A stretch of 56,533 nucleotides of DNA, taken from NCBI GenBank assembly GCA_000182565.2, contig KQ257454.1. One strand, given 5' to 3'. A program made the position numbers and the translations under genes. Numbering within the stretch: the stretch's first letter is position 1; every line of letters begins with the position of its first letter. The DNA comes from Spizellomyces punctatus DAOM BR117. Taxonomy: Eukaryota. Below the pieces are notes generated by a model. It did no database searches. It worked only from the letters and a program-made list of their open reading frames with translations, and was not told where the DNA came from. Below, piece after piece: positions 1-56,533 of the stretch.

Positions 1-815
1 AGCGGGAGGATACGACATTATCCTAGTTGAAACCGTCGGCGTAGGACAATCCGAAACCATGTAAGCAACCCAATAATACTTTATCCAACTTTATATTCAT
101 ATTTGTATAAAGGGTATCGGAAATGACCGACATGTTTACGCTCCTTGTCGCACCGGGTGGAGGAGACGAACTCCAAGGTCTCAAAAAGGGCATTGTGGAA
201 CTCTCTGATTTGATCTTGGTTAATAAGAGTGATGGGGAATTGGAGGGGGCGGCCAAGGTGGCTGTTATGGAGTATTTGAGTGCACTCAAGTTTGTGAAAG
301 GGGGGTGGGAGCAGTGGCGAGCCGAGGTGGGGTCAAGTTGCAAAAACTGTTGGGTTGCGTGCAGTGCTTAAATGGCCTTTTTTTTTAGGTATTACCGGTT
401 TCTTCTCATCGTGGGACGCATATTCCAGAGGCATGGGAGATTATGAAGCGGTATTACCATGAAATTGAGGTATCGTTGAGCAAACTTTCTTCATTGTTTT
501 AGTTTTGATGGAGAATAACTCGATATAGTCATCCGGATACCTCTTTCAAAAACGTGGGACGCAACGTACAAACTGGATGTGGCGGGGTATTACGGATGAA
601 TTGATTTGGAGGTAACAAAAACACATTCAGTTCTTTTATTAAAACTACCAGATACTCATGAATGAAATCGTTTTTTGTTCAGATTAAAGAATAATGTACA
701 TGTCCGAGACATGATTCGACAGTTAGAAGGGGACGTATTTGAAGGACACTTGGCACCCGGACAAGCTTCGGATAAAGTTTTAGAAGCGTTTATATCTAGT
801 CAACAAAAGCGATAA
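1..815 (+). CDS. MMAA: MMAA/MeaB (ArgK-family) GTPase chaperone of methylmalonyl-CoA mutase, 3' part, multi-exon, 5' end outside the window
   Basis: Spliced translation gives GYDIILVETVGVGQSE...DMFTLLVAPGGGDELQGLKKGIVELSDLILVNKSDG, the MeaB/MMAA signature. Later exons read ...RGTQRTNWMW...LEAFISSQQKR, with TAA at 813-815. Confidence 0.9.
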
Positions 816-1004
816 ATGTGGTTTTGTAACCGGTTCAAATGCCTCATATGTCATCACCCACGTGAGGTGACACCCCAAATCACAAGGGAGTTCACACTAC
901 GTGGTCCCAAGCTTTTGTCAACTTGTCATTATCCGCATCATGCAGTGATTGTATCCTAGTTTTTAAACGTATTACTTGTATTGGAAAACACGCAAGACAC
1001 AAGA

Positions 1005-3114
<2,110 letters not shown>

Positions 3115-3657
3115 TGAAAGTGTTTTTTTTTTTTTTGTATAATGTTTTTTTCTGATAAAGTGGGTATATGGGGTTGCCGTTAAGAGTAGGTTTTTTGGTA
3201 TTCTTGTTTCCTTTATGCGGTTTGCCAAAGCCACTTGATCAATATATATGGGTTTGTTTATTGGAAAGTACTCGTAGGATAGCAATGGACAACCAGCCAA
3301 ACATTCAGAAAACACCCCTATGTTTGTTGAAAAAACTTTTTTTTTTCTTTTAACTCGTTTAAAATACTATACCCACACTAGTTCATATCAGACCCGCGTT
3401 AAACGAACCCGCCTCTTTAACCAAAATTCCGAAACCGCCATCACAGCTCAATCACAATCACAAAGTCGTATAAACAACACAACAATGAAAATATCCATCG
3501 GGTCGTAATATCACAATCCCCCCCCCCCCCCCCCAAAAAAAAAAAAACCCCCATCAAAAAGCACCAATAAAAAAAAAAACAATAAAAAAAAAATATAATA
3601 ATAAAAACACACACAAGAATTCCATTATACACAATGTTTTTTTTTTTTTTTCATTTT

Positions 3658-5961
3658 TTAGAATCCACCTCCCCACCGCTCAACCAACTCTTCAGTCAAT
3701 GTCCCCGCCGGATCCCCATTCCCAATCAAGCCCAAAACATCCACATCAACATTTCTCTGAAAATGATGCGAATGCGGGATCGTCATACCAGGGAGCGTGG
3801 TGGGTTGGCTATCTTCGCCTACTTGGAGTTCAATGAGGGTTTTGAGTTGGGCGTATAACGAGTGCATGTCGAGGTAGGTCGGTGGGGAGGGGGTGGGTTC
3901 CATGCGGACGCGTTTGGTGGGGGGAAAAGTGGGGAGAGAGGTTGAAGGAGGGTAGTGGGTGTAATCTGGGGATGGGAAAAAGGGGTCTTGGGTTAGGAGG
4001 GTTGGTGCGAGGGAAGTGGAGGAGAGGAGGCCGGCGGTGAGTTGGGAGCGGGGGTGGGGGGTGGTGGTTGACTGGCCGGTCGGGTCAGTCGAGTGATTTG
4101 TGGTTGTTGTTGTGGTGGTGGTAGTTGTTGTCGTCGTAGGTGGCGTCGAGGATAGAGCGGTGAACAGGGTCGTGGATAGGGTCGTCGGGTGGCCTGGAGA
4201 CATTCCCGTTTGTATTCCCGTGTGCATCCCTGTGGGCGTCCCTGTGGGCGTCCCTGTGGGCGTCCCTGTGGGCATTCCCGTTGGTATCCCCGTTGGTATC
4301 CCGGTACGCATGCCAGCATGCATTCCAGGTGACATTCCCGTTTGCATCCCTGGTGACATTCCCGTTTGCATCCCAGGTGACATTCCATTGAGCATTGCAG
4401 GTGATATTCCGGTATGCATTCCAGGCGACATTCCATTCGCTACTCCAGGGGACATTCCAGGCGACATTCCACTGGTTACAGGTGACATTCCCGTGTGTAT
4501 ACTAGGTGGAATTCCATTGGGCACCCCGGTGGGCATTCTAATGGACATTCCAGTATGCACACTCGGTGACATGCCATTGGACATGCCAGTGGGCACTCCC
4601 GCAGGCATGGGCCCAGGAGGATGCCCCATCATGTGCAAATTCGGACTGCTCATGCTCCGCAACAACGTTGGCGCCGTACCACCCGCCAACAACCCATTTT
4701 CTCTAGGCACCGACGTCCCCGATTTTGTTTTTCCCTTGTGCACCGGCAACCCCTTGCCTCGATTCCGCTTGCGAATCACGTCCGTTTTCAAACTAATCGG
4801 GCGATCCACGCCGTGGAGTTTGAAAAAGAGGCCGCAGGCGTTGCAGAGAGGGTCGCCGTTGGCGTTGCGGCGCCACAGCGATGTCTTGTTGGTACTGCAG
4901 TTTGTGCACACTGTGAATTCGTGAAGGTTTTTGGACGAGGGCTTTTTAGAGGGTGCGCGCCGCATGTCGGCTGACGACGACGATGTGGTGCTGACGGGTG
5001 AGGATGCAAGGTGTTGTTGTTGTTGTTGTTGTTCTTCTTCTTCTTGAACGGGTAGTGGTTGTGGTGGTTGTGGTTGTGGTGGTACCGGGTGTGGTGGTGC
5101 ATGTAAAGATGGTTCTTGTTCATGTGGTAGGGTTGGAACGGGAAAGACAGATTCCAACGAAAACGAGGATGCAGGAAGGGAATTAGAAAACGAGTTTGGG
5201 AGAGAGCTCGGAAGCGAGTGCTCAAAGGAATGCTCTGGGGCAAATGCATCCATGGACATGAATTCGTGCATCCACTGTTCTTGGTCAAAGGGCGAGTCAT
5301 ACGAGTGGCCGAGAAACGCCGCGTCTTGAAAAGCGGTAGCTGAAAAGGCGGGACCTGAAAAGGCGGGGGCTGAAAATGCCACGGCGGCGGCTGTTTCCAC
5401 TTGTTCCATTGGCGAATCCATTTTGTTGTGGGCGGGTATAGACATGGGCCTGCTGCTCATTGTCGTGTCCACATCCATTCCTGTGCTCATTGTGTCTGTG
5501 CTCGTGTCTCTGCTCATGTTGACCTCTGTTCCGTGTCTGTCCCTGTCCATGTCCATAAAGTCTGCATCTCCACTCGAGCGATTCCGTAGCTGCTCCTTTT
5601 TCTTTTGCATGTGCATGAGACGCCACGTCATGTTTTCCAGACGAGCACCGTTGGGAAAAGCCTCTTTGACTTTGGTAAAGAGCCTCCATACGTCGTGGTT
5701 GTCTGTTGACGTTTTTGCCGTGGACATTAGAGATGGAAAGAGGGAATCTGGGTCGACCAGACGCTCTTGAGGAGGCGGAGTTGCTTCCTGCAAGAGTTCC
5801 TCCTTGACCTTGTATCCCTGTTCCTGTACATGTTCTACAGTGGTAAAAGTGGGAGGAGGAGGAGGAGAAGAAAAGAGTTGTTTGAATATGGATTTGCGTC
5901 TGTCTGGGAGAGGAGGGAGGAGTGTATCGACAAGAGATATAGTAGTGTTGGAGGAAGTCAT
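3658..5961 (-). CDS. areA: AreA/Nit-2/Gat1-type GATA nitrogen-regulatory transcription factor, intronless
   Basis: N-terminal DUF1752-like motif [32 protein letters not shown] finger [50 protein letters not shown]. Likely ATG at 5961, since the ORF extension upstream is a (GT)n microsatellite. Confidence 0.88.
4195..4610 (-). repeat. Coding minisatellite (12-bp and 24-bp units) encoding [12 protein letters not shown] repeats within the GATA factor
   Basis: On the + strand, CCCTGTGGGCGT occurs ~4 times and GGTGACATTCCCGTTTGCATCCC units recur; peptide [16 protein letters not shown]...GTPTGTPTG. Confidence 0.85.
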
Positions 5962-5999
5962 GACCTCTCCAGTAACAAGACAGCAAATGAGCAAAAAAC

Positions 6000-6155
6000 A
6001 ACACACACACACACACACACACTATAGTCTGTATGTGTGCGAGTGTGAAATAAAAAGAATAATAAAAAGAAGAAGGAGAAAAAGGACACGTGAGAATGCA
6101 ACATGTGAAAGAAGGGGGAATAAACGCGTGTGTGTTTATAAATAGTCACAATTGT

Positions 6156-6186
<31 letters not shown>

Positions 6187-6265
6187 ACGGATGTTAATGA
6201 AATCCTTTGTAAAAGTGCAATGAGAGAGAGAGAGAATAATGAAATCTACATGTGATTCATCATTC

Positions 6266-6300
<35 letters not shown>

Positions 6301-6415
6301 ATGTGTGTGTGTGTATGTGTGTGTGTGTGTTACTGTTTGTTAGTGTGTGTGTGTGAAATTGCCCTCTCTCTCTCTACTATGGGAAGGATTTAGCCCTCTC
6401 TCTCTCTCTCTCTCT
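6000..6415. repeat. Microsatellite cluster (AC)n, (AG)n, (GT)n, (CT)n upstream of the GATA factor
   Basis: Directly visible dinucleotide runs at ~6000-6022, 6156-6182, 6268-6298, 6302-6330 and 6395-6415. Confidence 0.95.
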
Positions 6416-6957
6416 TCACAACTCGATCAAGTGGGGACATTCAAGAATCTCTTATTATACACACAGTCACACACACACGTGTGTCATATGTTTTTGATTC
6501 CCCCTCCCGTTTTGTTTGAATGGCTACATGCATTTTACATTCACGCGTTCTCTCAGCCCACTCTCATCAGCCATGGTAACTAGACACTTGACTCTTTTCT
6601 TTTGCATGGTATACGGGGATCCGCATATCGTCCATGAAATCAAAAACGACTTTTACTAGCTCTTACTCTTTGCAAATTCAGGGCACTTCAAGAATGATAG
6701 AGTCATTACTACACACATCATCTCACTTGATAGTACACCGCCACTATATAGATTCGTCATGCATGGACTCAATTCAATGCACGCAAAACATTTTATCAGA
6801 CACGTTAACGTTCCATGGTTGCAATGGGGGCATGGCCACTCCTGTGCACATTGAAAGCACAAACGGGTTCATGCACAAATAAACAACAGAAATCCACACA
6901 TTCATATGCACACATGCAACACACAACACACGATTATATAATAAAAATATACAGGTA

Positions 6958-8054
6958 TTACCAAGAAACAGTTTGCTGTGCAGGCGGTTCCGTCTCGTAT
7001 TCAATCTCCATATGGGGGCCTAATCAAAAAAGAAATTTTAATATTGGCATCAATAAACACAGAAACAGCAATCGGCTTGCATCCCCAAACAATACTGGGC
7101 CCTGCACCACAGTCATGGAACATACGTTTTCGATCCGGTCGCGTCGAGGACGCTTTTCGCTTCTTGCCCCGTGAACCCGCTTCTTCTCTTGTTGTTGACG
7201 ACGACGACGACGATTCAGATCCATCATCAGACTCGTACCCGGCTCCCTCAACTCCATCCTCCAAATCCCATTCATCATCACTAACATCACTCACAAACTC
7301 TCTATCCAACTCTTCTTCTTCTTCTTCTTCTTCCAATTCTTCATCAATTTGCTCCTCCTCTTCATCCACCTCAACCTCCCCTTCCTCAGCCAACCGATCC
7401 AAAGCACCCACAAAAGCCGTCTGACGCTCATTCACAATATCCCCATAAACCCCCTTACGCAACCGCTCCAACAACTCTTTTTCAATAGCAGTTTCCAATC
7501 GTGCTGCCGCTTCCGCTTTGGCTTCCTTTCGTGTTTCCCGCCGCTCAATCTTTTTATTGATTCCAATCAGTTTGGCTCGTGGTTTGAGCACCAGTTTACG
7601 CATTCGGATTAGGTATTGCGTTATTTTTGTTAGACGTTGTTTACATTTGTGGATCGTAAATGACGGCCAATGTACGAGTTCTTTATCGATTTGGGCCAAT
7701 GCTTCCGTGTAAGATTTCGACAACCGGATTTTTTCCCATTGTTTGGCCGGTGTGTGGGCGCGCTCTATTGTCTTAATGTACAGATAGAGAATCCCATTGT
7801 GTTCGCGGATCGTTGCGTACCGGCTGTTGGCCAGTGGGCACGACTGTCGGTTGCAGAGGCCCGTTACATTGTTTTCGTTGCGGCAAAAGTTTTGGGTTGG
7901 TGTCCTGGGAACGTACTTGTGTGTGAGTATACACATGCGCATCACACTCACACACTCACACACGAACAATACAGATGGCAAAGCGTACATACTTGACTTT
8001 GAAGGAACAAAACTCAAAGGCAATCGTCTTCCAAATAAGTTCGTCGCACTGCAT
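6958..8054 (-). CDS. MAK16: MAK16 60S ribosome biogenesis protein (2 introns)
   Basis: [21 protein letters not shown] / [31 protein letters not shown]...KTIERAHTP, followed by an acidic tract and the C-terminal EIEYE motif. Confidence 0.95.
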
Positions 8055-8235
8055 GATCTTCAATGGTCCCAACCAACAGCAAAATGAAAATGACACCCTC
8101 CCCCCAATTCACAGAATCCGCAAGTTGTGACACAACAACCCATATCCACCTCTCCAAAAAAAAATAAAAAGCACGTGTACAGCTTATGTAATGCCAACGT
8201 GTCATTTCTATGTTTAACATGCTCGAATTTACATT

Positions 8236-11200
8236 CTATGCATCCCTCAGCCTTACAAAATTCTCCAAAGCCTTTTCCAATGCCTGTACTTCAGCTTCAA
8301 ACCCCTTGACTTTAGTCTCATTCAACTCTTTGACACTCGCACTCACACGAGAATAGCCTTCACCCAACGTCTTTGACGTCCAAAGCTGGAGGTTTTCCTT
8401 TGCTTTGGCGAGTTTGGTTTCGAGTTTGGTGATTTCGGTATCGAAATCAATGTACCCCTACACCCCAAACAACATAAGTACATTAGAAAAGAAACATGAC
8501 AACAAACAGTACATACTGGGCAGGCACGCCATACCTTGACAAGTAAATACACCACAATATCCTCTCCAACATTCTGAATCGCACATCCAGGGGGAACGAC
8601 ACCATCCCCTCCGAGCACATTCAGCACACTGGTGCCCTTGAGCAAACTCTGAATCACAAACGCCAACCCAGAAACAACACCCTCCATCTCCTTATTCCCA
8701 ACTTTAACAAAAACCGTCGCATCCCGTACAGTGTACTCTGTCAACAACTTTCGCGCTCCACGTACAATCTCGGTAATAGTGTCGTATTGGGCTTCTGCGG
8801 TTGGGTTCTCCCATGTAGGGTTTGGAGTCGGGTACCGCGCAATCATGATGGACGGTGGGTCGTTTTGACGGCGTGGGAGGCGTTGGTAGAGTTCTTCGGT
8901 TAAAAAGGGCATAAACGGGTGCAGGAGTTTGAGACCGGATTCGAGGCAAATGTAGAGTGTGTCTTTGCGCGCTTTGGCGGGCTACAGAGTCAGTACCGTC
9001 AATAAGCGGTTTTAGTCGTTTCCTACAAAAAGGAAAAGCCATCAGATTCAAGCAAAACGCAAACAAAAGGCGTCGGACAGGGTACGGTACCAGATAAACA
9101 TCACAAAGCTCATACAACCAAAACTGGTACAATGCAGTCGTAGCCTGCATGAAATTGTACTGCTCCAGATATTCATTGGTCTTGCGGATACATTGATTGA
9201 GTTTGGCCAAGATCCACAGATCCGCAATGGATTCTTTACCCGTAACCTACAAACCACCCCAAAACAACTCTCAATAAACAAAACAAACACGACCAAAAAA
9301 CACACAAAACGAAACGCACCTCAATGCCTGACCGAGGCGTATACCCCTCTCCCAATTTCAACAATGCAAACCTCGTCGCATTCCAAAGCTTATTACACCA
9401 CTTGCGGTACCCCTCCACCCGCAAAATATCCAAATTAATATCCGATCCACCAGACGTGTACGCCAAAAGCGCAAACCGCATAGCATCCGTCCCACATTGT
9501 GGAATCCCATTCGGAAAATCGCGTTTCTGACCTTCCTGCGCTTTTTTAATTTCTCGGGCGTCCAGGTTCCCTTCTTCCAGCCGTTTATGAAGGAGGGGGA
9601 GACTGATTCCGTTAATCACGTCCATTGGATCAATCACATTTCCGAGGGATTTGGACATTTTTCGACCATGGGCGTCACGGACCATGGCATGACAAAACAC
9701 CTAATACAAAAAATTCATCATGCTTGTCATGTTACACTAGCGGCTATATAAAAACACATACCTGCTTGAAGGGAATCTGTCCAGTAAGCTTCTGACCCAA
9801 CATGACCATCCTCGCAACCCAAAAGAACAAAATATCCCGTCCAGTCTCCAACAAACTATTAGGATAAAACACATTCATATCACCCGTTTGCTCTGGCCAT
9901 CCCATAATCGAAAACGGCCACAATCCAGACGAAAACCACGTATCCAAGACATCCTCATCCTGCTCCAACGTTATCTTGTCTGCAGGTACATCCGGGAAAC
10001 GTTTTATAGCTCTCTCACGTGCTTCTGCCTCATCTCGACCAGATACCCAAAACGCGCCGTCCATACGTTCATTGTCTTGACCCTCGATGTTGACAAAATA
10101 GGCCGGCACGCGATGACCCCACCATAATTGACGGGAAATGCACCAATCTTGAATGTTTTCCATCCAGCGGAACCATTCCTTTTCAGAGGTTTGGGGAATG
10201 ATTTCGAGTTGACCTGATTTGACGGCCTGTAGTTTAAAAGTCTTTGCTTGTCATTCTTTTTCTGTGCACACGATATACTCTACATACCTTGATCGCTTCT
10301 TGTGCCATGTCCTTGCAGTTTACCCACCATTGCGGCTTGAGCAAAGGTTCAACGATATTACCGGTACGCCTACAAAAAAAAAAAATGTAAGCACAAAACA
10401 CTCTCAACCAAAGCCCTAATAACTCCACAAAACACCTACTCTGATACAGGAATCACCATTTTGTTATCCTTGGTCCCACGATACAATCCTTTCTTTTTCA
10501 ACTCTTCCAACACAGCCTCACGCGCGTCAAACCTCAACAACCCACCAAACGGCGCCCCATTCTCATTAATCCTTCCTTCGTCGGTAAAGATGTTCACAAA
10601 CTCCAATTGATTCCGCTTGCCAACAATATAATCGTTTGGATCGTGCGCAGGGGTGATTTTCACGGCTCCTGTTCCAAATTCGGGGTCAACGTATTCATCG
10701 GGGATGATGGGGATACGACGGTTTTGGAAGGGGTGGATCACGTATTTTCCGTGAAGATGTGTGTATCGGGTGTCGTTGGGATGGACCGCTACAGCTGTAT
10801 CTCCAAGCATGGTTTCCAAACGTGTAGTGGCTACCACAATTTCCTCGGACGAGTTTTCAACAGGGTACGCAAATGAGATAATGACACCGAATTCGTACTG
10901 TTTCTTGGGATCGTGGTCAGGTACACTCAACAGAGTCCTCCCGGGTAGCTCCTTGTTTTCCACTTCAAGGTTGGATAGAGCCGTCTTGAGTTTCGTGTCC
11001 CAATTTACCAACCGGTTTTCGCGGTAAATAATGCCCTCGTCATGTAATCGGACAAAGGCTTCATTGACCGCTTTCACCATACTAGGATCCATAGTAAACC
11101 TTGCTCGGTCCCAATCCATAGAACTCCCCACACTCCGCAATTGTCCATAAATCCGGGACCCATACTGATCCTTCCATTTAAACACTTCCTTTAAAAACGC

Positions 11201-12096
11201 TTCTCGACCCAACTGATGCCGACTCAGACCTCTCTCCTTCATCAATCGCTTTTCAACAACAATCTGAGTAGCAATCCCAGCATGATCACATCCAGGTACA
11301 AACAAGGTCGTCTTGCCCTTCATCCGATTCCACCGCGTCAAACAATCTTGAATCGAGTTGGTCAGTGCGTGACCCAAGTGCAGAGCTCCCGTTACGTTGG
11401 GCGGTGGAATCGGGATCGTAAAGACGCCTTCGGGACGGGGTTTCCCGTTTGGCATATCCGGCTTGAAATAGCCAGACTTTTCCCACCAGTCGTACCAGGC
11501 AGCTTCGACAGCTTTAGGATTATAAGCGGTTGGACATGGACCACTCAGATCTGCCAAAAAAAAAAAAATACGTCAATCAAGGAATACATTACCATGCACA
11601 TACGACATGCCATACCTTTCTTTTCACCAGATGGCGTAGTATTCACAAACTCTGGCTCTGGCTCCACTTCTTTTACCTTGCTCTTTTTCTCCTTTTTCTT
11701 TACACCACCATCCGCCTAAACCAACCCAAACCATTTGCATAAAAGTTATACACACTAGTAATAATCCAGGAACATACATGCAAAACAGACACACACACAC
11801 ACCTGAGCAGCAGCAGCCTGAGCAGCCAATTTGGCCTCATACTTTGCCAACTTTGCCAACCGCTTCGCCTCATTCTTTTCAGCATTCTTTGATTTAGGCA
11901 CCTCATCCCCAATCGAACTCGCAACAGGACCATTTGTCGCTATAGAATCCGCCATCTGTTTACAATCCCGTATCGAAAATGAAAATAGTCGTGCTCGTTT
12001 ATGCGTCAGATGCGATGGTAATGGTTTATAAAAGGTACGCCGAGTGACTGCTGCAAATGAACTGGATGATATCCAATGGAGATGCACCAGTCGCAT
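8236..12096 (-). CDS. VAS1: Valyl-tRNA synthetase (probable dual mitochondrial/cytosolic), multi-exon; two apparent +1 frameshifts near 8965-9015
   Basis: [15 protein letters not shown] (HIGH motif), [46 protein letters not shown] and a C-terminal coiled coil. Confidence 0.95.
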
Positions 12097-12386
12097 GAAA
12101 AGGGAGCTGGCCTAGAAAACAACCCCCCAACCAGCTACAGGACACGTTGATCGACTTGTACCTACAGCCATTTGTTGCGCTTTTTCATTTGAACCTGCTT
12201 GTTTTGTGACTGTGCCATGATCTGTGGCTTGTACATGTCAGCAAGGCGAAGCACTTGTGGCCTTGCAAAGTGCATATGCCGTTAAACCCTCGTGCATTAG
12301 GGTACCCGTCATGCCCCTGATATCTGAGCACACACCAAGCAACTTTTGTTAATATAATATACAATTCTACCTATATCCATTCCTAA

Positions 12387-13369
12387 TCATCCAGAAGCAA
12401 AGGAATTTTCAGCAGCATCAACAGGCCCCTCCAAATGCTGATACTGACTCAAAACCACCGCATTCTCCCAATATAGGCGATCCAAAGCTTCTCGTCCATC
12501 CCTCTCAACCACCAAATCGCGTAAAAAGCGGATTTCTCGATACATCCGATCAAGGGATCCTGAAAGGGCTTCGACTTGGTTGGTTTTCTCGGTTGCCGCG
12601 CGCTCGAGGGCTTGTGTATACAATTTCTTTTTGAGTCGATGACGGGCTGAGGGGGTTGTCGTTGTTGCTGATGGGGGGAGCGTAATGGATATGGATGTAC
12701 CGGATGAAGATCCGATGGAGGCTCCATGTGAGGAAGAGGATTCGAATGAAGGGGTAATCGTGGAAGATGTGGAAATGAGCGAGGAGGGGAGAAATTCAGA
12801 TGGCGAAGAAGAAGGAGAAGAAAAGAGAGAGTCGAGAGAGGATGTGTGGTTGAGGAGGGGACGTGGTGTCATTGACGCCGTTGGGGGACCCAGGAATGTA
12901 TCTACAGAAGACGCCGACACGGACGCCGACATATTCGTAACCTCCAAAGGTAGAGGTACCGAATTTTGCAGATACTGAATCCCCGTGGATGCATAGTGTA
13001 CAATTTCTCTCTTTTCCACATTCATTAGGTTACTTTCCATCGATTTGCCTGTGGACTAGCACCAGGCGTCTGACTCTTGTGCTCAACGGCCATCGCATTC
13101 GCATGCGGACTGGCCGCCATCTTATGCTCTGTCACCAGCTCATGTGCACGCCCACCCGCAGGACCAATCGTCAAGTGCTGAATGAGCTCCTCAATCCCCC
13201 TCAATTCCCCCGTGTGCATAGCATCCAAAGCAGCCGTCAAGAGCATATTCTTTGAAACGACCGCATAGCATTTCTTGAGTCTGTTTGACGAATTGTTTGT
13301 AGGAACCAGGAGAGGCACCGTAATAGCCTGTCCCTGCAAATGCGGGGACGGAGATGGTGATGGATTCAT
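12387..13369 (-). CDS. bZIP-like transcription factor (Cys-3/MetR-like zipper), probably 2 exons
   Basis: Two ORFs join in frame through a GT-AG intron (~12975-13032). A Ser-rich region is followed by SARHRLKKKLYTQALERAATEKTNQVEALSGSLDRMYREIRFLRDLV. Confidence 0.55.
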
Positions 13370-15659
13370 GGCCAGTGCTAGCTAATGACCCCGTTGTGGG
13401 GAAAACACTGGGCTAAACACATTTTATAGCGAGCCACGGGAAAGCAAAAAGCACGCCATTTCATGTGAGAGAAATGAAAAGAATGCATTCGAATTCATAT
13501 TCTAAAATGGCATGTGAAACATTCTACTTTTAACCGACGACCTGGATTCCGTTTGGCCCATGTGAGATGAGAATTTCCATGAATAGTGCTTTTAGACACT
13601 CCACGAACACGGCGCCGAAATGGAGCCGACAAGATCATCTTTTTACATCTACTGTTGTCTTGACGATGATGGCTGGAATGCCATCCACAAGATCAGAAGA
13701 GGATGGATGAGGAGAGAGACCATATGGATAATGTTCAAAAGACGTTTACAAGGAAGGGAGCCCATCTCATACGCATTTTGCATGATATGAAAGATGCATT
13801 CCATTCCAAAATTCCATAGAACTGTATATTAGTTTATACATGTTCTATCCTTAGCTCCCCAGCTCATAAACCATACACATCTATCTCTGTTACATTATCG
13901 CACTATAAAATGTATAGTTCAGCAAAAGCAGTACCAGTTCATTCTCGCAAAGACAAAATGCTAATAAGTTTGTGGAGATGACCGGAATGGTCTGTTTTCA
14001 AAAAGTACATCCATAGCAACAACAAATCACAAGCTTTCAAATACAATGTGATTCTACTTGCTAGTCCCGCGAGTTTAAAGATGGAGCAGGAATTGCATCC
14101 GAGGGGATCCTTGAACTGGGCGGCAGATTTCCATTGTCCATTGATGACTTTTTCCTGTTTGGACGGAATTGTTCATGAGGGCGGCGTTTTGAATTTTGAC
14201 TGGTTATCTCCTACAATTGGGTTGAAAATCCACATCGAAATGGTAGGATCCTACGTACGCCTTTGAACTACCTGCATACTCAAAGTAATGTTAGGCTCAA
14301 CGTGAAATAAAAAGTCCAACAAAGCGTGGCTGGATGGTAAATATCTTATGTTATCGTCTTCCGTTGGAATACGTAACTTTCTTCATAATGAAAGTTATGG
14401 GGTCGAAATTTGCCGTTCCCACACATAAACCTTTCAATTTCCTGCCGCTATCTACACAGAGTTGGACCCATATTCGTATCCCTTATTCTCATTGTTTGTG
14501 ATAGCATAGGGTCATGTAGATTGGACCCATTGCTACAATTCGCAGCGAATATGCGATGGGACACAACACAGCGGTTAGCACAGTAGTTGTATTCAAATGA
14601 TTAATATTTCGTATGCGACGTTGAATGGGGAGATTCGTATCTTCTTCCATTATGGGTTGTTGTGGTTGCATTCATTCAAGGCGCTATTTTAAAGTGGTAG
14701 TGATACTACAGGAATGCCATCAAACCTGGATTAACGCATGCGCTGCTGTGCTTCTGCTCTGTACCCGTTATCTGTCCCATGAAATATTCGATACTAGTTG
14801 TAGGGAAAGTTAAAAAGTGCATCCACATCGACCGACGCACAAAAGTCCTCTTCATTGCACCAATGGAAATTGGTCGCTTATCAAACAGCGAGTGTCGATG
14901 CCACAGGACGCGTCAACGCGTCGCGAGTCGTCAACCTCCGCCTGACACGCGATGAACACTGCTATCATTTACACTCAGGCAGTCCAGGGTGTCCGACCAT
15001 CAATAAGGGGTTGATGCGATCACGGGCTGAACGGGTAGACAGGGAACGGTCGGACATAGTACGGTTTCACACCATGAACAGAAGATCAACGTTGTTCATC
15101 GTGTGGTTCACATATTGTGAGGGTGGTCCCCTTTCCTCCTTAAGATCACGAAAATCAGGCTGGGGGTTGGTTGAGTTGGGTGCTGAGGTTCTTGTGGCAT
15201 GGAAAAAGGCTTTGTTGGCTCGATAGACTCGTAGGGTTTCTAACAGAAGCGTTTTCCGTTGATAGTGCTTGTAGCATGGAAATCAAAAAATAACCAACGA
15301 AACAATACAGCATCTTACCACATCCATTAACATTATTGAAATGGCCTGTTACTTTGCTTGACACTCTGATCAAACAAAAACGGTCCAAGCATCACCAGAA
15401 AAAATAAACTGGGCCACAAATGAATTGATACAGACTACTATCTTTCATTCACTCCATTCAAACAAGAACCATGCCCTCATGGTACGAGACCTTTACGGGG
15501 GGCTCCGAGAGTCTTTCTGTGTAATGCCTGATTAAATACTACAAGGGACCTGTGGTGTTTTACCAGGTGCACGCTTTGGGAATTTATCAGGGTTTATTGG
15601 TCCCTATTTGTATACAAAAGTCGTACTCTGGTGGTAAAACGAGGCTGCTATGCCAGTTC

Positions 15660-15829
15660 TACAACTCGTATCGAATATTTGATCGGACAAGCATAGCAGC
15701 GGGTTTGACCTTGTATTGTGGTTGCCATCATTCAACTATTCAAGTAGGCCATACATCAAACCTGGTTAACGCACGCACTGCAATATTCCTGCTATGCTTT
15801 GTCCGATCAAATATTCGATAAGAGTTGTA
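15660..15829. repeat. ~40-bp inverted repeat with an 89-nt spacer, inside a degenerate duplicated region
   Basis: 15660-15699 TACAACTCGTATCGAATATTTGATCGGACAAGCATAGCAG matches the reverse complement of 15789-15829 with 1 mismatch and 1 indel. Confidence 0.9.
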
Positions 15830-17682
15830 CCAGTTTTTTCTTTGCGATCTATGCTTGAAATTGGTTTTTGGAAGTGATCCGCGCATACGAAGAATACGCG
15901 GTTCCACATGCAAAGGGACATCATGTGGAATGCTGAGGTGTACCATCCCACGTTCAGAGCCATCTTATTGAGCGCACATGCCATGATGCGTGTCAGAGTC
16001 GGCGGTTTCCATATTCCTTACTTGACTGTCAACAATGAAATCAACAAAAGCAAAGAACAAAGCTTGAATTAGATAGTTATACTTACCTGACGGGGTGATG
16101 TGCTACAGTGGTGCAATAATGCATCTTTATACACGGAATGCGTGAAAATACCGTAATTTGTATGGAAGATATAGTGCAATCAAAGACTTTTTTAACGGGA
16201 TATATGCATAATAAGAATATAGAGTTGCGCGCACGCATTCCCCGTCCTAGTATTGAGTTACTTGACCATACGTGCGTAGGTAAACAAAATCCGTTTTTGC
16301 CCTAGACCAAAAGACACTGATCGCTAGACACACGATCTGTCCCCATTCATCGTGATTTTAACCATCACGTAAAGTTATAAACTTTTGAACATTTCAGAAC
16401 ACGGTGAAAGGTGTCCTTTGACCATAACTGCCCAATGCCTGTTTTACGTTCAAAAGAGGACAACCATGTATTTCACTTGTTCGATCTGGGACACACACAT
16501 TTCGTTTTAACACTGGTCATTTGCCCGGAGCATCGTCGGAGGCATATTCCTTATAAATCTGCGATCGGAACTGAATCTTCCAAACATCAATGTCGTTTCC
16601 ATGTGAGGTGTCCAGATGCGACATAACAAATGTTCGGCTGTTGATTGTTTTAGATATTGTTCATTCTCCCAAAACCGTGGGCCTTATTCGCGGTATTCAA
16701 AACATGAAGATAAGACCTTCACTATTCTAGAAGCTCAGTTAAGTATGATCAAAACATCATCGCTTCAAAGTCTATTAAATGCTCTTCCCCAAAAAAATAT
16801 AACCCATAATACGAACTATCACTTTTTTGAACCAAAGTTTTGATGGTACCCGACGGTTCGGATATTGGTAAGTCACGCACCCACAACTAAGTTCTCGGTC
16901 AACAAACCCATATAGTTGGGCTGGGCCTTGACTGTTCCTGGCCCTTTGCCTTAGACCCTGATGCATACTTTTTACGTCAAATAAGACAGTGGAATATACG
17001 AATACATACATTAAGCGTGTTTGACGGTATCCGACAATGAAAGGGTGAGGTACGCAAACCAGATGCTAAAGCGATTGCGACAAAGAGATAGATCATAGGG
17101 CAGAGACCAGTCTTGGACCCCAAGGGTAGAGGGAACAGTTGAGTTCCTTTCTTCTGCATTGAAGGACCCTCACGGCGTCCTCCGCTGCGACGTTGCCTTG
17201 TACGCCCGTTTCCCGGGGACATGACCCAGCTGGACAATGGCGCCCTAAAGACAATGCTTGCTACCATCAACGATCAACGGGAAAACAACTTTGGTAATTC
17301 CAGATGGATTCAGTATGTGGGGCTCAATGCCACGTTGAGACCGTTATCACAACAATTCCTTAAGCTCGAAATAGACTCATATATTCCGAACCCGTATTTG
17401 CATTACAGTCTCCTGATTTGAACAAGGGATCAAGGCAAGAGGGACCATTCAAGCCCAGCCGAAAAAAGCCAAGACCCTCTTGGAGAGCTCCGCAATGTCT
17501 CCCCGCACACCGTCATCATCAACGCCTAAACTGGGGTCGAAAATCAACAGGTCGAGGGTGCCAATTCCGAAAAAGAACGATATAAAGCGGGTCCATATTT
17601 TAATTTTTTGCAAGTTGCAATTCATATATCCTACATATATGCACAAGGACACATTTGCCGCGACAACATTTTACACTTTGAC

Positions 17683-18579
17683 ATGGCTGTTTCGAGCGGA
17701 AGTCAGGATACCCTCTACTTTCTTATCCTCTTTCTCGTCTTCTCCCTAGGTCTCCTAGCCTTCACTATCCGCCTCTGTTACCATGGCACGAGCAACATCT
17801 TGATGAAAACGTTAATACTTCAAAGCATTTTGACCGTCGGCTACTTTGTCGACCGACTGGCAATTGTCATTTATAGCGGTGACCCAACCTGTGGGATTCT
17901 GACGGTCGGCAACGGACTCGTCATATGGTACTCTTCTCTTGGAATCTTTTACTTGATTCAATCGCAAAAGGCTCGCGCACTCTGCCAAAGCCTGTTCCCA
18001 CAAGTAAACAAGCATGTCTTTACTGCGATGCAAGTGGGCGTCATGTTGGTCTGGTGCATTCACGTCATTATCGTCGCCTTACGGAGTCATATCCGGTCGT
18101 GCACGGTCGTCTACGAGGGTCTCGTTGCCGATTTCGCTTGCGCGATCGTGATACAAACCTACCTCCTCATCCAAGACATTGTTATTCTCTTCAAACTCAA
18201 ACAAGGCTGGGCAAGGATAAACACAAGATGGTCCACGATGCAACTCGATCTCCTAAAGGAATCAACCCTCATGATGATCTTCCTGGTCAGCTCCAACATT
18301 TACGTCTACTACATCTATATACCGACCGTCGCGTATATAATATGGTACATGCAGATCTTTTTATTCTGCTACCTCTCATACTCGACGCTCCAAAACATCC
18401 ACGCGACCAAGGACTTGGTACTCTCGGACCTGTCCTCTGGACAAAGGAGGAGCATCCGTCCCGAGGAGGAGATACACATCGCAAAACCCAACGGTAACAT
18501 TCTGCGAGTCGGGGTACCACCAATAGTACCGCAGCGCATACAAAACACTACGGAACACTCTAGTCTCGAGGAAGTGTGA
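17683..18579 (+). CDS. Orphan seven-transmembrane, GPCR-like protein, intronless
   Basis: Seven hydrophobic segments by eye, a Cys at the start of TM3 (DPTC) and in the loop after TM4 (RSCT), and a polar C-terminal tail. Confidence 0.65.
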   Translation: MAVSSGSQDTLYFLILFLVFSLGLLAFTIRLCYHGTSNILMKTLILQSILTVGYFVDRLAIVIYSGDPTCGILTVGNGLVIWYSSLGIFYLIQSQKARALCQSLFPQVNKHVFTAMQVGVMLVWCIHVIIVALRSHIRSCTVVYEGLVADFACAIVIQTYLLIQDIVILFKLKQGWARINTRWSTMQLDLLKESTLMMIFLVSSNIYVYYIYIPTVAYIIWYMQIFLFCYLSYSTLQNIHATKDLVLSDLSSGQRRSIRPEEEIHIAKPNGNILRVGVPPIVPQRIQNTTEHSSLEEV

Positions 18580-18872
18580 GCGTGCACCTGATCTCTTCTC
18601 CGAAACTTCAGAACGCATGGGTCGTAAGTGACGGAGTATTGCATGGGTAAAATAGACAGCGGAGGATTTTACAAGGGCAGCGGAACCTCTCTAAACATTT
18701 TGAAACCTGATGGCATACCTTGTCTTAGCGTCGTCTCGTAGCATAGATGTGCAGTAGTCGGCACTGTTGCCAATACACTAGAAACGCGCGCGAGCGACGC
18801 GTATTGCATAAGCAGTCTAGGCAGTCTATACTTCATTTCATGCGAGGCAACAATCTTTGCAACTTGCCAACC

Positions 18873-19681
18873 ATGTCCTCCAAGCCAAACGTACCGCCAA
18901 ACGAAGATACACTAGCTAGAACAGCCCACTTTCTCTGCAAAACCTCCCTACCGTAAGTCCTCTCAAGAACACCACATATCAACGCTAACCCAACCCCGAG
19001 AGACCCTCTAATTTGTCTTTTCGAATCAGCTGGCAGTCATGGAAAGAAACCGAACCCGAGCTCTTTTGGTTCTTTGAACGACATTTTCGTGCCTGGTCAT
19101 GCTCGATCAAACTCACAGCCGACGACAAGACCTTCCTTGTCTCCCTCGACCTTCCCAACGACCATGTTGGAAAAATCGAACGAGCCATTAAGGATGGCGT
19201 GTTGGCCATGGAGTTGGATAAGATGCATGGAATTGATCCGGCGCTGAGTAGTGGAAGGAGGGATGTGAGTATTTTGTATTTTTTAGCGTTTTCGTATGCA
19301 GCCATTGATGGGTTGTGGATACATTTTAGGTTAAGATATCCAAATTCCAGGTGAGCATGGCACCTGCCCAGCCCCAAAACCTTAAAACCAAGCACACGAT
19401 GCAAGGTCTCGAGCAACGGCTTCTAGAGCTAGAACTCCGAGAACGAGCTAGATCGATTGATTTGCGAGGTACGTACCCCCACTGGTGCTCTCTTTGTCAT
19501 TCCGTCAATTGAAGGGTATTGTTTCCATTTTTGGCCAGTCATCATGGATCGTTTGCAGAGTTTTCAGGTGGATATCTACAAACGGCTTGAGGGGATGGAA
19601 AAGAAGGTAGATGATACCCTGGCGGGCTTGGCTGTCAAGTGCGATAAGATGGAAAAGGTTGTTGCGCGATATAAAAAGTGA
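18873..19681 (+). CDS. Hypothetical protein with a C-terminal coiled coil (about 4 exons)
   Basis: ORF pieces are bounded by GT-AG sites (MSSKPNVPP... / SFRISWQSWKETEPELFWFF... / ...LEQRLLELELRER / ...KRLEGMEKKVDDTLAGL...). No family recognised. Confidence 0.55.
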
Positions 19682-20158
19682 TGGTTGGGGCTTGCGTCGG
19701 GGTATTATAATAGTTGGATAGCGAGACGGTCATGCTTTGTGGTGAAAGGTGAAGAGTGCAAATACGCTTGTAATTTTTGTGTGCTCGACAAGACTTCATA
19801 TACCATTGATGGCCAGGCACAACAGCAAACCACACATTTTGCAGTTGAGTGACATACAGGCGACCATATTTTGGGAAAACTATCAAATGGACATCATGCG
19901 TAGGAAGGTGGATATACATAATCTTCGTAGCAGAGGTTTAAAAGACCTTGGGGCAATGAGATATCGTAACTGCCAACCCCAGCCATCAGATATGATATCA
20001 AAAATTGTAAACCGTACGTTGGTGACAACGCGGAGATTTTCTCTATCCCTCATCGTAAATAAAACTTTAAATAAACAATGTACGATCCTGATGACCATGT
20101 CAGATCATTCATGCATATGATCCTAAGCACGTTCAACTAATCCCACATTTGTCTAACG

Positions 20159-23100
20159 ATGAGCCATACCACCAAAACCACAGATGCAACTACCAGTCAG
20201 CAAGCACTCAACTCCCTTTTCGCTTCCGTCGCAACAGCTGGGGACCACACTATCAAATTAACGCTAGAATGCCAATATGCCCTGGAAAAAAGTGCGAGTT
20301 TACGTGTTTCCTCACCAAAGATGCAGAGCTAACGTGTGATGGATCAGTCTTGCAGCAGCCGCCTCTCTTTCAGCGATACCTAGCGAGAGAGAAAGAAAAC
20401 AGAGAGGTGAAAAAGAAAAAGAATTCCATGGACGACTATCGTAGGTTTTATATGGTGTATTCAATTGCGGGAGTATTTGAAGGCAAGGTTAGCTCTGGGC
20501 ATTGTCAATTGACACGGATGTGACATGAGTATGCTGACGGTTTAACTCCTAGACTGAAATTCTTTCTTGGGATGGGTCACCCTGGTCTTGGTCAAACGAT
20601 GTGCAAGTTGATTCGGTAAGAAGGCTACCATTTTTTGTTATGAAGACTCTATTCTATAATCGCACCTGCCTCCATCATCTCGCAACAGACATTCTTGGCC
20701 GATCTTTATGATAAGCCCATAAGTGTATCCCTCTATGAGGTCGTCAAAATAGAAGAGCCTGTTGCCCCATCTCGCACCTCCGTCCTTCGTAGAGGTGGCA
20801 AAAAAGCAGCGGGATCCCGTGTCCGACTGAGCGCCGCCCTCGATGCGGACGCACGAAAAAGTTCTATGGAAGCGCTGGCGAAACGGCAATTGATATTGGC
20901 AAATGCAGAGTTGCCCATCAAAGAGAGGTATTCTCTCATTCGCAGAGCATCACTTTTGGGTTTTGGCGCAAAGGCGGATATGGCGGTAGAGGAAGGCGAT
21001 GAAGAAGATGCAGCACAACAGGAGGAAGAGAGCAAAAAGAAAAAGAGCAAACCAGAAAAACAAAAGCCAGCTCGAGAAGCACCAAAATCCAAACCCAAAG
21101 TAGGAAGCCACGAAGATGGGTTTGAACTGAAAACCTTACCCGCAGATACTTCCCTTCGTTATGCTCTTCCGGTGCGGCCACGCACATCATCACCTCGAAG
21201 AAGACCTACCAACCTTGCCGAGCTAGATGATAACTTTGACCTCCGCGAACCAGCTCAGCCTCACCACTATGACAAGCCCGAGCGGCACCTATCCGCACGC
21301 AGTAGGAGCGCAAGAACGCGCCGAAGCCCAGAATCCAGCGAGCACCAGCCATTAAATGCAATGGAAGAAGAACCAGAGCGTGCTCCTCGACGAATGCCAT
21401 CTCTCGAGAGACAGGCAAGACCTCCTCCCAAGCCAACAAAACCATCGCAAAAATCAGCATCGGACATTTCGCCTGCAAAAGAAACTGAAGTAAATAAAGA
21501 GGCTTTAATCGCTCCTCAAGAACCCAGTCGCAAGAAACCCACAGCGACAGAACCTAAACCTCATCCTCGTGTTGTCTCAGAACCACCTGTCGAGAAACCA
21601 GCGCGCCACAAGGCACCCGCACCCCGCGCATCATCGGCCCATGCCAGACCGCCGGTAGCTTCCAAAGACGCTCCTAAAGAAACCAAAAAGAAGAATGAGA
21701 TTCGACATGAGCTTCGAGCACGATTAGAGCTGGATCCCACTGACCTTTTCTGGGGTGATCTGACTGTCGCTACCGAGTACGTGTAAACATTGATATGCCA
21801 ACCGCCGGCAGTGTTGCATCTTCTTTTGAGCTATTTTCCTTGGCTAACTATCACAACTTTTAGAGTCGAGGACAAAGTTGAAGGTCTGGAATTCTGTCGA
21901 ATTGCATTAGCTTTAAGCGCTCCATTATTGTCAAAAGAGCAAGAAGAAGGGTGAGTGTTGCTAACGAATCCGGTGCTTTTATCATCATGTGCTAAAACAA
22001 CTCTCAACAGTCTCAACCCCGTGAGTATCACCCTCCTGGAAGCAGATGGAATGCCAGATAAGCCAGTCTCGTTCGAGGAACTGGACCGCACATGTCTTCC
22101 GGTGTAAGTTTTACTTGGACACGGATATATTCCAAACGACACTGACTCAATCTGTGCATATACAACAGCTTTACCCGCTTCAAATTCTTCAGTGATGCCC
22201 ATACCCATCAGGCATCAACAACCCAACCTCACGGACGACGCATCACATTTAACACACGGCACCTGATATTAGCGGGACTGCTAGACGAAGATAAGTTGAG
22301 GGATGATTTACTGAACAAACGGTTCGTGGTAGAGGTATGTATTGCTACATTGAAACAACAAAGAAGCCTGCTGACTTCGGGAGAACATAGATTCATGATA
22401 GAGATATTCGGCCACCGGGAGATGTCATGTCGATTGCTCAAGGTGGGCAGCGACAGTTTTCATACTTTCATTATAATATCTAAAGCATCTCAGATGTCGG
22501 CGCGAGTAATACAGCTCAAATGAATCTCAACGGCAAGCATTCGTATGGATATGCAAGCTTTTGTAAGTGGCAAGACAAGTTCTTGCAACAAAGCTTGGAA
22601 GGATCTGATTTTTGCGTATCTCTGTGACCTATATAGCCTTAGCAGATTTAGCAATGGGAATGAAGCATGTAGAGTTGATTACTCCTATCCTGCCGGGACG
22701 GCACAGACCAGGTTTGTTTCTGAACATCTAACGGAATATTCCTAAACGTTGTATGCGCATGGCCTTCTTTCCTAACACGATCACCAGCAAGCAGTACCTC
22801 AAGCATTCCTGCAGGACTATGGTTAGAATCCGCCGCAACGTTGTCCATCCGCGTCGAACTCAAATATCCTATTCTTGCCAATACGGCTTCAACTGGCGGA
22901 GCGCTTTCTGAAGGACTCTTTGGAAGAGTCGTTATCGTTACCAGGTGTGTATCATCTCTAATTACTATTCGTATGTGTTATTTTGACGCTTCTATAGCGC
23001 ACAAGACGAGTCCATTGCGGAACTTGTGCATGAGACAATCGTGGCACAGAATTTGAAAGCACTGAATATACAGGCTGAGTCCGAAAAGGAAAGGAGGATG

Positions 23101-24488
23101 ATGTTGGATGCGTACACCCTTTCGGACGAAGATAAGCGCAACGTCGAGCTGGTGAGATATAAAGTATCGACGTGTTGCTGGTGCCGACGCTTCTTCTAAT
23201 AATTGTTCTGATTACGTGGAACTCGGGTCCTAGGATATACTGACAGGTTACCACATCTTTGATTCTCAAATGCGCATACTTCTCGTCGAAGGACTTTTGG
23301 ATGGTGGAACGGCTCACTTATTTGAGATCCTACCAAAGTAGGTTCTCGAAAATCATTGCAGTAGAGAGACAGTCCATTATTAAGCACCTTCACCAGGTCG
23401 GACGCATACCATCTTTGGTACAATCCATCTATAACATTCACCTCACGCATCTGGCTGGCTACACCAGGTCTACTCTACGTCAAGCTTGATCCATCACTTT
23501 CTGAAATAATGAGGCAGACGTCTACCTACTTACGCAAGCGCACATCGTCAGAAAGTTTTGAGTGCTTGGAGATTTTGAATCAGGTGTGTGGGAGGTACAT
23601 TTTCCTTGGTGATAGATGCTCACTTTTTCACTGACCATGGATGACAGATTCTTCACCTCGACTCTTCGTCCACTCCTACACCCATTGGTCACTATCCGAG
23701 CACGGATTTGATCAATGCGGTTGCTGAAAACTTTGGGCAAGTAGTGCCGTTTGAAGTGGCGGCACCCAAGGCGGGGCGAAAGATTCGTCGAATGATGGAG
23801 AGGAATGGGTCGGGTGGACTGTCCCTCAGTGATGTAGATGAACATGATCAGGTGGGTTCAGACGGAGGCCTGTCTGATCCAGAGACCCTTCTAAACTCCA
23901 TACAAAGGCATCAAGGACCTCGTTGGCGACATTTGGGTCAGGGTCCAGCGTGCGTGGAATGGCAGAAAGAGGAGAAAAACGCGTAGCAGCTACAAATGAG
24001 GATTTTGAGCAATGGCTGGCCTTCCGCAGCTTGCGACAGCCAAACTTTTTGGCTATCAATGTGAGAGTACGTTTGACCACAATGTTTGCATTCAACCATC
24101 ACATTCAAAAGCGGACATGCTCTATAGCAATTTAAGGGTGTACGCCGGCCACCAAGAGAACGTGATTATCAAGAGAATCCCGTGCACAACTACTCTATGC
24201 AAACATTTTCGACTACAGCTGCACAGCTTAAAAGTCTGCGAGCACGAATGGAAGAGGTAGGTTACCATGGAACCTATGCTATTGAGGCAAAAGTTTTCAA
24301 AAAATTCCTTGCTCTTTTAGGATGGTCAGACAGTCTTCTCCTACGGTGGCAAGTTCCTCTCACAATTGATTTCACAAGTGGATTACGATCAAGAGATTCG
24401 AAAGGAAATGGTAGAGAGTAGGAGAAAATGGATCACAAAGGATGGATTTCGACCTGCACCTTATGGTAGATGTACATTCACAACCTAG
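20159..24488 (+). CDS. CFAP92: CFAP92/KIAA1257 (DUF4550)-like cilia- and flagella-associated protein, multi-exon
   Basis: LNPVSITLLEADGMPDKPVSFEELDRTCLP...PHGRRITFNTRHLILAG...FVVEIHDRD resembles the conserved CFAP92 core. C-terminal RRKWITKDGF; many GT-AG introns. Confidence 0.7.
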
Positions 24489-24811
24489 CGGGTTTGAGAT
24501 GATCCTATATATTTAGGAGTTAGAGTGCTCTGGTTTGTTTAGATCTGCGTAGCGTCGTATAGAAGTAGGAAGCATCCTGCAGCAAGTCAGATGCTGAGTA
24601 AGCGAACCAATCGGAAAGCGCGTGGCTTGATATTCATTAAGACAATAATGGCAATTCTGCTTAGCACCTTTTTCTCATGGCAACTAATTCAAGGCAAGAA
24701 TCGGAACAAGGATCTCAAGAGGAGCCGCCTTCACCTTACGCACGCGACAACTTACAGGCTCCCTTGCATTTTGGCCTGTCCTTCCCCCTAGCTCTATTCC
24801 TATTGGCAAAC

Positions 24812-25562
24812 ATGAACCGCCTCGTCCGTCTGGTACCAGCAGTAACCCGGGCTGTAGGAGTCACCCCTCGTGGTATGTTTTTTTTTGAAAGTGATTGGAA
24901 AACGCGCGAAGGGGTTCCATCAGGCCGATTATGAACACCGGCGCATGATGGGCTGTATAGCTGGGTTCTTTGGAGGATGGTGCTTTGGTACATGAACGTC
25001 CATTGAACAGCGAACTAATCTGGTTTATGCTCTTCCTCTTCTGCGTAATCGCCATTACCATCACACATTGGGACCCTATGCTGTGCTTCTTTCGTGATAT
25101 TTGATAGCCGCCTGTGCCATTCCTACCATTGGCCGTCGTACCATGGCTGGACCTGCTCTCCACACTGACCTCGATGCCACCCTGGCAAACTACCCAACGG
25201 CGCATGACCTTGACCCCTCCGACAAGTCTGACTACGAGAAGTACGTTACCTACTGGCGCCGCCACTTCCAAAGCGTGGAAGATGACTTTGAACTGGAGAG
25301 GGGTCTCAACCACATCTTCTCCACCGACTGGGTTCCTTCCGTCGAGGTGATTTCGGACGCCCTCCAGGCCACACGTAAGCTTAACTCTTTTGCCACAGCT
25401 GTACGGTTGTTGGAGGCTTTAGAGGGAAAGGCACACAGCAAGGACCAGTATGCGAATTACTTGAAGGAGCTTAAGCCCTTGTTGGAGGAGTTGGGTGTGG
25501 TTGAGAAGAAGGACTTGGGTGCTTTTGATTTCGTAAGGGAGAAGAGGTGGTGGATGGAATAG
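24812..25562 (+). CDS. COX5A: Cytochrome c oxidase subunit Va (yeast Cox6), 1 intron
   Basis: Presequence-like exon 1. Motifs FELERGLNHIFSTDWVPSVEVISDALQATRKLNSFATAVRLLEAL and YLKELKPLLEELGV. Confidence 0.9.
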
Positions 25563-26081
25563 ATTTGCACATGTTTTTTTTTGAAAGAATAGCATGGCAG
25601 AAATGGTGAGATTTTATGTGAGCATTGTATCTGATCAGACTTGGACTAACATGCTGTTCCCAGGCGCAGGTGTACTAGATCCGCGTCAATAAAATATGAT
25701 CACTCGATTCACATCCATTTGATTGCTCGTAATTATTTTAAAATACTTGTTGACTATCACTGTGATTGCACAGTGCAATTCTATGCTCTTGGAATGACCC
25801 ACGGTTGCCGTTGAAAATGTGGATGACAATGTGGATTGTACTACAATATCTGGGATCGCTCATTGGATATTTCTTCCCACCAGCTAACCATGATGATCTT
25901 CCAAATATCTTCGTGCCGTAGTCCATTTTATTGATGATCTGGTAGGGCCCTTCACATATCGTGCATGTTTTACGTACAGTTTTCGCTTGCAAACTTCCAA
26001 AATATGTGGCGCGGGTGGCTTGAGCCTGAAAGTCAGCTTTTCGAGATCTCCCCTACTCGTCATAGAACACTCTCCATTTCC

Positions 26082-27961
26082 ATGGCCAGAGACAAACGCA
26101 AGAAACGAAAAGACCACGCTGCAAAGAAGGCAGCCGCAAAGTCCTACAAGTCTCAAAAGCAGGCTGAAAAGGCGGAGCGAAAGAATGCTCGACATAATGC
26201 AAAGTTTGAAGAAGACGACGAGGATATAGACCTTATTTTGAAGCAGTTTGAGGCCGAGGAAAAGAAGAAGTATGAGGTATATAAAGAGTGCTCATAATGC
26301 TGTAAAATATTTGAGCTGAAGAGATGAGTAACAGCCATAAAAGGTAACAGAAGAAATATCCGCAGATCCCCCGTCACCGCGCGCAAATGCTTCGTTCGTT
26401 GCGAGCCCTCTAAGCCAGCCAGTGCTATATCTCTTTGGCGGCGAGCACTATGACGGAAACAAGCTACGAGTCTTTAATGAATTATACAAGTAAGCAGTCC
26501 AGTCAGTCAACCCACCTTTTGAAGTGCTCACCGTTGTTTCGAAAAAGGTACCGCATCGACAAACAAGAATGGCGAAAGATTGTATCGGCGTATGCTCCTG
26601 GCCCAAGGAGTGGTCATCAAACTGTTGCACTGAATAATGGAAAGCTTCTTGTCTTTGCCGGAGAGTTTGGTTAGTACCCGCACTGGATTCTACTCTTCAC
26701 CGGTATTCAAACATTGGCCACCAGCCTCTTCTACCCAGAGTCAATTCCATCACTGGAAGGTGAGCACCGTACACCTGTACGAAATATTTGAAACAGCGCA
26801 CTGATAGCTAGCAGGATTGCTGGACTTTTGATGTGAAAGAAAATAAGTGGGAAAAGCTTGACATCCCAACACCGCCTCCAAGATCAGGACATCGGATGAC
26901 AGTGTGGAAGAACTTTGTTATCATGTTTGGAGGTGTGTGGTGTATCTTTCATTTATCTCTGTGACGTTACTTACAGTCCGATGTCCATTGATAGGATTCT
27001 ACGATAACTACAAAACAACCAAATATTATGACGATCTGTGGATATTTGACTGCAATGAGTACAAATGGGAGAAGGTAGAGCTCCCTGCATTATCCTCCAA
27101 ACCTACGTAAGTAGGAGTGATTTTCCACAACTGAGTGACGGGTGGCAGGCTGACATGAGCCGTGTAGTGCCCGATCTGGTTTCCAATTTTTTACGTATGG
27201 AGACATTTGCTTTCTATATGGAGGCTATTGCAAGACACAAGTGGACGGAGAGCGCGAACAGGGCGTGGTTCATTCAGGTGCATACCAAGACGTGCCAAAT
27301 GTTTCCGAACTTTAAGTTGACACATTGTCTAGATATGTGGATCCTGCACATGTCCACCGATATGAGTGCGCTACGCTGGGAGCGCGTTAAGAAATCCGGT
27401 ACGCCACCGCCGGCCCGAGCAGGTTGTACCATGACGGTACACAAGAACAGGGCTATTTTGTTTGGAGGGGTAGAAGATGACGAGGAGGCAGGAGATGTAA
27501 GCGTATCCCGTAATGACATGTTTAGCTTTGCGCTTGAAGGGAAAAAGTGGTTTCCCTTCACTTTGAAGAAACCAAAGGAAGCGGAAGGTGGGAAGAGGAG
27601 ACGAAGAGCAAAGGCGCCAACTGGTGAAGAGGAGGTCGAGCAGGGGGAGGGGGAGGATGACACATTGGCCGACGGCCAAGCGTCAGAAGAAAATATCCCG
27701 CATCCAAGGTATAACGCGATGTTAACTGTTTACCGCAGTACCCTGTACCTCTACGGTGGGCTTTTTGAGGAGCGCAAAAAAGAGTTTACCTTGGATGACA
27801 TGTGGACTCTGAACTTGGACAAAGGAGGTCCATGGGAAACTGTGATCAAGGGCGGCTGGGAAAGGGGAAAGGAGACCCAAGGTGCGAAGGATGGCGAGGC
27901 AGACGAGAATAGTAGTGCGGAGGATAGTGATGGCGATAGTGGCGATAGCGATAGTGATTAG
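26082..27961 (+). CDS. KLHDC4: Kelch-repeat protein KLHDC4/Kel3, multi-exon
   Basis: Basic N-terminus, DIDLILKQFEAEE, PSPRANAS, LFGGEH, PGPRSGHQ, SQFHHWKD, PPRSGHRM, LYLYGG...EFTLDDMW. Confidence 0.85.
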
Positions 27962-28074
27962 CATAGCAAATACCACTAGTTTTGGAACGTTGTATTTAAG
28001 TTAGCGTCTTCAATTCCAGATCTCAAACCATGGCACCTTAGTCGTCATTCTAGTAGTGTTCAGCCCACGACACT

Positions 28075-29301
28075 TCAAGACTGCTTTTGTCTCTCCCCTT
28101 TTACTTGCCACAATCCAAGTAGGTAATTCAGTCTAATCACCAGTAAGTCTACCAACATTACAACTGAATCCCTGACCAGTGACATTTTTGTCCCTTCTAC
28201 CTCGTGCCAGTTCACAGGAACTTCCACAATGGGGATCCCGAGATTCAAAGCAATGAGAAGCAATTCAATGTCAAAAATCCACCCTTCAGCGTGCATATTT
28301 GGGAAGATGGAACGGGCCGCGCCTCGCGTTAGAAGCTTGAATCCACATTGTGTATCCTTTATGGACGCAATGCCGAGAATGAAAAGAACAGTATGGAACC
28401 CATGCATGAGAAAATTGCGGATGAAAGATCGCTGAATACAGAGGCAGGAGTTAGTTACCGGAATGTGAAGGGTGAACACATCTCACCTACCTTTACGACG
28501 GCGTCAGATTTCACCATATGTGCCCGTGACCCGACAGCGACTCCAAGCCCGTTCCGTGAAACGGCATCAAGACGCGCTTCGAGCTCCTCTACGTCAGAAA
28601 ACCGTGTAGCACCGTCAGCGTCGGCAAAGAGGAGCTTCTGACCTCTCGAAACCAACATCCCCTAAACCCCAATTAGAATACCAATGATCCCTTAATAGGT
28701 CGCTTCTTCCAAATGAACTAACCTGCGTTACCGCCCCTCCCTTTCTCGGTCTTTTCAACGTCATCACTCTATATCCGCCAACCGCCAATTTCTCCCCCAA
28801 GCTCGTCGAATGGCGTNNNNNNNNNNNNNNNNNNNNNNNNNNNNNNNNNNNNNNNNNNNNNNNNNNNNNNNNNNNNNNNNNNNNNNNNNNNNNNNNNNNN
28901 NNNNNNNNNNNNNNNNAACTCCATCGCACTCGACTTGTGTCATCCCCACTCCCGTCATCCACGATAATAATTTCATACAGGAAATCCTTCTCTCGCTGCG
29001 TCCGGTTGTCCAAGTATTCCACTGTCTCTTTCAACATACTCGGAAGTCGGGCTGTCTCTTTATATGCTGGGACAATAACTGAAAGGGATATGCGCTTGCC
29101 GTTCACATATTGTGGTTCACTGAGGAGGGAGGGAAAGCGTGTACGGGTCCCAGTGCCAGCATCAAGGTAGTAGACCTCATTCTCAGTCGCAGGTCGCGGA
29201 CGGGGAGAGACGATATAGAGAGCTACCACGAGGATACCCAAGAGAACGACAGCGAGTACACTTAACTCTGCCGGAACGGTCAGAGTTGAGACGATGCCCA
29301 T
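28075..29301 (-). CDS. ALG5: Dolichyl-phosphate beta-glucosyltransferase, multi-exon, spanning an assembly gap
   Basis: N-terminal TM helix; [71 protein letters not shown]. Confidence 0.93.
28817..28916. other. Assembly gap (100 N)
   Basis: Run of N. Confidence 1.
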
Positions 29302-29448
29302 TATGGGCGTCCGTAAGCTTGGAGGAGGGCCGCAGTGGAACGGTACCGAGTTGATGACACTTGCTGTGCATGGTATCCATAGTTACAACCTGGTGCTGAC
29401 CAAGACCCATTAACTGCGACAACCGCCAAGATCTGCAGATGATGCGAG

Positions 29449-31872
29449 ATGTATTTATACCATCTGTGCTTCGAAGTCTTCTTGCCCGTCCTTCACACGC
29501 CGTCTACTCCCAAGTTTGCCTTCCCACACTCTCAAGAGCCGTACGCAGCAGGGTCCTTACCGCCCGCCTTTCCTACGGATATCTTCGATCGATTATTGCC
29601 CAGTTATCGGATAGGAACTGTCAATAAATTCAATAAATCGAGTAAGATAAAATTAAAAAAGGAGAGTCAGCTTCCTAAAGGTGGTGGAAAGGCGTTTTGC
29701 GAAAATCATTCTGAACTAGGGCCGGACGCATCCTCCGGGAGTGGTGCAAAAAGCCCAAGCGAAGGACCTTGCCACCGTCGTCGGACACGACAGTTCCCAT
29801 CTGCTGGGCATAGTGTCGCAGATTGGAGAATTGGAACTTTGACCATTGAGTGGTACGATATGTTTGATGGCGCCACCAACAAAGGTGCAGGTGCCTCCGC
29901 AGGCGAACCTCGAACACCAAAAGCGTCGCAGCCAACGCGTGAGGGAGGGGGCAGCTCCACGTTGATCACCGAGACAGCTGCGGTGACCAGAGCAGATACG
30001 GAAAGTGCTGCTACCCGTAATAATGAGCTACCTGGATGTTCTCGAACAGAATTCCTGGAAGAGGACCATGCGCTCCCATCACGTCGGCAACGAACACGGT
30101 CCGCGAAAAAGAAACAAAAAGCTCACACGATTCCGACAAGCGGTGCATTCATTCCCTTCCGTACGGGAACCACTGAACTCAACGCTGGAATCTTGCATCT
30201 TTACCGAGAACGCGCAGATGTTGAGGATATTCTTCATCAGTCTGCTATCCCCCTGCAAAGTGACCCGTCGACTGAACGTCTAACACCAGAGGAAATGTCT
30301 TCTGTCAAGGGAACTGGCACAATATTGTGTGTCTTGGCTGTACCGTCCTACATGACCGCGCAAGATTTTCTCAACTTTGTAGGGCCACTTCGTGATGAGA
30401 TGAGCCATCTGAGGATCGTGAGAGACTCGCTACCTAACCGATATATGGTGCTCATCAAGTTTCGGGACGCACAAGGCGCTGAACGGTTTTACAAGGACTA
30501 CAACGGCCGGGAATTCAGTTCCCTCGAGCCTGAGATGTGTCACGTTGTCTACATCAAATCGATCGAATTCAAATCCCGGGCCATTCCGCCCTACGCATTC
30601 CCTCCGCTTCCAGATGATCCCAGTACATTGTTTTTGCCGACTAAGGTGCCCCTTAGTCCGGCTAACGCAGAAGTCAGCGCCTCTCCAAATTCCGGATCTC
30701 CTTCAAGCACCTACAATATCCCAAGCGATGTGGCAGAGGCAGGAGAGCCTAGAACATCACCCTATGCCACAAGTCCTGCCAAGTCCCCCACTCTGATGAC
30801 AACAAATCAACTTCTGGAGCTTCCAACATGTCCGGTCTGCTTGGAGCGGATGGACGCATCGGTGACCGGCCTGTTGACCATTCTATGTCATCACACCTTT
30901 CACTGCCATTGTTTGTCAAAATGGGGGGATTCCTCATGCCCTGTTTGTCGATATTCTTCAAAAGTCTCATCGTCGCTTGACTCTGACGACGACATGCGAA
31001 ACGAGTGCATGGACTGTGGCTCCACGGAGAATCTCTGGATCTGTTTGATATGCGGAAACATTGGATGTGGGAGATACCAGGAGGCGCACGCGCAGAATCA
31101 TTTTGCGGATACTCAGCATACCTACTCAATGGAGCTCGAGACACAACGAGTATGGGATTACGCCGGAGATGGATATGTGCATCGCTTGATACAAAACCGT
31201 ACGGATGGTAAACTGGTAGAATTGCCCGCTCCCAATCGCACGCACTCGTCTGAATTTGGCGAGAACTTGAACGGAAGCGGAGGTGGGCGGGCAGAAGTGG
31301 GTGGGATGGTTACCACCGAAAAGATGGAGTCCATCGGGTTAGAGTATACGTATCTCTTGACGTCACAACTTGAGTCGCAGCGATTATGGTACGAGTCGCG
31401 CTTAACGCAGATAGAGACCGCTCTGACGCAGCAAAGCTCTGAGCTGACGGGGGCATTAAGTCAAATGCAAGCTGAGCGAGATAGTGCTGTAAAATCACGT
31501 GATGATCTTCAGGCACAGCTTACGCGTGCAGAGAGAGACAACCGTGCCCTTCATAGTCGGTTGACCAAGATTCTGGACCGCGTTGTTAGCAGCGAAAAGG
31601 ATCTCAAAGAAGAGAGAGCCTTAACGAAATCCCTGCTGGCAAATCAAACGTTGTATCAAACCAAGATTGCATCCGCGGAGCAGACTGTGCGTGAGAAGGA
31701 CGCTGATATAGCAGATTTGAAAGAGCAAGTCCGGGACTTAATGGTCTTTTTGGACATGAGAAAGCAGGTAGAGGATTCCGGAGTTGGCGAGGTAAAAGGC
31801 GCTCAAGTGGTCGGTGTAGCTCCCGCCCCTCCCACCCCAGGACCAAAACGGAAGGGCAAGGGAAAGAAATGA
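29449..31872 (+). CDS. BRAP: BRAP2/IMP/Etp1 RING-H2 plus ZnF-UBP ubiquitin ligase, intronless
   Basis: BRAP2 domain (LCVLAVPSYMT...PNRYMVLIKFR), RING (ELPTCPVCLERMD...CHHTFHCHCL), ZnF-UBP (LWICLICGNIGCGRY...RVWDYAGDGYVHRL) and a coiled-coil tail. Confidence 0.95.
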   Translation: MYLYHLCFEVFLPVLHTPSTPKFAFPHSQEPYAAGSLPPAFPTDIFDRLLPSYRIGTVNKFNKSSKIKLKKESQLPKGGGKAFCENHSELGPDASSGSGAKSPSEGPCHRRRTRQFPSAGHSVADWRIGTLTIEWYDMFDGATNKGAGASAGEPRTPKASQPTREGGGSSTLITETAAVTRADTESAATRNNELPGCSRTEFLEEDHALPSRRQRTRSAKKKQKAHTIPTSGAFIPFRTGTTELNAGILHLYRERADVEDILHQSAIPLQSDPSTERLTPEEMSSVKGTGTILCVLAVPSYMTAQDFLNFVGPLRDEMSHLRIVRDSLPNRYMVLIKFRDAQGAERFYKDYNGREFSSLEPEMCHVVYIKSIEFKSRAIPPYAFPPLPDDPSTLFLPTKVPLSPANAEVSASPNSGSPSSTYNIPSDVAEAGEPRTSPYATSPAKSPTLMTTNQLLELPTCPVCLERMDASVTGLLTILCHHTFHCHCLSKWGDSSCPVCRYSSKVSSSLDSDDDMRNECMDCGSTENLWICLICGNIGCGRYQEAHAQNHFADTQHTYSMELETQRVWDYAGDGYVHRLIQNRTDGKLVELPAPNRTHSSEFGENLNGSGGGRAEVGGMVTTEKMESIGLEYTYLLTSQLESQRLWYESRLTQIETALTQQSSELTGALSQMQAERDSAVKSRDDLQAQLTRAERDNRALHSRLTKILDRVVSSEKDLKEERALTKSLLANQTLYQTKIASAEQTVREKDADIADLKEQVRDLMVFLDMRKQVEDSGVGEVKGAQVVGVAPAPPTPGPKRKGKGKK

Positions 31873-32052
31873 CGATGGAGAGTGGGGGTACGCCCCGAGA
31901 ATGGGCTTGCATAATTGTAGATACTAATTCATACTTGTATAATACAACATCGGCGATCAGATTCTGGTGCTATACTATAAATGCTGAGCACAGTCACAAT
32001 AAGATACATAGGGCTGCCGACTGAATGCTATTCACGAAGATTTAATCAATCT

Positions 32053-32790
32053 TTAACTGGATCCGTAGCTACATCCTTCTAGGGAATGCAGCTTTGCAAG
32101 GCGATCGACGTGGTGCTGGCCATCAAATGCCGTAGTTAAAAATGCAGCAACCATTTCGTTTGCCACATCCGGACCTGTCGTTCTTGCCCCGAGTGCGATC
32201 ATATTCGCGTCGTTGTGCTATTATATGCACGTTATTGGACACGTCGGCCAATCGCTGATTTGCATCAAATCCCTACCCTTCTCGCCATGACAGCAGTAAA
32301 ATGATCGTGACACAGAGCACATCGAATTCCCTTGACTTTATTCGCCGCAATAGAAATCCCAATGCCAGAGCCGCAGATCAATATTCCAAGTTTTCGCTCT
32401 GTGTCATGATACACCAATATATTGGTCAATGAATAGAAAAAGCTGAGTTCAAAATCCAAGAAAGCTCACCATATTGTTTATGCTTCGCAAGAACCTGCTC
32501 GGCAGCAATACTAGCATAGTCTGGGTAGTCGCACTGGCGCGCGACAAGTCAGATATCGATATCAATCCCCACTATGGTCGGTTCTTAACAAGCTGCGGCA
32601 TGCTAGGTCATACCCGGGTCGTATCGTGAGGTCCTACATCGGTAATATCCCAACCGTCACTTGCGGGGTTGGTCGAGAGGAACTCAACAATGTTGCTCTT
32701 CATTCCGACCCCTACGTGATCGGAGGCGAGTACAATAAGGCCCTTCGCTGTGGGGCTTTTCTTATAATGCCGAAACTCCAAAGTAGTCAT
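32053..32790 (-). CDS. rpiB: Ribose-5-phosphate isomerase B (RpiB/LacAB family), 3 introns
   Basis: [54 protein letters not shown]. Confidence 0.92.
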
Positions 32791-32924
32791 CTTGTTCGTT
32801 GTGAAATATTATTAGAACCCAACCCAATTCTGTGACATACAGTACTGTCGTCTCTATAGCAACAGCATGTAGTTGGGTGCGCAGCAAATGGATTCACCAC
32901 CATCCTTCCTTGCCCTGCTTCCAA

Positions 32925-33695
32925 ATGTTCCGGTCAACACTCTCTGTCGCTTCGCTTCGACAGTTGCTGGCCAGAAAATCAGTCATCACAATTGCGAGTC
33001 AACGGCACGTTAGCCGCTCTGCTTTTCTAAACTCTTTTTTGAACGAGACCCCGAAAATGCCTGGCCCCATGTACAGCAGAATAGAAGAAAAGGTACAAGG
33101 CAAACTGTACAGCCTGTAGGACGGTATTAGTTCATATCATATGCCAATATAATTCATGATTCGGTCATCTTCGCAAATATTAGCTCCGAACCGCACTGCA
33201 GCCCACGACACTGGAAATAGTCGATGACAGTGCCAAGCACAAGGGTCATGCTGCGATGCGCGGAGTAACAGGAGGGGAGACGCATTTTAGGTACTCAATC
33301 AGACACATTGGCTGAATGATCCGCTCGTCTACGAATGTGTGTTCCCTTTTAATCAATGAATTTCACCATATGCAGGGTCACGGCAGTCTCACCAAAGTTT
33401 GAGGGAAAGGTAGGATCTATGCCGTCCACATTGAAAACGATTTGATGGCCCATGCAAAAAATTGAGATTCCTTCTAATTGCTTCTGCTTCTTTATACGCA
33501 GCCAGCGGTTCAGCGACACAAGGTAGTCATCCTTATAATCCTCATTCATCTGAGCTCTCATGAAGTATGGCTAAACCTGAAATCTTCTTTTAGCTGGTAT
33601 ATGAAATTCTGGATCAAGAACTCAAAGATGGAGTTCATGCACTATCAATCACAGCAAAGACGCCCGCCGAGTATCAAAAATTGCAAGGGTCCTAG
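32925..33695 (+). CDS. BOLA1: BolA-family protein (mitochondrial BOLA1-like), multi-exon
   Basis: Presequence-like N-terminus. Exons read LQPTTLEIVDDSAKHKGH...GETHFR / VSPKFEGK / VQRHK / LVYEILDQELKDGVHALSITAKTPAE. Confidence 0.88.
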
Positions 33696-33998
33696 ACATA
33701 GACCGCTCATATCAACATATATTCATATCCATCCATTCTGGTTTTGCATAGTAGACATTAAAAATGGGTGGATGTCTTTCCGTGTAGTTGCACTGTGACC
33801 ATCGCCATGACTTCCACAGCCTCTCCCACCGATCGGTTGACCATTCCCATTTCTCGATTCAAAGTGATATATACGATGGTTTATTACGTTCCAACAAGGT
33901 TAACAGTTTCTACAAGCGTTAGTCCCGCCCTTAACCGGCCCGATCCCATCGTCGTCGCAATGGAGAAATCCAGTATGTGTCGTATCTAATGAGATTCT

Positions 33999-34421
33999 CT
34001 ACGCTTTCGCCGGCACTGTTGCGTCCTTTCCCTCCGCCTTTCGCTGCTTTTCCTTTTCGTATTCTTCTTGCACAATTGACAATCGAAGAAGCTAGAACAC
34101 AAAATCAATTCATGTTTCTGGTCAAAATATAGGATTGGGCCCCCCAACGTTCCCTTCTCTCTCTACAGGTGCCGTGAGCTATATAGCACTTAATTCTCAC
34201 GTCCACAGTTCAGCCAAGCGTGGCTGGAGTCACTGCGTCTAACTCCCCTATATATGTTGGATACACACCTCTTTACGATGGTACAGGCACTCTTGATAGT
34301 CTTCAAATTGGTTTGTACATTCTTTGCGTGGCGAGTCACTTTGCACGTAACACTTTGCAAACTCTTGCCAGAAGGGGAAGCACCTCCCTCGCCCACCGTT
34401 CAGGCCGAATCCAGACGACAT
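33999..34421 (-). CDS. NDUFS5: Complex I subunit NDUFS5 (twin CX9C protein)
   Basis: MSSGFGLNGGRGRCFPFWQEFAKCYVQSDSPRKECTNQFEDYQECLYHRKE, then a terminal exon LLRLSIVQEEYEKEK...AKA*. Confidence 0.88.
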
Positions 34422-34596
34422 GGTTGACCAACAAGTCTATTTCGTAGGATCGCAACGTGGAATAACGCCGAGAGCGTGTCTCCTCATTATGTTGGGTCAA
34501 CGGCAACCATGGAAACGCGGGCCGATGGCACCAAGCCTCGTCTGAGTTGCTCTTCTTTCCCGGCGCATTTCACACATCAACACTATTCCCTGCAAC

Positions 34597-35308
34597 ATGG
34601 TAACAACAAGAGATATCGTACTCGGCACTGCGGCTGCGGCAGCTGTCTGTGGAATAGGCTACTTGATCTACTTCGACCAGAGGAGACAAAGAGATCCCGC
34701 GTTCAGGAGAAAGCTGAGTACGTCGAGATCCCTTTTCCCCCACCATGTCACCTCGGCAGAAGTTCTGTTTTCTTTACCATTAAGATTGTGCGTTGTTAAT
34801 ATTGGTATCTCTGGCCATATTTTGCTGCTGGCACTTTTAGGAAAACAACGAAAAGAAGTGGCCAATGCAAAAGAGGCCGATGCAGCAGAGGCCAGGTTAC
34901 GCCAAAAAGCAGCGGCCGCTGCTGCAAGTGCCGCCGGAGGAGGCTTCGATCTTGATGAACCTATACCAACTAGTCCACAAGAGCGAGGAGAATACTTCAT
35001 GAAGCATTTGCAGATGGGAGAAGCGTTACTGGCTCGAGGTAAACATTGATGCTTACAATATTTATGAATGGCGGGAAGCTGACTGCGTTGTTCGATTAGG
35101 TCCTCAAGCTTATGATGTAGCCGCAAAATGCTTCTTCAAAGCACTTCAGGCATACGCTGAGCCAATGAACCTGTTGATGGTCCTTCAGCAATCGGTGCCT
35201 GAGCCTGTGATGAACACTATCATGGAGCTGTACGCCGCTGATGTAGGTGCGGGGGCAGGGCCAGGGGCACGACAGGGACCAACCTTGACGGAGGTTGAAA
35301 TAGAATGA
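34597..35308 (+). CDS. TOM20: Mitochondrial import receptor Tom20 (short isoform)
   Basis: N-terminal TM anchor with GYLIYFDQRRQRDPAFRRKL; YFMKHLQMGEALL...FFKALQAYAEPMNLLMVLQQSVP. Reading through the donor at 35243 reaches TGA at 35306-35308. Confidence 0.9.
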
Positions 35309-37027
35309 ATGGCGTATGGGGGGAAGGACTGTGCATAGTGCTTGGCATTTAGTGTTTATAGGTAGATGGCATATTCTAACACGAGAATCTGTATCATTTT
35401 CATATTCCTGCCCTCAATATTACTTATTGCCCCATCTCGGTGGATCATAGCTGAAGCAGCATCAACAAGAATGTGGGTAACGTGTTTCGCCAGGGTCGCA
35501 CTGTTAGCAATTGAATCGTCTGACATCGCTCAATGACAGACTTCAACCACTTCCCGCCTCAGAGTATGAACGTGAAAGTGAAGGAAGTCCAGCAGGGCAC
35601 TACGCCTGACGGAAAGAGAATTGTACGGAGAGGTCTGAGTGTCATAAAGGACGTGGCGGTTGGGGAGGAGATTTATCGAGAGCGACCAATTGTCTCAACC
35701 CAGTATCTGACCAACGTCGGTACCATGCGTAATTTGACCGGAAGCTACTTGAATGTAAAGCTTATATTGCTCTCAAACCCCAGGGCAAACTGTGCGGTTA
35801 TTGCCTTAAATCCCTCGATCGCGCTGACGGTGTGATTCCTTGTGAGAATTGCCAGGAGGAGAACTACTGCTGCGATTCGTGTCGGGATTCAGCGAGAAAA
35901 GAATTCCATGGCATCCTTTGTGCTGCAGACCCCACAACTAGTGAAGCATACAAGAAGCTCTTGGAGCACTGTTCGGAGAAACACACGAAGCTCCCGCTCC
36001 TGGTTGCTAATTTCCTAGCAAAAATGGTGTACGAAGAAACGGTAAAGCCCGAGGAAGGGACAGAAAAACCCAAATATTCGACGTGGGGTAAGGGACTACT
36101 GCCACGGGTCTTGTAGTTCATTTGGCTCACGAGATGTTTGGGTAGACCACTTGGAGCGTCTCTACGACTTGAAGTTGAAGCCTACCGAGGAAGATCAACA
36201 AGAAGTAGCACTGATCAAGCAGGTTATTGGCAACAAGGTGCCCGGATTTGATGACTGTACGTTTACAGATATGTGAAGTTTCCTCCCACGCTCCCTCATA
36301 CTTCCCTCCTTTCCAGTCCTCACCGAAGATCGATACGTCTTGATCAAAGGCAAGATGTCTTACAATGCATATGCTGTTGCAACCGGAAGCCAGGCGACTC
36401 CTGTGCTTAACAGCGATCCTGTCCGCGGAGCCTTCGCCGCGGACCAGAAAACCGGAGTTGGTTTATATCATGTGACAAGCTTGATTGCTCATTCCTGCGA
36501 TCCAAATGTGGATACCCAATATCAAGACGGTACCAATGAGCTTACCTTGGTTGCCAAGAGCGGCCTAAAAGCCGGAGACGAGCTTTACGTTAGCTACATT
36601 GTTCCTGATGGCAAGGAGACCAAGGAAAGGAGAAAGGAATTGAAAGAAAAGGTGCGGGCCCAGACATGGCGTTGTGACTGTATATGGCTCACTGACTTGG
36701 TTACAGTATTCATTTCATTGCAAATGCACCAAATGCACCTCCTCCATGGATCTTCTCGCTGAAGGCGGGGCTGGCAATGACGAGGCCCTCGACGTGACGC
36801 AAATGACGTCCGTTACAGCAATCATCAACGACGATGACAGTGTCGACGTTACTGCTACCCAAGTGACGACTGTGGTAGATAGTACTTCTACTTCTCTCGG
36901 TGAAGACGGTGTTTCTCTCGAAACCGAGATAACGACCCTTGAAGGGGACGGGACATCCGTGACACTGAAGACAACAGAGCTCGCTGTGCTTGAAACCGTG
37001 GATGAGAGCTCCACGGGTTTGGTTTAG
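34597..37027 (+). CDS. Tom20-SET/MYND (SMYD-like) fusion protein (long isoform)
   Basis: In-frame splice path: GTAGGT donor at 35243 to microexon 35451-35472 (LKQHQQE), then to 35540 (YFNHFPPQSMNVKV...RRGLSVIKDVAVGEEIYRERP). MYND CGYC...CENC...YCCDSC...H...C, SET GLYHVTSLIAHSCDPN and ELYVSY, post-SET FHCKCTKC. Confidence 0.75.
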
Positions 37028-37172
37028 TCGACTATTGGTTGAAACATTTTAAGGGCGATTTCCACTTTGGAGTTGCGTGTATATTTCTTTAGCATGCGCT
37101 TGGCATTGATGCATATTTCCTGTTGCAAATAGCATATGGTTTCATCCCACATACATGATAATGCTAAAATCG

Positions 37173-40100
37173 TCAATTCTGCGCATTCTCAATCGAAAGT
37201 GTTCTGAACTTCTTTCCGATGAGAGCCATGAGCTCCCTCTGATTCAAGTCAGGATTATCTGCCTTTATGGACACAAAACTTTCCTACAATTTCATGAGGG
37301 TAAGCTCCACCGCGACAACCACCTTGAAGCATCCACAACTCACCTTAACAAAGGCAGTAAACCTGTTCTCTTTATACGGCGTCCCATCCTTCCGGATGCG
37401 CTCTGGTTTCAGCAAAATCAGCCGCCCACCACACCGCCCGCATCCGTGGGTCTAACGCAGACCAATGCATCAAGAAAAAAAAATATCAATGCAGCGCAGA
37501 TCGTCGCTTCATACCTGAACATTGATCGACTTGCTATGACGTCCGTATCTGAGCAAGCCTAGTCAATACCTCGGGAGACCAATCTCGATCAATTACCGTA
37601 AGCAACTCACGTTCTCCCACATTCATCTTTGATGCATTGATATTGGTATTTGCAGGCAATATCGTATGAATGACATGTCGTCACTTTAATCTGTGGGTAT
37701 AAACATTCGGCGCGTGCGGCCCTTCGCGGTCCATGTGAGAACTTTGCAATTGTCCGTGAACGCACGACATCATATGCCGTACCAATATTTAAAGACCTTC
37801 CCATGTGGCGGAGTAGAAACCTTGTTCAAGATCCATTGTGCAGCCTAAAAAAGGTCCGTCTGAGATTAAGAAAGCGAGTCACGGCATCCTTGTGACATTG
37901 TCATACATGGCACATTTCGTGTATCAACGTGCTCTGCAATCTTCCTACGAGATGAACATAGGTTGATTTCATCTCGTAACTCAATAGATGGAGAGATCAC
38001 GTACCAATGTCATCGAGGACCTTCATTGAAAGCTCTATACTGGCTACGTGCTCGAGTTTGCCATTCCTTAGCTCCCTGAGGATGCGTCGTCAGTGGAAAT
38101 GTGTTGATGTTCCTATTTGTATGAGTGACGTACGTACTTCTTCAGGAATGTGCGGCCAGCTGTCGTGCGCAAATGCTTGGACCACACTAAACCGAGATCA
38201 GAAGGAAGTCTCGACTCGAAGATTTCGCGATTATATTCCTGAAACAGTTGCTGTGATAACGCTACTCGCTGTCTTTTGAAAGCTGCGTTTGGGGTACCAA
38301 GGCCTGCATTGAACGGCAGTTTGAGCGAATGTCAATGGCCGTGCATGCAATCGATACATACATGCCAGATTGGACGGCGTAAAAGGTCGACGGCCAAGTG
38401 GCGTTCTTTTCGGGGTATCTAAGGCGTCAGTTGACGGCTCCCATACATTGACCAATGGTTGCAGCTTTCGCGGCGTGCCATCGCTGAAGGAACACAATTA
38501 GATGAGCATCATGCCGAAGAACAAGGCAGGCAGAGCTCACAAGACGAGGATCCCACGTTCGCTGTCGTCCGAGTCATCCCACTCCACTTCATCTGCAGTT
38601 CTGTATAAGCACATTTGCAGACATAGATCATTGTTCCGCACAATTTTCCCACCTGCTGGTTCGCTACCCTCAACAGGTTGAAAACCCATGGGAGTTCCTC
38701 TCGCGTCGGTCTTCACTAAATTTGTTGGAATATATTAGCACTTTCTATTCAGCTTTTGACCGACATCACGCCGGGTTCAGGGTGACAGTAACCAAACTGG
38801 AATTGGCACTAAGCGTACCTGGCTCGGGGGTTTCCGGTTTCATTTGGATTCCTGACGGATCGTGTGGGTCGTGACTGTGAGACAGCGGATGCCTTTCGGT
38901 CGTCCTCTCCGCCTCCAGTTTGTCCCGTAAGGAGGTGGGTCCATTTGTCGGTTTCTGGAATTGCGATGGTTGTTCATCTGACGTGCCATCGTTGCGGATT
39001 TCTGGAGCCAGCTCATCCATTGCACCGCCGGGAAGTTGAGAAGAAGGCTCACGTGGAGAACCTACACCATCATTCCCAATGCTAAGTCGATTGAATCTGG
39101 ACAGTAGCGACGTTGGGGAGGGGAGTTCATTGTCGCTGATAGTTCCATCCAGTGAACTTATATCTCTGGAAAAGGACTGACTACTACAGCTGATTGGCGA
39201 AATCCCATTTAACGTTGAATCCACATATTCAAATGATGTCCGGCGTTCAGACGTGTCTAAATTGGCCTGCAAAGGAGTCTCGATGGAGGACACACCGTTA
39301 TCCACAGCTGAATTAACTGTTTAGCACGTTGTGAACTTGGCATTGTGGACATAAGGCAACTTACTGGTCGGATCTTCTTTGTCATGGTGAACCAAGTAAG
39401 TTGTTTCAATATCAAACTTCTCGTGTTCGGTACGGAACGGGGTGACCGAACTCCCATTGGGTTCCACAAAGCTTCCCCGTCTGGCGCTGTAGACATCGCA
39501 TAATGGGCTACCCATAGAATTCATGCTTGGTTCAGCCGCATCACGCAATATGGGATATCGTTTCTCTGAGCGTCCCCGTCTCTTTCGAGTGGTCACGAAT
39601 TGATCTACCGCAACGAACTTGCATTTGCAAGGATTCGTGGTATCAACAACAGTACAGTCTTACCTTTGATGGGGTACATGGACGCACTCGGTGTTTCAAA
39701 AGTCTTGACATTCCTGGGAATCAATGTTTCCATTTCATCAAAGCAGATCTGATCTGCAGCTGTCTTGACAACCACAGGGGTATTGCATATAAAAATATCC
39801 TCTCTGCAAGATGTGTCAGAATCGCATGCCACATCTCTAATGTTCTCGGGCTTGTGATGCACAGTGGTATCTAAAAGTGTGTATTTAGGCACATCATCAT
39901 ATTTGCCAATGCTTGACTGAGTCGCCTCTTCCTCTTCTGAGCAAGAGAAATACTGAGATTCGATTGATCCCTCGTTCAATGAAGGCTTGTCAGCCGCATG
40001 ATCGACCTCGTCAATGTCTGTATCAAAGCCCTCCTTGCAGTCCCCTTTCAGTGTGGTTACTTGGCGGAAGCCCTGCTCTCCCGCACCTGAATTCGTCGTT

Positions 40101-41108
40101 ACTGAGCCCCCGGATATGTCTTGGATACTAGAGCTTTTGTGACCAAGTGAGCGTCCGTCGTCAACAGTAACTTGACTATTCCCGAGTTGCCACCCGCGCG
40201 GAATGCTTTGGTGGTTATTCTCATAATCCTTGAGGTCGTCTTCATCTACATGTGCGCCATTATCATGACTTATCGCACGAGATCCAGCGAAAACAGTGCC
40301 ATCATCGCCTGGGGAGGTGCTCAGCATAATACCACCGTCTTTCTTTTCATCTATCTGTCTTTCTGTATTCCATTCGTCAGCAGTGTCTATTTCGTATTTC
40401 TCCTCCTTTAGTACGTCTATGTTGCATTCGTCCTCCGAACTTTGTGTAGGTGGAGGATGACCTTCAACATCCGATCCTTCTTCATTGTCGAAATTGATAT
40501 TGGGAAGTGATTGCCGCATAAAATATTTCCGCTTCGGATGCGGCAATTCATCAAAGCTGTCCTCTATTCTAAACCGATGCTGTCTCGGGATATTAGTCTT
40601 CGTGTCCATATTGCCCGCTCTTTTTGGACCGGGTGTTGGCAGTTGTGCACTACTGGAATTCGAATTTTGCACCGCCGGCGAGCGTAATACAACTTCGCTA
40701 GGATCAATCTCCACTTGGGGTTCAACTGCTTCTTCCACTCTCGAATTCTCATGCTCCGCATTCTCGGCAAGCGACGGCACACATTTGTTCAGAGTGTCCT
40801 GTAGGCGTTTTGCGTACTGGTTCAACAAAGGAAAGTAGTTTGGATCCAGAAACTGGTACGGATCTTCAAACGGATATGAAGATTCCTCTCGCTCATCTGC
40901 TTCTTTTTCCAACTTCAGAAGTTTTTCACATGAGCTGTGAATAGCTGTAACATGGGTTTCCTCTCCATTCATTGTTGACATTCACCTTATACAGTAGGGT
41001 TGGCAACCCCGTCCAGTCCCCAAGCTCCAGATGTAGATCCTCAAAATGATTTCGAAAGAAATTCACCAATTCATCCTGCCTCTGAGACCTGCTCGTCACA
41101 ACTTCCAT
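37173..41108 (-). CDS. GCNA/ACRC-like SprT metalloprotease: long acidic disordered N-terminus, SprT domain, zinc ribbon, HMG-like C-terminus; start uncertain
   Basis: RLQSTLIHEMCH (HExxH), AAQWIL...PPHGKVFKYW, TTCHSYDIACKYQYQC, GRHSKS, CGRCGGRL, and terminal ELMALIGKKF. Acidic low-complexity ORFs at 38766-40981 link via GT-AG introns. Confidence 0.8.
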
Positions 41109-41673
41109 TCTGTTATTTGGCCGCGTGCATCCATATGCACATGTCGAGTGGAGCTCAGAGAGGGATGTCCAGCTATTCGGATATTCGGACGCGTAGTGGC
41201 AAAAGGACTTTGAAGACCCAACCACTATCGACCTTCTCTCTGGCCACCAAGATATCCCTTAGAATTGGGAGACAAAATAATTTTCGATGCATGCAACTGG
41301 TGAGTTGATACGTTGCCTCTTCCTGACCTCAGAAAGAATAGATCTATGTTCTCTCCAACCTTACGAATACAAAACATGATCATTTCTTGATAAATTGCGA
41401 CACTCCTCCTTCTTATTTAAACGCGCCACTGTTCTTCTATCCTTTCCAAAGTTCAATTGTCCCGCGTTGCTATAAGGACGCACGAAACATGCACAAACCA
41501 CACCGTTATACTAGAACCCGATATTGGATTTTGAGATCTTCGTCCGATAAAGTGGACGCGTTTGCTTACCTGATCATATTTGCACGAGCAACCAGCATAC
41601 TCACCTCACACCTCACATTATCTTTCAGTTTCGGCTGGTCCGAACCTAAAACGTCAGAAGATTCAGCTAGATT

Positions 41674-44600
41674 ATGGCTGGCCGCCCTGGAGGGATGGTG
41701 GCCGCAGGCAGTAGAGGTCATATGAATATACAGCTTTACCAGATAAGAAATGGTGATCACTGATGCCACGAGGAACCTCCACAGATCTTCGTCCCGAAAT
41801 TGTTACAGACGAACTGTATAATTTGAAGAGTGAAAATCTCAACCTTAAGCGGAAAATTAATGATCAGGATGATAAAACCAAAAAGTGAGATGCTGCCGTC
41901 TGCAAATGTAGCTAAAGATGCGTACTTCTTACATCAATATGCCAGGCTCATAACCAAGGTACAAAAACTTACGGAGGATTTGAGACGAGCAAAGGAGCCC
42001 TCACTGGGCCCTCAAACCAATGGGAGCGTCGAACGTGGTAGGGTTCTTTTTGCATAAGGCCCTCTTCTTAAGTGAACAATATCAGGCAAACCAACCTCAC
42101 TCGAAACATTCTAGTGAATCGAAGAGAGATGGCTGAAATGGATGACATGGTGGATGATCTCCGTGGACAGCTGAGAAATATGGCAAAAGAGAATTCCCAA
42201 CTGAAGACCAAAGTACGTTCTCACTTGGTTCTTATGCTTTTGGTCCGTTATTGATCCTTCCTGTCAGATGAACTTCTTCAAAGCTTTGCACGAGGCTGAG
42301 ACTCGAAAGGGTGCTAGATACGATCATATACCCCCTCGAATAGATTCAGTGCGTAGGCTGTGTAGACTTGTCCCAAACCATCAGTAAGCAGGAATGCCAA
42401 CATTTATAAACGTAGGGAGTGCGACGGCTTCATCCAGCCATTGCTGTCAAAGGGTACGTGATCAAGTAATGATTTATGCTATCTGGAATACTACGTGCTT
42501 ACAAGGCAAATGCATATCGGCAGACGCGGTAGAGAACGGTATCGCCCTACAGGTACAAGGTACTGGACTAGGGCTGACCTGTCTTTGATATTGACTTGCT
42601 ACTCACGTATCTATCCGTACCAGTACTCCGGCGGAGCCTGATCATAACAGCGAAGAAGTTGCGAAATTGTTGGTGATTTACAGATTATCAATCATCTGAC
42701 GCAATCAAGCTTAATCAATAAGTTTCTTAATATTTCAGGGAAGAGCTTGTGACAGTACTGCGCGGGAAGCTGAACGATTCCCAACGTGAACTCGAAAGTG
42801 CACATGAAGAAAATCAGCGGCTAAAGCAGCAAAACGAAAGGTACGATTGACCACGTAGAGTCTGATACCGAAACCGAATTTTTCATTACGTGCATGTTCT
42901 CGTCTAGTCAGGAACAGCAAGCAGATATTGAGCGTCTAGCACTACAACGAGAACATGCTGACCTAAAAAAGCGGTACCAGGAAATCAAGGATAAACACGA
43001 CACTTTGGATGAGAAATTACGTGGCCTGACTGAGACCTATTACGAGGCCGTGGGAACTGTGGAAGTGTTGACAAATGACCTCAAAGAGGAGAGAAGGAAA
43101 AGAACGGATTTGGAGCATCTAGTTAAGGAAAATGAAGCGCAGTCTCGAAGAGAAATGGAGGTACGTTGTTAGCCATTGTGCGGTCATGCTTCCGGTAGAA
43201 TTCTTATCAAAAGTAATGGTTGCAGCTTAACATCATCATAGATGATCTTCGGTTTGAAAAGAAACTTTTGGAGGAAGAGCAAGCGCGCCTACTGCAGTCT
43301 CGTTTTGGATCCCACAGAGAGGAAGAGTACAACAATGAACGACAAATACTCAGAAAACGAGTCGAAGAGCTCGAAACCCAGCTCACGGAAACTTTAAGGG
43401 ATAAGACCGGTTTACATTCAGCTTTGCAGGAGGCGCGAGGTAAACGACTATGGGCCTCCTTATGCCTGAAGTTTCATATTATAACGTGTAGTATATCTTT
43501 TAAGATCAGTGTCGACTGCTCTCGGAGGCAAAGCAAAAAGCAGAAGGGCAAATGTACGATGTGCAACATGAACTGGACAAGCTGCAAGAGCAAATGAGGC
43601 GCCTCACGCAGAATGGGTTGATCGAAATTTCCCAGATTGAAGAGGCGCTGACGTTCTGGAGCCTAAGGAACCAGAAAGCCCAGACTGCAGACTTCATTTC
43701 ACAGGCTGATGATCTTGCAGAGGTACATCAAACCTATGTTTGCTTCATGATTACCCCAATTTGAATACTTGAGCATTTAATAATAAATATATCTAGGACA
43801 AACGAGTGCTTCAAGACTTGCGATTGCAATATGCGAGATGCATCGAGGACCTGGAGAAAACCAGAAGATTACTGCAACTACAAGAGCATATCAACAAAGA
43901 TTACAAGTTAGAGGTGGAGCACCTGCAGCAGAAGCTCCAAGCCACTCAAAATGAATATGGTATGCACAGTTGATCGAGAAAAACTGGGAGTATAAAGGGC
44001 ACTCATGATATATTTCGCTCTATAGAACTTCGTCTAGAGGAGGATTCACGGCTTTTAGATCTACGTAGTAACAAGATTGCTAGTCTGGAAGCGCAGCTGA
44101 AAAATATTGCCTATGGAACAGCAAAATGTATGCACCTACCAAATTGTTGCACAATGTCTTGCATCGTTTCTGACCTGGTATTTTAGTACCGACTGCTGTT
44201 GAGAAAGCTACCGATGATGACGACGAGGTGGAACTAGAGAAAGGTATTCAATTTATGGTGTTTTGACATGTTTGGCATCAAACTCAAGTTCGTTGCGTCA
44301 CTGTTAGGCCAAAACCTGATTGCTGTTCATGTCGATGCCGCCCTTATAAGCGAAGAAGGATTCAAGTTACTGCAGCAGCTTGGGCACGACAGTAGAGACG
44401 GCGAGAGCTTTGCTTCCTTTATTTACTTTGATTTCTACGATTTCGAGACTCAAGTCACTCCAATTGGCATTGGTCTCATGCCACATTACAATCTGACCTC
44501 CAGGTACCGTCTACAGTTTCGGTGGATTTTCAAGTAACATGCGGGTTCGTGCTAACTCATTCATAGATACAAAGTGTTCGTGGACGACTTCTTCCTCATG

Positions 44601-47251
44601 TACCTGCAAAGCCACCCTATGATTTTGCACCTCTGCCGGTCAGACGGACTTGATTACGTGGAGGTGGCCACCTGGTATGTTACAAAATTTTCCGAACATC
44701 AGCTCCTCTAGATGCGTCTTACTTACCGTTCCAAAGCGCGGTAATTTTCAAAGATCTGACGGATCCTCATCGTACCGATCGCTTGCAATATTATGGTCAA
44801 CTTGTTAGCACGCACGATAATGTAGGCTTCCGTGGTTGCTTGATGGAAATCATTGGCATCTAACATTTCTCAGAAAACGGTCATTGGAAGTATTAATTAC
44901 TCCTTACGAGTTCGAGTTCCTATGGTACAAGCCATAAGATCATTCAAGGAACGAACCGTCGCTTTGAACCTCTTGACGGTCGGGGACAAGGACGTCTCTG
45001 GGTAAGTCGCCGAGACTGCATACAGCGCACACCTGTGGGACTAAGAGTTCTACGTAATACAGTAAAAGGTTTACGCATCGAGCGGATATGAATGAGTTGA
45101 TTGTCCGCATTGCCAATTGTTCAGGACTTACTGCACCACCAGGGAAGTCCCCAGCGGTATACCTTTCCTTCCAGTTACACAATCAGGATATGTCCTTGAC
45201 GGTATGGTATCTCAGTCCGTCTTTTTTACGAAACCGGACCTGACGTGATGAACAGGACACTATCCAAGACACGTGCAATCCAGAATTCAATTTCTACCAA
45301 ACCTTTCCGATGCCAATGAATCTGGATCTCGACAGAGTCCTACGGACTAGCACGGTGCGTGTTTGGCGTTTCGAGGAGAAAACATCTTTTTCATTACTTA
45401 GCAAATGACATTCCATCAGCTGGAAATAGTGGCGCTGGATGATAACGACGGTCTTGAAGACTACGTCTACGGCATAGCTAAAGTTCCACTTCTAAATTTG
45501 GCACTAAATGAAAATATTCAAGGGCAGTTTGACTTGAAGGTAACGACATTGACTCAAGGTCTATGCGCATCACTGAATACTTACACAACCTGCCATAGGA
45601 TGCATCTGGCAAACGACGAGGAAAAGTCAGCGTGTCCTTAGCTTGGGAAAAGCCATACAGACTTGAAGTGATTCCTGTATGTTTGTAACGACCTGATTAT
45701 GATCCGAGGTTACTTGCTAATCGCGTGCAAAGATCGTTTCTCAACTTGATGAGCCATCCGTTGCGGCCGAGTATAGTGGTAATGCGCCTGATCGAAGCCT
45801 CGTTGACACTGTCCCTCATGAACCTCAGAACCACCGGCAAAGTCAACAGAGCTCGGTACAATCTCCACGGTGAGTACTGCTAGTTGAAATCAATTGTTTG
45901 CAGTTCTCTGATGGAGAATTGGTTCACGATAGCCGACAGTCCCAAGAGGCATCCAACACATCTCTTGTATCAAAACCCTCCACATTCACAGTCAGTGATA
46001 TGCCTCCCGGCTCCATTATGTCGTTGAGAGACGATGAAAACGTGTCCCCAAGCGCAAGTATAGATTCAACCGGGACAAGTGAACGTTCTGATCATCGCAG
46101 CCAAGCGAGCAGACGCAGAAGAAAAAAACGCAACTTGGAAGCGTCCAGCTTCGACGAGGGACCTAGCGAAAGTGCAACCAGCTCACGGCAACTTGGAAAG
46201 TCTCGCAGTGAAGAAGTGAAGTATACGATCCCAAGTGGGGAACAGTCGGGTGGAATTACCAGTCCTGGACAGTTGCACGGATCGGGCTCTAGACAACAAA
46301 GTAGCATATCTTCAGTATGGTCAGATGCTAATGATAGCGCGTCGGAGCACGCCCTGGAGCTTGCAACATCACCACGAAAAGTCTTGGAAGAGACTGGACA
46401 AGGTATCCTAGGGGATGGCCTTAATGACGAGCGGAGCAAACCTAGCGCAGAATCAGCAACCCTTGAAAGGCGCGAAACGGTCGGCTCCACGTACCCCACA
46501 ACCCGCAGCGAATATGGCTTATCTTTAGAGCCACATCGCTCAGTGTCATCCCTTCAAATGCAAAGCACCGAACCTGTTAGCAATCCAGTATTTTCTTCTT
46601 CTCTGATGCTCATTTCGTGGATTGACCTTTTGGTTGCCTCTGTAGGATCGTGAAGAGGCCATCACCAAAGAGCGAGGCGGATCAGAAGGCATCACCATTG
46701 CCATTAGCGAGCTCAAACTGAACCTTACTACTCCAGATGTAGCAGCCTTATTACAGAACACGGAGAAGGTTTACATCAGCTTTGAGTTTTTAGACCAGAG
46801 ACCGGACGATGAGGAGCTGGAGACGGACTCGGTGACCTTGGCTGATAGCGGCGTGGTGCAATTCTCATACTCTAAGTGTAAGTTTGCTTCCACATTTTGT
46901 CACGCTATTTGAAACCAGCACGTTAATATCTGTCTCTCAGTCTTCCCCTTCTCGGAAACCACAAATCCACGGGGACGGTTTCGCCTCCGTCGTGCTCTCA
47001 AGTCACCGGAAGAGACAGACCATTTGATCCAGTTCGTTGTAGTCAGCGAACCCCCCGGAGATACCGATGACGACGTCTCCCAAGATCTTGCATACGCAAG
47101 CGTCAGCCTGAAAGAGTTGATGTCATTAGAGGACGACGGTGCAATATTTGATCTCACGTTATTTGAAAGGTCTGGTAGTCTTGAGATGGGACACTTGACG
47201 GTCACGTTGGCTGGAGCACATACCATACACACAATACTGGAAAATGGATAA
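41674..47251 (+). CDS. RPGRIP1L: RPGRIP1L/Fantom ciliary transition-zone protein, many exons
   Basis: N-terminal coiled coils; RSNKIASLEAQLKNIAYGT; first C2 domain GQNLIAVHV...FDFYDFETQVTP...YNLTSRYKVFVDDFFLMYLQ; C-terminal C2 domain IQFVVVSEPP. Confidence 0.9.
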
Positions 47252-47529
47252 GGTCATACTTTTTAGTGTACTGTCGCAATTCTACAGTTTGGAGCAATGT
47301 GGCACTTCGATTTCTTCGTAAGCTCTGACGCGGATACGGCACAGTTTCTGTCACAAATGTGACTGACACACCGAGGAGGGTTGTGACTCACGCACCAGCA
47401 TGTCATGAATTTTTTTTGGATGTCCATTTCTGCTGACCTTTGCTCCGCATTCACATAAGTCGTCCGCATCAGAAGTTGAGATTTCTTTCTCTGTGAGCAC
47501 CCATTTTATCCATTTAGTGTCTCTTCAAC

Positions 47530-48602
47530 ATGGCAGTCCGTAAGTCGCATGGGTCCCTGATATGAGGTGGCGGGTCATTGTCCACCTTATTCCTAACCCA
47601 TTCCTCTGGGGTAGGTGCGCAATTCGAAAATAGCAACGACATTGGGGTCTTCTCTCGCTTGACAAACTCATATGGCCTGGTAGCTATTGGCGGTTCCGAG
47701 AACTTTTACAGGTAGGGTGTCCTGAAATTTTCTCGGACTGTTTTGTTCGTCCTGACCATGATATTTTTACATAGTGTATTTGAGAGCGAGCTATCAGACG
47801 TCATTCCGGTGGTTCATACATCAATTGGTGGGACACGAATCATTGGCCGATTGACCGCTGGAAACCGCCATGGACTGTTATTGCCGAACACCACAACCGA
47901 TCAAGAGCTTCAGCACATTCGAAACTCGTTACCGGATACAGTGGCTATTCAGCGTGTAGAAGAACGATTATCGGCGTTGGGGAATGTGATTGCATGCAAT
48001 GATTACGTAGCATTAGTACATCCAGACGTGGACCGAGTAGGTGTCCCATCTGCCGTTTCGGAACACATCGGGCAGAATTAAATGACCATTACTCCCCTCA
48101 CAGGAAACCGAGGAAATTATTGCCGATGTCCTGAAAGTTGAAGTATTTCGTCAAACTGTAGCGGGAAATGTGCTCGTTGGAAGCTACTGCGCGCTGAGCA
48201 ACCAGGGTGGAATTGTTCACCCAAAGACGTCGGTAGAGGACCAGGATGAGCTGTCATCACTGCTCCAGATCCCTTTGGTGGCAGGTACGGTAAATCGAGG
48301 CTCAGATCTGATTGGAGCAGGCCTGGTGGTCAATGACTGGAGCGCGTTTGCTGGGTTGGACACCACAAGTACCGAACTTTCGGTTATAGAAAGTATTTTC
48401 AAGGTATGCTACAGGTACTTTGCTAATTTCCTCTGCGCGATATTGACACATCGTACCTATGTACCAGCTACAAGACGCCCAGCCAACATACATTGTCAAC
48501 CAAATGCGGGATTCACTCATTGACAGGTTAGAAACTCGACCTCTTGCAGTATCATCTTGGGTGCACAGAATCTGACCGTCTTATGATCACAGCATGGCGT
48601 AA
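47530..48602 (+). CDS. TIF6: Eukaryotic translation initiation factor 6, multi-exon
   Basis: [23 protein letters not shown]...[36 protein letters not shown]...AGTVNRGS. Confidence 0.97.
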
Positions 48603-48794
48603 TTATGGTTTGGCGAAGTTTAGTCTCCATACTATTTACAATGGTTCCACTCCTCGGCGGCCCAGGAGAGTGATAAAGCTTCTTATGCCCATCTGACGTA
48701 AGAGTTCGCCGCAGATCTTATGCGAGCTAATGGGATGGGACTGGCGTTCGATTAAACTTGTGGCACACCATAATACCTAGCGGTTCTTATAATA

Positions 48795-49706
48795 TTATCG
48801 TCTGCTTCCACGTGGTTGCTCTCCCCTACTTCCTGGTGTAAATACCCGAGCTCTATGATGAAGTTGATCTGCTTTTCGTGAACGCTGTGCCTGGCGGCCA
48901 CCAAAAGTCCGAGGCCATGATGAATATTGCACTGTCTCCACAGTTCTTTCAGCCAAAAGACCTGCTCGAATCTTGGCATCAATCCTGCGTCTCTTTTGGC
49001 TCTTCCGTCGACGGCCGGGTTTATGGTTGGTCGAGGTCTCAGGTTGACATGGAATAGTGATCACCCTTGTACTCCAAGCATCCTATCATGATATACAGAT
49101 TATTCATGTGCTTCCCTCCCACACTACACTCTTAGTTTTTCTTACCCGTGACACATGTGACTCCTTTCGTATTTGTTCTGGGCTGATGATAACGTCTCGG
49201 AAGCATCGTCTGCGCTCAGCCTCAAGGTCACTAGTTGCGCGAATGTGGAAGTCTTTCATTACCAACGAAAATCAAATACCAGTTTCCTTTCAGCCCATAC
49301 CTGTCTATTTCATACTCATGGGGTAGTCTTTCTGGAAGAATCTCTTGGGGATTTAAATTAATACGTGAGAGGGGAGTGGAAAAAAGTCGGAACCCTGTGA
49401 AGTAGTAACTGCATTGTCATTATCCCCTGATATAAATAGCAATGTCTGGTCGTGCTGATATAAACCCATACCTTCCCCAGGTCCTTCCTCTTCATTAACG
49501 TATATCTTAGTCCCTTCCTCCAGCCTGCTCACTCCCATTGGCTCCACCTCGAACAGTTCTGTAAGGTAACTCTCAAGTCGTTGTGCTGCCGCATCGTCAA
49601 GGGTATCCTCTCCTGGCAAAACTGGATACAGGATTGAGCGTACAGAGCTCGCGGTATTTGGTCCTACTGAACTACATGAAACCTCGCTGCATTTTACTGG
49701 GGACAT
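48795..49706 (-). CDS. Hypothetical multi-exon protein, weakly reminiscent of the fungal DUF2011 family
   Basis: ORF pieces separated by GT-AG introns: ...ERRRCFRDVIISPEQIRKES / AWSTRVITIP...KPGRRRKSQKRRR. The family resemblance is weak. Confidence 0.4.
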
Positions 49707-49815
49707 CGTGCAAGAGTTGAATGTGCCCTCTTCTGCTTGTGCGGGAATGCTGACCCAACCCGACTTGTTGACACGGCAACCGATCGCTGCTTACGTAACG
49801 AGTAATTTGTCAACG

Positions 49816-49908
49816 GGAAATACAATTTGATGCCATAGTGCGGAGCCGATGGGTATTGGCACTAGCACCCGCACCAGGGATTGAACCGGCGACAACCAGT
49901 TCGGAAAA
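49816..49908 (-). ncRNA. Fanzor omegaRNA: scaffold ~49836-49908 plus a ~20-nt guide from flanking DNA (49816-49835)
   Basis: Minus-strand TTTTCCGAACTGGTTGTCGCCGGTTCAATCCCTGGTGCGGGTGCTAGTGCCAATACCCATCGGCTCCGCACTA lies just after the Fanzor stop. Possible pairings are GAACUGG/CCGGUUC and GUGCGG/CCGCAC, with GGGUG/UACCC as an overlapping alternative. It resembles the published SpuFz1 omegaRNA as recalled. Confidence 0.82.
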
Positions 49909-49923
49909 GGTAATCTAACTAAT

Positions 49924-50127
49924 CTACGCTACGGCTGGAACACCCCTGCTGAACACTTTTGGTCTACCGTGTCCATCTAACATTGATTGCACGATCATCA
50001 GCATGTTGCAGGTGCTCAGCGTGTCCCTGTTCCAGTAGCGCATCGTCCAGGCTTGCTGACAGTTAGGGTTGGTACAACCCAGCAATCCATGGACTTTTTC
50101 AATCTTGCCTTCGCGACGGCGCCAAGG
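49924..50127 (-). pseudogene. C-terminal fragment of a Fanzor1 (TnpB-derived) RNA-guided endonuclease
   Basis: PWRRREGKIEKVHGLLGCTNPNCQQAWTMRYWNRDTLSTCNMLMIVQSMLDGHGRPKVFSRGVPAVA*. It has the second zinc-finger Cys pair, the RuvC-III WNRD motif and an RP..F.R tail, and closely matches the S. punctatus Fanzor1 C-terminus as I recall it. Confidence 0.9.
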
Positions 50128-50166
50128 AAACACTTTGAAACACTTTGAAACACTTTGAAACACTCC
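50127..50166. repeat. 10-bp tandem repeat GAAACACTTT x3 plus partial copies at the deletion junction of the Fanzor element
   Basis: ggaaacactttgaaacactttgaaacactttgaaacactcc; a further variant caaacacttc at ~50178. Confidence 0.9.
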
Positions 50167-50235
50167 AATGCATTGGGCAAACACTTCAATACGGCTTATT
50201 ATATAGAATATTATAAGCCGGGTATATCATATTAT

Positions 50236-50835
50236 TGTAACGACGAGGACGTCTTCGAGAGATCGCGAGTAAGCCCAAATCGGACGCGGGAAGCACGAAT
50301 CGCGTGACCAACTCCACCGATTGGGTTACCGCGACCGAAAAAACCGGTTCGGAGAATGGCAATTGGCGCATTAGATTTCAGCGTGCCTCGTACAACCTGT
50401 GGAGGCCCGAGCCAGTGCGGAAAAGGAAGAGATCGGTACCGCCACCAATAAATCAGTTGCGGTGCAGCGACACCCATTAGTTTAGTTTAGTTTAACAGTT
50501 TATCCAAGAATCTTGTATAAAAAGGATGTATTCAATAAAATAAGTCGGGGGCAGAAGCCGTAGCGACAAAAAATCCCCATAACTCGCTTCTCAACTCCAA
50601 TCTTAGGTTAACAGGAACCTAACAGAGCGCTTCAACGGCCTGATCACCCGTACCGAAGCCTCTAAATCCTGCTCGGTTCACAACTAACCGACTCTCCTTG
50701 CCTCTCGCCCTCAAGTCGCTACCGACGCCCAAAGAAAGGATTTGGAGACTACGATTCCTAGTACGGACACCCACACAACCTGCTAGGAGACCCAAGTTGT
50801 CTTTACTGTAGTCTACCAACAAAAAATCCGTTACA
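50236..50835 (+). repeat. 5' LTR (600 bp)
   Basis: Begins TGTAACG and ends CGTTACA (7-bp terminal inverted repeat), contains AATAAA signals and is followed directly by a PBS. Confidence 0.85.
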
Positions 50836-50850
50836 TGGTGGAGAAGCGCG
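50836..50850 (+). promoter_or_regulatory. Primer-binding site, probably for tRNA-Ala
   Basis: TGGTGGAGAAGCGCG is complementary to a tRNA 3' end ...CUUCUCCACCA with U70 and A73, the alanine identity elements. Confidence 0.7.
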
Positions 50851-50990
50851 ACGAACCGCCTTCCCCTCTCAAATTCAGCTGAAAACCTTATTCGGTCGTA
50901 CCGAAACTCTTGCGCAAACCGAGATCCGCTCAGGTAGCTACTCGGAAACCTTTTCTCTCGTTTCGGAGACAGAACTTCACGAAACCGAGA

Positions 50991-53168
50991 ATGATGCCGG
51001 TCGAACGCTCACCAACGCGAGGCCGCTCACCTGTGATCCAGACTCGTAGTCAGGGTCCTGCGGAGGACGTCGAAGTCCCTCCCGCAACACGCCCAAGGCG
51101 TTCAGGGACCACTTCCGTCGAACCGGAAGCCCCTAACTTGGCCACGATGGCCTCTGAAGTGGCAGCGTTAAAAGAAGACATTGCCCGCTCGACTGCTGCA
51201 ACGCAGTTGGCAACTCAAAACCTTACGGAACAGCTTCATAGGCTTTCCGAACGTCAGACAGCGGCGGATGAGCGCCTCGCACGAGCCTTAGAAGCCCTAG
51301 CGCATCGCCCGCTGCCTGAACAACCTCCCATAGCACGAGCTACAAGAGAACGGTCCGCAACCCCGTGGGAAACGGCGGACACACCAAGGGAGCGTACCGA
51401 ACCAAGTTTTTCAGGTGCGGTGCCTCCAATCCAAGTGCCAGCGGCCCCGTGGGCCAGCGACACCAAGGTCGATTCCTTGAAAGCAAAGGACGTACCCGAG
51501 TTTACGGGCAGAAGAAACCAAGACGTTGAAGAATGGCTTAACAAAGTCCAACTTCTTCAAAACGTTAGCGCAACGTCGGATGCCAGGATGGTACAGCTCC
51601 TACCAGCCATGATAGCCGAGAAAACCCCTGCTGACGCTTGGTTTTACACTCTGGAAGCCCAGGAAACTCGCTCATGGACCTGGAAAAGGTGGAAAGAGGA
51701 ACTGCTTCGAGAGTTCCGAGATCCCCTAACCGAGTCCAAGCGCAAAACCGAATATGTGCGCTGCCATGCGAACCCCAAAGAATTTCGCAGCTTTCTCGCG
51801 TTCATCGACCACAAAACTCATCTCCGGCGCCTCGCTTATGGCGACCGGGCAAACATAGAATGTCCCGCTGACCAGCATTTCGACCTAATAGTCGAACAAT
51901 TGCCCAGCGACATCCAAATCATGGTCAAATCCTGTAACGTCACGAACCTGACCAAATTAAAAGACTTCCTGCGCCTTTATTTCGGCTCTGATGACACCAG
52001 AAAACGAGACCCTTGCTACAGCGGTGCTGCAGAAGCTCAGAAGAAGTCACAAAAGACCGGAACCGACAAAGGCCCTAAGCAGACGGCTCCGCATAAAACC
52101 GGAAACCCCGAAAAGGGTCGCGATGGTCCTCAGAAGATGGTTCCGGACCCCAACAAGGAACCACCGGCACCCTGCAAATTCTGTCAGAAAAAGCATTGGA
52201 ATGTTTTCTGCTGGCAGAACCCGAACCGAAAAGATCCTGAAGATGGAAAGAAAGGACCATATGGAGCACCCATGCCCTCAGGTTGGAAACCCAAACAGGA
52301 ATCGAAGAAGGCGTACATAGTGGAGCTGGACTCGACGTCCGCTACCACCGAGACTCTTTTTTCGGCTTCGGAACTGGAAAGAACGGAAGCCGCTAATCAA
52401 GGATTCCACACCATCGGGTTCTTTCATTCACCCAAGCACTCGGAATCAACAATTTTGATGACCGCACCTCTTTCCAAGGTCACGGTGACCAAGGAAGAGG
52501 ACCCCCGCACGCCCACGCAGGGCTGGGACCGAGTCTGGGACAACATAGCCATCATCTGGGGCACCCCGCAAGTGGCTCTGATGATGGGCAACAACCCCCG
52601 CGCGCTCAGCTTCTTCGCCAAAGAACCGAAGCGAGGCGCCGGGCACCTCGGGAACGACCCCTACGCAGTCGCGTGGAGTTCCCACCACCTCTACATCGCT
52701 GCCGCAGCCGAAGCTGACAAGGATCGAATCCTGCGAAAGGTCCGAGAAGACGGTACCCCTCGTTTGATTCTCCTTGCCTGGATAAAGCTCGACGAGCGCG
52801 AGAAATTCTTGATGTGGAGCTCTGAAGATCCTGTTATCTTTGATGCGTACGCCAACCTGCAACTGGTGGCATTTCTCCTGACAGGCAATATCGTTCGCTC
52901 AGACTATTATTATCGTCGCGGAAACCCCAAATTTCGGCACGTTAAAGACCATCCACGTCTCCAAAGACACGAAGAGAGCGAACGGACGCGTATAGTCATG
53001 CTGGCTATCGAACAAGTTGCTCGCCAGAATAAAACAACAAAACCACAAAACGACAAAACTAGAGAACACTTTGAGAGTGTGATCAAGGCTACGGAAGCAA
53101 CAATTTACCGCCCGCCCCCCCTTTTGGGGGGGGGGGGGGGGTTTTTTAAAACCTCTCTTCTCTGGTGA
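50991..53168 (+). CDS. Gag (capsid plus CCHC-type knuckle) with a long C-terminal extension; 3' end unreliable next to the gap
   Basis: DVPEFTGRRNQDVEEWL, TWKRWKEELLREF and the knuckle CKFCQKKHWNVFC. Confidence 0.8.
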   Translation: MMPVERSPTRGRSPVIQTRSQGPAEDVEVPPATRPRRSGTTSVEPEAPNLATMASEVAALKEDIARSTAATQLATQNLTEQLHRLSERQTAADERLARALEALAHRPLPEQPPIARATRERSATPWETADTPRERTEPSFSGAVPPIQVPAAPWASDTKVDSLKAKDVPEFTGRRNQDVEEWLNKVQLLQNVSATSDARMVQLLPAMIAEKTPADAWFYTLEAQETRSWTWKRWKEELLREFRDPLTESKRKTEYVRCHANPKEFRSFLAFIDHKTHLRRLAYGDRANIECPADQHFDLIVEQLPSDIQIMVKSCNVTNLTKLKDFLRLYFGSDDTRKRDPCYSGAAEAQKKSQKTGTDKGPKQTAPHKTGNPEKGRDGPQKMVPDPNKEPPAPCKFCQKKHWNVFCWQNPNRKDPEDGKKGPYGAPMPSGWKPKQESKKAYIVELDSTSATTETLFSASELERTEAANQGFHTIGFFHSPKHSESTILMTAPLSKVTVTKEEDPRTPTQGWDRVWDNIAIIWGTPQVALMMGNNPRALSFFAKEPKRGAGHLGNDPYAVAWSSHHLYIAAAAEADKDRILRKVREDGTPRLILLAWIKLDEREKFLMWSSEDPVIFDAYANLQLVAFLLTGNIVRSDYYYRRGNPKFRHVKDHPRLQRHEESERTRIVMLAIEQVARQNKTTKPQNDKTREHFESVIKATEATIYRPPPLLGGGGGFFKTSLLW

Positions 53169-53237
53169 GTGGGGGGGGGCGATAAAAAAAAAAAGCCAGA
53201 CTAAGACCCACCCCGCGGGCGGGCTGGACGCTAGCCG

Positions 53238-53726
53238 NNNNNNNNNNNNNNNNNNNNNNNNNNNNNNNNNNNNNNNNNNNNNNNNNNNNNNNNNNNNNNN
53301 NNNNNNNNNNNNNNNNNNNNNNNNNNNNNNNNNNNNNNNNNNNNNNNNNNNNNNNNNNNNNNNNNNNNNNNNNNNNNNNNNNNNNNNNNNNNNNNNNNNN
53401 NNNNNNNNNNNNNNNNNNNNNNNNNNNNNNNNNNNNNNNNNNNNNNNNNNNNNNNNNNNNNNNNNNNNNNNNNNNNNNNNNNNNNNNNNNNNNNNNNNNN
53501 NNNNNNNNNNNNNNNNNNNNNNNNNNNNNNNNNNNNNNNNNNNNNNNNNNNNNNNNNNNNNNNNNNNNNNNNNNNNNNNNNNNNNNNNNNNNNNNNNNNN
53601 NNNNNNNNNNNNNNNNNNNNNNNNNNNNNNNNNNNNNNNNNNNNNNNNNNNNNNNNNNNNNNNNNNNNNNNNNNNNNNNNNNNNNNNNNNNNNNNNNNNN
53701 NNNNNNNNNNNNNNNNNNNNNNNNNN
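53238..53726. other. Assembly gap (probably hides the protease)
   Basis: Run of N. Confidence 1.
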
Positions 53727-53789
53727 ACCATGTTAATCACGGGACAGACGCGCGTGGCAGCCAAACTTTCTCATCGAAAACCCTCTTGA

Positions 53790-56533
53790 GGCCACGCTGC
53801 TAGCTCAACGGTCCCGTTAGGCCTCAAACTGTCCACCGCGACCCATAATTCGGTTGCGGACCCCGAAGAGAACATTTCCAAAGAAGAATGGCAGACACTT
53901 CGGAACAAATGGAACCTCGACTCTACGGAGAGGGCTCCAGGGGCCTTCGAAGCCCAATTAAAAGACGCGGAACGTTTCCACGTCGATCTCAAGCGACCCA
54001 AACCCGTGGTCTGGGCCCTAATCAACATTCTACGACACTTCCATCAAGCCTTCAGCTATGAGGGTCATCTCATAGGGAACTACACCAAGATTCCTTATGC
54101 GCCTCGATTTATCTCGGCTCCGCCACCCCTTTCGAGGCCACGGTCGTACTCTCCGTTGGAGCGGACAGCCCTCGAGACGGAGCGAGACACCATGATGGGG
54201 CTTCAGAGGTGGAAACGAACCACCGAAGTAACCTTCGCCAGCGATCCTGTTATCATTCGCTATGCAGACAAACCCCCGCGCGTAGCCTTCGACTATCGCC
54301 GAGCCAACGACTGCATGGCCTGGGATCCATATCCCTTTCCCATCATGCTCGACATCCTGAACTGGATCGTCGCAGTCCCATTCCGATACATATCGGGAGG
54401 TGACGCAAACAAAGGATTCTACCAAATCGCCATCACCGATGCGTCGGTACGCAAATGGCTCGCGCTCAGACTCCATGACGGCATCTACGAACCACTCTTT
54501 ATGCCCTTCGGACCCAAGACTGCCCCCTCGCACTTCTGTCGGGTGATGGACGACACCTTGGGTCCCTCCAAATGGCGAAATATCAACAACTTCGTCGACG
54601 ATATCCACACACGAGCGGAGACAGCCGCGGAAGCCCTAGACGCCATCGCGGACTGGCTCGACCGCTTTTCCAGAGCCAAACTCACCCTAAGACTCGACAA
54701 GTGTCAATGGCTCTTTCACCAGCTCACGGCCCTCGGTTTCGTTGCCTCCTCTCAGGGTCTCGCTACCGATCCAGACAAGGTCGCAACCATAGTCGATTGG
54801 CCACAACCCAAATTCATAGGTGACCTATGGTCATTCGTGGGTCTCCTAGGGTTCTACGCCCAATTCATTTCTCGCTACGCGGAACTCGTCCGACCCCTGC
54901 AAGACGCTATCCAAGAGGGCGTTCGCGAATACCGAGACCTTAAAAAGGGTCGCGCTGACCCGAAGAAAGGCGCTGAAAAGCTCAATTCACCATCCATGCT
55001 CGACACGGCGGTGGCCCCTACAATCACAGCCACCGGAGCCCGATTTGAGGTTTCGCAACATCCGAAATCTAGCTCCTCAGACCTACCGGCGGTCAATCTA
55101 CGCCAATCATCGCTGGCGGACTTACCCATTGACCCCTTTTGTGTCGGACGCCTTGCTCGCAAGCGCCCCGACCAAGGTCTGCGCAGATTTATCGCGAAGC
55201 GTGAAGTTTCATGGACCGATTCCCGAAACTCTGCCTTCGCAGCCGCCAAGCAGGCTCTGACAACAGCTCCAGTGCTCGCGGCACCCAGAAAAGGGTTCCC
55301 CTACACCCTTCACAGTGACGCTTCCTACACAGCGTTTAATGTCACGCTCGAACAGTTACAGCCGGATGCTTCTAAACGCCCGCTGTGCTACCATTCCCGA
55401 GGCACCACCACCTCGGAAAAGAAGGCCCCCCCCGTCGAACTCGAGGCCGGATGCCTCATTTGGGGCCTCGGAAAACTCCGCCCATACCTCGAAGGCCTGC
55501 CTTTCACGGTCATTACTGATCACCGAGCTCTTTTGTGGCTCGCTAAATACAAAGGCGAGAACCGTAAGCTTCTCCGCTGGGCCCTCGATCTTAGTTACTG
55601 GTCCGAATGGATGACAATCGTTCACAAACCAGGACGTTTTCACATTGTCGCTGATACACTTTCACGGCTACTAGGAGCGGAAACCCTACTCTGCTCCACC
55701 GCGACCCAAATATGGGTGTCGAAACGCGGAAGACGACGGCTGCGCACCACACCAGCTGCTCTCGCACCTTCCTCGACACTGGCAGATGCCGTCTTTCGTC
55801 TGGCCTTACAGCCTGCACTCATTGCCGCCATCCGCGCTGGCCTCACCGGCCAGCTCCACCCCATAGCCCAACAGGCCCGCACGCTCCTATGGGAGACCAG
55901 CCCCGACACGTACACTACCGCCGACACGCGCTTTCTTCAGGACTGGCAACGTGCAGATAACCTGCTGTGGCACCGTTTTTCAGTCTCCGAAGACCTTTGG
56001 CGCCTTTACGTGCCCCCTGCTTGCACCCCTGAGGTGCGCAAGCTTTTTCACGAGGGGGGAGGACACTTCGGATTCGAAAGAACCTACGCTAGAGCTGCAG
56101 CGCAAGTCTGGTGGCCGAAAATGGCACAAGATTTCAGAAAACACTGCGCAGGATGTGAAACCTGTCAACGCTCAAAAAGGGTACCGCAACTGATTCCGGG
56201 GTTGCTGAAACCCATACCACCAGCTCCGGGATGCTGGACAGTCATCACGACTGACTTCGTAACCAAGCTCCCACTTACTTCCAGAGGGTACGATGCCTTT
56301 TGGTTAATAGCATGTAAATGCTCAAAGAGGATCCACGTATGGCCCCTCAAGAGCACTGCGACAGCTATTCAGGTCGCGGAACTCTTTATAGAGCGCTACG
56401 TCCCATTGCACGGCATCCCGGAGACCATTATCTCGGACCGCGACTCCAAATTTACGAGTCGATTTTGGCAGGAGGTCTGCAAAAACCTAAAGATTAATCA
56501 AGAGCTCACCACAGCCTACCACCCTCAAGGTGG
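53790..56533 (+). CDS. Pol: reverse transcriptase, RNase H and integrase (open to the window end, so absent from the ORF track)
   Basis: RT: RVAFDYRRAN, DANKGFYQI, MPFGPKTAPSHF, FVDD at 54591. RNase H: LHSDAS, ELEA, TDHRAL, ADTLSR. Integrase: HHCC motif (HEGGGH...CETCQRSK) and core (TTDFVTKLP, IISDRDSKFTS, TTAYHPQ). Confidence 0.95.

What the first reader, a model, noticed from the sequence alone, without database searches (positions are those of the whole stretch)
34597..37027. Tom20 fused in frame to a SET/MYND (SMYD-like) domain: candidate mitochondria-anchored lysine methyltransferase
Seen: the SET/MYND exons have no convincing start of their own and join Tom20 in frame via a 22-nt microexon (…LYAAD|LKQHQQE|YFNHFPP…). 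Known: Tom20 is an N-anchored outer-membrane presequence receptor, and SMYD proteins methylate lysines and bind Hsp90. I recall similar MAS20+SET architectures in some fungal annotations, but no functional study. Inference: this would place a methyltransferase or chaperone-binding module at the TOM gate, where it could act on incoming precursors.
Basis: partly seen in the sequence, partly recalled or inferred. Interest (0 to 1): 0.75.

Follow-up and report, generated by a model that had tools for sequence, protein, structure and literature searches.

The report
Tom20 fused to SMYD-like methyltransferase
This chytrid gene appears to make both an ordinary mitochondrial import receptor (Tom20) and a longer form that carries a SMYD-type lysine methyltransferase; the fusion is already annotated and is widespread in fungi, but nobody has studied what it does.

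Summary
Nine GT..AG exons at 34597-37027, including the 22-nt microexon 35451-35472, translate exactly to the public protein SPPG_03192 of Spizellomyces punctatus, 576 aa.

The fusion is not a one-off. Of the 150 best 50%-identity cluster representatives, 72 carry both halves. Named examples come from chytrids, Blastocladiomycota, Mucoromycota, Zoopagomycota, Basidiomycota and two ichthyosporeans, one of them a transcript assembly. The junction peptide is among the best conserved parts of the protein. A 2022 survey already lists it as fungal SET "Group 25", function unknown.

Exon 3 can read on to a stop at 35308, giving a 175-aa Tom20 with an acidic ...EVEIE C-terminus like stand-alone Tom20s. 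The one usable RNA run, which is 3'-biased, shows a transcript end at about 35400-35433, inside the "intron" of the fused model. That run had no coverage at the fusion junctions, so the fused mRNA is not shown here.

The SET part folds like the SMYD2/3 catalytic lobe but lacks their C-terminal lobe, so Hsp90 binding is unsupported.

Verdict: a real, already known, unstudied architecture that probably gives two products.

The parts
34597..34717 (+). Exon 1: start codon, Tom20 N-terminal membrane helix and basic stretch
   Evidence: Pfam MAS20 profile positions 1-29, E 7.2e-9. The model has a helix at residues 4-32. Part of the exact match to P0004.
34841..35038 (+). Exon 2: Tom20 linker and first receptor helices
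   Evidence: Pfam MAS20 profile 26-90. The intron 35039-35099 that follows is confirmed by 3 RNA reads with a GT..AG joint.
35100..35242 (+). Exon 3 core: the end of the Tom20 receptor domain, shared by both products
   Evidence: Pfam MAS20 profile 94-132 of 132. Structural match to C. thermophilum Tom20 9i7s_K, Z 13.6, rmsd 2.1 over 80 residues.
35243..35308 (+). Read-on of exon 3: a 21-residue acidic Tom20 tail ending ...EVEIE, then stop TGA. It is the 3' end of the short 175-aa Tom20 coding sequence, and at the same time the 5' end of intron 3 of the fused model (donor GTAGGT at 35243).
   Evidence: Translation. RNA depth is highest here, 82 in bin 35246-35339. Tails of the same kind occur in short Tom20 proteins and stand-alone Tom20 loci.
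35309..35433 (+). Probable 3' UTR and polyadenylation region of the short Tom20 mRNA
   Evidence: Plus-strand depth is 44.2 in bin 35340-35433 and falls to 0.93 in bin 35434-35527. The longest A-run in 35380-35470 is 2, so internal priming is unlikely. The exact end is not resolved.
35243..35450 (+). Intron 3 of the fused model, 208 nt, GTAGGT...TCATAG
   Evidence: The other 7 introns are 55-123 nt. An in-frame TAG directly precedes the microexon.
35451..35472 (+). 22-nt microexon encoding LKQHQQE plus the first base of Tyr162
   Evidence: Part of the exact match to P0004. Homologous peptides occur in Geranomyces, Phlyctochytrium and others. It contains no ATG in frame.
35473..35539 (+). Intron 4 (GTGGGT...TGACAG). 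It holds an ATG at 35533 that is in frame with the next exon.
35540..35715 (+). Exon 5: conserved junction motif (Y-F-x-x-F-P-P-x-x-M-N-V) and the first SET strands. Met171 is at 35566-35568.
   Evidence: Column counts. The model has strands from residue 173. SMYD2/3 residue 1-5 aligns to about residue 165-170.
35784..36087 (+). Exon 6: MYND zinc finger inserted into the SET domain
   Evidence: Pfam zf-MYND E 5.7e-5, 23.5 bits against a cut-off of 22.7, on the exon alone. C224 is invariant; C227, C249 and C253 are nearly invariant.
36146..36256 (+). Exon 7: helical SET-I region
   Evidence: Exact match to P0004. Inside the SMYD2/3 structural alignment, residues 167-492.
36317..36651 (+). Exon 8: C-terminal SET core (GxG, A-H-S-C-D-P-N, G-D-E-L-Y-V-S-Y)
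   Evidence: Pfam SET E 4.2e-8. Aligned to SMYD3 residues 192-278, E 2.8e-13. Column counts.
36707..37027 (+). Exon 9: post-SET C-x-C-x-x-C, then an acidic Ser/Thr-rich tail of low confidence, then stop TAG
   Evidence: C475 31/46, C477 32/46, C480 30/46. pLDDT is below 50 over 491-511, 514-525 and 562-576.
37028..37125 (+). 3' UTR of the SET-containing mRNA (end not resolved)
   Evidence: Second 3' depth peak: 58.6 in bin 36938-37031 and 44.5 in bin 37032-37125.

Best explanation
This is one transcription unit with two protein products, chosen by competition between polyadenylation and splicing.

(a) Short product. If the donor at 35242|35243 is not used, exon 3 reads on for 21 codons to the stop at 35308, and the mRNA ends near 35400-35433. 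The result is a canonical 175-aa Tom20 whose free acidic C-terminus (...EVEIE) is of the kind that docks Tom20 to the TPR clamp of Tom70.

(b) Long product. If the donor is used, the tail, stop, 3' UTR and poly(A) site are removed as a 208-nt intron. The Tom20 core is joined through the 22-nt microexon to SET/MYND exons. The result is a 576-aa protein held in the mitochondrial outer membrane by the Tom20 N-terminal helix. Its last Tom20 helix runs straight into a cytosol-facing SMYD-type split SET domain.

What is shown: the reading frame, its identity with the public model, the folds, the conservation of the fusion and its junction, and the transcript end of the short form.

What is inferred: that the long mRNA is made in this organism, that the long protein sits at the TOM complex, and that it is an active lysine methyltransferase acting on non-histone proteins near the import gate (precursors or docked chaperones).
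For: Long form.
- The exon model matches P0004 exactly, with all introns GT..AG.
- That annotation was built with RNA-Seq (passages of PMC4991717). A 22-nt exon is unlikely to be called without transcript evidence; this last point is my inference.
- Of the 150 listed cluster representatives, 72 match both halves. 49 of them are near-complete, and Tom20 precedes SET in 68 of the 72.
- Named carriers are Thoreauomyces, Fimicolochytrium, Rhizophlyctis, Basidiobolus, Podila, Galerina, Allomyces, Smittium and Sphaeroforma. Amoebidium also carries it, and there the fused ORF lies on a single transcript-assembly contig.
- MAS20 and SET are both found in 13 of 13 diverse members scanned.
- A junction motif lies within 120 aa after Tom20 in 50 of 72, and at 6-13 aa in 41 of those. 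Column conservation: Y162 41/46, F166 39/46, P167 43/46.
- The microexon has a stop directly upstream and no ATG.
- The model has pLDDT 82.4 and pTM 0.69, with one helix at 141-165 running across the junction. The 10-residue blocks 151-160 and 161-170 score 88 and 93.
- Fold matches: SMYD2 4wuy Z 22.5 and SMYD3 Z 21.0 over model residues 167-492; Tom20 9i7s_K Z 13.6.

Short form.
- Plus-strand depth rises 6.7, 8.6, 40, 82, 44.2 across 34964-35433 and then drops to 0.93 and 0. This has the same shape as the peak at the SET gene's end.
- The tail ends I-E-stop.
- By my reading of the listing, 12 of 18 short Tom20 proteins with tails of 9-24 aa end in [VILM][DE].
- 20 of 27 distinct tails of stand-alone Tom20 loci in metagenome contigs end the same way.
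- The C-terminal DDVE of Tom20 binds the Tom70 and AIP TPR clamps (passages read).
- No second S. punctatus Tom20 appeared among the short proteins.

Same layout elsewhere. In the 5 metagenome loci with both halves that I displayed (L019, L056, L066, L070, L079), the Tom20 frame runs into a conserved tail with an in-frame stop. The junction exon lies about 200-330 nt further on.
Against: - No read joining 35242->35451 or 35472->35540 was reported. Depth there was 0-1 in a 3'-biased run of which about 6% was read, so this neither supports nor refutes the long form.
- The RNA evidence is one run of one sample, and the 3' bias is inferred from the depth profile.
- Annotation pipelines do merge neighbours here. 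An 845-aa Geranomyces model joins Tom20, SET and the next gene, an aminotransferase.
- 38 of the 150 representatives are SET-only. 5 of the 21 whose N-termini I printed start at the conserved Met of M-N-V, so a SET-only product is possible.
- Thoreauomyces has a separate short Tom20 that is only 47% identical to the Tom20 part of its fused protein. A paralogue can therefore supply the short form in some species.
- The whole genome is not held, so a second Tom20 gene in S. punctatus is not excluded.
- The Asn of the SET N-H-S-C motif is Ala here and A/T/S/G in 33 of 46. The catalytic Tyr452 is Y in 29, F in 10 and W in 6 of 46.
- Localisation, SAM binding and substrates are untested.
Confidence: 0.6

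Rival explanations
1. These are two independent neighbouring genes that gene callers have merged. Tom20 ends at 35308. A separate SET/MYND mRNA starts between about 35310 and 35530 and is translated from ATG 35533 or from Met171 (35566).
For: - A strong transcript end lies upstream of the microexon.
- In-frame ATGs lie at 35533 and 35566.
- 38 of 150 representatives are SET-only, and 5 of the 21 printed begin at M-N-V.
- SMYD2/3 residue 1-5 aligns at about residue 165-170, so Met171 sits where a SMYD protein normally starts.
- Merging errors are documented in this neighbourhood: P0011, 845 aa.
Against: - The peptide upstream of Met171 is conserved as protein (Y162 41/46, F166 39/46, P167 43/46), so it is translated and needs an upstream start.
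- In the window the microexon has no ATG and a stop directly before it. In loci L019 and L056 there is likewise no ATG between the nearest upstream stop and the motif.
- Tom20 sits directly before the motif in 41 of 72 proteins.
- A transcript-assembly ORF from Amoebidium carries both halves.
- The Phlyctochytrium model reads from Tom20 into SET with no stop even with the intervening 36 aa retained.
Confidence: 0.12
2. This is a single-product gene. The fused 576-aa protein is the functional Tom20 of this organism. The transcripts ending near 35430 are by-products of premature polyadenylation inside a long intron and have no separate role.
For: - The public annotation lists only the fused product.
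- The fused form is conserved very widely.
Against: - The peak at the proximal end (82) is at least as high as the peak at the distal end (58.6).
- The read-on frame is open for exactly 21 codons and ends in the acidic hydrophobic-Glu C-terminus typical of Tom20. A free C-terminus of that kind is what binds Tom70.
- Basidiomycete-like loci keep a conserved tail and stop in the same position.
Confidence: 0.1
3. The long form is real, but its SET/MYND module is a binding or scaffolding domain and not an active methyltransferase.
For: - The Asn of N-H-S-C, a SAM-contacting residue in canonical SET enzymes (recalled), is Ala in the window and A/T/S/G in 33 of 46 family members.
- Tyr452 is replaced by F or W in 16 of 46.
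Against: The rest of the cofactor and catalytic framework is conserved: G405 38/46, G407 29/46 (+A 13), Y409 38/46, H417 36/46, S418 39/46, C419 34/46, P421 39/46. The post-SET cysteines are kept in 30-32/46, and most of the misses are gaps. The fold superposes on SMYD2/3 at Z 21-22.5.
Confidence: 0.2

Closest known systems
Canonical Tom20 (MAS20, PF02064), e.g. Chaetomium thermophilum Tom20 in the TOM holo complex (PDB 9i7s) and human TOMM20
   Same: - N-terminal membrane helix, basic stretch and helical receptor domain.
- Pfam match 120.3 bits against a cut-off of 27.
- PDB sequence match E 8.7e-18.
- Z 13.6, rmsd 2.1.
- The short product ends in an acidic hydrophobic-Glu C-terminus, like the DDVE of Tom20.
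   Different: The same core can be spliced to about 420 further residues. The long product lacks the free acidic Tom20 C-terminus.
SMYD lysine methyltransferases (human SMYD2, SMYD3, SMYD1)
   Same: - SET domain split by a MYND finger, followed by a post-SET C-x-C-x-x-C.
- SMYD3 E 2.8e-13.
- Foldseek E 1.1e-15.
- Z 22.5 and 21.0 over model residues 167-492.
   Different: - Only SMYD residues about 1-297 are matched; the C-terminal helical lobe is absent.
- Asn of N-H-S-C is replaced.
- There is an N-terminal membrane-anchored Tom20 instead of a free N-terminus.
Fungal SET-domain 'Group 25' of the survey in J Fungi 2022 (PMC9692433)
   Same: The group is defined there by a MAS20 domain upstream of SET and is reported absent from Ascomycota (passages read). 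The window's protein has this architecture. None of the named fused proteins here is an ascomycete.
   Different: The paper gives no function, no junction analysis, no isoforms and no non-fungal members. Here the fusion is also found in two ichthyosporeans. I did not see its Table S1, so I cannot say whether SPPG_03192 itself is listed.
Toxoplasma gondii apical complex lysine methyltransferase (AKMT, PDB 6fnd)
   Same: A SMYD-related SET enzyme. It matches in sequence at E 3.2e-6 and in fold at Z 15.1. That it works at a fixed cytoplasmic site rather than on chromatin is suggested only by its name, 'Apical complex lysine methyltransferase'; its site of action was not checked in any call.
   Different: A much weaker match than SMYD2/3, and it has no membrane anchor or Tom20 part.
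Switches between an intronic poly(A) site and a downstream splice, as in immunoglobulin heavy-chain secreted versus membrane forms (recalled, not checked here)
   Same: The proposed logic is the same. A 5' splice site inside the last exon of the short form competes with a poly(A) site that lies within the intron of the long form.
   Different: This is an analogy only. The competition has not been measured at this locus.

Membership tests
Tom20 / MAS20 (PF02064) | Full-length match to the family profile above the curated cut-off | tested here: met
   P0004 residues 12-149 match profile 1-132 of 132, 120.3 bits against a cut-off of 27, E 7.5e-35.
Tom20 / MAS20 (PF02064) | N-terminal single membrane helix followed by a basic stretch | tested here: met
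   The model has a helix at residues 4-32. The hydrophobic run and the Arg/Lys-rich stretch are read directly from exon 1. No dedicated membrane-helix predictor was run.
Tom20 / MAS20 (PF02064) | Receptor-domain fold as in solved Tom20 | tested here: met
   9i7s_K: Z 13.6, rmsd 2.1, 80 residues, model 76-156. Sequence match E 8.7e-18.
Tom20 / MAS20 (PF02064) | Acidic extreme C-terminus (DDVE-like) that binds dicarboxylate-clamp TPR proteins | tested here: met
   Met for the short product only, which ends ...EVEIE-stop. 20 of 27 distinct stand-alone tails end [VILM][DE]. The long product does not have it.
Tom20 / MAS20 (PF02064) | Presequence binding and residence in the TOM complex | not testable with these tools
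   Needs biochemistry or localisation.
SMYD-type SET methyltransferases | SET domain split by a MYND zinc finger | tested here: met
   N-SET strands at 173-216, zf-MYND at 224-266, C-SET at 406-452. The MYND score is 23.5 bits against 22.7 on the exon alone, but 19.5, below the cut-off, on the whole protein. The MYND cysteines are conserved.
SMYD-type SET methyltransferases | Post-SET cysteine cluster C-x-C-x-x-C | tested here: met
   C475, C477 and C480 are present, conserved in 31, 32 and 30 of 46. They align to the SMYD3 cluster.
SMYD-type SET methyltransferases | Canonical cofactor motifs GxG, N-H-S-C and E-L-x-x-x-Y | tested here: inconclusive
   GxG, H-S-C and the Tyr are present. The Asn is Ala in the window and is not the majority residue in the family.
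SMYD-type SET methyltransferases | C-terminal helical (TPR-like) lobe of SMYD1-4 | tested here: not met
   The best alignments stop at SMYD2/3 residues 270-297 of about 430, and at model residues 483-499. Residues 491-576 are of low confidence and are not predicted helical.
SMYD-type SET methyltransferases | SAM-dependent lysine methylation | not testable with these tools
   Needs an enzyme assay.
Fungal SET 'Group 25' (PMC9692433) | MAS20 domain upstream of the SET domain in one protein | tested here: met
   for P0004. Definition read.
Fungal SET 'Group 25' (PMC9692433) | Listed in that paper's own tree or table | not tested
   Table S1 and Figure 7 were not seen. 'Spizellomyces' does not occur in the main text.

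The most novel reading that the evidence does not exclude
The Tom20 locus of non-ascomycete fungi and their unicellular holozoan relatives is an ancient two-output gene. A splice-versus-polyadenylation choice at the end of the receptor domain yields either the canonical receptor, with its Tom70-docking acidic C-terminus, or a receptor permanently coupled to a SMYD-type lysine methyltransferase. The enzyme form sits at the TOM gate and methylates incoming precursors or the chaperones that deliver them.
Probability: 0.3. Interest if true: 0.8.

Novelty: already known. Interest (0 to 1): 0.5.

Why it matters
Tom20 is the main presequence receptor of mitochondria, yet no enzyme is known to be built into it.

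Here a SMYD-type module is joined to Tom20 by a conserved rigid helix. The fusion occurs in lineages from ichthyosporeans to mushrooms and is absent from the ascomycete model yeasts, where import has mostly been studied (absence as reported in PMC9692433, passages).

If the long form is active, it would be a lysine methyltransferase positioned at the import gate. That would make two questions directly testable: are precursors or delivering chaperones methylated at the gate, and does the cell tune the ratio of plain to enzyme-bearing receptor through 3'-end choice?

If it proves inactive or of low abundance, the locus is still a useful warning. The public model hides a canonical Tom20 product.

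Tried and rejected
- RNA holders. No RNA holder was listed for the stretch. Only a same-species raw-read run (X6) could be laid.
- Junction reads. None were reported, but depth at 35434-35715 was 0-1, so nothing follows from that. X1-X3 are low-depth DNA contigs colinear with the window and are uninformative.
- Whole genome. It is not held, so I could not search for a second Tom20 gene or fetch other chytrid genomes.
- Earlier findings of this scan. Nothing was found for this place. The two word hits were unrelated algal SMYD fusions.
- Metagenome scan. It was repeated with 8 chytrid sequences. No chytrid-like locus with both halves was recovered; the 7 loci with both halves look basidiomycete-like.
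- Hsp90 or chaperone binding by the SET part. Rejected for lack of the SMYD C-terminal lobe.
- Internal priming as the cause of the proximal RNA peak. Rejected; the longest A-run is 2.
- Own first exon for the microexon. Rejected; there is a stop directly upstream and no ATG.
- Thoreauomyces short and fused proteins as one locus. Rejected; they are 47% identical.
- Literature. Six searches found no functional study of a Tom20-SET protein. Only PMC9692433 mentions the architecture.
- Not used: complex prediction and the ESM Atlas.
Full report
**1. What is in the sequence**

Reading 34000-37800 and the stop-to-stop frames shows a plus-strand gene that starts at ATG 34597. Exon by exon, Pfam finds:
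- MAS20 (Tom20) in three exons. The profile is complete, positions 1-132 of 132, by the middle of the third exon.
- A MYND finger in 35790-36089.
- A SET domain in 36319-36651.

A database search with the third Tom20 exon returned three chytrid proteins that carry both PF02064 and PF00856. Their cluster mate P0004 is SPPG_03192 (XP_016609419.1, UniProt A0A0L0HKF8) of Spizellomyces punctatus DAOM BR117, 576 aa.

Joining the exons 34597-34717, 34841-35038, 35100-35242, 35451-35472, 35540-35715, 35784-36087, 36146-36256, 36317-36651 and 36707-37027 gives P0004 exactly. All eight introns are GT..AG. That annotation was made with RNA-Seq support (passages of PMC4991717).

**2. The fusion is widespread and its junction is conserved**

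A full HMMER scan of 1.84 billion cluster representatives with the Geranomyces fused protein gave 2107 hits at E <= 1e-3 and listed the best 150. I split P0004 into its Tom20 part and its SET part and scored the 150:
- 72 match both halves.
- 40 match Tom20 only.
- 38 match SET only.
- 49 of the 72 are near-complete.
- Tom20 precedes SET in 68 of the 72.

Twenty representatives were looked up by name. Those that carry both halves and are named come from:
- Chytrids: Thoreauomyces, Fimicolochytrium, Rhizophlyctis.
- Other fungi: Allomyces, Basidiobolus, Smittium, Podila and the mushroom Galerina.
- Ichthyosporeans: Sphaeroforma and Amoebidium. The Amoebidium entry is an ORF on a single transcript-assembly contig.

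In addition, the cluster members Coelomomyces P0171 and Lobulomyces P0172 show a Tom20 N-terminus followed by the junction motif and SET start in the printed first 230 residues.

Thirteen diverse members all have MAS20 and SET by Pfam. Seven of the 13 also have zf-MYND at E <= 0.01.

In a 46-sequence alignment, the residues just after the Tom20 domain are among the most conserved in the protein: Y162 41/46, [YF]163 42/46, F166 39/46, P167 43/46, N172 31/46, V173 36/46. A junction motif lies 6-13 residues after the Tom20 match in 41 of the 72. Tyr162 is the codon split between the microexon and exon 5 in the window.

This conservation shows that the junction is translated. The microexon has no ATG and is preceded directly by a stop, so the reading frame must come from upstream.

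**3.

If the donor at 35243 is not used, exon 3 continues for 21 codons to TGA at 35306-35308. That gives a 175-aa Tom20 ending ...EVEIE.

Short Tom20 proteins in the databases have tails of the same kind. By my reading of the listing, 12 of 18 with tails of 9-24 aa end in a hydrophobic residue followed by Asp or Glu. Among stand-alone Tom20 loci recovered from metagenome contigs, 20 of 27 distinct tails end the same way, and four of the remaining seven end in Asp-Asp.

The literature describes the C-terminal DDVE of Tom20 as the motif that binds the TPR clamp of Tom70 and of AIP (passages read). A free acidic C-terminus is therefore a functional feature of Tom20, and the long form cannot have it.

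**4. RNA evidence**

Only one RNA run of the same species label could be laid. It has 60-nt reads and about 6% of it was read. Its profile is 3'-biased.

On the plus strand the depth rises 6.7, 8.6, 40, 82, 44.2 over 34964-35433 and then falls to 0.93 and 0. A second ramp of 4.85, 16.3, 58.6, 44.5 ends after the stop at 37027.

First mates lie on the minus strand over the minus-strand neighbour. The plus-strand reads are therefore sense reads of this gene.

The proximal peak reads straight through the proposed donor and ends before the microexon. There is no A-run there that could cause internal priming.

So a short Tom20 mRNA with its own 3' end exists. The same run has essentially no coverage at 35434-35715, so it says nothing about the fused junctions. 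The only joint it reports is Tom20 intron 2.

**5. The same layout in other genomes**

A metagenome scan gave 80 loci, and 7 of them carry both halves. In the five I displayed (L019, L056, L066, L070, L079), the Tom20 frame runs into a conserved tail with an in-frame stop. The junction exon with its Y-Y-x-x-F-P motif lies about 200-330 nt further downstream. This is the same arrangement as in the window. These loci match basidiomycete proteins best.

Intron 3 of the window is 208 nt, against 55-123 nt for the other seven introns. That fits an intron that has to hold a tail, a stop, a 3' UTR and a poly(A) site.

**6. Structure and enzyme features**

The AlphaFold model made from the 46-sequence alignment has pLDDT 82.4 and pTM 0.69. 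One helix, residues 141-165, runs from the last Tom20 helix across the junction.

- Residues 167-492 superpose on SMYD2 (4wuy, Z 22.5, rmsd 4.0, 264 residues) and on SMYD3 (Z 21.0), but only on their residues about 1-297. The C-terminal helical lobe of SMYD1-4 is absent.
- Residues 76-156 superpose on Chaetomium Tom20 (Z 13.6, rmsd 2.1).
- Sequence matches agree: Tom20 9i7s_K at E 8.7e-18 and SMYD3 at E 2.8e-13.
- The cofactor framework is largely conserved (GxG, H-S-C-x-P-N, E-L-x-x-x-Y, post-SET cysteines).
- The Asn of N-H-S-C is Ala here and A/T/S/G in 33 of 46. Tyr452 is F or W in 16 of 46.
- Activity is therefore plausible but not assured.
- Met171 aligns with the position where SMYD2/3 begin. 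5 of the 21 SET-only models whose N-termini I printed start at that Met. A third, soluble SET-only product cannot be excluded.

**7. Points against the two-product reading**

- Gene callers do merge neighbours here. One Geranomyces model of 845 aa joins Tom20, SET and the following aminotransferase.
- Thoreauomyces has a separate short Tom20 that is only 47% identical to the Tom20 part of its fused protein, so it is a paralogue.
- The window's genome is not held, so a second Tom20 in S. punctatus is not excluded. None appeared among short proteins in the database.

**8. What is known**

A survey of fungal SET proteins (PMC9692433; passages read) defines "Group 25" by a MAS20 domain upstream of SET, reports it absent from Ascomycota and gives no function. 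Six full-text searches found no study of such a protein.

The architecture itself is therefore already known and already annotated for this very gene. Three things appear to be undescribed: the two-product layout, the conserved junction helix and the presence in ichthyosporeans.

**9. Verdict**

- Observation: confirmed.
- Interpretation: partly supported. A membrane-anchored SMYD-type module on Tom20 is the best reading of the long product. The Hsp90-binding idea is not supported, and the locus also makes a normal Tom20.
- Confidence in the two-product model: 0.6.
- Novelty of the finding as given: already known.
- Interest: 0.5. The family is widespread, unstudied and directly testable.

Noticed in passing
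window 34248-34436 (- strand): A small CHCH-type ORF resembling complex I subunit NDUFS5 (Pfam E 2.4e-4, 21.8 bits against a cut-off of 21.2). It lies head to head with Tom20, about 160 nt from its ATG. Minus-strand RNA depth is 64.9 at 34400-34493. Two mitochondrial genes may share a bidirectional promoter.
   Followed up: partly
window 37032-37283 (- strand): A weak HMG-box-like ORF at 37173-37283 (E 0.006, below the cut-off) converges on the SET gene. Minus-strand reads (depth 7-13) overlap the plus-strand 3' UTR at 37032-37200, so the two transcripts may overlap at their 3' ends.
   Followed up: no
window 38113-38331 (- strand): An ORF with a borderline SprT-like match (E 1.2e-5, 25.5 bits against a cut-off of 25.6).
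   Followed up: no
P0002 (Phlyctochytrium arcticum model), residues about 157-192: The public model keeps 36 low-complexity residues in frame between the Tom20 core and the junction peptide. In that species the intervening DNA would then have no in-frame stop. Either the intron is retained in the model or the layout differs from the window.
   Followed up: no
P0011 (Geranomyces variabilis, 845 aa) and P0005/P0007/P0012: In Geranomyces the gene downstream of the SET part is a class I/II aminotransferase. One model fuses all three, and the 90% cluster lumps the aminotransferases with the fused proteins. This is a reminder that merged models occur in this neighbourhood.
   Followed up: partly
P0057 versus P0014 (Thoreauomyces humboldtii): This chytrid has a stand-alone 193-aa Tom20 on one contig and a fused Tom20-SET on another. 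The Tom20 parts are 47% identical, which suggests duplication with division of labour, or a mixed assembly.
   Followed up: partly
window 35566-35568 (Met171) and alignment A1: The Met of the M-N-V motif is kept in 25 of 46 fused proteins and aligns with the natural N-terminus of SMYD2/3. 5 of the 21 SET-only gene models whose N-termini I printed start there. It may be the relic of the ancestral SET start codon, or an internal start for a soluble form.
   Followed up: partly
loci L019, L066, L070, L079 and proteins P0060, P0155: Basidiomycete-like Tom20 tails share a conserved Ser/Trp-containing acidic motif before ...T-D-P-G. Some fused models include this tail and splice after T-D-P-G, while others skip it. 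The donor position therefore seems to differ between lineages or isoforms.
   Followed up: partly

Follow-up and report, generated by a model that had tools for sequence, protein, structure and literature searches.

A right-end-only SPu-1 (Fanzor1) remnant beside a Ty3/gypsy retrotransposon in Spizellomyces punctatus, most likely an inert relic

A Fanzor1 coding remnant and its omegaRNA scaffold

In the window, by which we mean the whole 56,533-nt stretch of DNA analyzed here, a short piece of an SPu-1 (Fanzor1) element lies on the minus strand, with unique DNA on one side and, on the other, a stretch of low-copy DNA that leads into a Ty3/gypsy retrotransposon. The features, each with the evidence that delimits it in brackets, are as follows.

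49821..49835, minus strand: putative 15-nt guide in the unique flank 3' of the scaffold (published 14-15-nt extension)
49836..49909, minus strand (read 49909->49836): SPu-1 right end, corresponding to a 74-nt omegaRNA scaffold (fold, published nucleotides, read breaks)
49836-49865, minus strand: right terminal inverted repeat, the outermost 30 nt of the scaffold (loose ends at 49835/49836 and 49865 in X18, X1, and X3)
49924..50127, minus strand: last 67 codons (49927-50127) and stop of a Fanzor1 ORF (8gkh_P, homolog identity, DNA depth)
50128..50235, no strand: low-copy junction DNA outside SPu-1 (repeats, X18 depth, read divergence)
50236..50835, plus strand: Ty3/gypsy 5' LTR, TGTAACG...CGTTACA (contig starts, termini, PBS)
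50883..56531, plus strand: retrotransposon body, with a gag-like frame at 50883-53168 and a pol frame at 53790-56531 that runs off the window

The minus-strand frame 49924-50226 is open for 100 aa, and its residues 33-100 match the C-terminus of SpuFz1 (PDB 8gkh_P, chain residues 962-1032, E 1.2e-36), next to a weaker PDB match to Parasitella Fanzor 1 (9cf0, E 3e-4). Protein homology to Fanzor begins at the codon 50125-50127 and ends at the stop codon 49924-49926. In some tblastn alignments it seemed to extend upstream to 50205 (P0004, P0006, and P0008 of 15 queries) or to 50214 (P0014), but we rejected this weak extension because reads from other genomic copies diverge sharply at 50127. Of a complete Fanzor1 ORF (~630 aa, with a RuvC triad and a zinc finger), 67 codons are left: of the two zinc-finger Cys pairs, the second (CTNPNC) is present and the first one, which lies upstream, is missing; D606, the D of the WNRD motif (RuvC-III) given as catalytic in the available text of PMC10432273, is present and D383 and E541 are absent. 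The preliminary description of this DNA, which had recognized only the last ~67 codons of a Fanzor with a Cys pair and WNRD, was right on this point. Since a Pfam search of the 100-aa frame gave two chance-level matches only (E 0.15), the Fanzor family is visible here only through the PDB and homolog searches. No Fanzor piece besides this fragment was found by tblastn with 15 homologs over the 56.5-kb window.

Among 16 candidate longer proteins, 15 match the fragment at E <= 1e-3, and the top 11 homologs are all proteins of S. punctatus DAOM BR117, with 84-96% identity to the fragment. Identity reaches 96% for the paralogs SPPG_07598 and SPPG_09423 of S. punctatus DAOM BR117 (P0001 and P0002). 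The short loop CQQAWTMRY, which had been taken as a sign of a possibly uncharacterized ortholog, is shared by three of the 15 homologs (P0001, P0002, and P0006); the loop is longer in P0007, which has 638 aa, the length given for SpuFz1 in the available text of PMC10432273. Judged by these comparisons, the peptide is one more S. punctatus paralog copy and no new ortholog.

The scaffold starts 14 nt past the Fanzor stop. When numbered along the minus strand (nt n = 49910-n), it is laid out as stem 1 (nt 8-14/21-27), a linker (nt 28-33), and a long stem 2 that contains an 8-nt loop. For the 89-nt RNA 49909->49821, the predicted fold has -32 kcal/mol (z -3.37), a stability that none of 200 shuffles reached, in line with the structured right end proposed earlier. 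We thus find, inside the right end, a 74-nt stretch with stem 1, a 6-nt linker, stem 2, and an 8-nt loop, whose modeled shape is of the canonical SpuFz1 type and not of the ghost type described below. A comparison with the SpuFz1 omegaRNA had also been proposed: 17 of the 18 nucleotides named for the cryo-EM omegaRNA in the available text of PMC10432273 are matched, provided that a stem 1 shorter by 1 nt is allowed. U5, C6, C7, and U16-G20 are in register, A29, C32, C34, U35, G37, C40, G70, A72, and A75 match after a shift of one, and G22, a protein contact, is without a counterpart in the 49836..49909 scaffold. At 49888, 7 X18 reads diverge in a way compatible with a copy having one extra base, that is, a stem 1 longer by 1 nt, which suggests that the cryo-EM RNA represents the longer variant; as no insertion reaches 10% of the reads, most genomic copies seem shorter, like this locus.

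With regard to the family, the scaffold is near the SPu-1 consensus. Among the scaffold positions with at least 10% differing X18 reads, its only minority letter is the A at 49898 (found in 88 of 504 reads with the first mate on plus), which gives stem 1 a U-G pair where, unlike here, most SPu-1 copies have C-G. The outer edge, 49835/49836, is marked by the break of an X3 contig (255 unlike letters) and of 8 X18 reads from other copies, and X18 reads and three X1 contigs part from the window at 49865; the 30 nt between the two breaks agree exactly with the length published for the inverted repeat. Position 49836 is a true repeat boundary, as had been claimed, and a TA dinucleotide stands at this edge (49836-49837). 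Beyond it, the published RNA continues from the scaffold into a 14-15-nt guide taken from the flank, for a total of 88-90 nt (available text of PMC10432273). The corresponding putative guide here, 49821..49835, has no CATA-preceded match with up to 3 mismatches elsewhere in the 56.5-kb window. A tRNA-like stretch in the scaffold, GGTTCAATCCC, was considered as a tRNA and dismissed, ARAGORN finding 0 tRNA genes in the window; a search of 49000-51000 against Rfam gave 0 matches at E <= 1.

The break at 50127 and the proposed left end

Four public runs were mapped to 49500-50900 at 80% likeness. Copy number was read from the depth of 38-nt ChIP reads (X18), in which AT-rich DNA is under-represented, and from fragmentary contigs: X18 depth per direction is 27-99 over the unique flank (49500-49828), 346-1124 over the element (49829-50110), that is, 7-22x the flank, 8-22 over 50158-50251, below the single-copy level, and 99-238 from 50252 onward. 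Within the element, the excess is 7-10x over the right end and 10-22x over the 49924..50127 fragment. Multi-copy DNA that combines homology to the Fz gene with an SPu-1 end is what defines a partial Fz locus, and this is what lies here (7-22x the flank, 96% protein identity to SPPG paralogs).

The inner limit of the element is sharp. At 50127, 25 X18 reads (agreement 0.99) and two X1 contigs switch to Fanzor coding letters: past this position the diverging letters, when hand-translated on the minus strand, read KGFKA*PHSR, and the paralogs have KGFKTRPHSR at the same place, before PWRRR. Other copies thus run on into the gene at 50127, so it is this locus that switches there, to a tandem of GAAACACTTT and then to a palindrome. 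The tandem counts 3.8 units of the 10-mer GAAACACTTT at 50127-50164. It goes on degenerately to about 50190 (GGAGTGTTTC and GAAGTGTTTG on the minus strand) around the palindrome CAATGCATTG, and AACACTTT is also found within the Fanzor fragment, at 49952; speculatively, the degenerate tandem at 50127-50190 may be filler copied during repair. A low-depth X1 contig (3.3) spans 50158-50204 with one base left out at 50202, and no X1 contig covers the flank 49500-49828.

The preliminary description had placed a left-end hairpin in this junction DNA and, on this basis, had proposed a miniature element (49836-50224) with both ends intact. The hairpin itself exists: an AT-rich palindrome at 50192-50220, with 13-nt arms, 1 mismatch (92% complementary), and a 3-nt loop, is the sole one of that quality in the 56.5-kb window and stands 15 nt from the insertion point of the LTR. 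Its identity as an element end is another matter. SPu-1 elements are described as ~2,100 bp long with 33-bp terminal inverted repeats and TA duplications (available text of PMC3627910), and Fz loci as having IRs of 30 nt, the 5' one preceded by CA (available text of PMC10432273). As the termini of SPu-1 are mutually inverted repeats, the true left end must be an inverted copy of 49836-49865, of which we found no trace in the window: blastn of 49816-49926 against the window gave inverted matches of at most 18 nt, at chance level, no 33-mer on either strand apart from the right-end repeat itself is identical to it at 20 or more of 33 positions, and the best Smith-Waterman score of that repeat against the reverse complement of 50128-50900 is 8, a value equaled or beaten by 418 of 500 shuffles. 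The second 30-33-bp inverted repeat that would bound a complete SPu-1 element or a MITE-like internal-deletion derivative is thus lacking from the window. Given the lack of an inverted repeat and the low depth at the palindrome, the locus is not bounded by two element ends, and we rejected 50192-50220, which has no likeness to the right repeat, as an SPu-1 left end. A second right-end-like piece considered at 50344-50426 has only 15-nt matches at 80-93%, which we judged to be due to chance. Scans of metagenome contigs with P0002 and with an alignment of 8 full-length proteins gave no relative and no independent left-end sequence.

On the far side of the junction DNA, position 50236 is where contigs of X1 and X3 begin, and the loose ends before it end in a purine run resembling a polypurine tract. 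The LTR that begins there carries a TATA signal (50514-50522) and AATAAA (50535-50540) and is followed at 50836 by the PBS-like TGGTGGAGAAGC (TGG...). The pol frame has Pfam matches to RVT_1, RT_RNaseH, RT_RNaseH_2, Integrase_H2C2, and rve. Its TG...CA termini, its PBS, and its order RT - RNase H - integrase make the element a Ty3/gypsy retrotransposon, whose 3' LTR falls beyond the window. For the gag-like frame (761 aa), Pfam gives no match at E <= 0.001; by eye, a CX2CX4HX4C-like knuckle can be seen in it. One X3 contig is without 144 nt of the LTR (joint 50362 to 50507), which represents an LTR length variant.

Transcripts of the SPu-1 family

In X17, an RNA run and no small-RNA library, of which about 6 in 100 were read and whose strand calibration on the LTR fits both a 3'-biased sense-first-mate and a 5'-biased antisense-first-mate reading, depth with the first mate on minus is 12,494 over 49876-49922, 943 over 49829-49875, and 18-84 in the bins of the ORF. 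As the scaffold bins are far deeper than those of the ORF, scaffold RNA of the family, taken over all copies, builds up separately from the mRNA, and the omegaRNA strand is favored by a depth that climbs along the Fanzor ORF toward its 3' end. The pile at 49872-49917 has its first mate on minus at about 1000:1 and matches only stem 1 and the linker. It ends loosely on both sides (at 49872 and at 49908-49917) and shows fixed differences at 49881 (A in 10,987 of 11,545), 49883 (A), 49910 (C), and 49914 (G), and 21,826 of the 22,363 X17 reads fit only partly and carry the letters of other copies. The pile probably stems from ghost-type or other SPu-1 loci, with transcripts that reach 19 nt or more beyond the 5' side of the scaffold.

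Over the locus itself, the bin 49782-49828, which holds 8 of the 15 guide bases, has an X17 depth of at most 0.34, about 2 reads' worth at most, next to 0.9-1.2 in the flank. In the junction bin 50158-50204, the X17 depths are 0.38 and 0; with no X17 RNA across it, nothing reads in from upstream. Overall, the SPu-1 family is strongly expressed, and no X17 RNA is assignable to the 49836-50127 locus.

RNA on the LTR (50236-50900) occurs in both first-mate orientations, which meet at about 50530-50580; these transcripts represent either convergent 3' ends or divergent starts.

Relation to known SPu-1 loci and the nature of the remnant

The family, its omegaRNA, and the ghost loci and partial Fz loci in the genome of S. 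punctatus have all been published already, and our comparisons follow the available text of the papers concerned. With the SPu-1/SpuFz1 locus (Bao and Jurka 2013, PMC3627910; Saito et al. 2023, PMC10432273; 8gkh), the present locus shares the protein family and, almost certainly, the genome, as well as the right terminal repeat, the two stems, the 6-nt linker, the 8-nt loop of stem 2, the start of the scaffold 14 nt past the stop, and a guide made of the flank beyond the right end. Unlike SPu-1/SpuFz1, it keeps 67 of ~630 codons and is without the left repeat and, unlike the 75-nt SpuFz1 omegaRNA, its scaffold has 74 nt, stem 1 being one nt shorter on its 3' strand, where the cryo-EM RNA has G22. 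For the genome of S. punctatus, Saito et al. (2023, PMC10432273) give 134 ghost loci next to 42 Fz loci, of which 19 have their full length, and mention 11 loci that contain Gypsy/Ty3 or other genes. It is with the partial loci, those beyond the 19 full-length ones, that our locus has in common a Fanzor fragment plus an SPu-1 end, and some of these also have Gypsy/Ty3; we infer that it is among the 42.

The nuclease-less loci of S. punctatus to which the preliminary description alluded are indeed on record, as the ghost Spu-1 loci (PMC10432273), for which 126 unique scaffolds of 74-76 nt are given in PMC13434818. They share with our locus a scaffold without a working nuclease gene, and it is from them that the idea of loading in trans originates. 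As described in the available text, however, ghost Spu-1 loci have two 30-nt IRs, which differ at 7 positions, around a conserved body of ~550 nt with no Fz coding sequence, and a stem 2 with a 3-nt bulge and not an 8-nt loop, whereas the present locus has one IR, a remnant of Fz coding sequence, and the 8-nt loop. At a greater distance, the TnpB/omegaRNA systems of IS200/IS605 elements (e.g. ISDra2) share the guide RNA derived from the right end with the flank as guide, and a TAM that matches the sequence at the left-end junction. Unlike them, the SPu-1 system has a eukaryotic host, ends that are inverted repeats with a TA duplication, and an omegaRNA described as being without a pseudoknot (available text of PMC10432273).

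On this basis, we regard the locus as a right-end-only remnant of an SPu-1 (Fanzor1) element, most likely an inert relic of the partial Fz kind that has already been counted, a reading to which we give a probability of about 0.85. What survives here of SPu-1 is the 30-nt right repeat inside the 74-nt scaffold, the 14-nt spacer, and the last 67 codons; of the ~2.1 kb of the element, about 1.8 kb is missing from this place, including the left repeat, the 5' region of the gene, and all catalytic residues but one. At 50127/50128, the element sequence gives way to 108 nt of low-copy DNA that is unrelated to it, which the Ty3/gypsy LTR follows. The locus is unable to make a nuclease and, having one end only, cannot transpose as an SPu-1 element. 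If it were transcribed, its scaffold, given its closeness to the family consensus, could probably be loaded by a paralogous Fanzor, and the loaded guide would then be directed to sites consisting of 5'-CATA followed by TGGCATCAAATTGTA; most likely, though, the locus is inert. Furthermore, similarity to Fanzor C-termini and to the omegaRNA, the absence of which had been named as grounds to abandon the initial proposal, is present for both.

How the rest of the element was lost is linked to the first of the readings that compete with a one-ended relic. The 5' part of the gene and the left repeat could still exist beyond the window, if the element had been split by nested insertions, namely of a piece including 50128-50235 and then of the Ty3/gypsy retrotransposon, the LTR of which begins as close as 108 nt from the break. 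Yet the LTR and the Fanzor sequence are not in contact, which makes a simple single insertion insufficient and calls for a deletion or nested events; the 108 nt in between are neither Fanzor nor repeated, so that at least one further event is required, and over the 6.3 kb that the window covers to the right there is no other Fanzor piece. As the window ends before the 3' LTR, a split element keeps a small share of the probability, and we consider it unlikely. A MITE-like miniature SPu-1 (49836-50224) that kept both termini and could be mobilized as a guide cassette, which is what had first been proposed, would account for the palindrome, clear and unique in the window, and for the TA dinucleotides at both proposed edges. 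The ends of this family are, however, mutually inverted, and the palindrome is unlike the right-end repeat; depth is below single-copy at the palindrome, other copies diverge at 50127 and not at 50224, and what other copies carry next to their 30-nt repeat (the loose ends at 49865) is not seen, by inspection, in 50128-50235. We consider this form of the proposal almost certainly wrong.

A more subtle case is that of an orphan guide cassette, in which the locus would be one-ended, as in the relic reading, but transcribed from a start inside its ~290 nt, its omegaRNA being loaded in trans by full-length paralogs and enlarging their repertoire by one guide, as has been suggested for ghost loci. 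Several observations are in keeping with it: the scaffold at 49836..49909 is near-consensus with a canonical fold, scaffold RNA (943 and 12,494) exceeds the ORF bins (18-84) by far across the family, natural scaffolds of 74-76 nt exist (available text of PMC13434818), and gene-less ghost omegaRNAs support SpuFz1 editing in human cells (available text of PMC10432273 and PMC13434818). Against it, X17 depth in the guide bin (0.34) is no higher than that of the flank, nearly all X17 reads are partial fits with the letters of other copies, no X17 RNA crosses 50158-50204, and the Fanzor gene's own 5' region is lost; the scaffold is also without the G22 protein contact of the cryo-EM RNA, although most copies appear to lack it too. 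We therefore hold a cassette of this kind to be rather improbable, and it is even more doubtful that, in general, a right end with up to 290 nt upstream suffices for a working omegaRNA, by means of a start site internal to the final ~200 nt of the ORF.

From the perspective of Fanzor biology, the useful result is a negative one, in that the both-ends reading rested on a palindrome that is no SPu-1 terminus, and the locus therefore represents no new miniature mobile form. Should one-ended remnants nonetheless make omegaRNAs that are loaded, a promoter or processing signal would have to lie within ~290 nt and the natural set of guides would be larger; one-ended relics would then be live guide donors, widening the targeting of full-length paralogs beyond that provided by ghost loci.

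Elsewhere in the window, a host gene at 3658-6021 encodes a GATA/AreA-type zinc-finger protein (Pfam), and another, at 29443-31872, encodes a BRAP2/zf-UBP/RING protein (Pfam), which has a 100% match that is the window's own and, next to it, matches at 61% and then at 53-55% identity in other Spizellomycetales. Runs of N occupy 28817-28916 (100 bases) and, between the gag-like and pol frames of the retrotransposon, 53238-53726 (489 bases).

Follow-up and report, generated by a model that had tools for sequence, protein, structure and literature searches.

The locus near position 49,836 of a 56,533-nucleotide stretch of contig KQ257454.1 from Spizellomyces punctatus DAOM BR117 (the stretch as a whole is referred to as the window) raises the question of what kind of Fanzor element it holds, where this element ends, and whether an empty target site and a TAM can be read from its flanks. 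An earlier note, made from the letters alone, had taken it for a short (~385 bp) non-autonomous Fanzor element (49838-50222) with the left end CCCGG, an empty site ...GATATA + TGGCATC and TATA in the place of the TAM, either as a decayed CATA or as a relaxed TAM. Our analysis leads to a different answer, to which we assign a probability of about 0.9: the segment 49821-50127 (minus strand) is what remains of a 5'-truncated SPu-1 (SpuFz1, Fanzor1) copy, solitary and with an apparently intact omegaRNA scaffold, its empty site cannot be read from the locus, and the TATA is unrelated to the TAM.

Saito et al. 2023 (PMC10432273) already list the locus in their Supplementary Data, where the 3350-bp record is named "NW_015971541.67 - Loci with Fz". 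We matched the record to the window from 48778 onwards by eye and with 4 of 5 peptide terms, so that a record coordinate equals the window coordinate minus 48777. The record also marks a "ty3 hit" in addition to the features listed in Table 1.

Table 1. Features of the remnant, its flanks and the remainder of the window, with read depth across the locus (DNA depth per strand class in run X22)
Feature	Position	Strand	Basis or remark
AreA-type GATA factor	3658-6021		
Mak16/L28e-domain protein	7001-8059		
Leucyl-tRNA synthetase fragment	10436-11572		
Kelch protein	27059-27961		
BRAP2	29443-31872		
SPPG_03196 CDS, uncharacterized protein, 4 exons	48795-49706	-	GenBank features in published record; exon 1 translation; ATG at 49706
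OmegaRNA guide, native length 15 nt, TGGCATCAAATTGTA	49821-49835	-	Follows scaffold end directly; locus-specific
SpuFz1-type omegaRNA scaffold, 75 nt	49836-49910	-	Comparison with published scaffolds; fold
SPu-1 right inverted repeat, ending ...GCACTA	49836-49865	-	Last 30 nt of scaffold; published "end" feature maps there
Fanzor ORF remnant, residues 569-638 of 638	49924-50127	-	phmmer; published "fz" feature; stop codon TAG at 49924-49926
Published "fz" feature, residues 569_638, 11%	49927-50127	-	
Tandem repeat (GTGTTTCAAA)x3.8	50127-50164		Repeat analysis
Non-SPu-1 spacer, 108 nt	50128-50235		Mismatch with canonical sequence upstream of break; low read depth
Palindrome, 13-bp arms	50192-50220		In spacer
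Tetramer TATA of the earlier note	50223-50226		In AT-rich spacer
Ty3/Gypsy 5' LTR, TGTAACG...CGTTACA	50236-50835	+	X3 contig start; sequence
Primer-binding-site-like TGG...	50836	+	Adjoins LTR
gag ORF, uninterrupted	50910-53168	+	Ty3/Gypsy
Published "cur_end" (curated second end)	52067-52096	+	Inside gag ORF
Assembly gap (Ns)	53239-53726		Inside Ty3 element
pol with RT, RNase H and integrase domains	53790-56531+	+	Runs to window end
DNA depth 30-60	49600-49833		Unique flank
DNA depth 319	49834-49859		
DNA depth 480-1230	49860-50119		
DNA depth 81-91	50120-50145		
DNA depth 3-15	50146-50223		
DNA depth 24-123	50224-50350		LTR

The right-hand side of the element is well defined. Read on the minus strand, the junction runs ...GGTGCGGGTGCTAGTGCCAATACCCATCGGCTCCGCACTA and then TGGCATCAAATTGTATTTCC..., and the bases directly before the guide (CGGCTCCGCACTA, 49836-49848) are the 3' end of the published 75-nt SpuFz1 omegaRNA scaffold. 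The scaffold of a second locus, ID14, likewise ends in ...CGGCTCCGCACTA, and in both cases a locus-specific guide follows (PMC10432273). The scaffold in the window is identical to that of ID14 at 71 of 74 positions and to that of ID16 at 70 of 75, as counted by eye without an alignment tool. The region folds into two stems (-32 kcal/mol, z -2.59, with 3 of 200 shuffles as stable), the second of which carries an 8-nt loop, a feature also given for the second stem of the canonical scaffold (Saito et al. 2023, PMC10432273). The scaffold/guide boundary at 49836 is also visible in the multi-copy data, where DNA depth goes up about tenfold at 49834-49859 and the alignment of a 3102-nt contig of run X3, which stems from a different copy, begins at 49836, with divergence below; a second X3 contig (1778 nt) covers 49600-49862 without any difference. 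The right-hand TA of SPu-1 is present at 49836-49837. Judged from its sequence, the omegaRNA scaffold is apparently intact.

In placing a SpuFz1-type scaffold here and in locating its junction with the guide, the earlier note was correct, as both the published scaffold ends and the multi-copy boundary agree with it. Its guide range (49816-49837) does contain the 20 flank bases, but it also takes in the last two bases (TA) of the scaffold and inverted repeat, and the native guide is shorter than the 20 nt assumed: because native SpuFz1 guides are 14-15 nt long (Saito et al. 2023, PMC10432273), the actual guide covers 49821/49822-49835 on the minus strand, starting at 49835. The 20-mer TGGCATCAAATTGTATTTCC (49816-49835, minus strand) is the sole match to itself within the window at up to 3 mismatches. 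A tRNA-like reading of the scaffold, in which GGTTCAATCC would resemble a T-arm, was rejected with 0 genes from ARAGORN and 0 matches from Rfam, both at the gathering score and at E up to 10 on 49780-50000. A metagenome scan with a 25-nt pattern of the inverted repeat gave 0 matches.

Upstream of the scaffold, the minus frame 49927-50130 matches Spizellomyces punctatus Fanzor 1 (PDB 8GKH) in a phmmer search with an E of 4.7e-37. Of the 67 aligned residues 62 are identical, with two in-frame deletions, and the match covers residues 963-1032 of the fusion. The fragment includes the second Cys pair of the zinc finger and, as the only member of the D-E-D triad present, the third Asp of RuvC (WNRD); a Pfam search with the 68-aa fragment returned nothing significant. 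The full Fz ORF of ~638 aa is absent from the locus, which keeps residues 569-638 only. When a longer protein query was used, the alignment to 8GKH started at query residue 33/34, corresponding to base 50127, and nothing upstream aligned. At the DNA level (compared by eye), the window agrees with the published +275-nt scaffold extension and with the full-length ID16 record as far as CCTTGGCGCC (50127), and then departs from both. SPu-1 homology in the window is confined to 49836-50127, that is, to these Fz residues plus the scaffold (~290 bases).

The same break is seen in the reads and contigs of four runs, which were aligned to 49600-50350 at 85% likeness. As X3 is possibly the sample behind the assembly and X22 probably comes from the same strain, these reads confirm the structure but do not amount to evidence independent of the assembly. 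Loose ends at 50127, found in 25 reads of X22 (agreement 0.99) and in one contig of run X10, continue with TCTTGAAT, which is the canonical SPu-1 sequence. Beyond the break, depth in the spacer falls to 3-15 per strand class versus 30-60 in the unique flank. Because this is at or below single copy, the spacer is not a repeat family; the sub-single-copy depth itself could reflect library bias or local heterogeneity. A BLAST search for a second copy of 49701-50300 within the window found none, returning only the segment itself, the local palindrome and two short chance matches. The point at which the Fanzor remnant is truncated is also the exact start of a 10-nt tandem repeat (GAAACACTTT on the plus strand, 3.8 copies). 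At the far side of the spacer, 50236 is the first base of a 6239-nt X3 contig and the site of loose ends in two contigs.

What the truncation has removed is the end from which a TAM would be read. Bao & Jurka (2013, PMC3627910) described 33-bp TIRs and putative TA TSDs for SPu-1, and Saito et al. (PMC10432273) reported 30-nt inverted repeats, a conserved CA upstream of the 5' inverted repeat in Fz and ghost loci, and CATA as the TAM, in agreement with what the earlier note had given for SpuFz1. In intact SPu-1 copies (the full-length ID16 record and one other locus) the left end reads CA and then TAGTGCGG, the 30-nt left inverted repeat opening with TAGTGCGGAGCC... right after the flank CA; the canonical right end, likewise seen in the ID16 record and one other locus, reads ...GCACTA followed by the guide. 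The TAM CATA thus consists of the conserved CA of the flank and the TA with which the left inverted repeat begins (a putative TA target-site duplication). Within the window, the 27-nt SPu-1 inverted repeat has a single match, the right inverted repeat itself, and no left one; its 12-nt core has 4 matches at up to 2 mismatches versus 2.67 expected. The best left-repeat candidate in 50128-56533 agrees at 18 of 30 positions (at 52067) and was equalled by 33 of 200 shuffles. Since the left inverted repeat and the CA+TA junction are gone, the pre-insertion site is unreadable from this locus. The earlier empty site GATATA-TGGCATC with its TATA TAM rests on a misplaced left boundary, with the SPu-1 left inverted repeat absent, and a C-to-T decay of CATA or a relaxed TAM is unsupported, since the left-end junction is missing.

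While the guide is taken from the right flank, the TAM sits where the left end meets its flank, and therefore only the element-free site carries both TAM and target (PMC10432273). The sole match to the resident guide in the window is preceded by ACTA rather than CATA. As the mutation of any TAM base abolishes SpuFz1 cleavage (PMC10432273), the resident site should be immune and self-targeting is not expected. A tolerance of SpuFz1 for TATA is not addressed in the available part of the Cell 2024 structure paper.

Could the locus nevertheless be two-ended? The ~385-bp element proposed at first has on its side that the claimed letters are present in the window (...ATGATATA/CCCGG at 50218-50230, with CCCGG at 50218-50222), and that an imperfect 17-nt inverted repeat (12/17) pairs the proposed flanks, 49821-49837 with 50223-50239. 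As an element-end signal, however, this pair is unremarkable, being 1 of 19 such pairs in 800 nt, and was taken as chance. The claimed boundary, 50222/50223, falls inside the spacer, 95 nt beyond the point (50127) at which family homology stops; the bases 50146-50223, at or below single-copy depth, belong to no repeat family, and CCCGG... is unlike the left inverted repeat of either SPu-1 or the ghost elements. Alleles joining ...GATATA directly to TGGCATCAAATTG would be the empty site envisaged earlier (14-15-nt guide TGGCATCAAATTGT/A), and none of the reads or contigs in the four runs joins both claimed flanks. The loss of cleavage upon any TAM mutation (PMC10432273) also speaks against TATA in this role. 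The comparison across multiple copies, which the earlier note had named beforehand as the observation that could overturn its reading, yields element boundaries that differ from those claimed. CCCGG marks no end of an element, and TATA, as an arbitrary tetramer, has nothing to do with the TAM; a two-ended element of this size is extremely improbable. Somewhat less so, and still very doubtful, is that a complete SPu-1 was split by the insertion of Ty3/Gypsy, and maybe further rearranged, with its 5' part and true TAM lying beyond the retrotransposon or at the "cur_end". Of the 42 full or partial loci of Saito et al. 2023 (PMC10432273), 11 contain Ty3 or other genes, and at some of these Ty3 lies in or beside the Fz gene; moreover, by marking a "cur_end", the authors of the record treated the locus as two-ended, and the window, which has a gap, does not reach the end of pol. 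On the other hand, a clean insertion would put SPu-1 against the LTR, yet 108 nt of unrelated DNA intervene. The "cur_end", tried as a left inverted repeat, is the chance-level candidate at 52067 (18/30; 33/200 shuffles); its place within the uninterrupted gag ORF puts it inside Ty3, and it is probably a chance match. The published catalogue places only one other Fz locus on the same genomic scaffold, 920 kb away, and as it has no nearer fz match, a displaced 5' half nearby is unlikely; with the window ending inside Ty3 pol and containing an assembly gap, such a half is excluded only via this catalogue. Within the Ty3 element, the sequence at 53110-53200, before the gap, is homopolymer-rich and probably of low quality, and the many "ORFs" across the gap are artefacts of the Ns.

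A different set of alternatives concerns the function of the remnant rather than its origin, as it lies next to a host gene. The annotated 5' end of the SPPG_03196 mRNA (XM_016751470.1) is at window position 50125, and its annotated 5' UTR holds the whole remnant, the scaffold and the guide. A Pfam search with exons 1 and 4 of this gene gave only DUF5595, with an E of 0.025 that is below its cut-off. With 110-129 bp from the guide DNA down to the ATG at 49706, the earlier distance of ~110-130 bp is borne out; of the accompanying remark that binding could affect the promoter, the position upstream of the ATG stands, inside the annotated 5' UTR, but self-targeting of a site preceded by ACTA is not expected. 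A TATATAA-like motif is found ~75 nt upstream of 50125 on the minus strand (window 50125-50207). Host co-option of the remnant, in the sense that it gives SPPG_03196 its start region or 5' UTR and that the scaffold is a putative Fz binding site modulating the gene, is compatible with the truncation account and appears unlikely to us. It would fit the start of XM_016751470.1 only 2 nt from the SPu-1 break, as well as minus-sense RNA reads that extend at a depth of about 1 from the CDS through 49707-49833. However, the annotated start at 50125 may be real or may be an artefact of multi-mapping reads from other Fz loci, the RNA coverage is too thin for locating a start, and Fz binding to a scaffold embedded in an mRNA is purely hypothetical. 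In the guide bin itself (49808-49833) the RNA depth of run X21 is 0.27/0.77, which amounts to too few reads to speak for or against expression of the omegaRNA, from a library not made for small RNAs. Less likely again, to the point of being rather remote, is that the locus is a guide-only parasite or co-opted element, whose omegaRNA in the 5' UTR of SPPG_03196 is loaded by Fz of the 19 full-length loci and then either cuts the element-free allele (CA-TA-TGGCATC...) or tethers Fz to the SPPG_03196 transcript as a regulator. As a parasite it would cut the ancestral allele in crosses, and repair would drag the remnant together with the adjacent Ty3 into that allele.

ISDra2 is moved by the TnpA that it encodes. 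The arrangement of guide and TAM in SPu-1 is like that of such IS200/IS605 TnpB-omegaRNA systems, in which the guide is the right-end flank and the TAM is at the left-end junction; unlike them, SPu-1 has TIRs and putative TA TSDs (PMC3627910), and no transposase flanked by SPu-1 inverted repeats was found in S. punctatus (PMC10432273). The 5'-truncated form is reminiscent of CRe-1/2/3 of Chlamydomonas reinhardtii (Bao & Jurka 2013, PMC3627910); Fanzor elements often occur as 3' fragments without a 5' end. Those of C. reinhardtii, in contrast to SPu-1 with its TIRs and putative TA TSDs, are associated with Helitrons, originate by one-ended transposition and often have variable TSDs. The closest relatives are the other SPu-1/SpuFz1 loci of DAOM BR117, with which the remnant shares the Fz C-terminus (62/67 identical), the same right inverted repeat and 75-nt scaffold, and a variable guide after ...GCACTA; it differs from them in representing the last ~13% of a 2.25-kb element, without left inverted repeat, CA+TA junction or functional ORF.

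The locus also resembles the ghost Spu-1 elements (134 loci; Saito et al. 2023, PMC10432273), which have an omegaRNA without an Fz gene. In both cases an omegaRNA gene is found without a working Fz gene and could depend on Fz in trans, and the 5' half of the remnant's scaffold (CTTTTCCGAAC...) resembles ghost scaffolds. The ghosts, however, have two inverted repeats, a conserved body of ~550 nt and a ghost-type inverted repeat that differs at 7 positions. With one inverted repeat of the canonical type, Fz codons, and a spacer at or below single-copy depth, the locus was rejected as a ghost and classified as a truncation product. An RNA signal touching on these subfamilies was observed in run X21, where the depth reaches ~15,800 at 49860-49937 (minus sense) from reads that fit only ~49872-49917. 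The letters in these reads are of the ghost type, with T>A at 49881 in 10957 of 11510 and G>A at 49883 in 8534 of 11587, and agree with ghost omegaRNA scaffolds, as published, over the 5' half. In their most frequent 3' continuation the reads depart from the canonical scaffolds as well as from the published ghost ones, which may point to a highly expressed third subfamily of scaffolds.

According to the reading we favor, that of a 5'-truncated SPu-1 copy, the remnant has kept the last 70 Fz codons, the right inverted repeat, the omegaRNA scaffold and the adjacent host DNA serving as guide. The missing part amounts to ~1.95 kb and comprises 89% of the ORF together with the promoter region and the left inverted repeat, and the break (50127/50128) now adjoins 108 nt of unrelated DNA followed by the Ty3/Gypsy LTR. 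The truncation may have occurred by deletion, by abortive repair or by a rearrangement with the Ty3 insertion, among which the sequence cannot tell. A one-ended remnant would presumably no longer be excised, so that no empty donor site would arise from it. Its omegaRNA, if transcribed, could be loaded in trans by Fz from intact full-length loci, as was shown for ghost omegaRNAs (PMC10432273).

Overall, as the family, its omegaRNA, its TAM and the locus are all published already, the finding by itself matters little. For curators, it means that the second "end" which the published data set assigns to the locus is probably a chance resemblance within the Ty3 gag gene. For the family, it means that the TAM of SPu-1-type Fanzor elements is readable only from copies that keep the left inverted repeat, and that truncated copies are to be left out of TAM logos, where they would otherwise feign TAM variants.
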